A DNA stretch of 64,000 nucleotides from an uncultured Planctomycetota bacterium (GTDB taxonomy: Bacteria; Planctomycetota; Planctomycetia; Isosphaerales; Isosphaeraceae): the NCBI GenBank assembly GCA_963737655.1, contig CAVTTN010000002.1, positions 2,560,001 to 2,624,000 of the forward strand, given 5' to 3'. The notes below the pieces were generated by a model. That model saw only the letters and a program-made list of their open reading frames with translations, made no database searches and was not told the DNA's origin. The position numbers and the translations under genes are program-made. Below, piece by piece: positions 1 through 64,000 of this stretch (within the stretch, counting starts at the first letter, position 1; the number at the start of each line of letters is the position of its first letter).

Positions 1-807
1 TCGGCCGACCCCCGGCTCCGCGAATTCCGACTGTCGCCGCCCCGCCTGACCGAATTCAAGAACCGCGATGGCGAGACGCTTTTCGGGGCCTACTATGCCC
101 CGATCGGGGCCCCGGCCGGCAAGAAAGCCCCGCTCGTGGTCATGGTCTACGGAGGCCCTCACGTCCAGACCGTGACCGATTCCTGGGCCCTCTCGGCCGA
201 TCTCTCCGCGCAGTTCCTCGCGTCCCAGGGATTCGCGGTCTGGAAGGCCGACAACCGAGGTTCGAGCCGTCGCGGGCTGGCGTTCGAGTCGGCCCTGAAT
301 CGCCGGATGGGCGAGGTGGAGGTCCGCGACCAGCAAGACGGCGTGAAGTTCGTGGCGGCGAGCCAGCCCGACGCCGATCCCTCGCGGGTCGGCATCACCG
401 GAGGGAGCTACGGCGGCTACATGACGCTTCGGTGTCTCCTGCTCGCCCCCGAAACCTTCCACGTCGGCGTGTCGGTCGCCCCGGTGACGGACTGGGACGG
501 CTACGACACCGGCTATACCGAGCGCTACATGGGCACCCCGGAGAACAACCCGGAGGGCTACCGCGAATCGTCGGCCCTGACCCATGCCGGGAAGCTCCGG
601 GGCGACCTGCTGGTGATCCACGGGATGCTCGACGAGAACGTGCATTTCCGCCACTCGGCGAGGTTGACCAGCGCCCTGGTCGCGGCCGATCGCCCGTTCG
701 CGATCCTGCCGATCCCCAACGAGCGGCACTCCTCGCGCAAGGTCCCCGAGCGGAAATACGTCGCGGAGAAGACGGCCGAGTTCTTCCGGAGGCTCACCGA
801 GCGATGA
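1..807 (+). CDS. S9 family (DPP IV-like) serine peptidase, 5' partial
   Basis: Frame open from base 1. YGGP, GGSYGG nucleophile motif, DWDGYDTGYTERYMG, HG.DENVH and a C-terminal His. Confidence 0.92.
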   Translation, partial: SADPRLREFRLSPPRLTEFKNRDGETLFGAYYAPIGAPAGKKAPLVVMVYGGPHVQTVTDSWALSADLSAQFLASQGFAVWKADNRGSSRRGLAFESALNRRMGEVEVRDQQDGVKFVAASQPDADPSRVGITGGSYGGYMTLRCLLLAPETFHVGVSVAPVTDWDGYDTGYTERYMGTPENNPEGYRESSALTHAGKLRGDLLVIHGMLDENVHFRHSARLTSALVAADRPFAILPIPNERHSSRKVPERKYVAEKTAEFFRRLTER

Positions 808-1148
808 CGCCGACTCCCCATCCCCCTCGCGAAGACGACCCGGTCCTCCGCAACGCCCGGCGGGAGGCGCTCTGGATCATCTCCGCGTGGGCGGCGGCCA
901 CGGCGTATTGCTGCCTGTATTGTTATCGGTACGGCTACATCCGCGAGGGACGGCCCCTCGGCGTCGAGGACATCCAGCCGATCTGGGGCGTGCCGTCGTG
1001 GTTCTTCTGGGGAGTCCTGGCCCCGTGGCTGGCCTGCGGCCTGTTCACGGCGTGGTTCGTGGGGACGAAAATGGTGGAGGACGACCTCGGCGAGGACCAC
1101 GCCGGGGACCTGGAATCGGCCATCCGGGGCGGGGGCGACGATGAGTGA
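804..1148 (+). CDS. DUF997/YhdT-like small membrane protein
   Basis: ATGA overlap with the upstream stop. Two TM segments, NARREAL..W and G.P.WFFWG motifs. Directly upstream of an SSS symporter, as for yhdT-panF. Confidence 0.75.
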   Translation: MTPTPHPPREDDPVLRNARREALWIISAWAAATAYCCLYCYRYGYIREGRPLGVEDIQPIWGVPSWFFWGVLAPWLACGLFTAWFVGTKMVEDDLGEDHAGDLESAIRGGGDDE

Positions 1149-2781
1149 CGACCCTCTGAAAGGCCACTGGGGGCCGTTCCTCGCGTTGCTCCTGTTCACC
1201 CTCGCCTCGCTCGGCCTGGGCGTCCTGGCCAACCGCGTGACCGCGAAAAAAGCCGGGTTCCTGGAGAAATACTTCCTCGGCAACCGCTCGATGGGCGCGA
1301 TCGCCGTGGCCCTGACCGCCGCCGTGATGAGCGGCGGGTCCTTCCTCGGTTTTCCGTCGCTGGTTTACTCGTTCGGATGGGTCGTCGGCCTCTGGATCTG
1401 CTCCTACATGATCGCGCCGATGACCATCCTCGGCATCCTCGGCAAGAGGATCGGCCAGGTCTCCAGGAAGACCGGCGCCATCACCCTGCCCGACCTGTTC
1501 CGCGAGCGGTTCGACAGCCCCGGGCTCGGGCTGCTGACGAGCCTCCTCGTGATGGTCTTCCTCACGGCATTTCTCGTGGCGCAGTTCAAGGGCGGCGCGG
1601 TGATCATGAAGATCGTCCTGCCGAGGCAGACGGTCGGCTGGTTCGCCGTCGATTCGGGCGGCGGAACCGGTGACACCGGCTATTACGTCGGCCTGGCGAT
1701 CTTCGCGACTACGGTGATCGCCTACACGGCCTACGGGGGGTTCCTCGCGGCGATCTGGACCGACGTGTTCCAGAGCCTCGTGATGGCCGCCGGGGTCCTG
1801 ATCCTCTTCCCCCTGGCGATGGCGAAATCCTGGGGGCTGAACGCCGGGACGATGAACGGGATGGCGCAGGCCGGCCCGGGGTTCGCCTTCGGGCCGGGCG
1901 CCAACCGGGATTTCCACCCGATCGGCCTGGCGTTCTCGTTCTTCGTGATGTGGGCGATCGTCGGGATGGGCCAGCCCTCGACGCTCGTCCGCCTGATGGC
2001 GTTCCGCGACTCCCGGACCCTCCGCTATTCGATCCTCTATCAGACGTTCTACAACGCCCTGATCTACGTCCCCCTGATCTTCATCTTCGTCGCCGCCCGG
2101 GGCCTGCTGCCGGGCCTGTCGGCGCCCGACGAGGTCATGCCGCGATTGGTCGTCCACCTGGCCAACCCGTTCGTCGCCGGGTTCATCCTGGCGGCGCCTT
2201 ATGGGGCCGTGATGAGCACCGTGAGCGGGTTCCTGCTCATCGTGTCGTCGGGGCTGGTCCGCGACCTCTACCAGCGGTTCGTCCGCCCCGGGGCCGGCGA
2301 GCGGGAGCTGATCTGGGCGAGCTACGGGGCCACGGTCCTCGTCGGCCTGGTCGTCACGGTCCTCTCGCTGAACCCGCCGAAGTTCCTTCAGTTGATCGTG
2401 GTGTTCGCCAGCGCGGGGACGGCCTCGGCGTTCCTGGCCCCGGCGGTCTTCACCGCGTTCTGGAGGAGGGCGACGGCCCCCGGCGCCATCGCGGCGATGC
2501 TCTGCGGGAGCGCCACGGTCGTCGGCCTGTATGTCCTCGGGTCGATCGGCCCGGAGCGGCTCGGCGTGGCCTGGCTGGTCGGGGAGAACCCGCCGATCGG
2601 CGTTCCGGCGTCGTTCCGGCCGTTCTATCTCGGCGGCCTCGACCCGTGCATCTGGGGCCTCCTCGCCTCGTTCTCCGCCGGGATCGCGGTGAGCCTCGTG
2701 ACTACGCCGCCCGACGCCCGCCGCGTCTCCCTCCTGTTCGACGCCCCGCCGTCGCCCGTGCCGATCCCCGATCATGCCTAG
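1141..2781 (+). CDS. Sodium:solute symporter (PanF-like)
   Basis: 546 aa polytopic protein with YFLGNRSMG, ITLPDLFRERF, YTAYGGFLAAIWTDVFQ and AVMSTVSG motifs. Confidence 0.9.
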   Translation: MSDDPLKGHWGPFLALLLFTLASLGLGVLANRVTAKKAGFLEKYFLGNRSMGAIAVALTAAVMSGGSFLGFPSLVYSFGWVVGLWICSYMIAPMTILGILGKRIGQVSRKTGAITLPDLFRERFDSPGLGLLTSLLVMVFLTAFLVAQFKGGAVIMKIVLPRQTVGWFAVDSGGGTGDTGYYVGLAIFATTVIAYTAYGGFLAAIWTDVFQSLVMAAGVLILFPLAMAKSWGLNAGTMNGMAQAGPGFAFGPGANRDFHPIGLAFSFFVMWAIVGMGQPSTLVRLMAFRDSRTLRYSILYQTFYNALIYVPLIFIFVAARGLLPGLSAPDEVMPRLVVHLANPFVAGFILAAPYGAVMSTVSGFLLIVSSGLVRDLYQRFVRPGAGERELIWASYGATVLVGLVVTVLSLNPPKFLQLIVVFASAGTASAFLAPAVFTAFWRRATAPGAIAAMLCGSATVVGLYVLGSIGPERLGVAWLVGENPPIGVPASFRPFYLGGLDPCIWGLLASFSAGIAVSLVTTPPDARRVSLLFDAPPSPVPIPDHA

Positions 2782-3808
2782 GTTCCTGACGGCCCCGATC
2801 GACCGCGCCTCGGGCCTGGCCGCCCGGATCAACGAGGCGCTGGGCCGCAAGAGGGCCATGCTCGTGCCGTTGAGCTGGCTCTTGCTGGCGGTCCTCGGGA
2901 TCGTCTCGATCGTGTCGGTCGTCCTCGCGGGCGACTCCTGGAGGAATCGGGGCGGCCCTCGCGCATTGACGCTGGATCAGGTCTTCGTCGCGGGCGATTC
3001 GCTGATCGATCGCCTCGTGACGGTCCGCGGCGAGGTCCAGCCGCGACTGGCGATCGTCTCCTCGGAAGAAGCAGGGCCGGCGTTCGCGGTGATGACCGCC
3101 GACGAGCGGCGATTCTTGCTCGTGAAGGTCGATCGCAAGACCGACGACGCATTCACCGCGACCCTGACCGGGATGCTCCGGGCCCCGTCGCGTCGCCTGG
3201 CCGCCAAGCTCGACGAGATGGGCGGGCAGATCCTCGGAGTCCCCGTCGAATCCCGCTTCGTGCTCCTGCCCGGCGATCGGCCGTGGTCGGTGGGTTCGGC
3301 GGTCGCGCTCTCGATCGTCACGATCGGCCTGTTAAGCCTGTTCCTGGCCTCGAACCTCCGCCGAAACACGGTGTTCCGGGCCGATCCGGTCGCGATCGAG
3401 CCGATGGAAGGGGACGCCGGCGACCCGGAGGCGCGATTCTCGGGCGTCCTGGGCCGATCCGACGGCCGGGCCCGGCATTTCGTCGAGCTCCCGGCCAGGC
3501 TGGCGGTTCGCGACGGCCAGCTCGTGATCGAGGCGAGCGCCCGGGCGGCGTCGAGGGCGACGGGGGAGCGGCCCCGAGGCCCGAGGGAGGAGTGGTCGCT
3601 GGCCATCGCCGCCCCGGGCGCCCAGAATGTCGAGGCGGGCCGGATCTACTTCGGGACCGCGAGCCGCCCGGCCCTCCGAATCCGGACCGACGGGCCGAAG
3701 GGCCGATCCCTGGTCGTTTCGTTCCCCGACGAAACCCGGAGGGCCGTGGCCCTGGGGCGGTGGCTCGGGGACTCGGGGCCCGATCCGTCGAGGAGCGATG
3801 CGTCATGA
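2774..3808 (+). CDS. Hypothetical membrane protein
   Basis: 344 aa, two hydrophobic segments, overlaps both neighbours in operon fashion. Confidence 0.65.
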   Translation: MPRFLTAPIDRASGLAARINEALGRKRAMLVPLSWLLLAVLGIVSIVSVVLAGDSWRNRGGPRALTLDQVFVAGDSLIDRLVTVRGEVQPRLAIVSSEEAGPAFAVMTADERRFLLVKVDRKTDDAFTATLTGMLRAPSRRLAAKLDEMGGQILGVPVESRFVLLPGDRPWSVGSAVALSIVTIGLLSLFLASNLRRNTVFRADPVAIEPMEGDAGDPEARFSGVLGRSDGRARHFVELPARLAVRDGQLVIEASARAASRATGERPRGPREEWSLAIAAPGAQNVEAGRIYFGTASRPALRIRTDGPKGRSLVVSFPDETRRAVALGRWLGDSGPDPSRSDAS

Positions 3809-4653
3809 GCAGCGAATTCGTCCGGGTGGCGGGCGTGCAGATGGAGCCGGCGTTCGGCCGGGTCGAGGCGAACCTCGCCGCCATCGGCGACCGGCTCCGG
3901 GAGGCCGCCGCCGAGGGGGCGAGGCTCGTCGTCTTCCCCGAATGCGCCCTGACGGGCTACGGCTTCGCCTCCCGGGAGGAAGCGATGGGGTTCGCCGAGC
4001 CGATCGACGGCCCGAGCGTCCTCCAGGTCGCCTCGACCTGCCGGGAACTCGGCGTGTGGTGCGCCTTCGGCCTCCTGGAGCGCGACGGCGACCGCCTGTT
4101 CAACGCCTGCGCCCTGGTCGGCCCCGAGGGCCTGGTCGGCTCCTACCGCAAGGTTCACCTGCCGTTCCTCGGCGTCGATCGGTTCGCCGACCCGGGCGAC
4201 CGGCCCTTCGCCGTCCTGGACGCCGCCGGCCTGCGAGTCGGCCTGCACATCTGCTACGACGGCGCGTTCCCCGAGGTCGGCCGGGCGCTGGCCCTCCTCG
4301 GCGCCGACCTCCTGATCTTGCCCACCAACTGGCCCACGCACTCCGAATCGGCGGCCGAGCACATGATGCCGTGCCGGGCGATGGAGAACGTCGTCTACGC
4401 GATGGCCGTGAACCGGGTGGGCGAGGAGCGAGGCTTCCGGTTCATCGGCCGGAGCTCGATCGTCGATACCTCGGGGACCCGGCTGGCGATGGCCTCGGCC
4501 GACCGCGAGGAGATCCTCTTCGCCGAGCTCGACCCGAAGCGCGCCCGCCAGAAGAAGCTGATCCGGAGGCCCGGCCTCCACGAGATCGACCGCATCGCCG
4601 ACCGCCGACCGGCGTTCTACGGGAAGCTGGTCGAGCCGAACGGGCGGGAGTGA
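3805..4653 (+). CDS. Carbon-nitrogen hydrolase (nitrilase family)
   Basis: VFPEC (Glu), YRKVHL (Lys) and ICYD (Cys) catalytic triad; ATG 3805 overlaps the upstream stop. Confidence 0.93.
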   Translation: MSSEFVRVAGVQMEPAFGRVEANLAAIGDRLREAAAEGARLVVFPECALTGYGFASREEAMGFAEPIDGPSVLQVASTCRELGVWCAFGLLERDGDRLFNACALVGPEGLVGSYRKVHLPFLGVDRFADPGDRPFAVLDAAGLRVGLHICYDGAFPEVGRALALLGADLLILPTNWPTHSESAAEHMMPCRAMENVVYAMAVNRVGEERGFRFIGRSSIVDTSGTRLAMASADREEILFAELDPKRARQKKLIRRPGLHEIDRIADRRPAFYGKLVEPNGRE

Positions 4654-4764
4654 GGGAGGCCGCCAGGTCGGGTTGCATCACGGGCCGTCGATCGCTATCC
4701 TGCCGCCGTCGGCCTGAGCAGGCATTCAGGTTGAGACGACCCCGTTCCCGGGCAGGAGGCCCCC

Positions 4765-5241
4765 ATGCTCGCCCCCCCTCAGATCGTGACGAGTCCGGCC
4801 AGGTCGGCCGCGGTGATCCGCCTGTGCATCCCGAGGTCCGAGATCCGGACGGTGATGGGACCGGGCCTCCAAGAGATCCGGGCGGCCCTGGCCTCTCAGG
4901 GCATCGAAGCCGCCGGGCCCTGGTTCACCCGTCATCACCGGATGGACCCGGAGGTCTTCGATTTCGAGATCGGCGTGCCGGTCGAGTCGGCGGTGAAGCC
5001 CTCGGGCCGAGTCGAGCCCGGCGGATGGCCGGCGGCGACGGTCGCCCGGACGATCTACCAGGGTCCATACGAGGGCCTCGGGCCCGCCTGGGGCGAGTTC
5101 ATGGCCTGGATCGCCGCCCAGGGGCATTTGCCCGGCCCGGACCTCTGGGAAGTCTACTTCGAGGGGCCGGAGTCGGGGCCCGACCCCTCGGGATGGCGGA
5201 CCGAGCTGAACCGACCGTTGATTCTCGCCGACGAGCGGTGA
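4765..5241 (+). CDS. GyrI-like small-molecule-binding domain protein
   Basis: Y.GPYEGL..AW...WI and WEVY...P..WRTEL motifs; AGGAGG RBS. Confidence 0.8.
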   Translation: MLAPPQIVTSPARSAAVIRLCIPRSEIRTVMGPGLQEIRAALASQGIEAAGPWFTRHHRMDPEVFDFEIGVPVESAVKPSGRVEPGGWPAATVARTIYQGPYEGLGPAWGEFMAWIAAQGHLPGPDLWEVYFEGPESGPDPSGWRTELNRPLILADER

Positions 5242-5243
5242 CC

Positions 5244-5855
5244 TCAGCGTCTTCGCTTGGGCTTCGTCCCGCCGTCGTCCACGTCCCCCTTGATCAGGTC
5301 GAAGAAGTCATCGTCGGTCGCGGCGATGGGCTTGGGCGCGACGACGTGGTCGGGGATCTCGTCCTGGAGGACCTCCTCGTCGGCCTTGGGGCGGGCCATC
5401 GTCTCGGGAGGCCGCTGAGGCCGGGGGTTGCGACGGGTCGGCGCGTCGGGGTTCTCCAGCCCGGCGAGCTCCAGGAGGGATCGATTTCTCGGCGACTCCG
5501 CCATCTCTTCTTCGAGAATCTGGTTGGCGTCGAGCAGCGACGTCGGCGCCTCGGGGCTGTAATCGAGCATGTAGAAATGCCCGGCGATGCCTAGTTCGTC
5601 GTCGGGCATCAGGCCGTGCTCGCTGGAGATCCTCTGGCCGTTGACGGTCGTCCCGTTGGTGCTGCCCAGGTCGCGGACGTGCCACGTCCCCCGGATATAT
5701 TTCAGGGTGCAGTGCTTGCCCGAGATATTATCGAAATCCAGGCGGATATCGCAGGTCGGCCGTCGTCCGAGGATCAACTCGTCCTTCTTCAGAGGGATGG
5801 GGTCGCCGCCTCCCAGGGGGCGCATCACGCCCAGGCTCCTCCGCGGACTCATCAT
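5244..5855 (-). CDS. FHA domain protein
   Basis: LGR, ISGKH and DLGSTNGT.VNG FHA signature followed by an acidic disordered tail. Confidence 0.9.
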   Translation of the reverse strand: MMSPRRSLGVMRPLGGGDPIPLKKDELILGRRPTCDIRLDFDNISGKHCTLKYIRGTWHVRDLGSTNGTTVNGQRISSEHGLMPDDELGIAGHFYMLDYSPEAPTSLLDANQILEEEMAESPRNRSLLELAGLENPDAPTRRNPRPQRPPETMARPKADEEVLQDEIPDHVVAPKPIAATDDDFFDLIKGDVDDGGTKPKRRR

Positions 5856-6254
5856 GGTCAGGCCCTCGCGACGGGACCGAGACGTCAGGGGGAATTCGCC
5901 CGATCAAGGATGCATTTTAACGGTCCTGTGAAGGTCGATCAAGCGGCCCGGCCACCCGTTCCGGGTCGAACGGTAGTTCAAGTGGGGGATCGGACGCCCG
6001 CGTCCCCCGCCGCGGGGACAGGGTTGGGGCGAGCGGGCCGTATGGCCGGAAGTCCAGGCCGCACATGGGCTTCGACCTGGCCGGACCTCCCTCCCTGCCC
6101 TTATTCCCGACGCGGGCGACGAGGGTTGGCTCCGCTCCCAGGGGAAGAACGGATCGACCCTGGCGGACGGGGCCATCCCCTGGCAAGCGCCCGACGGTTC
6201 GGATAGCCTCGGCGTTCCCTTCCCCGACCGATCCCGAGGAGCCGGAGACCGACG

Positions 6255-7094
6255 ATGGACGCGCGCACCCCCGACCGACCGTCTCGCCGAGAGGCCCTGA
6301 CCGCCGGGCTGGCCCTCGCCGGCTCGCTGAGCCTGGGCCGGGCCCTCCTCGCCGCCGACACGCCCGATGCCTCCCCGTTCGGCCCGTTCCGGATGGGCCT
6401 CCAGAGCTACTCGCTCCGCCACTTCAAGGTCGAGGAGGCCCTGGAGAAGACCAAGGAGCTGGGCCTCCACCACTGGGAATCCTACCCCGCCCACGTCCCC
6501 ACCGACCCGGCCCGCGCCAGGGAGTTCGCCGCCCTGGCCGAGAAGTACGGCGTGAAGATCAACGGCTACGGCGTCGTCGGACTGGGCAAGGACGCGGACG
6601 CCAACCGCAAGTTCTTCGAGTTCGGCAAGGCGATCGGCCTCTCGTACATGTCGTGCGACCCGACGCCCGACGCCTTCGACAACCTCGACAAGCTCACGGA
6701 GGAATACGGCATCCCCGTGGGCATCCACAACCACGGCCCCGGCCATCGCTGGGCGAAGATCGACGACATCATGGCCGCGATCAAGGACCACAGCCCGAAG
6801 ATCGGCTGCTGCGTCGACACCGGCCACTTCCTCCGCTCCAAGGAAGACCCCGTGAGGGCCGTCGAGGTCTTCGACCGCCGGGTCTACGGCGTCCACCTCA
6901 AGGACGTGAAGGACGCGACGACCTTCACCATCCTCGGCCAGGGCGACCTCCGCCTGTCCGACCTCCTCAAGGCCCTCGCCAAGAGGAAGTATTCCTACAC
7001 CCTGGCGCTCGAATACGAGGAGAGCGAGGCGATGCCGATGGACGACATCCGCGCGTGCCTGGCCGCCGAGAAGAAGGCGGCGGCGTCGCTCTGA
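6255..7094 (+). CDS. Sugar phosphate isomerase/epimerase (TIM barrel) with Tat signal
   Basis: SRREAL Tat motif; GLQSYSLR, IHNHG, DTGH, VHLKD and LEYE. Confidence 0.88.
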   Translation: MDARTPDRPSRREALTAGLALAGSLSLGRALLAADTPDASPFGPFRMGLQSYSLRHFKVEEALEKTKELGLHHWESYPAHVPTDPARAREFAALAEKYGVKINGYGVVGLGKDADANRKFFEFGKAIGLSYMSCDPTPDAFDNLDKLTEEYGIPVGIHNHGPGHRWAKIDDIMAAIKDHSPKIGCCVDTGHFLRSKEDPVRAVEVFDRRVYGVHLKDVKDATTFTILGQGDLRLSDLLKALAKRKYSYTLALEYEESEAMPMDDIRACLAAEKKAAASL

Positions 7095-7131
7095 CGGGCC
7101 GGCCCGTCGCCCGGGATGGCCGAGGGAGATC

Positions 7132-7163
7132 CCCCGGAGGGTGGGCGAGGCCGCCCTCCGGGG
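7132..7163. terminator. GC-rich intergenic hairpin, possible terminator
   Basis: CCCCGGAGGGTGG-N6-CCGCCCTCCGGGG about 40 bp after the stop at 7094; no clear U-tract. Confidence 0.35.
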
Positions 7164-7288
7164 CCTCTCCTCCGGATTCGGGCAAATCGCCGGGAGGATT
7201 CGCCGAGTCGGCCGAGATCGCCGTATTCAGGGAAGAGGCTTCGGACGCGGGCCGTTCCGCCGGCCTTCACGATCGAGAGGGGCCTTCC

Positions 7289-8218
7289 ATGACGATGACC
7301 GGGCGATGGGCGTGGGCGGTCCTCCTGCTCCCCCTGGCCGCCGGATGCTCCGAGGAGGCGAGTACGAGCGTCAAGTCGACGATGTCGTCCCCGACGGGTG
7401 CGAAGTCGACCCTGTATGAGACGAAGTCGGCAGACCCCGCCGGCGGAGATGCGGCAAGGGTCGCCGGCCCGGCCCCCGCCGTCCCCCGGAAGATCGTCTA
7501 TACGTGCGACATCTCCCTGACCGTCGGCGATTTCGCGAAGGCCGAGGCGGAGGTCGAGCGGCTGGTCCGCCAGTTCGGCGGGTATCTCTCCGGCTCCTAT
7601 GTCTCCGGCACCCCCGGGCTGGACCGCTCCGGCCGCTGGACGGCCCGCGTCCCGGTCGAGCGGTACGAGGCGTTCCTCGAAGCCGTCGCCCGCCTCGGCG
7701 AGCTCCAGCACCGCTCCACGAATTCCCGGGACGTGACCGATGAGTTCTACGACCTCGAAGCCCGCCTGAAGAACAAGAAGGTCGAGGAGACGAGGCTCCT
7801 GAAGCACCTCCAGGACTCGACCGGCAAGCTCTCCGAGATCCTCGAAGTCGAGAAGGAGCTGTCCCGGGTCCGCGAGGAGATCGAGAGGCAGCAGGGGAGG
7901 CTCCAGCTCCTCGGGAACCTCTCGGAGATGACCACGGTGACGGTCGCCCTGACCGAGCGCGGGCCGTACCAGCCGGCGACGGCCCCCGGGTTCGGCGCGA
8001 AGGTCTCGCGGCGGTTCTCGGCTTCGGTCCGGGCGTTGCGGTCCTTCGGCGAAGGGCTGGCGATCGAGGCGATTTCGGTGATCCCCTGGCTGCCGGTCTG
8101 GGCGGTCGTCCTGGGGGTCGCGTGGCTGTTCTGGAAGAAGACGCGGGCCCGCCGGGCGGGTCGGCCGGCCCCGTCGCCGAGGGCGGCCGGGGTCGAGACG
8201 ACGGGAGGGGCGGCATGA
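7289..8218 (+). CDS. DUF4349 domain lipoprotein
   Basis: Lipobox-like LAAGC, RKIVYT, DVTDEFYDLEARL coiled coil and a C-terminal TM helix. Confidence 0.85.
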   Translation: MTMTGRWAWAVLLLPLAAGCSEEASTSVKSTMSSPTGAKSTLYETKSADPAGGDAARVAGPAPAVPRKIVYTCDISLTVGDFAKAEAEVERLVRQFGGYLSGSYVSGTPGLDRSGRWTARVPVERYEAFLEAVARLGELQHRSTNSRDVTDEFYDLEARLKNKKVEETRLLKHLQDSTGKLSEILEVEKELSRVREEIERQQGRLQLLGNLSEMTTVTVALTERGPYQPATAPGFGAKVSRRFSASVRALRSFGEGLAIEAISVIPWLPVWAVVLGVAWLFWKKTRARRAGRPAPSPRAAGVETTGGAA

Positions 8219-8889
8219 TCGCGAGAGTCCTGGAACCCGAGGCGATGGACACCGCCGAGGAAGCCCGCGACTACGACGCGATGGACCACTCGGCCGTGAA
8301 CCTCCGGTTCGTGGCCGACTTCCTCCTGGCCCACGGCCCGTGCCGGGGGGGGACGATCCTCGACATCGGCACCGGGACGGCCCTGATCCCGATCGAGCTG
8401 GCCCGGACCGACCCGAACGCCGTGATCCTGGCCATCGACCTGGCCGACTCGATGCTCGAGCTCGCCCGGGAGAACATCGCGAGGGCGGGCCTGGGCGATC
8501 GCGTCGTGGCCGAGAAGGTGGATGCGAAGGGCCTGCCGTTCCCCGACGGCGAATTCGAGGCGGTGATCTCCAACTCGATCGTCCACCACATCCCCGAGCC
8601 GGCCGAAGCCCTGGCGGAGATGGTCCGCCTGCTCGCCCCGGGCGGGACGCTGTTCGTTCGCGACCTGTCCCGGCCCGAGACCGAGGCCGAGCTGGCCTTC
8701 CTGGTCGAGACTTATGCCTCGGACGAGGCCGACCGGGCCCGCGCCCTGTTCGCCGACTCGCTCCGCGCGGCCTTGACGGTCGCCGAGGTCTCTGGGATCG
8801 TCGAAGGGCTGGGCCTGCCGGGCGAGGGGGTCGTGATGACGTCCGATCGCCACTGGACCTGGGCCTGGACGCGACCGGCCGCGGGCTGA
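8215..8889 (+). CDS. Class I SAM-dependent methyltransferase
   Basis: ILDIGTGT motif I; LPFPD..F..V.SNSIVHH; L.PGG.L. Confidence 0.9.
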   Translation: MIARVLEPEAMDTAEEARDYDAMDHSAVNLRFVADFLLAHGPCRGGTILDIGTGTALIPIELARTDPNAVILAIDLADSMLELARENIARAGLGDRVVAEKVDAKGLPFPDGEFEAVISNSIVHHIPEPAEALAEMVRLLAPGGTLFVRDLSRPETEAELAFLVETYASDEADRARALFADSLRAALTVAEVSGIVEGLGLPGEGVVMTSDRHWTWAWTRPAAG

Positions 8890-8903
8890 GGAGAACTCGA
8901 CGG

Positions 8904-9769
8904 ATGGCCGAGACGCTCACGATCCGATCCGGGGACGGGACCGAGCTCCGAGGCGCCTTCCACCCCGGCCGCGACCCCCGCGGCGTCCTGATCGTCTCCC
9001 ACGGCCTGGGCGAATATGGAGGGGCTTACGCCCCCCTGGCCGAGCGGCTGTCGAGCCTCCTGGGACTGGTGGACGTCCTCACCTTCGACTACCGGGGCCA
9101 CGGCCTGAGCCCGGGCTCCGGGGCTTCATCGACCGCTACCTCGACCTGGTCAACGACCTCCGGGCCGCCCTGGACTGGGTCGAGGAGGCTCGACCGGGCC
9201 AGCCGCGATACGTCCTGGGGCACTCCAATGGCGGCCAGGTCGCCCTCCACGCGGCCCTCCGCTGGCCGGCGGACCTCGCCGGGCTGATCCTGTCCAACCC
9301 CTCGTTGAAGGTCTCGGCCCCGGTCCCCCTCCACAAGTACCTCGCCGGCCTGTTCCTCCGCCGGTTCGCCCCCAAGGTCACCCTGGCATCGACCCTGATC
9401 GACGAGTACCTGACCCGCGACCCCGAGATGCTCGCCCTCCGCAAGGCCGACCCGCTCCACCATTCCCGGATCGGCGCCGAGCTGTTCTTCGGGATGGTCG
9501 AAGGGGGCCGGAAGCTCCTGGCCGAAGCCGAGAAGATCACCATCCCGACCCTCCTGATCCTCGGCGGGGCCGATCCCGTGGTCGAACCGGCCGTGACCCG
9601 CGGCTTCTTCGACCGGATGGGCAGCACCGACAAGACGCTCCGCCTCTACCCCGACATGGTCCACGAGCCGCTCAACGACCTCGGCCGCGAGGCGGTCGTC
9701 GAGGAGATCACCGCCTGGCTGGCCCACCACCTGGACCCGGCGACGGAGCGGGTGACGAACCTCTCGTAG
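8904..9769 (+). CDS. Alpha/beta hydrolase (lysophospholipase-like), one frameshift near 9114
   Basis: HGLGE and FDYRGHGLS in one frame; GHSNGG nucleophile, D.VV and HE in the next. One extra G in the run at 9113-9115 restores the ORF. The stop is the TAG of a REP. Confidence 0.85.
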
Positions 9770-9983
9770 GGTGCATGAAATGCACCATCTTCGATTTGTG
9801 CTTCGATTTGTGGACCGAAAGGTTCGGGATCGAAGATGGTGCATTTCATGCACCCTACAACCGGCGACGGAGCGGGTGACGAACCTCTCGTAGGGTGCAT
9901 GAAATGCACCATCTTCGATTTGTGCTTCGATTTGTGGACCGAAAGGTTCGGGATCGAAGATGGTGCATTTCATGCACCCTACA
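9737..9983. repeat. Two tandem 124-bp units, each with a GTAG-type REP doublet (REPIN)
   Basis: 9766-9858 and 9890-9982 each have perfect 30-bp inverted arms GTAGGGTGCATGAAATGCACCATCTTCGAT; REP hairpin GGTGCAT-GAA-ATGCACC. Confidence 0.9.
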
Positions 9984-11100
9984 GGCGGACGAACTGGTTG
10001 CCGGGGACCCGGCGGATCAATCGGCGCATCTCCAGGACGCTCAGCGTCGCCATCACTTGCGAGGCGGTCAAGCCGGTCCGGGAGATGACCTCGTCGGCGG
10101 CCCGAGGGAGGTCGTCGAGCAGGCCGAGGAGGTTGCGTTCGAGGTCCGAGAGGACGAGCTCGGCCGGGTGGCGGACCGGAGGCGCCCCGTCGGTCGGCTT
10201 GACCTCGCGGACGAGCGGGCCGAGCTCTTCGAGGATGTCGTCCACCGATTCGACCAGGCGGGCCCCGTCGCGGATCAGCGCGTGGCAGCCGCGGCTCGCC
10301 AGGCTGTCGATCGGCCCCGGGACGGCGAAGACCTCGCGATTCTGCTCGGTCGCGTGCCGGGCCGTGACCAGGGACCCGCTCTTGGGGCTGGCCTCGACGA
10401 TCACCACGCCGAGGCACAATCCGCTGATGATCCGGTTGCGGCGGGGGAAGAGCTCGGCCAGGGGCCCCTGGCGCATCGGCATCTCCGAGACCACGGCGCC
10501 GGCCGCGGCGATCTCCTCGGCCAGCCCTTCGTGCTCGGGCGGGTAGATCTCCGAGAGGCCGCCGGCCGTGACGGCGATGGTCCGGCCCCCGGCCTTCAGG
10601 GCGCCTCGGTGGGCCGCCGCGTCGATCCCCCGGGCCAGCCCGGAGACGACCGTCAGGCCCACCCTCGCCAGCGATCCGGCGAGCCTCTCGGCCACGCGAA
10701 CGCCATACGGAGTCGATTTCCTCGAGCCCACCAGCGCCACGGCCAGGCCGTCCTCCGGCCGGATCTCCCCCTTCACGTAGAGGAGCATCGGCGGGTCGGG
10801 GATGTCCAGGAGCCGGGGAGGGAACTCGGGATGGTCGCAGGGAATGGGGCGGACGCCATGCTGGCGGCACTCGGCGATCTCGGAGGCGGGGTTGAAGTCC
10901 TTCCGGGCCGTCGCGATCTTCCCGGCGAGCTTCGGGCCGACCCCGGAGACCTCTCGCAACGCCGCGATCGACGCGCCGAACACCCGGCCCGGCGAGCCGA
11001 AATGGGCGATCAACGACCGGGCCGTGATCGGGCCGACGCCCGGGACCATCGTCAGGAGGATCAGGTCGTGGAGGTCCTCCGAATCCAGGTCATCCATCAC
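9979..11100 (-). CDS. dprA: DNA-processing protein DprA
   Basis: P.LLYVKG, VALVGSR, VVSGLARGIDAAAH, FPRRNRIISGL, SGSLVTA and a C-terminal winged helix. Confidence 0.95.
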   Translation of the reverse strand: MMDDLDSEDLHDLILLTMVPGVGPITARSLIAHFGSPGRVFGASIAALREVSGVGPKLAGKIATARKDFNPASEIAECRQHGVRPIPCDHPEFPPRLLDIPDPPMLLYVKGEIRPEDGLAVALVGSRKSTPYGVRVAERLAGSLARVGLTVVSGLARGIDAAAHRGALKAGGRTIAVTAGGLSEIYPPEHEGLAEEIAAAGAVVSEMPMRQGPLAELFPRRNRIISGLCLGVVIVEASPKSGSLVTARHATEQNREVFAVPGPIDSLASRGCHALIRDGARLVESVDDILEELGPLVREVKPTDGAPPVRHPAELVLSDLERNLLGLLDDLPRAADEVISRTGLTASQVMATLSVLEMRRLIRRVPGNQFVRL

Positions 11101-12229
11101 GCGAGGCCCCCATGGAATCGAGCACGCCGCGGATCGCCTCGGCCGGGGCCTCCGCCGGCTCGACCCGGCCGATCTCCCGGGGCAGGACGAACCGGATCCG
11201 CCCCCCCTGGTTCTTCTTGTCGCGGGTCATGGCGTCGAGGAGGGCGTCGGGGTCGAGCCTGGGGGCCGAGGTCGGCAGCCCGAAGCGCTCCAGGAGGGCC
11301 CGGACTCGTGACGTGACCTCCGGCCCGATCCAGCCGAGGTGCTGGGCCAGCCGGCACTCGGCCACCATCCCCACGGCCACGGCCTCGCCATGCTGGAACC
11401 CGCCGTCGTAGCCGGCCACGGCCTCGATCGCATGCCCGATCGTATGGCCGAAGTTCAAGACCGCCCGGAGGCCCGTCTCCTCCCTCTCGTCCTTCGCCAC
11501 CACCTCGGCCTTCAGCTCGCAGCTCCGGGCGATCAGGCGGACGGCCTCCGAAGGTTCGTCGCCGACGATCGACTCGGCCCGCGATTCCAGCGTTTCGAAG
11601 AACGCGGCATCCAGGATCACTCCATATTTCACCACTTCGGCCAGCCCGCAGCGCAATTCGCGAACCGGGAGCGTTTGGAGGGTCTCGACGTCGATCCAGA
11701 CGCCCATCGGCTGATGGAACGCGCCGATGAGGTTCTTGGCCTTCGGGTGATTCACGCCGACCTTGCCGCCGACGGAGCTATCGACCTGGGCCAGCAGGGT
11801 GGTGGGGACCATCAGCAGGGGCAGGCCCCGGGCGAACGTCGCCGCGACGAACCCCGCGAGGTCGCCGACGACCCCTCCTCCGATGGCCACGATCGCGAAA
11901 TGGCGGTCGGCCCGGAGCTCGATCAATCGGTCGTAGATCCTCGACGCCCGCTCCAGGGTCTTCGACGCCTCGCCGGGCGGGATGGCCTCGACCGTCGTGG
12001 CCACTCCGCTGCCTCGGAGGGCGTCGGCGAACGGCTTGACCAGCGGGGCGACGTTCTGATCGGTGACGATCAGGCCCCTCCGGCACGAACGACCGGCCCA
12101 CGTCCCATCCAGGGCCGACCGGGCGAACGGGCCGAATCGCTCGGGCGCTCCTCGGACGATCCGAACGTCGTACGAACGCTCGCCCAGGGGGACGAGCACG
12201 GAGCAGTCGGGGTCCACAGTCGCGGGCAA
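11090..12229 (-). CDS. aroB: 3-dehydroquinate synthase
   Basis: GGGVVGDLAGF, PTTLLAQVDSSVGGK, LNFGHTIGHAIE, HGEAVA; TTG start with GAGGAGG RBS. Confidence 0.96.
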   Translation of the reverse strand: MPATVDPDCSVLVPLGERSYDVRIVRGAPERFGPFARSALDGTWAGRSCRRGLIVTDQNVAPLVKPFADALRGSGVATTVEAIPPGEASKTLERASRIYDRLIELRADRHFAIVAIGGGVVGDLAGFVAATFARGLPLLMVPTTLLAQVDSSVGGKVGVNHPKAKNLIGAFHQPMGVWIDVETLQTLPVRELRCGLAEVVKYGVILDAAFFETLESRAESIVGDEPSEAVRLIARSCELKAEVVAKDEREETGLRAVLNFGHTIGHAIEAVAGYDGGFQHGEAVAVGMVAECRLAQHLGWIGPEVTSRVRALLERFGLPTSAPRLDPDALLDAMTRDKKNQGGRIRFVLPREIGRVEPAEAPAEAIRGVLDSMGASRDG

Positions 12230-12349
12230 GGGCGAGGCCTCCTCATCGTCGGCGAGGGAGGCCCGATTCTAGCGGCCGACGAGGCCGCCGGGAAGCCGGG
12301 ACGTGCCGTCGGGCCGCCCCAGATCGGGACGGCCCGACGGCTCAATCGC

Positions 12350-13810
12350 TCACTTCTGGGGCGAGGCCGAGGCGGCCGGGGCCTCCGTCGTGGCCTGAGG
12401 CGTGGCCTGGGCCGAGGCCGCCGTCTGGGCCGAATAGACCACCGGCACCATCATGCAGGTCGTGACCGGGACCTGCTTGCTCACGTAGCGGGTCTGGCAC
12501 GTCATGACCGTCACCGGCACCTGCTCGGGGACGGTGACCGGCACCTGGCGGGTGTAGGTCTCGTTGACCTGGCGGGCCTGGGGGACCATCACCGTGACCT
12601 GGAACTGCTCGGGGACGGTGACCGGCACCTGGCGGGTGTAGGTCTCGTTGACCTGGCGGGCCTGGGGGACCATCACCGTGACCTGGAACTGCTCGGGGAC
12701 GGTGACCGGCACCTGGCGGGTGTAGGTCTCGTTGACCTGGCGGGCCTGGGGGACCATCACCGTGACCTGGAACTGCTCGGGGACGGTGACCGGCACCTGG
12801 CGGGTCAGGGTCTCGGCGACCATCCGGGTCTGGACGGTCGCGACCATGTGCGTCTGCTGCTGGGGGACCATCTTCATCGTGGTCACCGGGACGTTCTCGA
12901 CCATCTGCTGGGGGACGTTCACCATCGTCTGGACCGGGACCTGACGGGTCTGCATCGTCGGGACGTACTGGGTCTCGGTCACGTTGCGGACCACCTGCTG
13001 AGGCGTCGGGGCCGACTGGGCGCTGGCCGCCGCCTGGCCGCTCGCGGTGGTCCCGGCCGCCGAGTTCACCCACTCGGCAACCTGACGGGTCACCGAGACC
13101 GGCTGATTGACCATGTACGTCTCGTTCACGTACGACGTCTGCGGGACCTGCCGGCAGACCGTGTAGGCCCTCTGCTGATAGGTCGTCTCGGGGACCGGCA
13201 CCATCACCGTGGTCGTCTGAGGGACCTGGACCGTCTCGTAAACCGGCCGATTGACGACGTAGTTCTCGCTGCGGAACTCGGTCCGGTAGCGGGTCTGGGT
13301 CTGGGTCGTCGGCACCTGCTCGACCACGGTGCGAGTCACCGGCACCTGCTCGGTGCGGAACTCGGTCCGATAGCGGGTCTGGGTCTGGGTCGTCGGTACG
13401 TTCTCGACGACCGTCCTCGTCACCGGCACCTGCTCGGTGCGGAACTCGGTCCGATAGCGGGTCTGGGTCTGGGTCGTCGGCACCTGCTCGACCACGGTGC
13501 GAGTCACCGGCACCTGCTCGGTGCGATATTCGGTCCGGTAGCGGGTCTGCATCTGAGTGACCGGGACCTGCTCGACGACCGCCTCGGTGACCGTCTGATA
13601 GGTCGTCTGGTACTGCGGGACCATCGTGACCATCGACCCGCAGTAGGAACCGACAGACCCGCACGCCGAGGCATAGGCGACGGCCGGCCCGGTCCCGGCG
13701 CAGAGGCTCATCCCCTTGCCGCACTTGTGACACGCCAGCGCCTCGCCACTCAGGGCCAGCAAGGCCAAGGGCGACGCCAGCCACATGCTCCTCTTCATCC
13801 CGATTCTCAT
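12350..13810 (-). CDS. Secreted V/T/Q/P-rich repetitive protein
   Basis: Signal peptide (ALA-C), two blocks of 28-aa repeats, Cys near both ends. Confidence 0.8.
   Translation of the reverse strand: MRIGMKRSMWLASPLALLALSGEALACHKCGKGMSLCAGTGPAVAYASACGSVGSYCGSMVTMVPQYQTTYQTVTEAVVEQVPVTQMQTRYRTEYRTEQVPVTRTVVEQVPTTQTQTRYRTEFRTEQVPVTRTVVENVPTTQTQTRYRTEFRTEQVPVTRTVVEQVPTTQTQTRYRTEFRSENYVVNRPVYETVQVPQTTTVMVPVPETTYQQRAYTVCRQVPQTSYVNETYMVNQPVSVTRQVAEWVNSAAGTTASGQAAASAQSAPTPQQVVRNVTETQYVPTMQTRQVPVQTMVNVPQQMVENVPVTTMKMVPQQQTHMVATVQTRMVAETLTRQVPVTVPEQFQVTVMVPQARQVNETYTRQVPVTVPEQFQVTVMVPQARQVNETYTRQVPVTVPEQFQVTVMVPQARQVNETYTRQVPVTVPEQVPVTVMTCQTRYVSKQVPVTTCMMVPVVYSAQTAASAQATPQATTEAPAASASPQK
12509..12804 (-). 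repeat. 84-bp tandem repeat (about 3.5 units), C-terminal arm
   Basis: Units at 12521, 12605, 12689 and 12773 encode VPVTVPEQFQVTVMVPQARQVNETYTRQ. Confidence 0.95.
13270..13580 (-). repeat. 84-bp tandem repeat (about 3.7 units), N-terminal arm
   Basis: Units at 13271, 13355, 13439 and 13523 encode RYRTEFRTEQVPVTRTVVEQVPTTQTQT. Confidence 0.93.
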
Positions 13811-14079
13811 GATGCAACCCCCGTGGATTTCCGAGAGCGCGCAGGCGATCGCGAACCACGCGGTCGCCGCGGGCCCTCCAAGTCTCGCACTTCCCCAATC
13901 TCGCGTCCCCTATGTAACGCGAACGCCCGGGAAGATTCAATCCCCGTGCCTAGAACCCCGAGAAGTAGCCTTTTTCCTATTTTGTTCTTGAGAAGATAGG
14001 GGAAATACATTAACGCCGGGTTTTCTGGGGGACGATGTAAGCCGGGTAAGCCGCCGCATTCGCGAAGAGGATTTCCTCG

Positions 14080-14616
14080 ATGATTCCAGCCAAGATCCTG
14101 GGGAAATCGCCGTCTCGGACCCTAGGCCTGATGGCGATCGCGGCGGCCCTGGGCGTCGCGGACGAGGCGAGGGGACAGGGCCCCGCGATGTCACTCGACG
14201 CGCTCACCCGAATGACACCCGCGCAGCTCGACGCCCTTTATGGGAACGCGATTGCCGGCCCGGTGCCGACCGGCCGCGTCAAGGGAAGGGCCTTGCTCCG
14301 ACCCGGGACGCGGCTGGGCCCGGCGATCTCCCGAGGGGCGGGCGTGGCGTGGCAGGGCAAGGTGTTCGAGGGGGATGGCACCTCGATCAACCGCTTCTTC
14401 GGCCTCAAGATGATCCGCGCCCGGGTCGCCCCGGGCCCGAGCTGGCGAGACGGCGCCCCGGCGACGATCCTGGACTACAGCCAGACGTCTCGCGTCTACG
14501 CGAGATATCGGGACGAGCTCCGGATGGTCGCCCCGGGCCTCTGGCTCGGCCTCATGTACGACCGATCCAATCCCCCTCAGCTCAAGATGTACTTCGCCAT
14601 CGAAGAGGCGAGGTGA
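14080..14616 (+). CDS. Conserved-looking secreted hypothetical protein
   Basis: Signal-like N-terminus; WQGKVF, DG..A.ILDY and DELR.VAPGLWLG motifs. Confidence 0.7.
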   Translation: MIPAKILGKSPSRTLGLMAIAAALGVADEARGQGPAMSLDALTRMTPAQLDALYGNAIAGPVPTGRVKGRALLRPGTRLGPAISRGAGVAWQGKVFEGDGTSINRFFGLKMIRARVAPGPSWRDGAPATILDYSQTSRVYARYRDELRMVAPGLWLGLMYDRSNPPQLKMYFAIEEAR

Positions 14617-14679
14617 GGTGAGGCGAGAGGGACCGCCGGGCGGCGGAATCGACTCCCGGCCGCGACCCCCGGGCCCTTC

Positions 14680-14764
14680 GGGTGGCATGCTTACGTCCGC
14701 GTCAGCATGACTTCGATTCGCGCCCGACCGAAGACATGCTGACGCGGACGTAAGCATGCCACCC
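14680..14764. repeat. REPIN/MITE-like inverted repeat between convergent genes
   Basis: Perfect 30-bp arms GGGTGGCATGCTTACGTCCGCGTCAGCATG (14680-14709 and 14735-14764), each with an internal CATGCT..AGCATG hairpin. Confidence 0.85.
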
Positions 14765-14836
14765 ATGAGGAGACGTGAGAGGCTTGCCGGTACGAGGACG
14801 AACGCCGATTCGATCCTCCACCGGGGGCCGAATTCC

Positions 14837-16470
14837 TCAGGAGCCGAGCCAGCCCGGCATCTCGCCGGCCTCGGGCAGCTTGATCAGGCTGACGCTGAGG
14901 ATGTCGGGGTGGGCCTGGACCTCGGCGAGGGCCTCGTCGGACGGGACCACGTCGAGGTTCACCACGCCGATCGCCTCGCCCCCCGGCTGCTTCCGACCCA
15001 CGTTCATCTGGGCGATGTTCACCCCGTGGCGGCCGAACGTGGTGCCGATGAACCCGATCAGGCCGGGGCGGTCGTAGTGGGTGAAGACCAGGATCGGCCC
15101 GTCCATGTGGGCGTCCAGCCGGTACGGGCCGATCTGCACGAGCCTCACGAACTGCTTGCCGAACAGCGTGCCCGAGGCCAGGTACGCCTTCTTCTCGGTC
15201 ACGACCTCGGACTGGATCATCGTGCCGAAGTCGCCGGTGTCGGTCGATTTCTCCTCGACCAGGGCGATCCCGCGATCCTTCAGCAGGGATTCGGCATTGA
15301 CGAGGTTGACCTGCCCTTCCAGGGCCGCCTCCATCCAGCCGGCGGCGAAGCTCGCGGTGATCAGCCGGGTATTCTTCCCGGCCACTTCGCCCCGATACCG
15401 CAAGGTGGCCTGGCGGACGGTCCCGCGGTCCATCTGGGCGTGGAGCATCCCGAGCCGACGGCCCAGGTCGAGGTAGAGCTTCAGGTCCTCGAGCTCGGCC
15501 CCGCTGAGCGACGGCATGTTCACGGCGAACCGGACCTGCCCCCGGCCGAGGAAGTCGATCAGGAGGCGAGCGGCCTCGACGGCCACCGCCACCTGGGCCT
15601 CCTCGGTCGAGGCGCCGAGGTGAGGCGTGACGATCACTCCGGGGTGCTTGATCAGAGGATGGTCGGCCGGAGGCGGCTCGGGGTCGAACACGTCGATGGC
15701 GGCGCCGGCGACCTTCCCGGCGTTCAGGGCGTCGAGCAGGGCGGCCTCGTCGATCAGCCCGCCTCGGGCGCAGTTGATGATCCGCACCCCGGGCTTCATC
15801 TTCGCCAGGGCCGCCGCGTCGATCAGGTTCCGCGTCTCGGCCGAAAGCGGTGTGTGCAGGGTGAAATAATCGCAACGGGGCCAGAGGTCATCGACGCCCG
15901 GGACGCTCTCGATGCCGAGCTCCTGCGCCCTCTCGGCCGAGAGGAAGGGGTCGAAGCCGACGACCTTCATCTCGAACCCCCGGGCCTCTGCGCCACGGCC
16001 AGGCCGACCCGTCCCAGCCCGATGATCCCCAGCGTCTTGCCTTCGAGCTGCGTCCCGGTGAACTTCGACCGCTCCCACTTGCCGGCCTTCAGGCTGTCAT
16101 TGGCCCTGGGGATGTTCCGCGAGAGGGCCAGGATCATCCCCACGGTGTGCTCGGCCGTGGAGACCGTGTTGCCCCCGGGCGTATTCATGACCACGATCCC
16201 CTGGCGGGTCGCCGAGGGGACGTCGATGTTGTCCACGCCCACCCCGGCGCGGACGATCGCCTTCAGGCGCGTCTGGCCGTCGAGGATCTCGGGCGTCAGG
16301 GTGGTCCCCGAGCGGATCACGATCCCATCGGCCTCGGCCAGGGCGGCGCGGAGGGCCGGGATGTCCCCGGCGAGCTTCGGGTTGACGACCACTTCGATCG
16401 ACGGCTCGGCCCGGAGCAGCTCCAGGCCCTCTTCGGAGAGCTTATCCGTCACCAGCACGCGATGAGGCAC
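14837..16470 (-). CDS. serA: D-3-phosphoglycerate dehydrogenase, frameshift near 15986
   Basis: RAGVGVDNID and GIIGLGRVG in one frame; INCARGG, DVF..EP, TPHLGAST and ACT domain in the next. One extra G (AGG-GCC) gives QRARGFEM. Confidence 0.93.
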
Positions 16471-16530
16471 GGTCCGAAACTCCTCGACCAACAGCACGAC
16501 TCGACGGGCACGACCCCATCTCCGAGACGG

Positions 16531-17409
16531 TCACCGTGTTCGGGCAACCTGCTCCGGGATCATACCGCGATCGAGGTCGAACGTCATGCCCCCATCGAGG
16601 GTCGAGACGCGAGGGGCCGCCGGCCCGGTCTCGGGAGGAGGGCCGTCGCCTCCGCCGGCCTCGGCGACTTTCAGGGCGGTCCCGGCCGGCGCCCGGGCGT
16701 CGATCACCACGACCTGGCCGGGGCCGAAGACCTCGAACTTCCGGCCCGAGACGATCACGGCCATCGTCTCGTCGATCCCCACGCCGATCAGGTCCGGGTG
16801 ATCGGCCACCGCGTGCGCCAGGCGAGGGGTCCGCCGGAGCTTCAGGAAGTGCTGATCGACGATCACCTCGGGCCACAAACCGAAACCCTGGCCCAGGATC
16901 GGATAATTGGCGAGGTCGCGGCCCGGGTCGTCCCCGCCCCGGGCGATCATCACTCGCGACATCGCGGAGGCGCCCGCGCTGGTGCCGCCGACGACCCCTC
17001 CGGCGTGATAGCGGCGGACGATCTCCTGGTCCAGCCCCGCGGCGGTCAGGCGGTTGACCAGGCGGACCTGATCGCCTCCGCCCATCCAGATCAGGTCGGC
17101 CCGGCGGATGGCCTCGGTCGCGGCGGCCACGTCGGCCAGGTCCAGGACCTCGACGTTCTCCGCGCCGATCTCTCGCCATCTCCGGGCGCCGACCTCGCCG
17201 GCATCGGCCAGGTTGGACGCCTGGGGGAGGACCAGGATGCGGGCCCGATCCCCTCCGGCGAGTTCCAGGGCCCGGGTCCTCAGGGCCAGCGACGATTTGC
17301 CGCCTCCCTGGATGATCAGGGTGCCCGAGGCGGGGTTGGCTGCCTCCGGAACGGGCGAGATGCCCAGTCCCAGGGCAGCCATCGAGGCCATTGTCCAGAG
17401 CGCCATCAT
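16531..17409 (-). CDS. Cyanophycinase-like peptidase S51 with signal peptide
   Basis: L.IQGGG, GGGDQ, GTSAGA (Ser), DQHF (His) and GIDE (Glu). Confidence 0.85.
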   Translation of the reverse strand: MMALWTMASMAALGLGISPVPEAANPASGTLIIQGGGKSSLALRTRALELAGGDRARILVLPQASNLADAGEVGARRWREIGAENVEVLDLADVAAATEAIRRADLIWMGGGDQVRLVNRLTAAGLDQEIVRRYHAGGVVGGTSAGASAMSRVMIARGGDDPGRDLANYPILGQGFGLWPEVIVDQHFLKLRRTPRLAHAVADHPDLIGVGIDETMAVIVSGRKFEVFGPGQVVVIDARAPAGTALKVAEAGGGDGPPPETGPAAPRVSTLDGGMTFDLDRGMIPEQVARTR

Positions 17410-17624
17410 GGGTTCTTCTCCCGGCTCAAAGGGGGCGGGGCACCTTCGATCGCTCCCGGATCGTCTCGGGGATTTGCCGGGGGAGCGGCGTCGGGTTGTC
17501 GTTCCTCGCGACCGGGACGGAGCGGGCGGACGCTCGGCTTTCTCCTTCCTCTCCTACGTAGCTTAACAGACGTATGCAAGACATGCGCCGCGAAATTCGG
17601 AGGCCGGCCTCCCGAGACCACGGA

Positions 17625-17930
17625 TCAATCCTTCCGTCCTCCCAGGATCTTGCCGACCTCCTCGGAATCCGGGGGCCGCCACGAGTCGGGGGGTGGGGCC
17701 GGAGTCGGGCCCTTCGACGAGTTGTCGAGGCGACGGAAGGCGATGCCCAAAACGATCAGGGCGAACCCGGCCGCGGCCATCAGGGCCCCGGCGGTCCGCG
17801 AGCCTCCGGGGCCTCCCGCCGCCAGGAGCAACCCGGTCGCCACAACGACCCCGCCGAGCAGGACGACCCGCCATCTCCGGGCCGCTCCGCCGAAAAGGAC
17901 GTCGAACAGGACGGTGAAGAGCGAGTCCAT
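17625..17930 (-). CDS. Small membrane protein
   Basis: ATG with a GAAGGGGGA RBS; two TM helices. Confidence 0.55.
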   Translation of the reverse strand: MDSLFTVLFDVLFGGAARRWRVVLLGGVVVATGLLLAAGGPGGSRTAGALMAAAGFALIVLGIAFRRLDNSSKGPTPAPPPDSWRPPDSEEVGKILGGRKD

Positions 17931-18614
17931 CTGTCCCCCTTCGTCGAACGACCGGATCGGCCGGGCGTGAGGTCGGCCCGTTGGCGAGGGTATCGCCGCC
18001 GAAGCCGGGCGACAATCGGCGGCGGGTCGCGAGGGTGCGAATGCCTCCGATGGGTGGGCGAGGAGGCCGATGCATCGGGTCCGCGACCGGTCCGGAAATC
18101 GGTTGAAGTCGGACCCCTGAGGGTGCCGATGATTGATCTGGTGCGATCCGCCGACTCCGGTTAAAAGAGGCCCACCGCGAGTGGACGTGATGCCTTTCGA
18201 CGTTCGAGTCGTCCTGGCCAAGAGGGCCGGGTGGTCGAGGACTCAGGAGGCGTCCGAACTTGCGGGTCCGCCCGATCGGGGGACGTGCCATGACGGTGCG
18301 TTCGCCTCGGGCGGGCGGCATCCTTTCATGATGAAGGGATGTTCGGCCCTCGATCCGAGGCCGGTCCAGGGAAGGGCCGGGGCGTCTTGCCCCCGGCGAG
18401 ATGCTCTCCTCGCACCCGCCTCCTCCTTTCGCCTGACCCCGCCCCCGACTCGCTCGGGAGCGGTCCGGTCCGCGGTCTCGCCCGCCTGGGGCGGGGCTTC
18501 CCGGAAGACCTCCTCGGCTCGAACGGCCCCCCGGCGTCCCTCGACGCCGCCCGCCTTCCCTCGGCCTCGACCGGGGGACGTCGGCTCGCCCTCGGGGAAA
18601 GGAGTCCTCCCGGC

Positions 18615-20186
18615 ATGACGACCGCCACGCTCTTCCTCGCCCTGATCGCCTCGCCGGCCGCCAACGCGCCCGAGGCCCCGGTGATCCTGGACTTCACCGC
18701 GAGCTGGTGCGGCCCCTGCCAGCAGATGAAGCCGGCCGTCGAGCTCCTGAAGAAGAACGGATACCCCGTCCGGGCCGTCGATTACGACTCGTCGAAGGCC
18801 CTCGTCCAGAAATACCGGATCACCGGCGTCCCCACCTTCGTCGTCGTCGATGCCGACGGCCGGGAGCTCGGCCGGCTCGACGGCTTCCGCCCGGCGAAGG
18901 ACATCGCCGACCTCTACCGCTCCGCCAACGCCCGGGTCAGGGCCGCGGCGAAGGACGACGGAGGCGACGACGACGTCGACCCCGACGCCGCCACCCCGCC
19001 CGGAGCCGCCCCGGTCCGCGCCGAGACCCCTTCGGAAGAGGATTCCTCCGGCCGCCGGCCTTATCCGTGGGAAACCACGGTCCGCATCAAGATCGATAAC
19101 CCGTACAGCCGCCCGGCCTCCGTCGAGTTCGGCTCGGGGACCGTGATTTACAGCTCCCCGGAAGAGACGATCATCCTCACCTGCGCCCACATCTTCCGGG
19201 TCGGCAAGGGCTCGGCGCAGCCCCGTCCCGACAAGTTCAACCTGCCGATCGAGGTCCAGCTCTTCGACGGCATCCTCCACGGCACCGAGCCGGCGAGGGT
19301 CCACTACAAGGGCGAGTCGTACCGCGGCCAGGCGATCGATTACGACTTCGTCGGCGACGTGGGGCTGATCCGCATCCGGCCCGGCAAGAGGCTGAAGGTC
19401 TCGCCCGTCGTGCCCGCGGACTGGGTCCCCCGCGAGAAGACGAGGATGACGACCGTGGGTTCCTCGGCCGGTCGCGACGCCACCGCCTGGACGACCTGGA
19501 TCACCAAAACGCGAGTCTCCGGCCTCGTCGAATACCCCAACTACGAAGCCACCGAGTGCGCCTATGCCCCGATCCCGGGACGCTCGGGAGGCGGCCTCTA
19601 CACGATCGACGGCATGGTCGCCGGGGTCTGCGACTTCGCCGAGCCGACCGGCGGACACGGCCTGTACGCCTCGCCCCGGACCATCCATAAACTGCTCGAC
19701 CGCAACAAGCTGACGGTCTGCTACGCGCCCGACTCGGCCCGGCCGAGGGAAGGGTCGGGGTCCGGGACCCTGGTGGCCCAACAGAGTCGCGGATCGGCGA
19801 CGAAGCTCCGGGCGCAGTCCGGCCCGGACATGACGCCGAAGCCCAAGAAGTTGACGATCCCCAGCCCCGAGCAACTCAACGTCCCCCCCCTGAGCGATAC
19901 GGACCGAATGGCGCGCTCTCCCCGGAGGCCCTCGCCGTGGTCGGCCGGAGGGACGGCGGTCGCGGCGACGAACGCCCGGGTCAAGCAGGTCGCCATCCCG
20001 AGGGAAGCCGACGACGAGGACGACCGGCCGATGGCCACCGACATGACCATGCTCCCCTCGATCGACACCGAGGCCATCTCCGCCCTCCCCGAAGCCGCGC
20101 CGGCCGTCGTCGAGAAGCCCGAAGCCGCCACGAAGCCCACCGCCCCCGGGACCCCGCGCAGCCCGAAGGTCTGGAAAGCCAAGTAG
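18615..20186 (+). CDS. Secreted thioredoxin-trypsin-like serine protease fusion
   Basis: Signal peptide, WCGPC, TCAHIF (His), DVGLIRI (Asp), GRSGGGL (Ser); AAGGAG RBS. Confidence 0.85.
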   Translation: MTTATLFLALIASPAANAPEAPVILDFTASWCGPCQQMKPAVELLKKNGYPVRAVDYDSSKALVQKYRITGVPTFVVVDADGRELGRLDGFRPAKDIADLYRSANARVRAAAKDDGGDDDVDPDAATPPGAAPVRAETPSEEDSSGRRPYPWETTVRIKIDNPYSRPASVEFGSGTVIYSSPEETIILTCAHIFRVGKGSAQPRPDKFNLPIEVQLFDGILHGTEPARVHYKGESYRGQAIDYDFVGDVGLIRIRPGKRLKVSPVVPADWVPREKTRMTTVGSSAGRDATAWTTWITKTRVSGLVEYPNYEATECAYAPIPGRSGGGLYTIDGMVAGVCDFAEPTGGHGLYASPRTIHKLLDRNKLTVCYAPDSARPREGSGSGTLVAQQSRGSATKLRAQSGPDMTPKPKKLTIPSPEQLNVPPLSDTDRMARSPRRPSPWSAGGTAVAATNARVKQVAIPREADDEDDRPMATDMTMLPSIDTEAISALPEAAPAVVEKPEAATKPTAPGTPRSPKVWKAK

Positions 20187-20323
20187 GGTGCATGAAATGC
20201 ACCAACAAGGCGGCGGCCGAAGGCCGCCCCCCGATCGCTCCTCGTGACGTGTCCATCGGACGGGAAACGAGGCGGTAAGCGGCCTCCGGCCGCTGCGGGT
20301 TTGGTGCATTGCATGCACCCTAC
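20183..20323. repeat. GTAG-type REP doublet (REPIN)
   Basis: GTAGGGTGCATGAAATGCACC at 20183 and inverted GGTGCATTGCATGCACCCTAC ending at 20323. Confidence 0.88.
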
Positions 20324-22557
20324 AGGATTTCCATCCCGAAACCGCGCAGGGCTTCTCGGAGCGGCTCGATCTGGCCATCGGGGACGACCACGGCGGTCGG
20401 TCCCAGGCGGTCTCCCAGCTTGTCCCTGGTGGCCGGGTGCTGGAGGAGGCCGTCGAGCAGGTCGGCCGCGGGGAGGTTCAGGACGATCGGCCGGGTCACC
20501 GTCAAGGGAGACGACCCCGGCCCGACCGCGTGCCACAGCAGCCGGACCGCCGGTGGGACCTCGCCGCCGACCCTCTGCGCGAACCATTTGGTCAGGCTCG
20601 CCGCCGAGACTCCATCCTCGGCCGCCCGGCGGAGCGATCGCGTGGTGATCCGGAACCGCCTCCGACCGGCCGGGCTCGGCGAGTCGCGATCGTCGCCCAG
20701 CTCGTCGGCGATCCTGGCGATTTCGGCGTCGATGAACAGGTCGGAGCGGCCGAGGTCCAGCGACAGGGTCACGCCGTCGGGATCGACCTCCACGCACGCC
20801 TCGGGCGGTCGGCGATAGTCGCGGGACCCCGCCAGGCGGAACCTCGCGAACGGGATCGTCGATTCGTCCTCGACCAGCAGGAGCCGATCGGACAGGGGGA
20901 CCGGCCGGCTTCCTTCGGGCCAGAGCGCGAGCGCCTCGGCCATCACTTCGGGCGAGGCGAACTCGACCAGGGTGGCCGCCCCGTGATAGGTGATCCGGTC
21001 CCGCCGGTTCGACCAGGTCTTCACCGCCTCGGCCACGCCCGCCGGCAACGGCCGGGCCGAGTGCTTCGCCAGGCGGTCGAGCATCGCGTCGGGGGACATC
21101 CCGCCTTCGAGCCCTCGATAGACCGACTCGGGCGTGAGCTTCATCTCCAGGGCCGCCCCGGCCTGCGACCACCTCATGAACCGGCTCAACTGGCCGATCA
21201 GCCCCGGATTGAGGCCCTGGCGATAGGCGATGACCTCGAAGTTCGGCTGGACGAACAGGAAGTGCGGGAACGTCGTCCGGGGCGGCGGCGGCGGGCCGAG
21301 CGCGAGCGAATAGCGGCCGAGCTCGGTCAACTGCACGACCCTCCGGCCGCTCGGGTCTTCCTCGGCGGCCCGGACCAGGCCGATCTGATACGCCGGTCCG
21401 AGCAAGATCGCTTCGAGGAGGTCCATCCCGCCCAGGGGGCCGGGCGAATCGGCCTCGCCGCCCCGCTTGCGAGCGAAATGGCCTCGGCCCGACGGCTCCG
21501 CCCCACCCAGGATCGGCGCCGACCATCCGGGGAACGTCTCGTCGAGCAAGGCGGCAAGATCGTCGAGCGCCACCCACTCGCCGGCCGGTTTCCTCGCGAG
21601 CCAGAGGAACACGGCGGGCCGGAGGAACGGCCCGGCGAGGCCCACCGGCGAATCCTCGCTCCTGGATCCGCCCTGCTCGCTCCACGACCTCATCCCGAGC
21701 CATCGCGCGGCGGCCATTTGCGGCAGATGCACCGCGTTCTCGGACCAGAAATCGGCCGGGGCGGCGGAGGTCCGATCGGATTGCGAGTCGTCGATCACCA
21801 GGCCCACGCCCCGGGCCAGGGAGAGCCACAGGCCGGCCATGTCGGGCAGCGGTTCGAGGGCGTCGGCGATCGGCCCGACGAGGACCGGGTCATCCTCGAT
21901 CCGCTCGCGGTCTCGTTTGTAGAGCGAGCCGGTTTGCGTCCTCCGCAACGGCGCCTCGTCGACGATCTGCCAGAGGGCGGCGAGGCGGAGGATGAATTCC
22001 AGGCCGTCGGTCTCGCGGACCTGGCGGGTCGGGCCGCTCGCAGGCGGCCCCTCGGCCTCGGGCAAGACCGTCCGGCCCACGCTGAGGATCGCCGGGGGGG
22101 CGACGAGGTCGCAGCCCGGAGGGTCGAGCAGGCGTTCCGGGTCGCTCGGCGGGGGGCCGTCCCCCAAACGTCGGGGCACGAGCAATCCCAGGGGCAGCAA
22201 TTCGCTCGCGACCGGGACGAACGGCTCGCCCAGCGAGGCCAGGGCGAAGGCGAGTCCCGAGGCGGGCCAGATCGAGTTCTCGGTCAAGGCCATCAGGCCC
22301 AGGGCGATCCGAGACCCGCGTCCCAGACGCTCCCAGAGCCCTTCGACGAACCGCGTCTCGCCCAGCCGATCGACGATCGCCGGCGCCAGCTCCGTGGGCT
22401 TCAGGGAGCGATCGTACGGGCCGAGCGTCCGCAGGACGTCGGTCCGATAGGCGGCCGGCTGGCGGGAGAGCGCCTCGCGGTACGCCTCGCTCGGGGCCTC
22501 CTGGCGAGGGGGCATCCCCTCGACGTCGATCGTGGTCATGGTCTCGGGGTCGGTCAT
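20320..22557 (-). CDS. Helicase-associated (XPB N-terminal-like, Helicase_C_3) domain protein
   Basis: LFVQPNFEVI, KLTPESVYRG..G and LP..V...V..W repeats; in an operon with XPB. Confidence 0.8.
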   Translation of the reverse strand: MTDPETMTTIDVEGMPPRQEAPSEAYREALSRQPAAYRTDVLRTLGPYDRSLKPTELAPAIVDRLGETRFVEGLWERLGRGSRIALGLMALTENSIWPASGLAFALASLGEPFVPVASELLPLGLLVPRRLGDGPPPSDPERLLDPPGCDLVAPPAILSVGRTVLPEAEGPPASGPTRQVRETDGLEFILRLAALWQIVDEAPLRRTQTGSLYKRDRERIEDDPVLVGPIADALEPLPDMAGLWLSLARGVGLVIDDSQSDRTSAAPADFWSENAVHLPQMAAARWLGMRSWSEQGGSRSEDSPVGLAGPFLRPAVFLWLARKPAGEWVALDDLAALLDETFPGWSAPILGGAEPSGRGHFARKRGGEADSPGPLGGMDLLEAILLGPAYQIGLVRAAEEDPSGRRVVQLTELGRYSLALGPPPPPRTTFPHFLFVQPNFEVIAYRQGLNPGLIGQLSRFMRWSQAGAALEMKLTPESVYRGLEGGMSPDAMLDRLAKHSARPLPAGVAEAVKTWSNRRDRITYHGAATLVEFASPEVMAEALALWPEGSRPVPLSDRLLLVEDESTIPFARFRLAGSRDYRRPPEACVEVDPDGVTLSLDLGRSDLFIDAEIARIADELGDDRDSPSPAGRRRFRITTRSLRRAAEDGVSAASLTKWFAQRVGGEVPPAVRLLWHAVGPGSSPLTVTRPIVLNLPAADLLDGLLQHPATRDKLGDRLGPTAVVVPDGQIEPLREALRGFGMEIL

Positions 22558-22778
22558 CGGACGATCCGGGGGGTATGGCCCATCCGCCTCAGCTCATCGA
22601 GCACGGCATCTTCCTCCTCGGGCCGGACGAGCAACACCGTCTCCGACAACCGCCCGGCAATCAACCTCGCCAGGGTCTTCCTCGCGAGTAATTCCTCGGC
22701 CAAGATCGGCTCGGAGGTGCGGATCAGGCTGACCTGGCGATGAAGCTTCACGGGAATCCGGGCAAGCGGTCCAGCCAT
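22554..22778 (-). CDS. Small hypothetical protein of the XPB operon
   Basis: 74 aa; ATGA overlap with the downstream gene; resembles that gene's C-terminus (RL..T..LV..E....L...G). Confidence 0.65.
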   Translation of the reverse strand: MAGPLARIPVKLHRQVSLIRTSEPILAEELLARKTLARLIAGRLSETVLLVRPEEEDAVLDELRRMGHTPRIVR

Positions 22779-22790
22779 CGACAGTTCCCC

Positions 22791-22837
22791 GTAGGGTGCA
22801 TGAAATGCACCATCATGTAGGGCGGGTGGAACCCGCC
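22791..22837 (+). repeat. Two adjacent GTAG REPs of different families
   Basis: GTAG-GGTGCAT-GAA-ATGCACC (22791-22811) and GTAG-GGCGGGT-GGA-ACCCGCC (22817-22837). Confidence 0.8.
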
Positions 22838-23346
22838 GAAGCTTCCGAATCCCGGTCCGAAGACCCGAGTGCTCGCTCCCGTCGCGAGGTCCACAGCCCC
22901 AGCAAGCCACCCATGACCCCAGCAGGCAACGTGCTAGACATGAGGAACAAGGACCTGATGCGCTCGTTTCTGTTCCAAAAAGTGTACAGCTCGGGCGGCG
23001 TTAGTCCGCTTTTTTTCGCCTCATCCTGTAGCCGGTCCATGACATCTTCGGAGATTGCAATACTCGGGAGGAGGACATTCGGTCGATCAGTCATGTTCTC
23101 CACAATGCACATATGGTATGCCCAGCCGAACGCTGCAAATCCGAACCAGAACGCCCGGCGACTAGTCTTTCCAAATCGAGCCGCGAACGTTGCGAACAGG
23201 AGTATGACAATAACTCCCAACGCGGTTAACCGTCTCAGCGGTTCGCTTGTCGCAAGAGCCGGCCACATCATCACCGCTGTTACGGCGATGACGATCATCA
23301 GCCCGCCAATCGTGATGCGCCCTCGCCGCCCCGTCACGACGCGCAC
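22813..23346 (-). CDS. Lower-GC hypothetical membrane protein
   Basis: RITIGGLMIVIAVTA planctomycete-type N-terminal motif, 3-4 TM segments, visibly more AT-rich than neighbours. Confidence 0.65.
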   Translation of the reverse strand: MRVVTGRRGRITIGGLMIVIAVTAVMMWPALATSEPLRRLTALGVIVILLFATFAARFGKTSRRAFWFGFAAFGWAYHMCIVENMTDRPNVLLPSIAISEDVMDRLQDEAKKSGLTPPELYTFWNRNERIRSLFLMSSTLPAGVMGGLLGLWTSRRERALGSSDRDSEASAGSTRPT

Positions 23347-25061
23347 GCCCCGGGCGAGCCTGCCGGCGCCTCGGCTGCCGACACGTCCGCCTCGTCCACG
23401 ATCTCGTAGCTGTAGCCCTGCTCGGTGAGGAACAACTGGCGGTGGTGGGCGAAGTCCATCTCCCTCGTGTCGCGGGTCACGAGCGTGTAAAAATGCGCCG
23501 GCTCGGCGCCGTCCTTCGGCCTCAGGATTCGCCCGAGCCGCTGGGCCTCTTCCTGACGGCTGCCGAAGGTGCCCGAGACCTGAATCATGACGTTCGCGTC
23601 GGGCAGGTCGATGGCGAAATTGCCGACCTTCGACAGCACCAACCGGCGGATCTCGCCCCTGCGGAACTTCCCGTACAAATCCTCGCGCTCGGGGTTCGAG
23701 GTCTGGCCGGTGATCAGCGGAAGCTCGTAACGCTCGGCGATCCGTCGCAGTTGCTTCAAATACTGGCCGATGATCAACACGCGATCATCGGGGCCGTCGT
23801 GCCTGGCCAATAGCGTGTCGATCAGGTCTTCCTTGGCGGGGTTCTCGCTGGCCAGCCGGAACTTGTCGCGCCACTCGGCCACGGCGTATTCCATCCGGGC
23901 GTCGTGAGGCAACGCCAGGCGGACCTCCCGGCAGAGGGCCTGCGCGATCCAGCCTTTTTGTTCGAGGACCCGCCAGGGCACGTCGAACTTCTTCGGGCCG
24001 ATCAGGCTGAAGACGTCCTCCTCGCGGCCGTCCTCGCGGACGAGCGTCGCCGTGAGCCCGAGGCGCCGACGGGCCTGGATGTCGGCCGTGACCCGGAAGA
24101 CCGGCGCGGGCAACAGGTGGACCTCGTCGTAGACGATCAGGCCCCAATCGCGCTCGTTGAACAGCTTGAAATGGGGGAAGTCGCCGTCCTTCTTGGGCCG
24201 GAAGGTGACGATTTGATAGGTGGCGATCGTGACCGGGGCGATCTCCTTCGAGTCGCCGGTGTACGTGGCCACCTGGTCGTCGCTCAGGTCGGTCTTGTCC
24301 AGGACCTCGCGCTTCCACTGCTCCACGGCGGTGGTGCTGGTGGTCAGGATCAGGGTATGGCGCTTCAGGGCGGCCATCGCGGCGATGCCGACGATCGTCT
24401 TGCCGGCCCCGCAGGGCAGGACGATCACGCCCGAGCCTCCGCGGACGTCCCCCCCGGCGTGGAACGCATCGACCGACATCTTCTGATAGTCGCGGACCCG
24501 GAACGGATGGCCCGATCGAGCGATCTCGACCAGGTCGAGCTGGAGGGGGGAGCCGTCGGTGTAGCCGGCGAGGTCCTCGGCCGGGTAGCCGACGGCGATC
24601 AGGGCTTGCTTGACGAGTCCCCGGTCGCCGTCGTCGATCCGATAGCTCGTGTCGTCGATCCGGTCGTACAGGTAGTTCTTGAGGGCCTTCTGGCGGGCGA
24701 GCTCCTCGATCAGGGGGCGGTCCTTCGTCATCAGGACGAGGTTTTCCCCCTGGCGGACGAGGCGGACCCGGCCGTACCGGCCGACGAGCTCGCGGAGATC
24801 GACGGGCAGATTCGGGGGCAGGGGGAACTTGCTGAAGGTCTCCAGGACCTGGACCATCGCCTCGGCGGTCATCCCGGCGGCGGCGGCGTTCCAGAGCGAG
24901 AGCGGCGTGAGCCGATAGGTATGGATATGCTCGGGGCTTTTTTCCAGCTCGGCGAACGGGGCGAGGGCGTCGCGGGCCTCGGGATAGAGCGGATTCTCGA
25001 CCTCCAGCAGCACCGTGCGGTCCCCCTGCACGATGAGCGGGTTGGCGGGGTTGTACTGCAT
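23334..25061 (-). CDS. DNA repair helicase XPB/Ssl2 family
   Basis: PLIVQGDRTVLLE, LPCGAGKT, DEVH, GLTAT and QRLGRILR; AAGGAG RBS. Confidence 0.94.
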   Translation of the reverse strand: MQYNPANPLIVQGDRTVLLEVENPLYPEARDALAPFAELEKSPEHIHTYRLTPLSLWNAAAAGMTAEAMVQVLETFSKFPLPPNLPVDLRELVGRYGRVRLVRQGENLVLMTKDRPLIEELARQKALKNYLYDRIDDTSYRIDDGDRGLVKQALIAVGYPAEDLAGYTDGSPLQLDLVEIARSGHPFRVRDYQKMSVDAFHAGGDVRGGSGVIVLPCGAGKTIVGIAAMAALKRHTLILTTSTTAVEQWKREVLDKTDLSDDQVATYTGDSKEIAPVTIATYQIVTFRPKKDGDFPHFKLFNERDWGLIVYDEVHLLPAPVFRVTADIQARRRLGLTATLVREDGREEDVFSLIGPKKFDVPWRVLEQKGWIAQALCREVRLALPHDARMEYAVAEWRDKFRLASENPAKEDLIDTLLARHDGPDDRVLIIGQYLKQLRRIAERYELPLITGQTSNPEREDLYGKFRRGEIRRLVLSKVGNFAIDLPDANVMIQVSGTFGSRQEEAQRLGRILRPKDGAEPAHFYTLVTRDTREMDFAHHRQLFLTEQGYSYEIVDEADVSAAEAPAGSPGACAS

Positions 25062-25465
25062 GGGCTCCTTGCCGAGGAGACGCTGGAGAGTCGCGACCCC
25101 CGCCCGATCGGGGATCAACCCGACCATCGTAGACCGGACGGCCGACCGACCGCAAGGCGGAATGCCGGGCCGACAGGGCCGTTTCCTCCTCCCGGGGATT
25201 TCGGCCGGAAGCATTTTGTCTGGCACGGGTTCCGTCTTCGGGACCCGTGAGGGCCAGCCCACGACTCCTTGGGACGGAAACCGTGCCAACCAAAGCCCTT
25301 CGGAAGAATCTTCCACCCGGAAGGAAACGGCCCTGCCGGGGCCGAGGCGGGCTCGTCCGGGCCGTCCGGCGAATTCGAGGGGCGCGGCGTCTTCCCTTCC
25401 TCGCCGGGCTCGTGCATACTTGGGGTTGGGGAGAGGGAGGCCGTCGTCCCGAGGGAGGCCCGCCG

Positions 25466-25780
25466 ATGGTTCGTGCCAGAACGATGCTCGTCGTGGTCGG
25501 GCTGGTTGCCGGGGTCTCGGCCTCGACTCGGGCCCAGGGCGTCGTCCCCGGAGGATGGTCGCCCCGGGTCGGATATCAGAGCCTGGGCCCCGTGACGCCG
25601 GCTCCGGGATTCGGCGGCGGTGGGTCGATGGGTTACGGTTCGGTGCCCTTCGGCGTGCCCGTGAGTCCAGCTCCGTACTACGCCCCGGGTTTCTACGGCC
25701 CGGCGCCTCAGACGGCCAACATGCTGGGGCCGCTCTCGACCACGATCCGCCGGACCACCGGGTCTCGGCGAGGCCGGTGA
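25466..25780 (+). CDS. Small secreted G/P-rich hypothetical protein
   Basis: GGAGG RBS, signal peptide, stop overlaps the next start. Confidence 0.55.
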   Translation: MVRARTMLVVVGLVAGVSASTRAQGVVPGGWSPRVGYQSLGPVTPAPGFGGGGSMGYGSVPFGVPVSPAPYYAPGFYGPAPQTANMLGPLSTTIRRTTGSRRGR

Positions 25781-26712
25781 GATCGCGGTGGCTGGACCCC
25801 GCGAGGCCCCGGCCCCTGGTCGTGGCCCATCGGGGGGATTCGGCCCACGCCCCGGAGAACACCCTCGAAGCCGGCCTCCTCGGCCATCGGGCCGGCGCCG
25901 ATGCCTGGGAACTCGACGTTCAACTGACCCGAGACGGCGTCCCCGTGGTGATCCACGACGCGGGACTGGCCCGGACCACGGATGCCGCCCTCCGATTCGC
26001 CAGCGACCCCCGGGCCTCGTCCGGCCTGCTCGTGGCCGACTTCGACCTGGCCGAGGTCCGCGCGCTCGATGCCGGCTCCTGGTTCACTCGCGAAGCCGGG
26101 GGCCCTCGGTCGGCCCGTGCCTTCGGGACGCTCGAGCGGCTGCCCCCATCCTCTCGCGAGCGGTTCGGCTCGGGATCGGTCCAGGTTCCGACCCTGGCCG
26201 AGGCTTTGGAGCTAACCCGGGAGCTGGGCTGGCTCGTCAACGTCGAGCTCAAGGGCTTCCCCGAGGCGGACCCCCGGCTCGTCCGGGCCGCCCTGGAACT
26301 GGTCGCGGCCTCCGGGGTCGCCGACCGCGTCCTGATCTCCTCGTTCGATCATTCTCAGGTGTTCGAGGCGGCCCGGAGCGGGCTCGGGATCGCCTGCGGG
26401 GTCCTGACGACGGCGCCCCTGTGTCGGCCCGGGGATTACGTCCGTGACATCGTCGGGGCCGACTTCTACCACCCGTCGGCCGAGGCGGTCGGAGCGTCGT
26501 CGGCGGATTACCTGCAGGACCCCCGGGCCCGGCATCTGAGGCGGGCGGACGTCGCCGACGTGCCCTCCCTGGTCTATACCGTCAACGACGACCGCCTGGC
26601 CGTCCATCTCGCCGAGGCCGGGGCCGCGGGCCTCTTCACGGACCGGCCCTCGACGATCCTCCGCAGGTTCGGCCGACCGGGCCGTTCCTCCGATCCGATC
26701 CCGAGGGCCTGA
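25777..26712 (+). CDS. Glycerophosphodiester phosphodiesterase
   Basis: VAHRG.S..APENT, ELDV.LTRDG.PVVIHD, NVELK, YTVND and TDRP. Confidence 0.92.
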   Translation: MRSRWLDPARPRPLVVAHRGDSAHAPENTLEAGLLGHRAGADAWELDVQLTRDGVPVVIHDAGLARTTDAALRFASDPRASSGLLVADFDLAEVRALDAGSWFTREAGGPRSARAFGTLERLPPSSRERFGSGSVQVPTLAEALELTRELGWLVNVELKGFPEADPRLVRAALELVAASGVADRVLISSFDHSQVFEAARSGLGIACGVLTTAPLCRPGDYVRDIVGADFYHPSAEAVGASSADYLQDPRARHLRRADVADVPSLVYTVNDDRLAVHLAEAGAAGLFTDRPSTILRRFGRPGRSSDPIPRA

Positions 26713-26720
26713 TCGGGTCG

Positions 26721-26948
26721 TCAGGAGACCCTCAGGGCGCACCAGATCCCGCACGGGAAATACTGGGCGTCGGTCGGCCTCTCCTCAAGCCGCTCCCACT
26801 CCGCGATCGTCCAGACCACGATCCGGGCGGGGAAGCCATTAATCTTCCAGTAAGCGACGTTCCGCTCCGGCCCCGAAGGGTCGAACGCCGAGAGCTCCGA
26901 CGTCGATTGCGACCCAGATCGAGGCCGAAAGCCGCCGTTGAGAATCAT
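26721..26948 (-). CDS. Small hypothetical protein
   Basis: 75 aa with GGAGGG RBS; divergent from the XRE gene. Confidence 0.55.
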   Translation of the reverse strand: MILNGGFRPRSGSQSTSELSAFDPSGPERNVAYWKINGFPARIVVWTIAEWERLEERPTDAQYFPCGIWCALRVS

Positions 26949-27249
26949 CGTCGGACCCTCCCGCGAAAGACCCACCCGCCGCCCAACCGTACCGAGACGG
27001 CCGATCCGCCCCGAGGGGCCAGTCCCCACTTCGGGTGACCTCACCATTCCTGAAGCGATGCAAACGTCGCGATCACGAACCGTTCGTTTCATTTCTTGCA
27101 AACAGAACGTCAAGAATCGCAACAAACTTGCAAGGACTGGATCGTACCCTCCCCTTTTATGACTTACAATCCCCCCTTCCTGGTTTTTATAAAACGAAAT
27201 CGCGAGACACCCTTGAGATTGCTATCCCTGTGTGGATATCTTGGGGGCT

Positions 27250-27621
27250 ATGGGATACGCGGAGAAACTGCAAAGACTTTGTGCGTTGAAAGGGATAGAT
27301 CAGGCGGCCCTGGCCGAGCGGCTCGGGTTGTCGAAGTCGTCGATCTCGCGGATCCTCGGCGGGGTGCAGGAGCCGAAGGTTCGCCTGGCGTACGAACTGG
27401 CCCGGGCGCTTGGGGTTACGCTGGATTACCTGATGGACGACGCGGCGCACGAGCCGCCGGGGACGCACTGGGCCCCGGTGTCGATCGACGAGGCGGCGAT
27501 CCTGGCGATCGTCCGGCGATTGGGGTACGAGGCGGCGATGGACCGGCTGCTGGCGGTCCCCTCGGAGGCCCACCGGCGCAACGGGCTTCTCGGGGACTCC
27601 TCGGGGCCGAGCCGCGAGTGA
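27250..27621 (+). CDS. XRE-family HTH transcriptional regulator
   Basis: Q..LAERLGLSKSSISRI..G..EP...LARALGV.LDYL. Confidence 0.9.
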   Translation: MGYAEKLQRLCALKGIDQAALAERLGLSKSSISRILGGVQEPKVRLAYELARALGVTLDYLMDDAAHEPPGTHWAPVSIDEAAILAIVRRLGYEAAMDRLLAVPSEAHRRNGLLGDSSGPSRE

Positions 27622-27682
27622 TCGCGGCCGATGGGCCACCGGGCGGTTGCGGAGGCGGGGCCGTCGCGATAGGGTCGGACTC

Positions 27683-28621
27683 ATGAAGAAATCCCCCCTG
27701 GGCGCCGACGACCCTCGGATCATCGTCACGGCCGGGCTGACGAAGCTCTACGGCCCCGTCACGGCCCTGAAGGACCTGACGATGGACGTCCGCCGGGGGG
27801 AAGTCTTCGGCCTCCTCGGCCCCAACGGCTCGGGCAAGACGACGACGATCCGCCTGCTCCTGGGGCTGATCCGCCCGACCTCCGGGCATGCCCACGTCGC
27901 GGGCCTGGAATCCTGGACCAGCAGCGTCGAGGTCCGCCGATTCGTGTCGTACCTCCCGGGCGAGCTCCGGCTCTTCGGCCACATGACCGGCCGGGGGATG
28001 CTGAAGTTCCTCAGCTCGCTGAGGGACGGCGTCGGCTTCGACCGGGCCGAGGCGATCGCCGAGACGATCATGAACCTGGACCTCGGCCGGAAGGTCCGCA
28101 ACTACTCGACCGGGATGAAGCAGAAGCTGGCGCTGGCCCAGGCGTTCGCCGACCCGGTGGACGTCCTGATCCTCGACGAGCCGACCTCGGCCCTGGACCC
28201 CTCGGCCCGCCAGGACATCCTCGGGCTGATCGTCGAGGCGAAGAAGTCGGGGCAGACGGTGGTGTTCTCCGGGCACGTCCTGCCGGAGGTCGAGCAGGTC
28301 GCCGACCGGGTGGCGATCATGCGCAAGGGCCGGCTGATGCACGTCGAGGACATGCACGCCCGGAGGACCAGCGTCCGCCTCCTGCTCGTGAAGTTCGCCG
28401 GAGAAGTGCCCGAGGCGTTCCCCGAGGAGCTGGAGCTCACCCTCCGGGAGAAGAACGGCGAGACCCTCCTCCTGGAGCACCGAGGCGCCGCCCCTCCCCT
28501 GCTCTCCTGGCTGGCGGGCCGCGACGTGGCCGACCTGGCCATCGGCACCGAGGACCTCAAGACCCTCTACGACCAGTACCACGGCCCGACCGTGAAGGAC
28601 CAGGAGGGCCCCGCCCGATGA
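27683..28621 (+). CDS. ABC transporter ATP-binding protein
   Basis: GPNGSGKTT, YSTGMKQK and LILDEPT. Confidence 0.94.
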   Translation: MKKSPLGADDPRIIVTAGLTKLYGPVTALKDLTMDVRRGEVFGLLGPNGSGKTTTIRLLLGLIRPTSGHAHVAGLESWTSSVEVRRFVSYLPGELRLFGHMTGRGMLKFLSSLRDGVGFDRAEAIAETIMNLDLGRKVRNYSTGMKQKLALAQAFADPVDVLILDEPTSALDPSARQDILGLIVEAKKSGQTVVFSGHVLPEVEQVADRVAIMRKGRLMHVEDMHARRTSVRLLLVKFAGEVPEAFPEELELTLREKNGETLLLEHRGAAPPLLSWLAGRDVADLAIGTEDLKTLYDQYHGPTVKDQEGPAR

Positions 28622-29475
28622 GCGCGACCCGGGCCATCGTGGCCAAGCAGATGGTGGAGTCGCGATGGCTCCTGGGGCTGTCGGCACTGGCCCTGTTCGG
28701 GATCAGCTGGCTGACGGTCTACATCGAGTCGCGTTTCGAGGCCAATCAACGGGCCCTCCAGGACTCGCCCGAGGCGGCCATGAGGGGCAACGGGTTCCGC
28801 ATGTTCGCCCGGGCCGTCGGCGGCGATTCGGTCGATAACTCCTCGGGCGCGATGGAAGTTGCCCTCTGGTGCCATCCTTTGTTCGTCTACCCCCTGGTGA
28901 TGGCCTGGGCCCTGGCCCGGGGCTCGTCGCCGGTGGCCGGCGAGCTCGATCGAGGCCGGCTGGACCTGGTCCTCTCGCGGCCGATCAGCCGGTCCGGCTA
29001 TCTCGGGGCCCACGTGACGGTGGCCATCCTCGGGCTCGTGATCCTCGGCGGGGCCCTGGTCGCGGGGAACCTCGCGGCGACCCGGGCCTACCCCATCGAG
29101 GCCCCTCCGGGGCTCGTCGCGCTGAGCAAGGCCGCCGGGATCGTCTGCCTCCTCGGATTCGCCATCTACGGCTATACCCTCGCGTTCTCCGCCGCCGACC
29201 GGACCTGGTGGCGACCGGTCCTGTTCGGCCTCCTGGTGACGATCGGCGGGGGGATCGCCTCGGGAGTGGGGCAATTGCTCGCGCAGATCCAGAAGGTGGA
29301 TCGCTACCGGAACCTCCGCTACGTCTCGATCTTCCACTACTTCGACCCGGTGGCGGCCCTGGTCGGGGCGAAGGAGGCGGTCACCGACACCTGGGTCTTC
29401 CTCGGAGTCGCGATGACCGGGCTGGTGGTGGCGTTCCTGATCTTCGTCCGCCGCGACCTGCCGACCTCGGGTTGA
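28618..29475 (+). CDS. ABC-2 type transporter permease
   Basis: AGE.DRG.LDL.LSRPISR, six TM helices, C-terminal F.RRDL. Confidence 0.88.
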   Translation: MSATRAIVAKQMVESRWLLGLSALALFGISWLTVYIESRFEANQRALQDSPEAAMRGNGFRMFARAVGGDSVDNSSGAMEVALWCHPLFVYPLVMAWALARGSSPVAGELDRGRLDLVLSRPISRSGYLGAHVTVAILGLVILGGALVAGNLAATRAYPIEAPPGLVALSKAAGIVCLLGFAIYGYTLAFSAADRTWWRPVLFGLLVTIGGGIASGVGQLLAQIQKVDRYRNLRYVSIFHYFDPVAALVGAKEAVTDTWVFLGVAMTGLVVAFLIFVRRDLPTSG

Positions 29476-29492
29476 AGGTGGGCCCTGAAGAC

Positions 29493-30185
29493 TCAGGCCC
29501 GATCGTGAGGCGGTCGCTCCAGCCCCAGGGCCCGGCACGCTTCCTCGTACACCTGATCGACCGACCCGGAGCCATCGACCCGGAAGAAGCGGTCGGGGGC
29601 GTGGGTGCGATAGTAGTCGAGGATCGGCAGGGCGTATTCGTCGTAGATCTGCTGACGGACGGCGACGACGTCCAGGGCGTCGTCCTTGCGACGTTCAAGT
29701 TTCGCGCCGTCGAGGTCGCAGGTCTCGGCGACCTTCGGCGGCTTGGCCAGGACGTGGTACGTCGCCCCGCAGACGGGACAGACCCGCCGGCCGGTCATCC
29801 TCGCCTCGGCGTCCTCCCGCGTCACGGCGATCTCGAGATACGCGCCGATCCGGAACCCCAGGCGCTCCTCGAACCCCTCCAGGAGGGGCACCTGGCCCAT
29901 CGTCCGGGGGAAGCCGTCGAAGAGGAGCTTCTCGGTCCCCGGGGCCTTGAGGCTCTGCTCCAGGAGCTCGAAGATCAGCGGGTCGGGCACGAGGTTGCCG
30001 CTGGCCAGGTGGATGGCCACCCTCTGGCCCAGGAAGTCGTTCCGGCGAATCGCGGCCCGGAGGAGCTCGCCGGTGCGGACCAGCGTGTACCCGAACTCGG
30101 ACCCGAGCCGCTCCGCCAGGCTGCTCTTGCCGCTTCCGGGCCGACCGAACACGACCAGATGGCTAGGGGGGGCCGCCTCTCGCAA
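29493..30185 (-). CDS. adk: Adenylate kinase (long LID)
   Basis: G.PGSGK, G.LVPD, DGFPRT, LID CPVC..CDLD and R.DD; TTG start with AGGAG RBS. Confidence 0.88.
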   Translation of the reverse strand: MREAAPPSHLVVFGRPGSGKSSLAERLGSEFGYTLVRTGELLRAAIRRNDFLGQRVAIHLASGNLVPDPLIFELLEQSLKAPGTEKLLFDGFPRTMGQVPLLEGFEERLGFRIGAYLEIAVTREDAEARMTGRRVCPVCGATYHVLAKPPKVAETCDLDGAKLERRKDDALDVVAVRQQIYDEYALPILDYYRTHAPDRFFRVDGSGSVDQVYEEACRALGLERPPHDRA

Positions 30186-30447
30186 GCGAACGCTCCTGTC
30201 CGGGCGGAGACTCGGGTGGACGAGACGGCGAACATCCTAGTCCATCCCGGGCCGAGCTCCAAGCCCGGTCGCGACGAAAAGGGTGTCAGTTCAATTTTCG
30301 CCGGCAAGCCGACCAGACGAAGCCCGGCCTCGCGAGCCGCCCTCGCCTCGCGGAAAACCCGGGATGGGCCTCGTCCCGGGCGTGATCCCCGCGCCGAGCA
30401 TGATGCCCCGACTCCCGAAGGGCCTGGCCACGGAGCGTCCTGACGGC

Positions 30448-30476
30448 TTGACAGGCGAACCCGCTCGGAGTTCAAT
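30448..30476 (+). promoter_or_regulatory. Sigma-70-type promoter of the tRNA
   Basis: TTGACA-17 bp-TTCAAT, 14 bp upstream of the tRNA. Confidence 0.7.
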
Positions 30477-30490
30477 GTCCTTTCAAGGAT

Positions 30491-30564
30491 GTGCCCGTAG
30501 CTCAATTGGATAGAGCGTCAGCCTCCGAAGCTGAAGGTTACAGGTTCAAGTCCTGTCGGGCATA
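30491..30564 (+). tRNA. tRNA-Arg(CCG), CCA not encoded
   Basis: Acceptor GTGCCCG/CGGGCAT, D-arm GCTC/GAGC, anticodon stem TCAGC/GCTGA with loop CT-CCG-AA, T-arm ACAGG-TTCAAGT-CCTGT. Confidence 0.96.
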
Positions 30565-30673
30565 CTGGACGTAAAATCGGCCGAGTGCTCCACTTAGCTC
30601 ACCCGTCTGGACGGACGGAGCGGCCCGGAAAACCCCCAGAAAGCCGGTGGTCTACCGGTTTGGAGGTCGATCC

Positions 30674-31860
30674 GTGCCCACTCTCCGCCTGCGGACCCCG
30701 AATTACCGCCTCCACAAGCCCAGCGGCCAGGCCGTCGTCACCTTGGACGGCCACGATTTCTACCTCGGCCGGCACGGCTCGCCCGAGGGCCGTGCGGAGT
30801 ACAACGCCTGGTCGCCGAGTGGCTGGCCTCGGGCCGGCGGCTGCGGCCGTCCGGCCCCGACCCCGCGTCCGCCGGCCCGACCGTCGGCGAAGTGCTGCTC
30901 GCCTACCTTCGACATGCCGAGTCGTACTACGTCAAGAACGGGAAGGCGACTCGCGAGACGACCAACATCCAGCTGGCCCTGCGGCCGGTCCGCCGGCTGT
31001 ACGGGCACACGCCGGCCCGCGACTTCGGCCCGCTGGCCCTCAAGGCGGTCCGCCAGGACATGATCGACTCGGGCCTGTGCCGCAACGAGGTCAATAAGCG
31101 GGTCGGCAAGGTCGTCCGCGCCTTCAAGTGGGCCGTCGGCGAGGAGCTGGTCCCCCCCAGCGTCCACCACGGCCTCCAGGCCGTCTCGGGGCTGAGGCGG
31201 GGCCGGGCCGACGTCCGCGAGTCCGAGCCGGTCCGCCCGGTCCCCGAGGCGTTCGTCGACGCGATCCGCTCCCACGTCGCCCGCCAGGTCTGGGCGATGG
31301 TCGAGCTCCAGCGGCTGACCGGGATGAGGCCCGGCGAGGTCGTCCTGGTGCGGGGCCGCGACCTCGACACCTCGGGCCGGGTCTGGACGTATCGGCCCGG
31401 CTCGCACAAGACCGAGCACCACGGCCGCGAGCGGGTCATCTGCCTCGGCCCGAAGGCCCAGGCCGTGCTGCGGCCGTGGCTTCGGCCGGCCCCGGAGGGA
31501 CCCCTCTTCAGCCCGGCCGAGGCGGTGGCGGAGCGGAACGCGGAGAAGCGGCGGCTCCGCAAGGCCCCGCTGACGCCCTCGCAGCGGGCCCGGGCCCGGC
31601 GTCGCTCCCCGCGGAAGGCCCCCGGGGACGCCTACACGGCGGACTCGTACCGCCGGGCGATCGCCTACGGGTGCAAATGGGCCGGGGTGCCGAGGTGGCA
31701 CCCGAACCGGCTCCGGCACAACGCCGCGACGGCGATCCGCTCGCGGTTCGGGCTGGAGGCCGCCCAGCTGGTCCTGGGCCACGCCAAGGCGGACGTGACC
31801 CAGGTCTACGCCGAGCGGGACCTCGCCCGGGCCGTCGCGGTCATGGCCGAATTCGGCTGA
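30674..31860 (+). CDS. Tyrosine recombinase/integrase, frameshift near 30805
   Basis: YRLHKPSGQAVVTL.G...YLG..GS N-terminus; TGMRPGE (R), HKT (K), RLRH, LGH and TQVY. One extra C (AAC-CGC) joins the frames. Confidence 0.92.
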
Positions 31861-31891
31861 GGCCGGGCCGGCCCCCCGGTGGGGACGGCCG

Positions 31892-31938
31892 TCGGCCGAG
31901 GGACGGGGTGGAAGCCGCTTCCACCCCGTCGCGGCCGA
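31892..31938. repeat. Long hairpin downstream of the integrase containing the island 17-bp palindrome
   Basis: GACGGGGTGGAAGC-C-GCTTCCACCCCGTC (14-bp perfect arms) extended by TCGGCCG/CGGCCGA. Confidence 0.8.
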
Positions 31939-32251
31939 ATGTCGGGGCCTCATGCTTGATCTCGGGCGCGGTTCGGCCTGCCCACGCCCGGGTCGGAATT
32001 CCCACGACCACCTCCGACGAGGGGCTCACCGGGGCGTCGACCGGCCGCGGAGTGGGGGCCGCTTCCACCCGATCCCGGCGCCGCTGCTCCGGGACGCGGG
32101 GCGGAGGCCGTCGGGCCGATGCTTCTCCGAGGCACCGGCGATCGACGCCCGGCAGGGCCGGGTCCCGCGTCCGGCTTGCCATCCGTGGCCGCGGGCCCGA
32201 AGATCGGGGCGTCTCCGCGTCGCGACCGCAGGGGCGAGGAGGCGCAAGCGC

Positions 32252-32289
32252 ATGGCGGACGAGGCGGCGGGCCATGAGGCGTTCGAGCG
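32252..32289 (+). pseudogene. Truncated copy (about 13 codons) of the Zn-finger-Toprim gene start
   Basis: MADEAAGHEAFER plus the upstream leader, matching 43504 (+) and 55094 (-). Confidence 0.75.
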
Positions 32290-32530
32290 TGTCCTTTCGG
32301 CAAGCCTGCCTGAATCCGTTTGCCTGATCCGTTAGGCTGGCGGTCCTTGTCTGGGAGGACCGTGATGGGTACGAGCAAGCATGAGCAATTGCCGCGAGAT
32401 CTGCGCGGGGGCGGAGCCGGTTTCAGTCGTGGCGGGTAACGCGGAAGGCGCGTACCCGGATTCCGCCGGCGCTTTGGGAACTGGCCGTATGGCCGGAGAC
32501 GCCGCTTCCGGGTCAATCGGTGGCTGCGGG

Positions 32531-32815
32531 ATGCGAACCGCGCCGGAGTTGCTTGAGGTAGACAACAAGCAACTGGAGGACGTCCTCCGCCGCGCCGAGC
32601 AATCGCTCGACGAGGAGGACAGCCACCTGATTCGCAGGCTCTTCGAGTCGTACACCTACGTATCCGACCTGATCAAAGATAAGAATTCATCGATTTGTCG
32701 CCTGCGGCAACTGTTCTTCGGGTCGCGCACGGAGAAGACCGAGGCGGACCACGCCGTACGGGACCCTTTCACGATTCGGGCCGCGGTACGGGACCCTTTC
32801 ACGATTCGAGGGTGA
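32531..32815 (+). pseudogene. IS66-family transposase N-terminal remnant
   Basis: LE.VLRRAEQ.LDE.D..LIR..FESY..V.DL..DKN.SI.RLRQLFFG.RTEKT recalls TnpC starts; ends in a 23-bp direct repeat. Confidence 0.6.
32756..32808. repeat. 23-bp direct repeat, 30-bp period
   Basis: GTACGGGACCCTTTCACGATTCG at 32756 and 32786. Confidence 0.9.
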
Positions 32816-33069
32816 CAAGCGTCCAGAATAGCGAAGAGCCGCGTGCATGCTTCCGAAGGTGCGACAGTCGACCATACCGAAGCGTTCTGTGACGTGCACG
32901 CCGTGCACCAGGAGCCCACACGGGCCGGGGCCGTTGGGGAACTGGCTGGTGTACTACTCACCAGAGATCGTGCGACAATACGCCCGCCGCGGCACTGATC
33001 TCCGCGTGAATTTCGACACCGTAGCAGGTCGACCCGCTGGGACGCCGCCGTGCCCCTCGGAGTGTGCTC

Positions 33070-36000
33070 ATGGCCGCCGACAGAATTCGCGTGCGCGACG
33101 TCTTCCGCGCAGCCGTCGAGGTCTCACCCGAAGAGCGGTCCACCTACCTGACCGATACCTGCGGCGGCGATGCCGAGCTCAGGGCAGAGGTGGATCGACT
33201 GCTGGCCGCAAACGCGGCCCCTGAGATCGCTCTTGAATCCATCACTCCTGCGGCCGCCACCGCTGCGTTCGTGCGCAGCCATTCCGCGACCGTCGTACAC
33301 CCGAGTGGAATGCCCCGATCCGACGAAGGCACCTCGGACGCGTCGAGCCAGAAGGACCCGGCGGACGACGACCACGGCCCGTATGGGGCCACCGGAATGT
33401 TTGCCTCACCCGATCCGGATGCCACGACGGCACGGGAATCGGCATCCCCAGCCCCCCTCGCGGCCGAGGCGCCGACAGGCGAAGGCATCGGCACCGTCAT
33501 CGCCGGGCGGTACACGCTCGTGGAAGTGATCGGCGAAGGTGGCATGGGGTCCGTCTATCTGGCGAGCCAGACCGAGCCGGTCAAGCGTCAGGTGGCGCTC
33601 AAGCTCATCAAGACGGGCATGGATTCGCGGGACGTGCTGGCCCGGTTCGACGCTGAGCGGCAGGCCCTCGCCCTGATGGACCATCCGAACATCGCGCGGA
33701 TCTACGACGGCGGCGTCACTGCGGCCAGGCAGCCGTTCTTCATTATGGAACTGGTCAAGGGGCTGCCGCTCACCCAGTATTGCGACCAGCGGCGGCTCAC
33801 GGTCAAGGCCCGACTGGAGTTGTTCGTCGCGGTGTGCCAGGCGGTGCAGCACGCCCACCAGAAGGGAATCATCCATCGTGATCTCAAGCCGGGAAATGTG
33901 CTGGTAACTGAGGTGGATGGGCGCGCCACGCCCAAAGTCATCGACTTCGGCGTGGCCAAAGCGACCGAGGTGAACCTGACCGACATGAGCTTCTCGGATA
34001 CCGGCGCGATCGTCGGCACGCCGACGTATATGTCGCCCGAGCAGGCCGACCCCTCGTCGATGGATATCGATACACGTACCGATGTTTACGCGCTCGGCGT
34101 GATGCTTTATGAACTGCTGACGGGGACGCCACCGATCGATGCCAGGGAGTTCCGGCGGGGAGCGATCCTGGAGATGCTGCGGATGGTGCGGGAAGTCGAT
34201 CCGCCGCGTCCGAGCACGAGGTTGAGCACGGCCGACGCCCTGCCGAACATCGCCGCCAACCGGAGTATCGAGCCGGGCCGCCTCGCGAAGCTGATGCGGG
34301 GCGAGCTCGACTGGGTGGTCATGAAGGCGCTCGAGAAAGATCGGAATCGCCGCTACGACACGGCCAACGGCCTCGCCCGCGACATCCAGCGCTACTTGGC
34401 CGAGGAGGTCGTCGAAGCCCGCCCTCCGAGTCGCGCCTATCGGCTCAAGAAATTCGTCCGCCGCAACCCGCTCCAGTTGGCGCTGGCGGGAACGATTGTG
34501 TTGCTCCTGCTGGGCGGCGGAGCGTTCGCTTGGTGGCAGGACCGACAAACGACCGAGCGGAGTGCGGAAACGCGGAACAGAGAACAACAGGCCAACCAGG
34601 GCGTAGACGCCGCCCTGAAACTCTTCCCGGACCTGCGTAAGCAGTTCAAGTTCGAGGCGGCGAAGAAGACGCTGGAGCAGGCCGCGGTTCTGGCCAAGGG
34701 GGCGGCGCCGGGCCGGCTCGCTGAGGTTGCGCAGGCGATCCAGGACCTCGAGTTCGTCGAGCGATTGGACGCCATTCGCTACCGCAAGTGGCTCTGGATC
34801 ACGGAAGTAGGCGGGAAGGGCCACTTCAATGAGAAGATCGCCCCGCCTGCCTACCGCCAGGCGTTCGCGGAGCGCGATCTGAACCTGACGACCCTCGACC
34901 CGGACTCGGCGGCCCGGCGAATCGCGGCATCCGCGGTGAAGGCCGAATTGGTCGCCGCGGTGGACGACTGGGCCCTGTGCGAACCGGAGCGAGGCTTGCG
35001 GGATCGGTTGCTGGACGTCGCGCGTCGGGCCGACTCCGGTTCATGGACAGATCGCCTTCGCGACCCTGCCCTGTGGAGCGACAGGAATGCCGTCAAGAAA
35101 CTGGAAACAGACGCCGACCTGACCCGCACTTCATCGGCATCGCTGGGTGTGCTCGCGGCGCTCGATGAAGCGCCAGGGATTGGATCCGATACCGCGGCTG
35201 ACCGCAGCTCGCGCCAAATACCCGGCCGATTTCGAACTGGCTTTCCTCCTCGGCCAGCAGCACTTCGCGTCCACCGACGGACAGGGGATCGGTCCCTTCG
35301 AGGCGGCCCGCGCCTTGCGGCCCGAGAACTATGCCGTCTGGGTAAACCTCGGCAATCTGCAGGGCCGCAAGGGCCAGTTAGACGAGGCCATCGAATGCTT
35401 GAAACAGGCCATCGAGCTTGACCCGAGGCTCGCCTTGGCCCACATCGCATTGGGCGCCGTCCTCGGCGACGTCAAACGCGATTACGATGGGGCCATCGCC
35501 TGCTTTCGCAAGGCCATCGAACTCGATCCCAACCTCGCCGAGGCCCACAGCAACCTGGGCGAGGCGCTGAAACACAAAGGTATGTGGGACGAGGCCATCG
35601 CCCAGTACAAGAAGGCCCGCGAGCTTGACCCGAAGTTGGTCGCGGTCTCCGACAAACTGGCCTTTGCGCTGACAAAGAAGGGACGGTTGGACGAGGCCAT
35701 CGCCAGCCTCAGGGAAGCCCTCGAGCTCGATCCGAACGACGCCCTGGCGCACTACAACCTCGGCCTCGCGCTGTCCCAGAAGGGCCAGCCCGACGAGGCC
35801 ATCGCCTCATACCGGAAAGCTGTCGAACTCAATCCGAAGAACGCGGAGGCTCACACCAACCTGGGGCAATTGCTATCGGCAAGGGGCCAGATTGACGAGG
35901 CCATCGCCTGCTACAAGAAGGCGATTGCACTCGACCCGAAGCTCGCCAATGCCTACCGGAGCCTGGGCGCTGCGCTTTGTAATCGCAAGCAGGATTACGA

Positions 36001-37778
36001 TGCGGCCATCGCGTGCTTCCGCCACGCCCTTGAGCTCGACCCGAAGGACGTTGTATCCCTCTTCAATCAGGGCGTTGCCTTCGGAAACAAAGGCCAGTTG
36101 GACTCGGCCATCGACTGTTTCAGGCAGGCCATCGCACTCGACCCGAACCACGCGGATGCCCATCTAGCTCTAGGCGCAGGATTGGTCAATCAGGGCCGGA
36201 TCGCCGAGTCCCTGGCGCCCCTCAAGCGAGGCCACGAGCTGGGGTCGAACCAACCCAACCGGCGCTCTGGCTCGGCCGATTGGATTGGTCGAGCCGAGGC
36301 GTGCGCCGCGATGGAAGCGAAGCTGCCCGAGTTTCTCAACGGCCGGTTCCAGCCTCGCGACAACCAGGAACGCATCGCGTTGGCCGAGGTTTGCGCGACG
36401 AAGAAACTCCACCTTGCCGCGGCGGACCTGTTCGCCCGCGCCTTCGCCGCCGACTCGAAGCTGGCCGCCGATCTCGAGGTTGGGCATCGTTTCAGCGCGA
36501 TCTGCAGCACGGTCATGGCCGCCGCCGGCAAAGGCGAAGATGCCGCCGAGCTCAATGACGAGGAACGGCGCACGCCTCCGTCATCAGGGCCTCGACTGGC
36601 TTCGCGCCGACCTTGCGCTCTGGACCAAACTCCTCGAATCTGGGCCGCCGGCGTCGCGCCAAACCGTCACGGAGAAAATGAACCATTGGAAGCAAGAGCC
36701 AAACCTTGCCTCCGTCCGCGACCCCGCGGTTTTGGCCACGCTCATGGCGGACGAGCGGAACGCGTTTACCCAGCTATGGGCGGACGTGGAGGCGGTGTCG
36801 AAAAGCGCAGAAAAATCCCAAGCGGCGTCGCCCGAAAAGGCCGCGGCGAACGCCACAGCGGCAATGCCGGAGAAGGCACCGAACGACAACGACGTCGATT
36901 TGCTCGCGGCCAAGTCGAAGGAAGCTGAACTGCATCTGAGAGCCGGAAAGCCCGAACTCGCTTTGCCGCTCCTCGTCGAAGTTTTGGCGGGCAGGAAGGC
37001 TAGACTTGGACCAGACCATGCCAACACGCTCGAAACCATGAAGCAACTCGGCGTGATCTGCTGGCGATTGCGCCAATTCGACAAATCGGTCCCACTGTTC
37101 GAAGAGCTCTCGAAACTGCAGGAGGCGAAGCACGGGCGAGACCACCCGGAAACTTTGTTGGCCTTGGCGAACCTCGGCGTGAATTACAGGGACGCCGGCC
37201 GTTTCACGGATGCAATCCCACTCCTCGAGGAAGCCCATCAGGCCGCGAAGAAACATGCCGAGTTTCAATGGGTGAGCGGGGAATTGCTCGACGCCTTCGG
37301 CAAGGCGGGTAAGACCGCCGAGTTCGCCGACTTGGCCCGGGAACGGCTGGCAGAGGCTCGCAAAGCGTTACCGAACGACAGCCCCCAACTAGCCGGTCTG
37401 CTCGCCCAACTCGGCCTGAACTTCCTCCAGCAGAAGAAATGGAGCGAGGCCGAACCGCTCCTCCGCGAGTGCCTGGCGATCAGAGAAAAAGCACAGTCCG
37501 ATATGTGGTCCACGTTCAACACGCAATCGGTGCTCGGCGGCGCCTTGCTGGCCCAGAAGAAATACACCGAGGCCGAACCATTCTTGCGGAAAGGCTACGA
37601 AGGAATGAAACAGCGGGAGACGACGATGCCCCCGCAAGCCGCAACCCGTATCCCCGAGGCCCTCGACCGACTCATCGATTTCTACATCGCCACGGACAAG
37701 CCGGATGAAGTCAAGAAATGGCAAGCCGAACGTGCAAAATACCCATACGCCGCTCCGCTGAATCAACAGAAGAAGTAG
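33070..37778 (+). CDS. Ser/Thr protein kinase-TM-TPR protein (about 1570 aa), frameshifts near 35163 and 36567
   Basis: GEGGMG, VALK, HRDLKPGN, DFG, GTPTYMSPE, a TM helix, about 8 TPRs and further TPRs across three overlapping ORFs. Confidence 0.88.
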
Positions 37779-38023
37779 TCGTTTGAGACGGGCCGACTCA
37801 CGCGTAGACGATCGCTGCGGATGAGAGACGATTTCCAGGAGTTCGACAATGTCTCACGCCATGCCGAGGCCGAGCACAGCACAAGAAGCAAGGGAGCAAG
37901 CCGATGCGGTCGGTCCGCCAGTGGTTTGCAAGCTACGGTCCGATACACGCCGAACCCGCCTCGGCCGCCCGTACCAAAGTGACTTCGGACCGCCATGCCG
38001 ACGCGCGGTCCAGGGTTGTCTCT

Positions 38024-38951
38024 AGAGCCTATCCCAGTAGGCCCATAGCCCGATAGGTGATCCAGGCACAGACGAAGTGCAACATGCCGAAGTAATTCTC
38101 CACCTTCTTCTCCCAGCGGATCAGGATCCTCCGGAACCGGTTCATCCAGCTGTGCGTCCGCTCCACCACCCGACGCCGCGCCTTGCGGCCCGCCTCCCTC
38201 TTCAACTCCTCGGCCTCCTCACCTCGGGCCCGCACATGCGCCGTGAAGCCGAACTCTTCCACCAAGCCTCTCGTGTCGTCGTAGTCGTACCCCTTGTCCA
38301 TGCACATCCCCTGCGGCCGCTCCGGCGTCGGCTCGGGCCGCTCCACCGGGATGCTCTCCAGCGTCGCCTCCACCAGCCTCATGTCGTGGCGATTGGCCCC
38401 CTCGACCGTCAGGCCCACCGGTATCCCGCCGGCCTCCGTCAGCAGGCTTCGCTTCGCCCCCAGCTTCCCCCGGTCCGTCGGGTTCTTGCCGACCCGCTCG
38501 CCGCCCAGCGGGGCCTTGGTCATGGCTCCGTCCATCGCCAACCAGGACCAGTCCAGCCCCTTCAGCCCGTCGTACTCGCGGAGCCCTTCGGCCCAGAGGG
38601 TGACGAAGACCCCGGCGGCGGCCCACTCCTGGAACCGTCGATGGGCCGAGCTGCTGGAGCAGATGCCGGTGGCGTTCAGGGCGTTCCACTGGCAGCCGGT
38701 GCGGAGGACGAAGAAGATGCTGTCCATGGCCCTGCGATCCGGGATCCTGGGGTTGTGGCATCCGAGCGGATGGTCCGGGCGCGGCGGCGGCAGCGCCTCG
38801 ATCCTCCGCCAGAGCGGGTCCGGGATGCGCCACTGATCGTCGGGGACGGGCGCGGCTTCGAGGCGGGCCGAGCCTTGGCCATGGGAGGGACTCCTGGGGC
38901 GATCACGAGCTCCAGGAAATCCTACGGTTACCGCCTACTGGGATAGGCTCT
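38024..38951 (-). mobile_element. IS5-family insertion sequence
   Basis: Perfect 19-bp terminal inverted repeats AGAGCCTATCCCAGTAGGC; the transposase stop lies in the IR. Confidence 0.93.
38029..38882 (-). CDS. IS5 transposase, frameshift near 38849
   Basis: I..VLRTGCQW, R.FQEW...G, DGA, DKGYD and RRVVERT.SW...RR; ATG 38882 has an AGGAG RBS and needs one more C. Confidence 0.88.
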
Positions 38952-39140
38952 TAGGGCGCGGGCAAGAATAAAGTCGTCAACTTCCTCTCGGGTCATGGCT
39001 TCGATCCCCGGAGTTCCTACGCACAAGTTGACGACTTTATTCTTGCCCGCGCCCTTAGTCCCGTCCCTGAGAACGGCCCGGGACTCTTTCATCTCCCCGT
39101 TCTCGAATACTTGACGCAGCAGATCGAGGTACTGTCTCAT
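38952..39140 (-). pseudogene. Short ORF with a ThyA-like N-terminus, cut by IS5
   Basis: MRQYLDLLRQVFENG resembles thymidylate synthase starts; the rest does not. Confidence 0.35.
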
Positions 39141-39263
39141 CGCGCCGCCCCTTTTGGTTCATTCCCCACGACCGACCCTGACGAATCGGCCGCCCCTCCG
39201 CTCCAGCTCACGGACCATCCGCTCACGCTCCTCGAACTCCCGGCGATGTTGTCTGGCATCGTC

Positions 39264-39847
39264 TTATTTCCGCCGGGGGGCACTCCGCGTGTGCGGGCGG
39301 ACGTAGGTCCCGTCCTTGCGGTAGTAGCCGCGCACGGAGACCGTCCCCCCGCTCGATGGCGAGGACGAGGGCGGCGAATACGTCCGCGGGGCCGGGGCGG
39401 ACGATCGGCCATCGCCCGAAGCCGTCGGCCCGGAATACCCGCCGCCGGACGGTGCGGGGGCCGCCGCGACGGCCGGCGCAGCGCCCGGTCCGGCCGGATC
39501 GCGTCCGCCATCCCGTGCCAGGCCCGACACCAGATCCCCGACGTGGGCCGCGCGGAGGCCAACCCGGCCAGGTGGGCCAGGCGCGGGGCGGCGGCCCGAG
39601 AGGCCGCCCTCGCCAGCGCGAGGCGGGGCGGCAGCGCCACGGGCCGGACACCCTCGGGTGCTGCCTCCGGGGCCGCCTCCCAGGAGGCCGGTGCAGGGGC
39701 GTCGGCGACGGCCGTCGGGGTGGGGGTCGGGGCCGAGGAGGCGGGCATCCTCGCGGGCCACGCGGCCAGCGAGACGCCCGCCAGCAGCAGGCCCAGCACG
39801 GCACCGATCGTCTGGAACCCCTTGCGGGTCCATCGCATCTCGCTCAT
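39264..39847 (-). CDS. Membrane-anchored low-complexity protein with C-terminal V.VRGYYRKDGTYV.PH.R motif, frameshift near 39538
   Basis: TM N-terminus in ORF 39137-39862 and the recognisable basic C-terminal motif in ORF 39264-39833; TGATG coupling to the upstream gene. Confidence 0.6.
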
Positions 39848-40866
39848 CACGAGCGCCTCCACCGGACGGCAGGGCTGCCCGTCCCGGTCATCCGCTCCTC
39901 GGCCTTGCGGACCTCTTCCTCGGGCACCCCGAGGGTATCGCGGAGGCCCCGGAGCATCTCGGCCTCATCGTCGGTGACCACGCCGTCGGCCAGGACGTCG
40001 GCGACCGCCGCCCGATACCGCTCCGCCTTCGCCTCGGACTCGATCGCCGAGGCCCGGACCGGCAGGACGCCGAGGAGCGAGGACAGGCGGTCGATCCGCC
40101 TCCGCTCGTCCTCGGTGATCACCCCGTCGGCCACGATCACGCCCGCGAACCGGCGGTACAGGCGCTCCGCGGCCCGGATGCAGACGCCGTCGCCGACGCC
40201 GTGCTCGGCCGCGATCCGGTCCAGGCGGAAATGGGACGCGGGGCGGGTTCGCAGCGCCTCGGCCAGCACCGAGGCGAACCGCTCGACGTCGCCGGGGTCG
40301 CGGGCGGGCCCGCGGGCCTCGACGGGGTCGGCGCGGTGAGGCGGGTCCTCCTCGGCGTCGCCCTCCTCCGTCGCCTCGGGCCAAGCCGCGAAGGCGTCGA
40401 ACAGCAGGCCGAAGAACGCCCACCAGGACCCGGCCGCGAAGAGGACCATCGCCACGGCGAACGCCGGATGGCGCGGCCCGGCCCACCAGGCGAACGGGAA
40501 GCCCAGGGCCCCGCTGGCGACCAGACCCCACACGATCGGCTGGAACCACTCCGGGAACCGGTCGAGCCAACGCAGGGACACGGCCTTCTCCAGCGTGGCC
40601 CCGGCCGGCGGCGCCGCCAGGCCGATCAGCCGGCCGAGCCGGACGGCGATCGTCCAGGCGAGCCAGCCCAGGAACGCGACGGCCAGGGCCAGCGCCTTGA
40701 GGACGGCGCCGATCCCCAGGACGAGCTGCTGGATCGCGATGGCCGAGGCGAGGTCCGTCGAGCCGCTCCCGCACCGCGGGCAGCTCATCGAGAGGTCCCG
40801 GCCTCGGGGATACCAGGTGTAGGAACAGCCTCGGCACTGGTTGAGCGGGCGTCGGTTGAACCTCAT
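39847..40866 (-). CDS. Zn-ribbon-TM-TerB-like protein
   Basis: CRGC..CPRC, 3-4 TM segments, two ADGV(I/V)T.DE motifs typical of TerB-like helices; start may be 40917. Confidence 0.6.
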   Translation of the reverse strand: MRFNRRPLNQCRGCSYTWYPRGRDLSMSCPRCGSGSTDLASAIAIQQLVLGIGAVLKALALAVAFLGWLAWTIAVRLGRLIGLAAPPAGATLEKAVSLRWLDRFPEWFQPIVWGLVASGALGFPFAWWAGPRHPAFAVAMVLFAAGSWWAFFGLLFDAFAAWPEATEEGDAEEDPPHRADPVEARGPARDPGDVERFASVLAEALRTRPASHFRLDRIAAEHGVGDGVCIRAAERLYRRFAGVIVADGVITEDERRRIDRLSSLLGVLPVRASAIESEAKAERYRAAVADVLADGVVTDDEAEMLRGLRDTLGVPEEEVRKAEERMTGTGSPAVRWRRS

Positions 40867-40913
40867 CGCTCGGTCCCCGCCGAGGCGGCATCGCCTCGGG
40901 TCCTGGGGTTCGG

Positions 40914-41861
40914 TCACGGGGCCGGGAGTGCCGCCTCACGACGATCCGGGAGGCCCCGCCGTCGAGAACGTGTTCCCGTCGCCCGGCCAATCCTAACGCC
41001 GCCGACCGGCGCCGCCAGGCGATTGTCCGCCCGCCGAAGCGCGAAGTCCCGTGCTTTGACTGGGCACGGCGAGGGCAGGGTCAGGGAGCGATTTCGAGGT
41101 TTTTGTGCCGGCCGCCCGTCCCGATCAACCGGCGGATTTCGGAGGCCTCGTCGGGACTTACGGCGGGACCCGAGGGCCGCCCGAACTTCCCGAGGCCAGT
41201 CGGGGGACGGGCAGGGCGGCGGCGCCGGCTCGACGAACGCCCCCGCCGCGGCCGGTCCGAGGGGTGGAAGCGGCTTCCAGCGCGCACCCTCGACGCTGGC
41301 GACCCCCGGCGGGGACCGGCCGGCTCGATCCCGGGGACGTGGGACGGTTCGGGCGGCCATCGGAGGCGGCCAGGCCCGCCCCCGATGCCTCGGGCGGCCC
41401 GTGGGGCAGGCCGTGGGGCGGCCGATGGTGCGACGGAGGCGGGGCAGGGCGACCCGGCGACCCGGAGGTCGCTTCCGGGGGCGGGGCACATAGCGGGCCA
41501 GCCGGCACAGGAGCGGGCCGGCCGGCCCCGCGTCCCGGTCGTAGTATCCGATGAACCTCAACAGCCCGGTCACCTCGTAGCGCGACGGCACCCCGACGGT
41601 CTCGCCGTGCTCACGCCGGCCTCGATATTCCTCGCGGAGCAGCGACAACCTCCGGGCGGGGCTGGATTTCAGGCGATCGACCAGATCCTTCTTGACCTGC
41701 AGCATGTCGCTGCCGTTGCTATACCAGGAGACGCCCCGGACCAGCCGCGAACCAATCCAGGCGATCTCCCGGTCGGTCGTTTCGAGGGGCAGGCCGGGCC
41801 GCCAGACGCCGAGGCGCCGCTTGTACACCAGGACCGCGACCAAGGCGACGCAAAAGGCCAA
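40914..41861 (-). CDS. Hypothetical protein, possibly a displaced C-terminal part of the upstream Prim-Pol
   Basis: First about 125 aa look protein-like; the remainder is low-complexity. Confidence 0.3.
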   Translation of the reverse strand: MAFCVALVAVLVYKRRLGVWRPGLPLETTDREIAWIGSRLVRGVSWYSNGSDMLQVKKDLVDRLKSSPARRLSLLREEYRGRREHGETVGVPSRYEVTGLLRFIGYYDRDAGPAGPLLCRLARYVPRPRKRPPGRRVALPRLRRTIGRPTACPTGRPRHRGRAWPPPMAARTVPRPRDRAGRSPPGVASVEGARWKPLPPLGPAAAGAFVEPAPPPCPSPDWPREVRAALGSRRKSRRGLRNPPVDRDGRPAQKPRNRSLTLPSPCPVKARDFALRRADNRLAAPVGGVRIGRATGTRSRRRGLPDRREAALPAP

Positions 41862-41987
41862 GAGCTTCCGGTCGCGGACCCCTGTGCTTAGATTACGATT
41901 CTCCCCCTCGCGGCTTCGGCCGCCTCGGGCGAGGTCTGATTGGATGGATTGAAAAGTCTCCTGCGGGACTTTGATTCGGACGACGGC

Positions 41988-43001
41988 CTAGCGGTGGGCT
42001 TCCTTCGATCTGGCCGACTCGGCCGGCCCAATGCGGCTGTAGTCGAAGGCGGGGTTGTTGAGCGTGTCGCTGATGATCCGCTCCAGGTCGGCGGCGGCCT
42101 CCTCGGGGGTGGAAGCGACCACGCCCCGGTCACGGCCGCGGGCTTCGAGGATCGCGGCGGCTTGCGCGACGTCCTCGGGGTGGTATCGGAGGCGGAACGC
42201 GGACCCGGTCGCACCCAGTAGGCAGTTGTGGCGGGTCGCGTGCTCGACGATCCCGTATCTCGGCTGCAGTCTGTCGGCCAGCCTCTCCGGGTCGATCCGC
42301 CGGGTGCACACGAGCCTGGCCCGGGACGGCCGGCCGGGCTGGGGGGCCGCCTCGTGCCGGACGGAGGCCCCGTGTGGGACGCCGTGGGGCACCACGATAG
42401 TTGCCCGGCGGCCCCGGGGCGGGTCGCGCCGGCCCGGCTCCTCATCGGCCTTCCTCTGCATCCTCGCCAGGGAGTCGGGCAGGTCCGCGATGCCAAGGTC
42501 GAATCCCCGGATCACGCAGTAGGTGTTGCCGCTCTTGTGGAGTGAGCCGGGGCCGATGACGTAGCCCCCTAGACCCTTCAGATCCAGGCCGCGGGAGCCG
42601 CTCAGAGGCCCTTGCTTCGTCGCATGCCCGTACGCGCAGCGGAGCTGGTCCTGCGAGCCGAAGTAATAGTGGCGGCCTTCCGGGTGCCCCCCGCTTCGGA
42701 CCGTCGCGGTCGACGTCAGCACGTCGGGGGCCAGCCCGCAGGAGGCCATGAGGCGGCCCAGGCTCTCGATGCCCCCTGATTTCGGATCGACGTCGAGGAC
42801 AACCAGGTAGCGGCCGTCGGGCAGCGGGCCGCCAGTGCACACCAGGTAGCTGCGGAAGGGGCGGCCGTGGCAGTCTCGCTCCCACCGGCCCCGGACGACC
42901 GGCATGGAGGTGGAGGCGGACTCCTGCCAGCCCGGGGCCATCGGCCGCTTCTTATCCGTGGCGGGCAGTACGGGTAGGCCGTGCCCTGCCAGGCATCCCA
43001 T
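41988..43001 (-). CDS. Bifunctional DNA primase/polymerase (Prim-Pol), start uncertain
   Basis: G.PVLP...K.P...GWQ, VVLDVD, GRHYYF, LDLKG.GGYVIGPGSLHKSG..Y, then a PriCT-like RHN.L segment. Confidence 0.82.
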   Translation of the reverse strand: MGCLAGHGLPVLPATDKKRPMAPGWQESASTSMPVVRGRWERDCHGRPFRSYLVCTGGPLPDGRYLVVLDVDPKSGGIESLGRLMASCGLAPDVLTSTATVRSGGHPEGRHYYFGSQDQLRCAYGHATKQGPLSGSRGLDLKGLGGYVIGPGSLHKSGNTYCVIRGFDLGIADLPDSLARMQRKADEEPGRRDPPRGRRATIVVPHGVPHGASVRHEAAPQPGRPSRARLVCTRRIDPERLADRLQPRYGIVEHATRHNCLLGATGSAFRLRYHPEDVAQAAAILEARGRDRGVVASTPEEAAADLERIISDTLNNPAFDYSRIGPAESARSKEAHR

Positions 43002-43503
43002 CTCCGCCCACAGGGCCGGATCGACGGCCCAACCCCGGGACCGAGGTTTGCCGCCCCCTTGAGCTTCATCAGAATGCCGAATACTATTTGGTGTCACGAA
43101 GACGCTCTGACGAAGCGTAGTTGGCGCTCCTCCGGGCGTCACGCCAGCGACGACCGAGGAAACACGATGAGGCCCCGGGGATCCGCACCCCCGGGGCTTC
43201 TCGAATTTTAGGCGGTCGCCGGCTCCCACGACAGTGGCACACCCTCGCGAGCCGCAGCGCACGATCCTAGGCGACCGAGCCGCCCTGGGTCGAGACGCCC
43301 GGAGGGGCCGGCTCAAGGCGACCGGCGCGGGGTGGAAGCGGCTTCCACATCCGGCACCGCGGCTGCTCCTCCGGGACGCGGGGCGGAGGCCGTCGGGCCG
43401 CCCGGCAGGACCGGGCCCCGCGGCCGGCTTGCCATCCGTGGCCGCGGTCCCGAATAATGGGGTCGTCCCCGCGTCGCGAGGGTGGCCGAGGAGGCGCACG
43501 CCC

Positions 43504-43686
43504 ATGGCGGACGAGGCGGCGGGCCGCGAGGCGCCCGAGCGGTCCCGATCGGCGTATGAGGTCGGCGAACGGAGGCTCGGGCGGGTGGCCCCGGGCCGCG
43601 GCGGCCGGCCCCAGCACGAGGGCCTCTGCCCGGCGCACGCCGACCGTCGCTCGCCGTGACCCACGACCACCGCGACGTGACTTGCG
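43504..43686 (+). pseudogene. Second truncated copy of the Zn-finger-Toprim gene
   Basis: MADEAAGREA..CPAHADRR; 7-bp deletion between TCGC microhomologies relative to the 55094 copy. Confidence 0.8.
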
Positions 43687-44182
43687 GCCGAGGGCGACGG
43701 GGGAAAGCCTCGTAAACCCTTGCCCAAAATCTCTTACCAGGCCGGGCCGGATTCGCAAGCGTCCTCCTACCGGAGCGGAAAATCGCGAGGAATCGCGGCA
43801 TCCCGCCGTCCGACCCGGTAGTCTTCCGGTAGTCGCGGAGGTGACGTCCACGACGCGGATGGACGTCCCTGGTCATCCGGCCCGCGGTCGATCTCAGGCC
43901 CTCCGGCCGAGCGGGTCGGCCGGGTACATCCGGGGCTCGGCGTCCGTCGATTCAAGGAAAATCCCTTGCGGCCCCGCCTCACCCGCCTCAGGAGGACTCG
44001 GTCGGGATGGGTGGACGCCGCGTCCACCCCGCCGCGTCCCGGGCCTCGGTCGGGTCGTAGGAGGCCCGGCCCATCGATCCCCGTGCTCCACCCGCAGGCT
44101 TCAATCGTTCCCCGTGGGGGCATGAGGGGCGGTCCGCCCGACATTAGCGGTGGGGCGCCCGGATGGCCCTCGGCGCCCGAGG

Positions 44183-45400
44183 CAGGGTCGATCGGTTATT
44201 TAATCTGTAGTAGACTCCCGGTTCCTCTCTGGGAGTGTATGACACCGATGACCTACGCACCCCCCGGCAGCCTGCTCGCATTCCTCGCCGAGGTCCCCGA
44301 CCCGCGGTCCCGGCACGGCCGGAGGCATCCGATGGTCGCGATGCTGGCCCACGCCTGCTGCGCCATCCTCTGCGGGTGCCGCGGCTATGCCGCCATCGCC
44401 CAGTGGGGCCGGGACCAGCCGATCGAGCTCATGCACCGCCTCGGCTACCGCCGCCGGCCCGCCTCCTTCGGCGCCTTCCAGGCCCTCTTCGCCCGCCTCC
44501 CGGCCGACGCCCTGGAGGCCGCCGTGGCCCGCTGGGCCGAGCACCTGCTGGGGCCGCGGGCCGGCCCGGGCCTGCGGGCCGTGGCGCTCGACGGCAAGTC
44601 CTCCCGCGGCAGCGGCACGGCCGCCGCCCCCGCGGTCCACCTGCTGGCGGCCCTGGACCAGCAGACCGGGTGCGTGCTGGCCCAGGCCCGCGTCCCGGCC
44701 GAGACCAACGAGCACAAGGCGGCGCTGCGGCTCCTGGAGGGGATGGTGCTGGAGGGCCGCGTGATCACCGGCGACGCGGCGTTCTGCCAGCGCGATCTGT
44801 GCCGCCAGGTGGTCGACGCCGGCGGCCACTACCTGGTCAAGGTCGACGACAACCAGCCGACCCTGAAGGCGGACATCGCGGCCGCCTTCGGGCCGGCCTT
44901 TTCCCCCCTACGGCCGGCGGAAGGCGGCCGAGCAGGCCGACGTGGCGACGGCCCTGGACAAGCACGGCGGGCGGGTCGAGCGGCGGGTGCTGCGGACGAC
45001 CACGGCGCTCAACGGCTACCTGGACTGGCCGGGGGTGGCGCAGGTCGGGCTCCTGGAGCGGACGGTCGCGGCCGGGGGTGGGGTGACCGTGGAGGTCCAG
45101 TACCTGATCACCAGCGTGCCGCGCGTCAGCGCCGAGGCGGCGGCGCTCCTGGGGTGGGTGCGGGGCCACTGGGGGATCGAGAACCGGCTGCACTACGTCC
45201 GGGACGTGACGATGGGGGAGGACGCCAACCGGACCCGGAGCGGGTCGGGGCCGCAGGCGCTGGCGGCGCTGCGGAACCTGGCCGTCAGTAAGCTGCGGCT
45301 CGACGGGGTGACGAACATCGCCGCCGGCCTGCGGCGGAACGCCGCCCGCGTCCGAGACCTGCTCGCGAGCTTGTGCATCTTGAAACACTGATCGGCCCTG
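44183..45400 (+). mobile_element. ISAs1-family insertion sequence
   Basis: IRs CAGGGTCGATCGGT / CAGGGCCGATCAGT; perfect 10-bp target duplication GCGCCCGAGG (44173-44182, 45401-45410). Confidence 0.95.
44248..45391 (+). CDS. ISAs1 transposase split at T4C6 (44899-44908)
   Basis: VPDPR...GRRH, ALDGK, K/TNE, ITGDA.FCQ, VK.NQP, then RGHWGIENRLHYVRDV..GED. Confidence 0.9.
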
Positions 45401-45499
45401 GCGCCCGAGGATCGCTGCTACCGCTGGCCGGTCGAATCTGATTTGATGGAGGCGGAGCCTCGCGACGGTGCGATTCGCGGTCCCCGGGAACGATCTTCG

Positions 45500-48400
45500 A
45501 TGAGCGACCTCACGCCCAACCTGGACGAGACCACGCCCCCCGGGACGGCGCCGAGCACCTGGGCCGTCGTCGCCCCCTCCGGGACGACCGCCCCCGCCGT
45601 CCGCCTCCCCGACGACTCGCCGGAGGCCGCCGCCGGTCCTCCCGGCCCGACCGCCTCGGCGGGCCGCTACGAGATCCTCGACGAGATCGCCCGGGGCGGC
45701 ATGGGCGCCGTCCTCCGCGGCCGCGACCCCGAACTCAATCGCGAGCTGGCCATCAAGGTCCTTTTGGAGCGGTTCCGCGACAATCCCGAGGTCCTCCGCC
45801 GCTTCTTCGAGGAGGCCCAGATCGGCGGCCAGTTGCAGCACCCCGGGATCGTCCCGATCTACGACCTCGGCGTGTTTCCCGACGACCGCCCGTTCTTCGC
45901 CATGAAGCTGGTGAAGGGGCGGACGCTCTCGGCGCTGCTCAAGGAGCGGTCCTCGCCGGCCGACGACCTCCCCCGGTTCGTGGGGGTCTTCCACCAGATC
46001 GCGCAGACGGTCGCCTACGCCCACTCGAAGCGGGTGATCCACCGCGATTTGAAGCCGCCGAACGTGATGGTGGGCGCCTTCGGCGAGGTCCAGGTGATGG
46101 ACTGGGGCCTCGCCAAGGTGCTCGGGGGCGGAGATTCCTCGGACGTCGCCCCGGCCGAGACCGAGGCGGCCCCGAGCCTGATCGAGACGGCCCGGACCGG
46201 CTCGGAAAGCGACGCCACCTCGGCCGGTTCGAAGATGGGGACGCCCGCCTACATGGCCCCGGAGCAGGCCCGGGGCGAGGTCGATCGGACCGACGAGCGG
46301 GCCGACGTCTTCGGCCTCGGCGCGATCCTCTGCGAGGTCCTGACCGGCTCGCCCGCCTACACCGGCCGGAACGGGGCCGAGGTGATGCGCAAGGCCGAGT
46401 TCGCCGACATCTCCGACGCCCTGGCCCGGCTCGGCGCCTGCGGGGCCGACCCGGAGCTCGTCGCCCTCGCCAAAAAATGCCTGGCCCGGGAACCCGAGGA
46501 CCGGCCCCGGGACGCCTCGGGCGTGGCCCTGGCGGTGGCGGATCACCTGGCGGGCGTCCAGGACCGCCTCCGCAAGGCCGAGATCGCCCGGGCCGAAGCC
46601 GCCGCGAGGGCCGTGGCGGAGCGAGCGAAGCGGAAGCTGACGGCGGCCCTGGCGGCGGCCGTCATCCTGGCCGGGGCGGTCGGCGGGGGCTCGTTCCTGG
46701 CCTTCCGGCTCGACCGTCAGGCGAAGCTCGCCGAGGCCGACCGGATCATCGGCGACGCCCTGGCCCGGGCCGAATCCGCGAGGGACGAGGCCCGCCGGTC
46801 GGGTCCCGAGGACACCAACGCCTGGCCCCGGGCCCTGAGGGCCGCCGAGGGCGCCCACGAGGCCATGACCGGCCGACCGGTGCGGGCCGATCTGGCCTCC
46901 CGGGTCGCCGCGACCCTGGCCGACGCCCAAAGGGCCGAGGCCGACCGCCGCCTGGCCGATCGCCTGGACGAGGCCCGCCTCCGCGGCGCCGCCGTCAAGA
47001 ACGGAGGCTACGATGGCGACGCCAAGATCGCCGCCTACGCCGAGGCGTTCCGCGAGGCGAGCCTGTCTCCGGGGGATCGTCCGGCGGCGGAGATCGTCGC
47101 CCGGCTGTCCGGCTCGGCCGAGGCCCCGCGGATCGCCGGGGCCCTGGACGACTGGAGCCGAAACAAGACGGCCGCGCCGATCAAGACCGATCTGATCGCG
47201 GTGGCCGAGGGGATCGACCCGGCGAACAACCCGATCCGGCGGGCGATCCGCTCGAAGGACCGGATGACGCTCGCGAGGCTGACGACCGACGACGCGGCCC
47301 GCCGCCTCTCGCCGGCCGCGGCCATGGTCGTCGCCAAGGCCCTGATCGCCCTGGGGATGCATGACGAGGCGATCGGCGTGCTCTCCGCCGCTCGGGTGCG
47401 ACGGCCCGGCGACTTCTGGCTGAACCAGGATCTCGGGATGGCCCTTCTCGAAGAGTCTCCCTCGCGGCCGGAGGAGGCGTCCCGTTTCCTGACGGCCGCC
47501 GCGGCGTTGCGACCGGAGAGCCCCGGCGTCCACCTGAACCTCGGTAGCGCCCTGTCCGGTTCGGGCCGCAAGTCGGAAGCGGAGAAGGAGTACCGCGAGG
47601 CCATCGCACTCGACCCGAAGTACGCCAGGGTGCACGACGGCCTCGGCATCCTCCTGTCCGGTTCGGGCCGTCTGGCGGAGGCGGAGAAGGAGTTCCGCGA
47701 GGCCATCGCACTCGACCCGAAGGACGCCAGGGTGCACGTCGGCCTCGGCGTCCTCCTGTCCGGTTCGGGCCGCAAGGCGGAGGCGGAGAAGGAGTTCCGC
47801 GAGGCCATCGCACTCGACCCGAAGCTCGCCATGCCGCATTCCAACCTCGGCCTCCTCCTGTCCGGTTCGGGCCGCCGGGCCGAGGCGGAGGAGGAGTTTC
47901 GCGGGGCGATCCGCCTCGACCCGAAGCTCGCCCCGGCGCACGCCAACCTCGGATCCCTCCTGTCCGGTTCGGGCCGTTTGGCGGAGGCGGAGAAGGCGTA
48001 CCGCGAGGCCATCGCACTCGACCCGAAGCTCGCCATGCCGCATTCCAACCTCGGCGGCCTGCTGGCCGGTTCGGGCCGCCGGGCCGAGGCGGAGGAGGAG
48101 TTTCGCGAGGCCATCGCACTCGACCCGAAGCTCGCCGAGGCTCACTGCAACCTCGGGATCGCCCTGCGCGGTCAGGGTCGCCTCCGCGAGGCCCTCGAAG
48201 AGCTGAAGCGCGGCGATGAGCTGGGCTCGGCCCGGCCGGACTGGCGGTATCCTTCGGATCCGTGGGTCAAGGAGTGCGCTGCGATGGTGGCCCTGGAGGA
48301 CCGGCTCCCGGCCTTGCTCCGGGGCCAGGATTCCCCGAAGGATGATGCCGAACGGCTGAAGCTCGGCCAACTCGGATACGACACCAGGCGATTTGCCGCC

Positions 48401-48799
48401 TCGGTGCGGTTTTGGGGCGAGGCGCTCGACCATGATCCCAGGCTCGGCGACGACCGACGAACCCTGGTCCGCTACAACGGGGCGTGCTCGGCGGCGCTGG
48501 CGGCCTCGGGGGCGGGGGTCGATGACCCGAAGCCCGATCAGGCGGCGCGGGACGCCCTGAGGGGCCGGGCCCTGGGCTGGCTCCGCGAGGATTTGAAGGC
48601 GTTAGAGGCGTTCGCCCTCTCGGCCGAGAAGGGGAACCGGGAGGTCGTGGCTCAAACGCTCGCCCACTGGAAGGGGGACGCCGACCTCGCCTCGGTCCGC
48701 GACCGCGACGCCCTGGCGAAGCTCCCGGAGGCCGAGCGGAAGGCATGGGAGGCGCTCTGGGCCGATGTCGAGACCCTTCGGGCCAAGGTCCGCCCCTGA
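45500..48799 (+). CDS. Ser/Thr protein kinase-TM-TPR protein (intact)
   Basis: ARGGMG, LAIK, HRDLKPPN, DWG, GTPAYMAPE, TM helix, six 34-aa TPRs and a C-terminal LGWLR..L / W..LW domain. Confidence 0.93.
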   Translation: MSDLTPNLDETTPPGTAPSTWAVVAPSGTTAPAVRLPDDSPEAAAGPPGPTASAGRYEILDEIARGGMGAVLRGRDPELNRELAIKVLLERFRDNPEVLRRFFEEAQIGGQLQHPGIVPIYDLGVFPDDRPFFAMKLVKGRTLSALLKERSSPADDLPRFVGVFHQIAQTVAYAHSKRVIHRDLKPPNVMVGAFGEVQVMDWGLAKVLGGGDSSDVAPAETEAAPSLIETARTGSESDATSAGSKMGTPAYMAPEQARGEVDRTDERADVFGLGAILCEVLTGSPAYTGRNGAEVMRKAEFADISDALARLGACGADPELVALAKKCLAREPEDRPRDASGVALAVADHLAGVQDRLRKAEIARAEAAARAVAERAKRKLTAALAAAVILAGAVGGGSFLAFRLDRQAKLAEADRIIGDALARAESARDEARRSGPEDTNAWPRALRAAEGAHEAMTGRPVRADLASRVAATLADAQRAEADRRLADRLDEARLRGAAVKNGGYDGDAKIAAYAEAFREASLSPGDRPAAEIVARLSGSAEAPRIAGALDDWSRNKTAAPIKTDLIAVAEGIDPANNPIRRAIRSKDRMTLARLTTDDAARRLSPAAAMVVAKALIALGMHDEAIGVLSAARVRRPGDFWLNQDLGMALLEESPSRPEEASRFLTAAAALRPESPGVHLNLGSALSGSGRKSEAEKEYREAIALDPKYARVHDGLGILLSGSGRLAEAEKEFREAIALDPKDARVHVGLGVLLSGSGRKAEAEKEFREAIALDPKLAMPHSNLGLLLSGSGRRAEAEEEFRGAIRLDPKLAPAHANLGSLLSGSGRLAEAEKAYREAIALDPKLAMPHSNLGGLLAGSGRRAEAEEEFREAIALDPKLAEAHCNLGIALRGQGRLREALEELKRGDELGSARPDWRYPSDPWVKECAAMVALEDRLPALLRGQDSPKDDAERLKLGQLGYDTRRFAASVRFWGEALDHDPRLGDDRRTLVRYNGACSAALAASGAGVDDPKPDQAARDALRGRALGWLREDLKALEAFALSAEKGNREVVAQTLAHWKGDADLASVRDRDALAKLPEAERKAWEALWADVETLRAKVRP
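47540..48170 (+). repeat. 102-bp tandem TPR-coding repeats
   Basis: GAGGCCATCGCACTCGACCCGAAG at 47597, 47699, 47801, 48005 and 48107, with a variant at 47903. Confidence 0.92.
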
Positions 48800-49033
48800 T
48801 CGCCCCGGCCCGGGGGGATCGCCGAGGGTCCCTCGCACGGTCCTGGTCGTCGGGGATCGGGAGAGTGCCCGGTGCCGAGGGCCGCATCGAGCGTCCTTCA
48901 GGGTGCGGTTCGATCCGTGGAATGGCCGGGCGACGCCACGCCTCACGATCGCGACGCCCGGACCATCCCCATGATCCCGGCCCGGATCGCCTCGGGCAGG
49001 GTCGGCCAGGCGTCCGCTGAAGGCCCGGCGAGG

Positions 49034-49422
49034 ATGCGTCGTCACGCGAGGTCCGGGGGACCGGAGTGAACCGCGACGAGGCCCCGCCGGCCGGCCTCCT
49101 AGCCCCGCCGGACTTCGGTCCCGGGCGGGGCGAGGAGGTGCCCCTCGGGCGGGTCGTCCTCGACCCGAGGCTGTCGGCCCGCGCCGAGATCGACGAGGCC
49201 CCGGTCGAGCCCGACCCGGGTGGCGCGGTCGGCCCTGAGGGACCGCGCCTGGAAGCGGCTTCCACCCCCGGGCCGGCGGTTGTGACGGACCCGCCGAGGT
49301 TCGACGAGGAGCACCTGGCCGAGCCGCTGCCGTCCGACCGGCACGAGGGAGAGGCCCGGGAGCGGTGCCGCGGGGTCGCGCTGTTCCGGCGGTCCCGCCC
49401 GGCACCCGAGGGGTCCCGGTGA
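49034..49422 (+). pseudogene. Internally deleted copy of the ParB-like gene
   Basis: APPDFGPG..EV.LGR.VLDP..SARAE.D and DE..LAE match the start and late part of 52022-53080; the ParB core and HTH are missing. Confidence 0.75.
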
Positions 49423-49868
49423 TGAGGCACCCGGAGGCACGGCTCCGCGAGGGCCGGTCCCCTTCCCGCGTCGAGCCCGGGGTCAAGCGGCCTGGCCCCC
49501 GGCGTCGATGGGGCCGCTTCCGCACCGCCCTCACCGCAGCCGGGGCCGGTCTGTGGCCCGCGACGAGCACGCCGGGTCGCGGGGTGGACGCGGCGTCCGT
49601 CCGTCGGGCGTGCCCGGGTTCGAGGGGCATGCCGGGCTGGGACCGAGGCCGCGTCGCGGTCCGATGGGTTCCCGCCCGCGGGACCTCGCGGCGGGACGTC
49701 GGCCTCGACGTCCGCGAGGCCGGGGCGGCGGGCCTCGGCACGACGGTACGCGGCCAATCGCGTCCTCTGCCCGACGACGCCCGCGAGGCCCGAAGATGGG
49801 GGCCGAGGCCGGGGATCGGGGGCGATCGGACCCCGCTCGCGACCCCGGCCCGATGAGGGACTCGCACG

Positions 49869-50227
49869 ATGAGCATCGACCAGCCCGCCGACCTCCCCCG
49901 AGCCGGCCGCCCCGAGCCGGGGCCGCACGACCTGATGACCCCGGCCCAGGCGTGCAGGCACCTGCCCCGGCGTCGCGGCGGCCGGCCGCCCCACGTCGCC
50001 ACGATCTACCGCTGGATGGGTGGCTCGCGGGGCGTGAAGCTGGACTACGTCCAGGTCGGCGGTACCAGGTGCGTGACGCTGGCCGGCCTGTACCGCTTCT
50101 TCGATGAGCTCAAGGCGGCCAAGGCGGCCCGGGCCGGCGACGCCCCGGCCCCGCCGTCGAGGACGCCGTCGGCCCGGGCCCGGCGCTGGCGGCCGTCGAT
50201 CGCGAGCTCGACCGGCTCGGGGTCTGA
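49869..50227 (+). CDS. DUF1580/AlpA-like HTH (putative excisionase), frameshift near 50183
   Basis: L.T..QA...LP.RRGG..PH.AT.YRW..G..GVKL..VQVGG...T....RF; one extra G gives the C-terminal ALAAVDRELDRLGV*. Confidence 0.8.
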
Positions 50228-50341
50228 CCGGGGCCCTGGACGCGGCGTCCACGCGCCAGGGCCGACTGCCCCGAGGAACAGGATCGGCCGAAATAAATAG
50301 TCCACATATCATATTTTCCCGACTTGATCAACCCCAGAGGC

Positions 50342-51080
50342 TCACGATCCTGGGGTCGGGGCGATGCCTCGCGGGCCGGCACCTGGCGGCGTCGCCCAGG
50401 TAAAAGGCGACGACGGCATGCCCTGGTGGCCGGCCTGGGGCGGGACCCGGCGATGAGCCGAGGAGGCCCCGCCCCGGGCCGGCCGCATGATCGCCTCGAG
50501 CGCCCCGAGCAGTGTCGCGATGCCCTCGCGGGGGTGGCGGAGCCACTCGTAGGGCTCGCCGATCTCGGGGTGGAGCGAGCCGGCACCGACGACATAGCCC
50601 CCGACGCCCTTGAGGTCCAGGCCCGGGAAGCCTTCCAGGGGCCGCCCTTCTTGCCGCCCCCGGCGGACTTGAGGAGGAGCTCCGACCGGAAGAAGAGGGG
50701 CCGTCCGTCGCGATGGCCCCCGCTCCGGGCGGTCGCGGTCCGCAGGAACTCGTCGCGGTCGATCCCGTGGAGGACCAGGAGCCGCTCCAGGCTCTCCCGA
50801 CCCCCGGACCGAGGATCGATGTCGACGACGTAGAGGTAGGACCGGTCGGGCAGGGCGACGCCCGTGCGGATGCCATAGCCGGTGCAGAACGCCGGGCGGC
50901 GCCCCCACCGCCGCCCCCACTTGCCGCGGAAGCCGGCTATCGTCCGCCTGGCGTCTCGTTGCCACCCCGGCATGAGCGGCGTCTTGCCCTCGACGGGGAA
51001 GACGCTCGGGCCGTGCGCCGTGGCGTCCTCGATGGCCGACCACGGGACGGCCCTGTACCAGGCCGTCGGCCAGACGACAT
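50342..51080 (-). pseudogene. Second Prim-Pol paralog, frameshifted near 50638, boundaries approximate
   Basis: VFPV.GK.P..PGWQ, VVDIDP.SGG.ESL, RSGGH..GRPLFF (catalytic His replaced by Pro) and LDLKG.GGYVVG.GSLH. Confidence 0.72.
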
Positions 51081-52021
51081 GCCGCGGGGCCCCCGCACCT
51101 GCTTCTGATCGGATCCCTGAGGTGCATTCGTGCTCGGCTTCATCGCGATGCCCTCGTCGAGCGAAGCCCGGACTCGAAGGTCACCCTGCCGGCGGCGAGG
51201 CGACCGAGGAGGCCGGGCGGGGTCGTGGCACCGGCCCCAAGTCGCTCCGTCATCGTCCTGTGGATTCGCGTTTTCGGCGACGGTGGCCCGGCCTCCGCTC
51301 GGCGGCCCAATCTCGCCATTTTACGTGCACTGTAGTACATTAACCAGGGCTCGGTCCTCAAGCTGCCGTGCGCCCGGGCCCGCCTCCCCGGGATCGCGAG
51401 GGTGATCGGGCCACGGCGTCGACCCTCGGCGGGGCATCGAAGGGCCCGAGGCCGCGACCGAACCGGTCCCGGGCGCTGTTCCCGCGGCGAGGCAGGAGGC
51501 CCTCCGGGGGCTTCCCGAGGCTTCGAGACCGGACGGCCGGTGTGGGCCGGGGATCGCTCCTGCGTGGAGCCGGGGCCGCCACACGCGATACTCGGAGGGA
51601 TGGCCGATGCTGAGCCGACGATACGGCCGGGAGTGCCGCCGGGTGACCATGCACCGGCAGACCCGCGTGCCCCTCTCCGACGGGGCGAAGGTCCGCTTGC
51701 CGCCGGCGTGCGAGGACTGCCGGTCCCGCGACGAGCCGGCCCCGGCCCCCGAGGCGGCCCGGGGGCCGGCCGCTCCTGCCTCCTCGAGGGGAGGACCGTG
51801 AGCCTCGCCGGCCCGCCGATCGGGCCGCGTGGCCGGCCTCGGGCGTGGCCGCATCTCGGGCCGGCGGCGCCGGATCGGCCTCCTCGCCGACGGCCGCCGT
51901 CGTGCGGACGAGCGTCGACGGCCCGTGCGGGCGGGGCCCCGGGCCGCCGGACGCGGCGAGTCCCTCGCTCGCCCGACGCCGCCCGCCCCCCGGCCGGACG
52001 GGCCGTGGCGTGCCCTACGCG

Positions 52022-53080
52022 TCAACGGGTCCGGTGATAGCCGTTGCCGCGGCAGTGTCCGCAGGGCTTCCCGTCCTTGAGCGTGGTCCCGTCGCAGCCC
52101 AGGCACAGCTTCCACTGCATCGGCCCGGGCCGCTCGACGAACGACCGGATCGCGACGGCCTCGGGCGTGTCCCAGCCCGACTGCCCCTTCTTGACCAGGG
52201 CGGACAGGTCCTTGAGGGTCTGGGCCATGGTCGGCAGGGCACGGGCCCGCCGGTACAGCAGGGCGGCCATTTGATAATTCTCCCGGGCCTGGCCCCTGAG
52301 CTTCGGGAGCAGGGGCAGCTCGGCCAGGTATTGCTCGTCGGACTTCTCGTCGTCCCGGACCACCACGGGGGCGGCCGGAGGGGACGCCGCTCCGACCTCC
52401 TCGGGGGTCGGGCCCGACGGGTCGATCGAGGCCTCGGGCCGCGGCTCCCGCGACCCGGCCGCAAGCCCCGGGGCCCGGCGGGGCGGGGGCCTCAGCGCCG
52501 CCTCGGGGCGGCCGCCCGCCCCCTCGAGCTGCTGGCGGACCTGGTTCACCAGCGTGTGCCCGACCCCGAGGTGGCGGGCGATCCGCCGATTCGACCACCC
52601 CGCCCACTCCGGGTCGGCGAGCAGGGTCAGGACCGCCTTGCGGAGGTCGGCGGAGGTCCGCCGCCGGCCCGACCGGTCGTGGGCGGCGTTGGCCGCGAGG
52701 CCGAAGAGCAGGGCCTCCCGCCTTCCCCCCGGCCGGAGCGTCGCCGCGATCGATGGCCGGCCCAGCCTCCGGGCCGCGGCGACCCGGTGGAAGCCGTCGG
52801 CCAGCCAGGCCCGGCCGTCGGCGTCGAAGAAAGCGGCGACCGGGGGGAAGGCGTCGCCTTGCCGCATGGCCTCGGCGTAGTTCTCCACCAGCCCGTCGTC
52901 CACCTCGGCCCGGGCCGACATCCCCGGGTCGAGGACCAGCCTGCCGAGGGCCACCTCCCGGTCCTGACCCGGCCCGAAGTCCGGCGGGGCGTCGGGGTCC
53001 GCCGCCTCCACGCCCCCTCCCGGGACCGCCTCGCCCTCGAACACCGGACCTCCGTCTTTGGTCGCGACACCTCGTCGCAT
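52022..53080 (-). CDS. ParB/Srx N-terminal domain-HTH protein with C-terminal CxxC..CxxCxG Zn finger
   Basis: V..YAEAM..G..FPPV, LADGFHRVAA, AN..H, WSNRRIARHLGVGH..V and CLGCDG..CGHCRGNG; GGAGA RBS. Confidence 0.82.
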   Translation of the reverse strand: MRRGVATKDGGPVFEGEAVPGGGVEAADPDAPPDFGPGQDREVALGRLVLDPGMSARAEVDDGLVENYAEAMRQGDAFPPVAAFFDADGRAWLADGFHRVAAARRLGRPSIAATLRPGGRREALLFGLAANAAHDRSGRRRTSADLRKAVLTLLADPEWAGWSNRRIARHLGVGHTLVNQVRQQLEGAGGRPEAALRPPPRRAPGLAAGSREPRPEASIDPSGPTPEEVGAASPPAAPVVVRDDEKSDEQYLAELPLLPKLRGQARENYQMAALLYRRARALPTMAQTLKDLSALVKKGQSGWDTPEAVAIRSFVERPGPMQWKLCLGCDGTTLKDGKPCGHCRGNGYHRTR

Positions 53081-53691
53081 CGCCTGCTCTCCCGGTTCGG
53101 AGGACCCCCGAGGCCGGCCCGCCGTGGTGACGGTCCAGTACGCCGTGGTCGGGGCCCTCGCGACCGGACGCATGCTCGCCGATCGGGACGATGCGCGGCA
53201 GTGGACGGCCGGCGGATGGGGCGGCCGGGACGCCCCCCGAGGCCCCGCGGGGCGGAAGCCGCTTCCGGGGACCGGGGCCGCGACGGTCGGAGGTGGGCGG
53301 TCGGTCTCGGCGTGGGGCCCCGGCCGTAGGGGCCAAGCCACGCCCCCCGGGCACGCCGGCGGGACGGCCGGCCGGCGGGCGAGGCCGGGGCCGGGGCCGA
53401 CGAGACGGGCCGGGGCCGGGGCCGGGGCCGGGGGACGTCACCCCCCCGCCCGGCCGGGCGGGGCGGGTCGGAGGTCGTCCGCGGCCCGGGGGCCGTGCCG
53501 AGACGCGGCGGGGCCGGGATCGTCGAAGCCCCCCGCCTCGGGTCGACAGCGACGACCGAACCGGCCGCCGAGCGGCGAGGCCCGCCCGGGCGGGGTCGGT
53601 CCCGAGGCACGCCCGAGTGGGAGGTCGGGCGGCGGCGAGGCGGTGGGTCCCCAGGTCGGTGGCGAACGATCCGTCTGTCCCTGAGGATCGA

Positions 53692-55094
53692 CTAACGCTC
53701 ACCATGGAGGGGATCATCCTCCGAATCGGAGGGAATCTGTCCTCCCAATGAACGTTTCGGGGTCTCTTGGGAGGGCTTCTCGCGGCGACCCCTGAGGAGG
53801 CGGGCGGCCACCGCGGCGGCCACCGCCTGGCCGGCGGGCGTCAGCGACCAGGTCGTCTCCCCGCCCTCGCGGCGGAACTCCAGCAGGCCGCCCTCGCGGA
53901 GGCGGTCCCGGGCGTCGCGGAGGGTCTTGGGCCGGTGGCCGGCCGCCCCGGCGCGGTCCTGGACCTCCCGGCTCGGCAGGGGGCGGCGGGCCAGCACGCC
54001 GAGGATCCAGTCCCCCGCCGCCGCGGTCTTCGGCGGCCTGGGCGGCGCCCCCGCGCCAGGTACCTCTCCGGGTCGATCGTCACGCGGGCCTTGCCCATCG
54101 ACAGGGCCTTGAGATTTCGGGGCGAGTGCTCCTCGAGCCATCGGGGCGGGCCCGCCGCGGCGGCCCGGGCCGCCATCGCCTCGAGCAGCGCCCGGGGCCG
54201 GCCGGGGCCGAGGCCGGGGGGCAGGCCGTCGAGCCAGTCGGCGACGTCGGCCTTCTCCGCCGGGGGAGGGAATGCCGGGTCGATGCCCGCCATGGCGTCG
54301 AGGTCGACGATGGTCACCGCGGCAGGCCGGGGGTTCGGTCGGCGGGCCTTGGCGACGACCGCCGCGGCCCACCGCCGCCCGGCCCTGTCGTGGTCGGGCA
54401 CCACGACGACCCGCCTGCCGGCCAGGGGCTGCAGGGTGGTCCGGCCGACGGCGTCGGCCCCGAAGGCGGGCGTCGTCGCGACCAGGCCGATCGCCCGGAG
54501 TCGGTCGGCGCACTGCTCGCCCTCGCAGACCCAGACCTCGTCGGCGGCCAGGACCTCGGGCAGGCCGTAGAGCGGGAGGCGCGCCCCGTTGGGCTGCTCG
54601 AGGGCCCATCGGCCGTCGGGGCGGCGGACGGCGGTCCGGAACTGCTTGGGGCCACCGTCGCGGGGGCGGAACCGGAGCACGGCGAAGTGCGGCGTGCCGT
54701 CGCGGCGGCGGTAGGGGTACGTCGCGACGTGGTCCCAGGGGCGGGTCCGCAGGACGTAGGCGAGGGCGTCCTCCAGGGTCGCGTTCAGCCGCCTACCCCG
54801 CCCGTGCGGCCCCGGGCGCGTCGAAGGCCGGGCGTCGGCCCATCGCGGCAGAGGCAGGCCGATCGCCGCGGCGACGTCCTCTCGCGGGCAGCCGGCGCGG
54901 CAACGGCAGGTCACGCCGCGGTGGTCGTGGGTCACGGCGAGCGAGGGGCGACGGTCGGCGTGCGCCGGGCAGGTGCCCTCGTACTGGGGCCGGCCGCCGC
55001 GGCCCGGGGCCGCCGGCCGGAGCCTCCGGTCGCCGACCTCGTACGCCGATCGGGACCGCTCGAACGCCTCGCGGCCCGCCGCCTCGTCCGCCAT
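53692..55094 (-). CDS. Zn-finger-Toprim primase-like protein with C-terminal winged helix, frameshift near 54050
   Basis: CPAH.D..PSL.V..C.C.AGC, Y.Y...DG, LYGL, VCEGE, PDHD.AG, KAD..DW; second frame WI..L...P.PS.EV..A..AG...TL..AR..L. Confidence 0.78.
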
Positions 55095-55483
55095 GGGCGT
55101 GCGCCTCCTCGCCCCCCCTCGCGACGCGGGGACGACCCCATTCTTCGGGACCGCGGCCCCGGGACGGCAAGCCGGACGCGTAGCCTCTCTTCCTGCCGGA
55201 CGGCGACCTCCGCGGGGGCGCCGAGGATCGGCGAGCCGACCGCCTCCGCCCTGCGTACCGGAGGGGCCGTGCCGGGATCGGGGTGGACGCGGCGTCCACG
55301 CCCGGGGAGGCTACACGTCATCGATCTCGGCGTCGCTCTCCAGTGGGTGGTACCCGGCCGGGGGCGTGGCGTCGTCCTCGTCGGGGCCCTCGCCGAGGGT
55401 GATGATGTAGCCGGCCGGGCCGGCCTCGGTGATGTCCTCGGCCCGGCTCATGGCTTCCTCAGACGCGAGGCCCATCCCTTGCC

Positions 55484-57643
55484 TCAGGGATTCGCCTTCG
55501 CCGGCAGCTTATCCACATCACTCCACAACGCCTTCCACTCCGCTCGCTCGGCGTCCGGCAGCCTGGAGAGGCCGGCCTCGTCGCGGACGCCGGAGAGGTC
55601 GGCGTCCTTCTTCCACCGGCCGAGTTTCTGCAAGATGACGGCCCGATTCTTCCCGGGATCGGCCTCCAGGGACCGCGACCACGCCGCCAGGTCCTCGCGG
55701 AGCCAGCCCAGGGCCTTCGCCCGCAGGGCCGCGCGGGCGGCCTCGTCGGGCTTCGGCTCGTCCTTGCCCTCGCCGCACCCGGCCAGCGACGCGGCGCAGG
55801 CGGTGTTGTAGCGATGCCCGCCCTGGCGGTCGTCGCCGAGTCTTCGGGTCAGCGGATAGCGCCTCGCTCCGGAGCCGTGTGGCCCCGGCATGCCGGCCCT
55901 GATCGTAGGCCATCTGGGCCAGGACCAGCCCCTCGGCGGCATCCTTCGGCCGATCCGTCCCGGCCAGGACGCCCCGAAGCTGGCCCGCCAGCGCCACCAG
56001 CCGCTCGGCGTCGCGGACCCACTGATCCGACGGGTAGGACCATCCCTTCTGCTTCGAGCCGAGCTCGTGGCCGAGTCGGAGCTCGGCGAGCGACTCGATG
56101 TATTCGCCGCGACTTCGAAGGAGATGCCCCAGGTTGCCGTGCGCGTCGGCGTACTTGGGGTCGATGCGGATGGCGTCGCGGTAGGCCGCCTCCGCCTGCG
56201 ACGCGCGGCCCTGGGGGAGGAGGGCGTTCCCGAGGTTGTAGTGCGCCATGGCGTGCTTGGGGTCGAGCCGGATGGCCTCGCGATACTCCACCTCCGCCTC
56301 CTCCAAGCTGCCCCGGGCGCGGAGCTTGGCCCCGAGGCAGACATGCGCAGTGGCGTTCTTGGCGTCGAGGCGGATGGCCTCGCGGCCCTACTGGTCGATC
56401 AGGAAGGCCCCGCCGCCGACGACGGTCGCCACCATGAGCGAGGCCGCGGCGCCGATCGTCATTCGCAGGCGGGCGCGGTCGGCCCGGGCCTTGGTACGTT
56501 CGGCCTCGGCTTTGGTCCGCTCGACCTCGGCCCGGGCGTCGGCCTCGACCCGGGCGATCTCGGCGGCGCGGAGCCGGGCCTGGACGGCCGCCAGGTGCGA
56601 GGCGATCGCTTCGGCGACCTCGGAGGCGTCGGTGGGGCGGTCGATCGGCTCCCGGGAGAGGCAACGATTGGCCAGGGCGATCAGGTCGGGGTCGGCCCCG
56701 CTCCGGTCGAGCCGGTCTCGGGCGTCGTCGAGGTCGGCGAACTCGGCCTTGCGGAAGGTCTCGGCGTGGTTTCGGCCGACGTAGGCGGGCTTGCCGGTCA
56801 GGATCTCGCAGAGGATGGCTCCGAGGCTGAAGACGTCGGAGGGCTTGCCCATCCGCTCGACCTCGCCGCGGGCCTGCTCCGGCGGCATGAACGACGGCGT
56901 GCCCATCCGCGAGCCGGCGGAGGTCTCGGCGGCGTCGGAGCCGTCGCGGCCGGAATCGATCACGCTGACGAGCGATTCCGTGTCGATGTGAGGCGCCGGC
57001 TCGGTCGTCCCGCCGGTGGTGAAGACCTTGGCGAGGCCCCAGTCCATCACCTGGACCTCGCCGAAGGCGCCAACCATGATGTTCGGCGGCTTCAGGTCGC
57101 GGTGGATCACCCGCTTCGAGTGGGCATAGGCGACCGTCTGCGCGATCTGGTGGAAGATCCCCACGAACCGGGGGAAGTCGTCGGCCGGCGAGGGCCGCTC
57201 CTTCAGGAGGGCCGTGAGGGTCCGGCCCTTCACGAGCTTCATGGCGAAGAACGGGCGGTCGTCGGGGAAGACGCCGATGTCGTGGATCGGGACGATCCCC
57301 GGGTGCTGCAACTGGCCGCCAATTTGAGCCTCCTCGAAGAACCGGCGGAGGATGTCGGGGCGGTCGCGGTGCCTCTCCAGGAGGACCTTGAAGGCCAGGT
57401 CCCGATTCAGCTCCAGGTCCCGGCCCTTCAGGGCCGCGCCCATCCCGCCGCGAGCGATCTCGCCGAGGATCTGGTATCGGCCGGCGGAGGCGGTGGGGTC
57501 GGGCCCTTCGGCTCCGGGTTCGGAGCCGTTCTCCCCGAGGTGGACGCTCGGAGGCTCCACCCCGGAGGGCGCGACGGTGTCCAGAGTCCGCGGGTCGTCG
57601 GTGAGGGAACGAAGGTCTCGGGCCACGGGTTGCTGTCGGGCAT
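55484..57643 (-). pseudogene. Ser/Thr kinase-TPR paralog with internal deletion, in-frame TAG (56388-56390) and frameshifts (near 57606 and 55841)
   Basis: Kinase domain closely similar to 45500-48799; the TM helix is joined directly to TPRs through a stop codon. Confidence 0.85.
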
Positions 57644-57816
57644 GAGGGCGGCCTCCCCGGCGTCCTTGAGATCACGTCGTCGTGAACCATCCGATGGACG
57701 GATCAGATTATCGGGGGCGGTGTCGCGGGTCCAGCCCACCCGACGGAGTCGGCGGCCCTCCGGGCTCGGGCGAGAGTCGGAAAAGGGGACGTTGTAGAAT
57801 GCCATGAAGTTAGTGG

Positions 57817-58460
57817 TTATTTCTTTATCGCGAAGAGGAGCAAATGCTCTTCCAGCATGATGTTGAGCTCCTCGGGGCCGTGGCGTGCGAGCGGACCCAG
57901 GGCGCCCTGGAGCACCCACAGCCCCGCCAGCATCCCGCCGGTCGTGACCGGCACACCCCTCTTGGTCTGCCGGCCGCTCAGCCGCATCAGCAGCGCCTTG
58001 AACCCCTCCGACTCCGCGTCGCGCCGCCGCCCCAGCGCCAGATCGACGCGCAGGCGGCCAGCGCGATCAGCTTCTTCTTCAGGACCCGCCCGCCGTCGCG
58101 CTGCAGCCGGCCCTCCAATTGCCAGCCGGCCGACTTGAGCAGCTTGTGCAGGCCCTCGATCCGCCACCGGAAGTCGGACCACCGGGCGACGGCCGCGGCG
58201 TCGCCAAGCTCGGCCGGCGCGTTGCTCAGCAGCAGCCAGCGGGCCAGCACGCGGCCCTCGAGGTCGCGGACCTCGGCCACCACCGGTCATCGCAGAACCG
58301 GTACGGTTTCTGGGCGAAGGAGGCCGGTCGCATGCCGGCGACCGAGGCCCCCGACCCCGGCGCGGTCGCGCAGCCGGCCTTGCCGAACCCCTTGACCAGG
58401 ACGGCGTAAGACCGCTGGAGCCGGACCTCCAGGCGGGTCGGAAGGAGATCATGCGATCTC
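57817..58460 (-). pseudogene. IS4-family transposase remnant, internally deleted
   Basis: ARWLLLSN..A...W...RWRIE..HKLLKSAG and L.RLSGRQ.KRG C-terminal motifs, preceded by a short RLQR.Y..LV N-terminal piece. Confidence 0.7.
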
Positions 58461-58576
58461 TTTTACCACCACCGCCGGACTTGAGTAGAGACCAATGCCG
58501 AGGGGCCGAGGTCGCCCGCTCATCCCGTGGGCACGGGTCCGCAGTCCGCGCAGGGCCGCCGATGCGCCCCCCGGGG

Positions 58577-58599
58577 GGCCTGACACAACGTGTCCGGCC
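58577..58599. promoter_or_regulatory. Candidate WYL operator (inverted repeat)
   Basis: GGCCTGACAC-AAC-GTGTCCGGCC, 10-bp arms with one mismatch, 125 bp upstream of the WYL gene. Confidence 0.5.
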
Positions 58600-58723
58600 T
58601 CGACGCTAGGATTGGCCCGGGGCGACGAATCGGGCGGCGATCACCGCCCTCCACTGGATCGGCGGATGAGGACTTGTCATGCTGGGCCGGCCCGAACCGA
58701 CGACCCGCCGGGGCCCCGCGACG

Positions 58724-59767
58724 ATGCCGCGAGACGAGACCTGCCTGCGCCGCCAGTGGGCGCTGCTCCGCGCCCTGTCGGCCGCAAGGACCGGCCTGAC
58801 CCTCCGCGAGATGGCCGCCGAGCTCGGCGTGACCGAGCGGACGATCCGCCGCGACCTCGACGTCTTCCGCGACGTCGGATTCCCCCTGGAGGAGCAGGTC
58901 GGCGACTTCGGCCGCAAGGCCTGGAGGGTCCGGCCGGGCGTCGGCCCCCCGCTGGCGTTCACCTTCGACGAGGCGGTCGCGCTGCACCTCGGCCGCAGGC
59001 TGCTGGAGCCCCTGGCCGGCACCTTCTTCGGGGACGCCTCCCTTAACGCGTTCCGGAAGATCCGCGCCGCCCTGGGCACCGAGGCCCTCCGCTACGTCGA
59101 TCGCTTCGCGGGCACCTTCTACCAGGCCGGCGTCGGCCTCGGCGACTACAGGGCCAAGGCCGAGCTGATCGACGCCCTGGTCGTCGCCGCCGAGGACTCG
59201 CGCGAGGCCCGGATCGTCTACCGCTCCGAGGGCGAGGCCGGGGCGTCGCCGCGTGAGGTCCGGCCCTTCGGCGTGGTGTACCACCGCGGGGCGCTGTACC
59301 TGGTCGCCGAGGACGCGGCCCAGGGGCGGATCAAGCACTACAAGATCGACCGGGTCGAGGAGGCCGAGGCCCTGGGCCGGAGGTTCGAGCGGCCCGAGGG
59401 CTTCGACCTGGCCGAACACATGGCCGCGGCCTTCGGCGTCTATCGGAACGGGGAGCCGACGGCGGTGAAGGTCCGCTTCGGGCCGGCGGCGGCGCGGTAC
59501 GTCCGCGAGGCCCGCTGGCACGAGAGCCAGGCCCTGACGGACCTGCCCGACGGCGGGGTCCTGGCCGAGTTCACCGTCTCCGGGACCGAGGCGATCAAGC
59601 GCTGGGTCCTCGGCTTCGGCGCCAAGGCCGTCGTCGTCGAGCCAGACGCCCTGAGGAGAGAAATCCAGCAGGAACTGGAGGAGACCCTTTCGGCCTACAG
59701 GGGCCCCGAATGCAGCAGCGCAACGCGAAGAGCCGCATCTCCGGTCGGCGACCGGCACCAACGCTGA
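58724..59767 (+). CDS. HTH-WYL-WCX transcriptional regulator
   Basis: E.A.ELGVTERTIRRD, R.V.P..V.Y..GALYLVA, YK.DR, and the WCX motif WVLGFG....V.EP..LR. Confidence 0.92.
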   Translation: MPRDETCLRRQWALLRALSAARTGLTLREMAAELGVTERTIRRDLDVFRDVGFPLEEQVGDFGRKAWRVRPGVGPPLAFTFDEAVALHLGRRLLEPLAGTFFGDASLNAFRKIRAALGTEALRYVDRFAGTFYQAGVGLGDYRAKAELIDALVVAAEDSREARIVYRSEGEAGASPREVRPFGVVYHRGALYLVAEDAAQGRIKHYKIDRVEEAEALGRRFERPEGFDLAEHMAAAFGVYRNGEPTAVKVRFGPAAARYVREARWHESQALTDLPDGGVLAEFTVSGTEAIKRWVLGFGAKAVVVEPDALRREIQQELEETLSAYRGPECSSATRRAASPVGDRHQR

Positions 59768-59815
59768 CCAGGCTCGTCCCTGGTTGGGCCATCGTCCTGG
59801 GCCTCCCGACTGAAG

Positions 59816-59916
59816 GGGGCGAACGCCCGGAGGCGTCGTGGTCAGGTGAAAGAGCGGGCCTTGCGACGACCTCGCTTTTCTGCTCAACGCCGATACGGCG
59901 TCTTCTGTCGAGTCGG
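59816..59916 (-). CRISPR. Degenerate mini-CRISPR (repeat-28 nt spacer-repeat), CreR/CreA-like regulatory crRNA
   Basis: Minus strand: CCGACTCGACAGAAGACGCCGTATCGGCGTTGAGCAG / AAAAGCGAGGTCGTCGCAAGGCCCGCTC / TTTCACCTGACCACGACGCCTCCGGGCGTTCGCCCC. Both repeats keep the GAYGCC-loop-GGCGTT stem of I-B/MYXAN repeats. Confidence 0.78.
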
Positions 59917-59961
59917 GAGTCGGCCCAGGACGGCCGGATACGGATTTTGCCAGAGGGCTGG

Positions 59962-60030
59962 TTGTCAGTCGAGCCTCCTCAGCCGATAGTAATGGCGGAG
60001 GTTCGAGCCTACCTCGCTTTTCGTTGGGAG
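59962..60030 (+). promoter_or_regulatory. Putative promoter/leader of the sigma-cas operon containing the mini-array target
   Basis: TTGTCA-17 bp-GATAGT; seed match 60011-60021 with minus-strand PAM ACG (60022-60024); RBS GGGAG 60026-60030. Confidence 0.6.
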
Positions 60031-60037
60031 ACTAGAG

Positions 60038-60606
60038 ATGTCGGGACCAATTCCGATCGACTGGACGCCGGGGTCGCCCTTCATGCGGCTGCTCCAGGGC
60101 CTCACGGCTCGTTTCTCGAGCCGATGGGGGCCGGACGATCCATGGGAGGCGCTCTCCGACGTGTGGCTGGGGATACGGCGGGCCTTCGACGGGCAGGGGT
60201 TCGTGGATCCGTGTAGCGGCCTCCTTCGGACGGTCGTGGCGCGAGGGGTCATCAATCACTTCCGAAGTCGCGGAGTCAGGCCGCCCCGTCAACTTGCCTT
60301 CTCCTCGTTGGAGGCCCCTGAGGCTTTGCAGGTCGCCTCGGGCCATCGGGCGCCCGTCGAGGAGGTGATCGCCCGCGAAGGACGTCGCCTGATCGAGGCC
60401 CGGATCTCTGGGATGCCCCCCGCCAGGGCCGAGGCCGTCCGATCCCGCCTGGGGTATCCGGGGGCCCCGAGCCCTCGGAACTGGCCCAGATGCAGGGCAA
60501 GACCCGCCAGAGCGTGTACAAGCAGGCCGAGAAGGGCCTCTCGGACCTCCAACACTTCGCCGAGAGTTATTGCCTCGATCCGCGCCCCCAGGCGACGCCG
60601 CGATGA
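60038..60606 (+). CDS. Sigma-70/ECF-like protein, frameshift near 60478
   Basis: Region-2-like D...EA.SDVWL..L.TV.AR..INHFR; EE.IARE....I...I..MP....A...R. One extra G gives the region-4 HTH SPRELAQMQGKTRQSVYKQAEKGL and a stop at 60606. Confidence 0.68.
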
Positions 60607-60622
60607 GGCGGAGGGAAAGACC

Positions 60623-61330
60623 ATGCCGACGATCGATCTTTCATTGGCCCTCCGGGGGGATACGATCCCCCTGGACTATGGGTATCCCCTCCTCTCGGCC
60701 CTGGCGAGGATCGTCCCCCAGATCCACGGGGACCGCAGGATCGGCGTCCACGGAGTCCGGGGCATCCGGCACTCGCCCCAGCGGCTGACGCTCGTGCGCC
60801 AGTCGCGATTGCGGCTGAGGATGCCGTCGGAGGAGATCCCGACCTACCTGGCCCTGGTCGGGGCCGAGATCGACCTGGACGGCTCCAGGTTATGGATCGG
60901 GCTCCCGGGGGCCGTCCGCGGCCCGGGGGGAGAGCGTGGGGCCCCGGTGGAGGCCATCCGGGTCGAGCCGCTCCGGCCCTCGGCGGACCTGTCCTCCCGG
61001 CTGGTCACGATCGGCCACTACCGCGAGCCGGGGCCGTTCGAGGAGGGCCTGAGACGGCAACTGGCCTCCCTGGGCGTCACCGCCGAGCCGAGCTTCCTCC
61101 CCTCGACCGACCCGAAGGGACGGGGCGGGCCCGAGAGGCGAGTCGTCCGGATCAAGGGGCGGAAGATCGTCGGCTTCCCGATCCGGATCTCGGGGCTGAC
61201 GGCTCAAGAGTCCATTCTTGTTCAGGAAAATGGGCTTGGATCGAGGAGGAGGATGGGCTGCGGCTTATTCGTCCCGACCCCGTCGCGATTAGCGACCGGG
61301 GCCCTTCCCCCGACCCCCTCCGAGGAGTGA
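60623..61330 (+). CDS. cas6: Type I-MYXAN CRISPR endoribonuclease Cas6 (Cmx6)
   Basis: IDL...LRG..IP.DYGY.L.SAL, L.L.G..I.L.G, L.SRLVTI and the G-rich loop GLG.RR.MGCGLF.P; own GGAGG RBS. Confidence 0.92.
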   Translation: MPTIDLSLALRGDTIPLDYGYPLLSALARIVPQIHGDRRIGVHGVRGIRHSPQRLTLVRQSRLRLRMPSEEIPTYLALVGAEIDLDGSRLWIGLPGAVRGPGGERGAPVEAIRVEPLRPSADLSSRLVTIGHYREPGPFEEGLRRQLASLGVTAEPSFLPSTDPKGRGGPERRVVRIKGRKIVGFPIRISGLTAQESILVQENGLGSRRRMGCGLFVPTPSRLATGALPPTPSEE

Positions 61331-61333
61331 GCG

Positions 61334-63857
61334 ATGACGACCGAAGGCCCCCTGCTCGCCAAGTCCCCCCCGAAGGGCGGCGGCCCGCCCCCCCACGAGA
61401 TCACCCTGATCGGCCATACGGAATGCGTCCTCCACGCCGTCGATGCGATCTTCGGCGAGAGGGGCCGTCCGACGCCGCTGGCCCGGTCCTGGCTCCGCTT
61501 CTTCGGGATCGCCGAGGACCAATTCGATCGATTCCGCCGCCACCTCCGGGTCTCCGCCGCGGCCCATGATTGGGGGAAGGCGAACGACGGCTTTGGCGCG
61601 ATGATCCGCAAGGAAGGGCAGCAGTCCGTCCGCCACGAGCACCTGAGCGGCTACCTCCTGGCCGACCTGCTCGCCGACCCCGGCGTCTCCGCCTGGCTGG
61701 AGGGCGCCGGGATCGATGGCCGGATCGTCCTCGCGGCGGTCCTCGGGCACCACGCGAAGGCGGCGAAGGCGGGGCGCGACCACGAGGTCGGCCAGTGGTC
61801 CGGCATCGCCGACTCGTTCCGGGTCCGCTCCGATCACACCGACTTCGACGCGATCTGGCGGCTGATCCAGGACGAGGTGGGGACTTCGGCGCCGGCGGGC
61901 CCGACGTTCCCGGGACGCCTGAAGCAGGCGCCCGCCTTCGAGCGGTTCAAGAGGCTCCACGCGACGCTCGGGGCCGAGCAGAAGCGCCTCCGAGAGAATC
62001 CCCAGGCCATGCGCTGGGTCGCGGCCGTCCGCGCCGGCCTGATCGCGGCCGATTCGGTCGGCTCGGCGTCCGTCCGCATGGAGGACCACGAGAAGGACCC
62101 GGGCCGGAGGATCGGCCGGTTCGTCGGCGAGTGCTTCGCGAAGGCCCTGACCGCCGAGGAGGTCTGGGGCAAGGTCGTCGTTGAGCGGGTAGGGAGCCTC
62201 AGGGCGAACCGGCGGTGGGACGACTCGAAGGGCGAGCGGGTCCGCCGCCTCGCCGGGTTCCACAAGTTCCAGGCGGGGATCGCGGTCCAGGGCCCTCGCG
62301 TCCTGATGACGGCGGCCTGCGGCTCGGGCAAGACGCTGGCGGCCTGGGTCTGGATTGTCGAGCAGTTGGAGAGGCGCGAGAGAAGGGATTCGCACGTCTC
62401 GCGTCCTCTTCCTCTACCCGACGCGGGCCACGGCCACCGAGGGCTTCCGCGACTACGTCTCGTGGGCGCCCGAGGACGACGCCGGCCTCCTCAGCGGGAC
62501 CGCCGCCTACGAACTGAAGGACATCTTCGGCACGCCCGACGACTCCGCCTCGAAAGACCCCCGGCGCGGCCGGAACTACCAATCGGAGTCGCGGCTCTTC
62601 GCCCTCGGCCACTGGAAGAAGCGGATCTTCTCGGCGACGGCCGACCAGTTCTTCCCGTTCCTCCAGTTCGAATACGGGCCGCTCTGCCTCCTGCCGCTGC
62701 TGGCCGAGTCGATCGTCGTCGTCGACGAGGTCCACTCGTTCGACCGCTCGATGTTCTCCACCCTCAGGCGGTTCCTCCGCGAGTTCCCCGCCGTCCCGGT
62801 CCTCTGCATGACGGCCACGCTCTCGAAGATCCGGAGGGGCGAGCTCCTCGACCCGGCCATCGGCGGCCTGACCGCCTACCCCAGGGAGATGCCGATCGAC
62901 CTCGAAGAGGACGCCACCCACCCCCGCTATCGCGTCGAGTGGATCGACCGCGAGGGGGCGGGACCCCTCGCCCGCGACGAGCTCGCCGCCGGCCGCCGCG
63001 TCCTCTGGGTCTCCAACCGCGTGGCCGACTGCCAGGACGCCTACGAGGCCGCCCGCGACCCCGACGAGGTCCATTCCGATTCGGATTCGATCCGGCGATT
63101 CTGCTACCACAGCCGCTACAGGCTCAAGGACCGCAAGGACCGTCATCGCGAGCTGGTCGAAGCGTTCCAGGACTCGGCCCGGGGAACGGCGGAAGGGCCG
63201 GGAGTCTTCGGCTCGACGACGCAGGTTTGCGAGATGTCCTTGGATTTGGATGCCCAAGTCCTGATCACGTCTCTCGCCCCGATCGCCTCCCTGATTCAAC
63301 GAATGGGAAGGTGTAATCGTGATTCTAAGAGGATGAAATCGGAGGGGCTCATCGGCCGGGTCTACGTGATCCGGCCCGAGCCCGGGAAGGAACTCCCTTA
63401 CGAAAAAGAGGAGCTGGAGGCGGCCGAGCGGTTCGTGGACGCGATCGTCGGCCTGCGGGGTCCCGAACAGGCGATTTCGCAGCAGAAGTTGGAGGACCTC
63501 TACCGCAAATTCGATCCCAGCCAGGAGGAACCCGAGTTGCTGAGCCCCTTCCTCGACTCCGGACCCTACGCCGCCGCGAAGGAGGCGTCGTTCCGCGACA
63601 TCGAGGCGCATACCGTCCCGTGCCTCCTGGACGACGACCTGAAGCACAAGGTCATCCCCATCCTCCAGGCCCATGACCCGGCCGAGCGGATCATCGACGG
63701 CTTCGTCGTGCCGGTCCCGAGGCGATTCGCGACCGAGCCGAAGCCCGAGGCAACCTGGTTCCCTCGCTGGCTCTCCGTGGCGAGGATGTCGGCCTACGAC
63801 GAGGCGATCGGCTTCGACGAACGGAAGATCGCCCCGGGCGGCGGGGGTGACGCATGA
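61334..63857 (+). CDS. cas3: Cas3 HD nuclease-helicase, frameshift near 62380
   Basis: LAKS..H, HDWGKAN, RHE, HH, CGSGKT; next frame FLYPT, DEVH, MTATL, TQVCEMSLDLD and QRMGRCNR. Confidence 0.94.
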
Positions 63858-64000
63858 GCAAGGCCAAGGGCAAGGCACCGGCCGTCGAGTCGATCTCCCT
63901 GACCTTCGACCTCCACGACCTCCCCACCGCCCAGCACCGCGCGGGCCTGGCGGGCCTGATCTTCCAGGTCGATGCGATGGTTGCGTCGAAACGGCCCGGG
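63854..64000 (+). CDS. cas8: Cas8 (Cmx8, I-B/MYXAN), 3' partial
   Basis: ATGA overlap with cas3; L.FDL.DLPTAQH.AGLAGL N-terminal Cmx8 motif. Confidence 0.82.
   Translation, partial: MSKAKGKAPAVESISLTFDLHDLPTAQHRAGLAGLIFQVDAMVASKRPG

Follow-up and report, generated by a model that had tools for sequence, protein, structure and literature searches.

A candidate CreR-type mini-CRISPR between a WYL regulator gene and the cas operon of a planctomycetal type I-B (Myxan) system

What is the role of a solitary pair of degenerate CRISPR repeats placed between a regulator gene and a cas operon? We have pursued this question in a 64-kb stretch of DNA from a Planctomycetota genome (the window), in which such a mini-CRISPR lies between the gene of a WYL-domain regulator and an operon composed of a sigma-like gene, cas6, cas3 and cmx8. 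On sequence grounds, we consider it highly probable that a type I-B (Myxan) system is accompanied here by a regulatory mini-CRISPR of the CreR type, which would autorepress the cas operon. The observations that carry this reading are the anatomy of the element, its kinship to the array repeat, the uniqueness of its seed, and a series of loci in which spacer and target covary next to an AYG PAM, their mismatches showing a 6-nt periodicity.

The element is read on the minus strand and consists of a first degenerate repeat (psiR1, 59916-59880, CCGACTCGACAGAAGACGCCGTATCGGCGTTGAGCAG, with the 3' end TTGAGCAG), a 28-nt spacer-like guide segment (psiS, 59879-59852, AAAAGCGAGGTCGTCGCAAGGCCCGCTC) and a second degenerate repeat (psiR2, 59851-59816, TTTCACCTGACCACGACGCCTCCGGGCGTTCGCCCC). 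The initial annotation had drawn this very arrangement, two minus-strand degenerate repeats flanking a 28-nt spacer, and the sequence confirms its coordinates as well as the GACGCC/GGCGTT stem that both repeats share. In psiR1 the hairpin GACGCC-GTATC-GGCGTT is followed by GAGCAG, which is the tail of the genome's array repeat; in psiR2 the hairpin GACGCC-TCCG-GGCGTT is kept and the 3' tail has decayed to CGCCCC. A sigma-70 consensus scan of 59650-60150 gave no minus-strand promoter for a mini-CRISPR RNA, and the minus-strand RNA fold of 59806-59930 is no more stable than shuffled sequences (z -0.95).

How is this element related to the CRISPR array of the same genome? The array (G000:C2:2629691-2635730, 9.7 kb past the window end) holds 85 copies of the repeat GTGACCCCGACGACGAAGCCTTCGGGCTTTGAGCAG, with the 3' end GGGCTTTGAGCAG, and 84 spacers, which are 34-40 nt long as against the 28 nt of psiS. 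The hairpin and the GAGCAG tail of the array repeat are both retained in psiR1, with a loop of 5 nt instead of 4 nt and a compensatory A-T to C-G change in the stem (GAAGCC/GGCTTT in the array, GACGCC/GGCGTT in psiR1). Only the hairpin is retained in psiR2, which in register with the array repeat is identical at 22 of 36 positions, and at 20 of 25 over positions 6-30. When a covariance model of the repeat, trained solely on 9 array repeats from the same family, was run over the window, psiR1 ranked first among the 29 matches at E<=10 (59881-59902, 16.8 bits, E 0.039) and the psiR2 hairpin fifteenth (59822-59837, 9.0 bits, E 4.1). Both pseudo-repeats are thus kin to the canonical repeat of the genome, as had been anticipated, and the repeat consensus of Cmx8-type I-B systems, GATGCC-N4-GGCGTTGAGCAC, agrees with the arrays of relatives. 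What stands beside the cas operon is, as expected of a CreR element, a solitary degenerate repeat-spacer-repeat that is related to the repeat of its own array.

On one side of the mini-CRISPR, and convergent with it, lies the gene of a WYL-domain transcription regulator (58679..59767, plus strand), with HTH, WYL and WCX domains (Pfam WCX 3.5e-21, WYL 4.2e-14, HTH_11 1.5e-07); among 68 related loci, 22 have a WYL gene ahead of cas6. A point against a guide-RNA reading is that the stretch formed by the psiR1 tail and the seed is identical at 24 of 26 nt to a segment of the WYL gene in genome G041, namely the one that codes for the HTH. A derivation of psiR1 and the spacer from a WYL gene was considered and rejected, since the identity with G041 extends to neither side and the protein similarity covers at most 8 residues.

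On the other side, the plus-strand operon opens with the sigma-like gene (60038..60606, in two frames in the assembly), coding for a protein of ~180 aa with a C-terminal sigma region-4 domain. A profile built from 8 homologs matches sigma factors of solved structure in their region 4 (best E 4.9e-5), the N-terminal half being without any match; against Pfam no family came below E 0.07, a metagenome scan with the sigma-like alignment found nothing, and the JGI label 'sigma24 family' is attached to 2 of the 5 sigma-like homologs found. The next gene is cas6/cmx6, for the repeat-hairpin endoribonuclease (60623..61330, plus strand; TIGR02807 177 bits, cut-off 98.85; Pfam Cas6 3.4e-50), and the ORF 60038-61330 does not code for one protein but comprises the sigma-like gene followed by cas6. 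Then come cas3 (61334..63857, plus strand), with an HD part to about 62368 and a helicase part at 62355-63857 in different frames, a split also present in the related genome G012, and the start of cmx8/cas8b (63854..64000, plus strand; TIGR04413 366.8 bits, cut-off 150), which runs off the window. Past its end lie cas7, cas5 (80.7 bits, under the cut-off of 111.5), cas4-cas1, cas2 and the 85-repeat array, Cas1_MYXAN scoring 468.7 bits with TIGR03983 (cut-off 358). Cmx8/Cas8b, Cas6/Cmx6 and Cas1_MYXAN, the signature proteins of Myxan I-B, all score above their curated cut-offs, and judged by these genes the system is a type I-B CRISPR-Cas system of the Myxan subtype.

What does the guide match? 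The seed of psiS, AAAAGCGAGGT, is repeated at 60021-60011 after ACG (60024-60022) with its first mismatch at position 12, just as the initial annotation had it. The putative target, a minus-strand protospacer (59994..60021), is partly complementary over the rest of its footprint: psiS matches it at positions 1-11, 13, 15, 17 and 19, and at 18 of 28 positions overall. On both strands of the 7.63-Mb assembly, AAAAGnGAGGT has 2 occurrences, which are the spacer and the target 142 nt away. The PAM-like ACG (60022..60024, minus strand) is located 5' of the protospacer and 14 nt ahead of the start codon at 60038. A candidate promoter, TTGTCA-17-GATAGT, had also been noted for the sigma-like/cas operon, and it is indeed present at 59962-59990 (plus strand), as the sole sigma-70-like site in 59650-60150 (shuffles, n=50, mean 0.0). 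The psiS target falls between its -10-like GATAGT and the start codon of the sigma-like gene. As in CreR, there is PAM-proximal, partial complementarity at the cas promoter next to the cognate PAM, AYG being a literature value taken from the available part of PMC11096372.

Might the repeated sequence have nothing to do with a guide RNA? On the plus strand it forms a 12-mer, ACCTCGCTTTTC, at 59869-59880 and 60011-60022, which could be a pair of operators for a DNA-binding protein such as the neighbouring WYL regulator, or the tails of two terminators or attenuators, with the hairpins being incidental. The first copy is ~100 nt past the stop codon of the WYL gene, a usual place for a terminator, the gene of an HTH regulator adjoins, and a weak terminator-like hairpin on the plus strand overlaps the target (59998-60015, with a GCTTTTCGTT tail). 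However, this tail has just 4 T. In the other loci, moreover, the matched sequences all differ, one copy always comes right after the repeat handle and the other always after ACG or ATG, and mismatches are tolerated in the pairs at positions 6 and 12, none of which is predicted by a protein operator or a terminator. In L044, L065 and L042 the copies even stand on opposite strands with the PAM side retained. We consider an explanation by operators or terminators to be extremely unlikely.

For the I-B Cascade of Synechocystis PCC 6714, which is of the Myxan subtype, the available part of PMC11096372 gives 5'-AYG-3' as the best measured PAM and reports that one crRNA base in six, at regular spacing, is flipped out. 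The AYG-like PAM proposed in the initial annotation fits this value, with ACG or ATG at 6 of 6 targets obtained from a PAM-free search (see below), but it is not derivable from the genome's own spacers. Compared with their own genome, the 84 spacers gave just 2 weak matches of at least 24 nt, and the whole array gave zero matches in a phage collection, as did the array spacers of the related locus L015 against phages. Matches of the array spacers in 121 genomes of the host's order were partial and GC-rich, with inconsistent upstream triplets (TCG, CGA, ACC, ATC, CGT). One spacer of the L060 array resembles, at 83-93%, terminase genes that are conserved in Pseudomonas phages and others, and one record shows GCG on the upstream side; this says nothing on the PAM, because the match is to a homolog and not to the true target.

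Do related loci preserve the pairing between spacer and target? The layout recurs in eleven further loci, from Planctomycetota, one Myxococcota and metagenome contigs, and their spacer/target pairs differ and covary, as expected of a CreR element; covariation in homologous loci was a check that the initial annotation had proposed. The 12 loci hold 12 distinct pairs (L096/L097 and L116/L117 each counting as one), and ACG or ATG is the PAM at all related targets, although 4 of these were found by eye, the targets of L022, L098, L116/L117 and G248 having been picked with AYG in mind. The PAM-free search started from 14 solitary-repeat candidates and yielded 6 with a target 139-180 nt away and a seed of at least 8 pairing positions, each target being preceded by ACG or ATG. 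In these 6 pairs, position 6 is mismatched in 4, position 12 in 6 and position 18 in 5; mismatches occur at positions 10, 14, 16 and 17 in one pair each, at positions 1-5, 7-9, 11, 13 and 15 in none, and at positions 19-30, where complementarity is mostly gone, in 3-6 of the 6. Across loci, the mismatches cluster at positions 6 and 12. In a control with random pseudo-spacers from the same loci, only 13 of 6400 reached a seed of at least 8 together with AYG at a distance of up to 350 nt. Further solitary repeats, for which the search gave no credible target, occur in L017 (+8508, +10645, -1679, -1624), L049 (+2768), L025 (+1008), L047 (+3855) and L056 (-8308). Seed matches of 8-9 in L049 and L078, ~3 kb off and without AYG, were judged to be chance and set aside.

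A repeat-agnostic scan of 68 loci, in which AYG and at least 13 of 15 pairing positions were demanded, returned 399 pairs. Only 7 loci have at least 7 of the 8 letters of TTGAGCAC before the 'spacer', namely L001 (the studied genome), L022, L026, L069, L044, L065 and L042, and the next best handle score is 5/8. Out of sample, on 80 metagenome loci, the same scan recovered L102 and L096/L097; because AYG was demanded, neither scan is an independent test of the PAM. A matching layout with ACG or ATG was also seen by eye in L098 and L116/L117, both of which bear the sigma-like gene, and in genome G248. The handle letters of psiR1 are kept in 7 of the 7 loci, and psiR2 consists of a hairpin only in 6 of them, the exception being L069 with a full second repeat, so the 5'-handle nucleotides of psiR1 and the 3'-handle hairpin of psiR2 that characterise CreR (available text of bioRxiv 10.1101/2023.03.10.532045) are both found here. 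With regard to the promoter, -10-like elements abut the target in L026, L069 and G248 (TATAGT, TATAGA and TACTAT). Nine loci have a divergent mini-CRISPR and a minus-strand target, and their PAM is 11-32 nt ahead of the codon assumed to start the sigma-like gene, six loci falling at 14-18 nt. A plus-strand target that overlaps the sigma-like start is seen in L065 and in L044, a locus of a named Gemmata strain. The series is unusually clean: differing guides, a common PAM and mismatches at the flipped-out sixth positions amount to an in-silico footprint of Cascade binding.

Is the element still functional in the studied genome? It could be a decayed remnant, either what is left of an old, defunct array or a formerly working regulator made inert by a broken Cascade, with a seed match that has no present function. 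The alignment of cas7 to its G012 homolog takes three frames, that is, two apparent frameshifts, for which assembly errors are possible, and the frame of the sigma-like gene apparently shifts at a GGGGGCCCC run located between 60454 and 60478. If the cas7 and sigma-like frameshifts are real rather than homopolymer errors, Cascade would be broken and the element would be a relic in this strain. Both pseudo-repeats are degenerate and the spacer is short; the 11-nt contiguous match between psiS and its target is the shortest among all loci compared, and the match of the studied genome is the weakest of the series. In contrast, handle, seed and PAM are all intact, as are the two hairpins, and the architecture is retained across two phyla. 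Furthermore, the frameshift sites fall on short G or C runs, and the assembly has 3 contigs yet a marker completeness of only 87.7%, both of which would fit indel errors of a long-read assembly. We therefore hold a mere remnant to be very improbable.

We propose that the mini-CRISPR acts in autorepression of its own cas operon, and we infer for it transcription, processing, binding and repression, with no cleavage. The psiR1-psiS-psiR2 stretch would be transcribed as a unit from the minus strand, and Cas6 would cleave both repeat hairpins to give a crRNA-like RNA whose normal 5' handle, ending in GAGCAG, is followed by the guide of 28 nt and, at the 3' end, by a hairpin. This RNA may then be loaded by Cascade (Cmx8/Cas8b, Cas7, Cas5 and Cas6), which would recognise the ACG PAM at 60024-60022 and pair with the seed at 60021-60011, directly downstream of the -10 of the operon promoter. 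The pairing of psiS is predicted to end after ~13-19 nt, so that the R-loop would remain incomplete and Cas3 would not be licensed. Bound in this way, Cascade would be a roadblock that lowers transcription of its own operon, a negative feedback sensing free Cascade.

Why is the first gene of the operon a sigma-like gene? The mini-CRISPR is present in 6 of 6 sigma-bearing loci as against 1 of 62 loci without this gene (68 genome loci, which are not independent; L065 by eye), and the target is located directly ahead of the sigma-like gene and not ahead of cas6. These observations would suit a CreA-like safeguard, or addiction module, in which the RNA silences a harmful or alarm sigma-like gene that fires when Cascade is lost or inhibited. 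Cascade-repressed toxins have been published, as seen in the available parts of the reports on CreTA (PMC9458426) and on a protein toxin (bioRxiv 10.1101/2024.01.05.574328). Nevertheless, the sigma-like gene points in the same direction as cas6-cas3-cmx8, and a gap of 16 nt separates it from cas6; any repression exerted here would therefore reduce the cas genes as well. Sigma region 4, which is not a toxin fold, is the sole recognisable domain of the protein, L042 and L096/L097 carry a mini-CRISPR and no sigma-like gene, and the related loci are not independent samples. We regard a safeguard of this kind as very unlikely.

Only tentatively, as a possibility that we rate as rather unlikely, do we suggest that mini-CRISPR and sigma-like gene belong together as a single module, in which RNA-loaded Cascade would silence a dedicated sigma-like transcription factor. 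If this were true, titration of Cascade by crRNAs, its loss, or an anti-CRISPR that blocks it would lead to synthesis of the sigma-like factor, which would set off a broader response by raising the expression of cas/CRISPR or of other defence genes, serving as an alarm on the integrity of the effector. Should the sigma-like protein be a real transcription factor, the circuit would make other promoters responsive to the state of the CRISPR effector.

How does the proposed autorepression compare with known systems? In Myxococcus xanthus, the dev operon belongs to the same CRISPR-Cas subtype, and its DevT, DevR and DevS proteins, which are Cas8, Cas7 and Cas5, are Cascade subunits that repress their own operon about 10-fold (available parts of bioRxiv 10.1101/2023.07.26.550624 and PMC6061681). 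The same guide-RNA logic might be behind this long-known DevTRS autoregulation. Cmx8 was not found in the 5 Myxococcus genomes behind L037, L046, L047, L060 and L072 but was found in 5 of 151 Myxococcaceae genomes, and a scan for handle and AYG found no mini-CRISPR/target pair in the three usable Myxococcaceae cmx8 loci (L174, L175 and L177), so that a mechanism shared with the dev operon stays a guess. The haloarchaeal I-B CreA of CreTA is, according to the available text of PMC9458426 and PMC10120712, a crRNA-like RNA made from one or two ectopic repeats that guides Cascade to repress a promoter by partial pairing and without cleavage, as predicted here. The target of CreA is a small toxic RNA gene, creT, whereas here it is a cas operon headed by a sigma-like gene, with no recognisable toxin.

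The likeness extends to the type I-B regulatory mini-arrays of Shmakov et al. (PMC10120712, available part), which are also found upstream of cas6, with the target between mini-array and cas6, the PAM of the subtype and a match limited to the seed; unlike them, the mini-CRISPR is divergent from the operon in most of our loci. The main text and two supplementary files of that work contain no Planctomycetota, Myxococcus, sigma or WYL, and its other supplements may list such loci. The mechanism is thus not new, CreR and regulatory mini-arrays having already been published in 2023. New are the clade and the strict co-occurrence of mini-CRISPR and sigma-like first gene, a companion that is not in the papers searched. 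The combination of handle, AYG and 5+1 seed provides a simple finder for such regulators in other genomes.

CreR elements of type I-B, I-E and V-A, as described in the available text of bioRxiv 10.1101/2023.03.10.532045, are degenerate two-repeat mini-CRISPRs beside the cas operon, with the 5'-handle letters in psiR1, the 3'-handle hairpin in psiR2 and a spacer that pairs in part with a site beside a PAM at the effector promoter, for which autorepression is predicted as it is here; the main text of that report mentions none of Myxococc, Planctomyc, sigma or WYL. The candidate element presented here differs from CreR in belonging to a Myxan I-B system of Planctomycetota and in having a sigma-like gene, not a cas gene, right behind the target. 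Our prediction would extend the RNA-guided self-repression of CRISPR-Cas to Myxan I-B systems in Planctomycetota and in one Myxococcota locus.

The minus strand of the window bears, between a gene for a WYL/WCX HTH regulator (58679-59767) and the sigma-like/cas operon, a mini-CRISPR made of two degenerate repeats, psiR1 (59916-59880, CCGACTCGACAGAAGACGCCGTATCGGCGTTGAGCAG) and psiR2 (59851-59816, TTTCACCTGACCACGACGCCTCCGGGCGTTCGCCCC), which flank a 28-nt spacer (59879-59852, AAAAGCGAGGTCGTCGCAAGGCCCGCTC). Spacer letters 1-11, the seed, recur on the same strand at 60021-60011, preceded by ACG, and this reading of the initial annotation was borne out letter for letter. The motif AAAAGnGAGGT has only two copies in the 7.63-Mb assembly (both strands), in the spacer and in the target, 142 nt apart. 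The only sigma-70-like promoter found in 59650-60150, TTGTCA-17-GATAGT (59962-59990, plus strand), lies next to the target: the spacer's full 28-nt footprint is 59994-60021 and therefore would start a few bases past the -10 element, and the PAM stands 14 nt ahead of the ATG at 60038. A sigma-70 consensus scan of this interval gave no recognisable promoter for a minus-strand RNA. As judged from the sequence, the element is most likely an autorepressor of its operon of the type of CreR, the published Cas-regulating RNAs.

Both pseudo-repeats proved to be related to the genome's array repeat (GTGACCCCGACGACGAAGCCTTCGGGCTTTGAGCAG). psiR1 has in common with it the GAGCAG end, and their hairpins are one compensatory pair apart (GAAGCC/GGCTTT in the array, GACGCC/GGCGTT in psiR1), while psiR2 is identical to it at 22/36 positions in register and 20/25 in the core, with a 4-nt loop of equal length and last 6 letters that are unrelated. 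When the window was searched at E<=10 with a covariance model built solely from 9 array repeats of this repeat family, psiR1 ranked first of 29 matches (16.8 bits, E 0.039) and the psiR2 hairpin 15th. Weak matches to the repeat model at 12477-12796 and 13316-13519 (minus strand) recur every 84 nt, suggestive of a tandem-repeat region.

In the coordinates used here the genome under study is G000, its cas locus is L001, and the window is G000:C2:2560001-2624000. What reads as a single ORF at 60038-61330 is in fact two genes, a small sigma-like gene and then cas6/cmx6 (from 60623; TIGR02807, 177 bits). These are followed, in part outside the window, by cas3 (61334-63857), cmx8/cas8b (TIGR04413, 366.8 bits), cas7, cas5, cas4-cas1, cas2 and an 85-repeat array. 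The marker proteins assign the system to type I-B, Myxan subtype. The HD and helicase parts of cas3 are in two overlapping frames, and the break is at the same place in a related genome (G012; L012 8954-11784). Two genes, or a shift common to both genomes, are a more probable explanation than an error. Three frames are needed to align cas7 (L001 7701-8689; G000:C2 about 2625700-2626700) with its G012 homolog. The sigma-like gene takes two: relative to its L022 homolog, residues 7-139 are in one frame (60056-60454) and 148-172 in another (60478-60552), with the break at 60454-60478 and the stop codon at 60604-60606. In the genome under study the break points of cas7 and the sigma-like gene lie at short G/C runs; the sigma-like genes of locus L065 (3399-4001) and genome G248 (L198) also look frameshifted, and the site differs in each of the three, mostly at G/C runs. 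For the genome under study, an assembly in 3 contigs with a completeness of 87.7% suggests indel errors as the cause, although real decay is possible too.

Related loci (67) were taken from the genome collection via Cas6 alignment, and a target search free of any PAM rule covered 14 solitary repeat-like sites, 12 from a hairpin-plus-handle scan and 2 found by eye. A nearby partial target was present at six of them (G000, L026, L044, L065, L069 and L042), and ACG or ATG stands ahead of it in 6/6. At L049 and L078, seed matches of 8-9 about 3 kb away have no triplet of this type and were taken as chance. Six sites had no target by the rule of the search, L022 among them, where reading by eye did reveal one, ATG-flanked and mismatched at positions 6, 9 and 12. 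Position 12 is mismatched in all six pairs, 18 in five, 6 in four, 10, 14, 16 and 17 in one pair each, and 1-5, 7-9, 11, 13 and 15 in none; positions 19-30 are mismatched in three to six pairs, so complementarity there is largely lost. Such a pattern would be expected for a type I Cascade: for Myxan I-B, cryo-EM is described as giving a 5+1 periodicity, each sixth base being flipped out, and 5'-AYG-3' as the best PAM (PMC11096372). Random pseudo-spacers drawn from 16 of the loci served as a control, and 13 of the 6400 combined a seed of 8 or more with AYG no farther than 350 nt away. We also ran a scan that ignores the repeat (AYG and at least 13/15 pairing positions, up to 1.5 kb upstream of cas6, 68 loci). 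Its 399 pairs were ranked by how closely the 8 letters ahead of the 'spacer' resemble TTGAGCAC; G000, L022, L026, L042, L044, L065 and L069 score 7-8 and all remaining pairs 5 or less. The covariation that the initial annotation had looked to in homologous loci was found, as differing spacer/target pairs with ACG or ATG and mismatches mostly at 6 and 12. The seed match of G000 is the shortest in the series, and no PAM could be derived from the genome's own spacers.

Out of sample, 80 metagenome loci were fetched, 50 with at least 700 nt upstream, and the same scan recovered L102 (ACG, 14/15) and L096/L097 (ATG). By eye, the sigma-bearing L098 (mismatches at 6 and 12) and L116/L117 (seed 1-5 and 7-9 only) show the same layout with ACG, and both have additional compensatory changes in the stem of psiR1 (GACGCT/AGCGTT and GACAC/GTGTT). 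Genome G248, whose array resembles that of G000, has in order WYL, divergent mini-CRISPR, ATG-flanked target behind a TACTAT element, and sigma-like gene. These by-eye cases were found while seeking AYG and so are weaker evidence for the PAM. Of 7 loci examined, all preserve both the hairpin and GGCGTTGAGCAN in psiR1, and 6 have a psiR2 that retains the hairpin and has lost the handle-coding tail, the exception being L069, with a full second repeat. Where the mini-CRISPR is divergent and its target on the minus strand (nine loci), the PAM is 11-32 nt (14-18 nt in six) ahead of the assumed sigma-like start codon; in the two Gemmataceae loci, L044 and L065, the opposite strand carries the target, which overlaps the start.

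Window 59866-59891 (plus strand), comprising the psiR1 tail and spacer seed, is identical at 24/26 positions to L016 4283-4308 of a distant relative (G041), in the HTH-coding part (RDLAVLLKAG) of a WYL regulator gene; the flanks have no similarity on either side, and the identity is too high to be chance. L017 (genome G017) has extra solitary, well-kept repeats at 8472-8508 (+), 10609-10645 (+) and 1624-1679 (-): one is at the cas5/cas4 junction, one is 360 nt ahead of the array, and two lengthen its divergent mini-array to three; spacers of the extra repeats gave no target within the 12-kb locus. In Sorangium and other Myxococcota (L043, L051, L057, L061, L062, L064, L067 and L082), tandem repeats unrelated to the CRISPR repeat, with ~42-43 nt spacing and units containing e.g. 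AAGCCCCGCGCGCTTCG, lie ~500-1200 nt upstream of cas6.

No Pfam family matches the sigma-like protein at E below 0.07, and a word search gave only 5 database relatives, of which JGI calls two 'sigma24 family'; a search with a profile made from 8 homologs hit region 4 in many sigma factors of solved structure (best E 4.9e-5). In the 68 genome loci the gene was detected in five by a profile built partly from the detected sequences themselves and in L065 by eye, and the mini-CRISPR is present in 6/6. Since related loci do not count as independent samples, the co-occurrence is a description and not a test; L042 and L096/L097 have the mini-CRISPR and no sigma-like gene. In the array leader a good promoter of sigma-70-like type, TTGAAA-17-CATAAT (L001 11641-11669; G000:C2 2629641-2629669), stands 22 nt ahead of repeat 1, and therefore the array has no obvious need of a special sigma factor.

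What is the relation of this element to known systems? In M. xanthus, DevT/R/S are Cas8/7/5 of the Myxan subtype and are reported to repress their own operon ~10-fold, and the portions available of the two accounts name no guide (bioRxiv 10.1101/2023.07.26.550624, PMC6061681). The repeat-ignoring scan gave no mini-CRISPR/target pair in three Myxococcaceae cmx8 loci, so a mechanism shared with DevTRS autoregulation stays a guess. The Myxococcaceae cmx8 locus L174 (genome G177) has a long array (330-5338) that ends ~490 nt upstream of cas6 (at 5827, same strand), an arrangement that matches the 'array on both sides' one known from the dev locus of M. xanthus, and past its last repeat there is no seed match nearby. 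The literature searched on CreR/crRNA-like RNAs, DevTRS autoregulation, I-MYXAN/Cmx8 and crlRNA with sigma factor or Planctomycetes yielded no such element in the Myxan subtype, in Planctomycetota or paired with a sigma-like gene. The main texts of bioRxiv 10.1101/2023.03.10.532045 and PMC10120712 do not mention Myxococcus, Planctomycetota or sigma, nor do two supplementary files of the latter, whose other supplements may list such loci. The kind of element is already published: in the parts available, CreR RNAs are described from I-B, I-E and V-A systems, with the same psiR1/psiR2 asymmetry (bioRxiv 10.1101/2023.03.10.532045), and I-B mini-arrays upstream of cas6 as targeting the stretch ahead of cas6 (PMC10120712). 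The negative-feedback logic proposed here is carried over from the CreR work and this mini-array survey, and the one feature that could mark the element as a variant is its pairing with the sigma-like gene.
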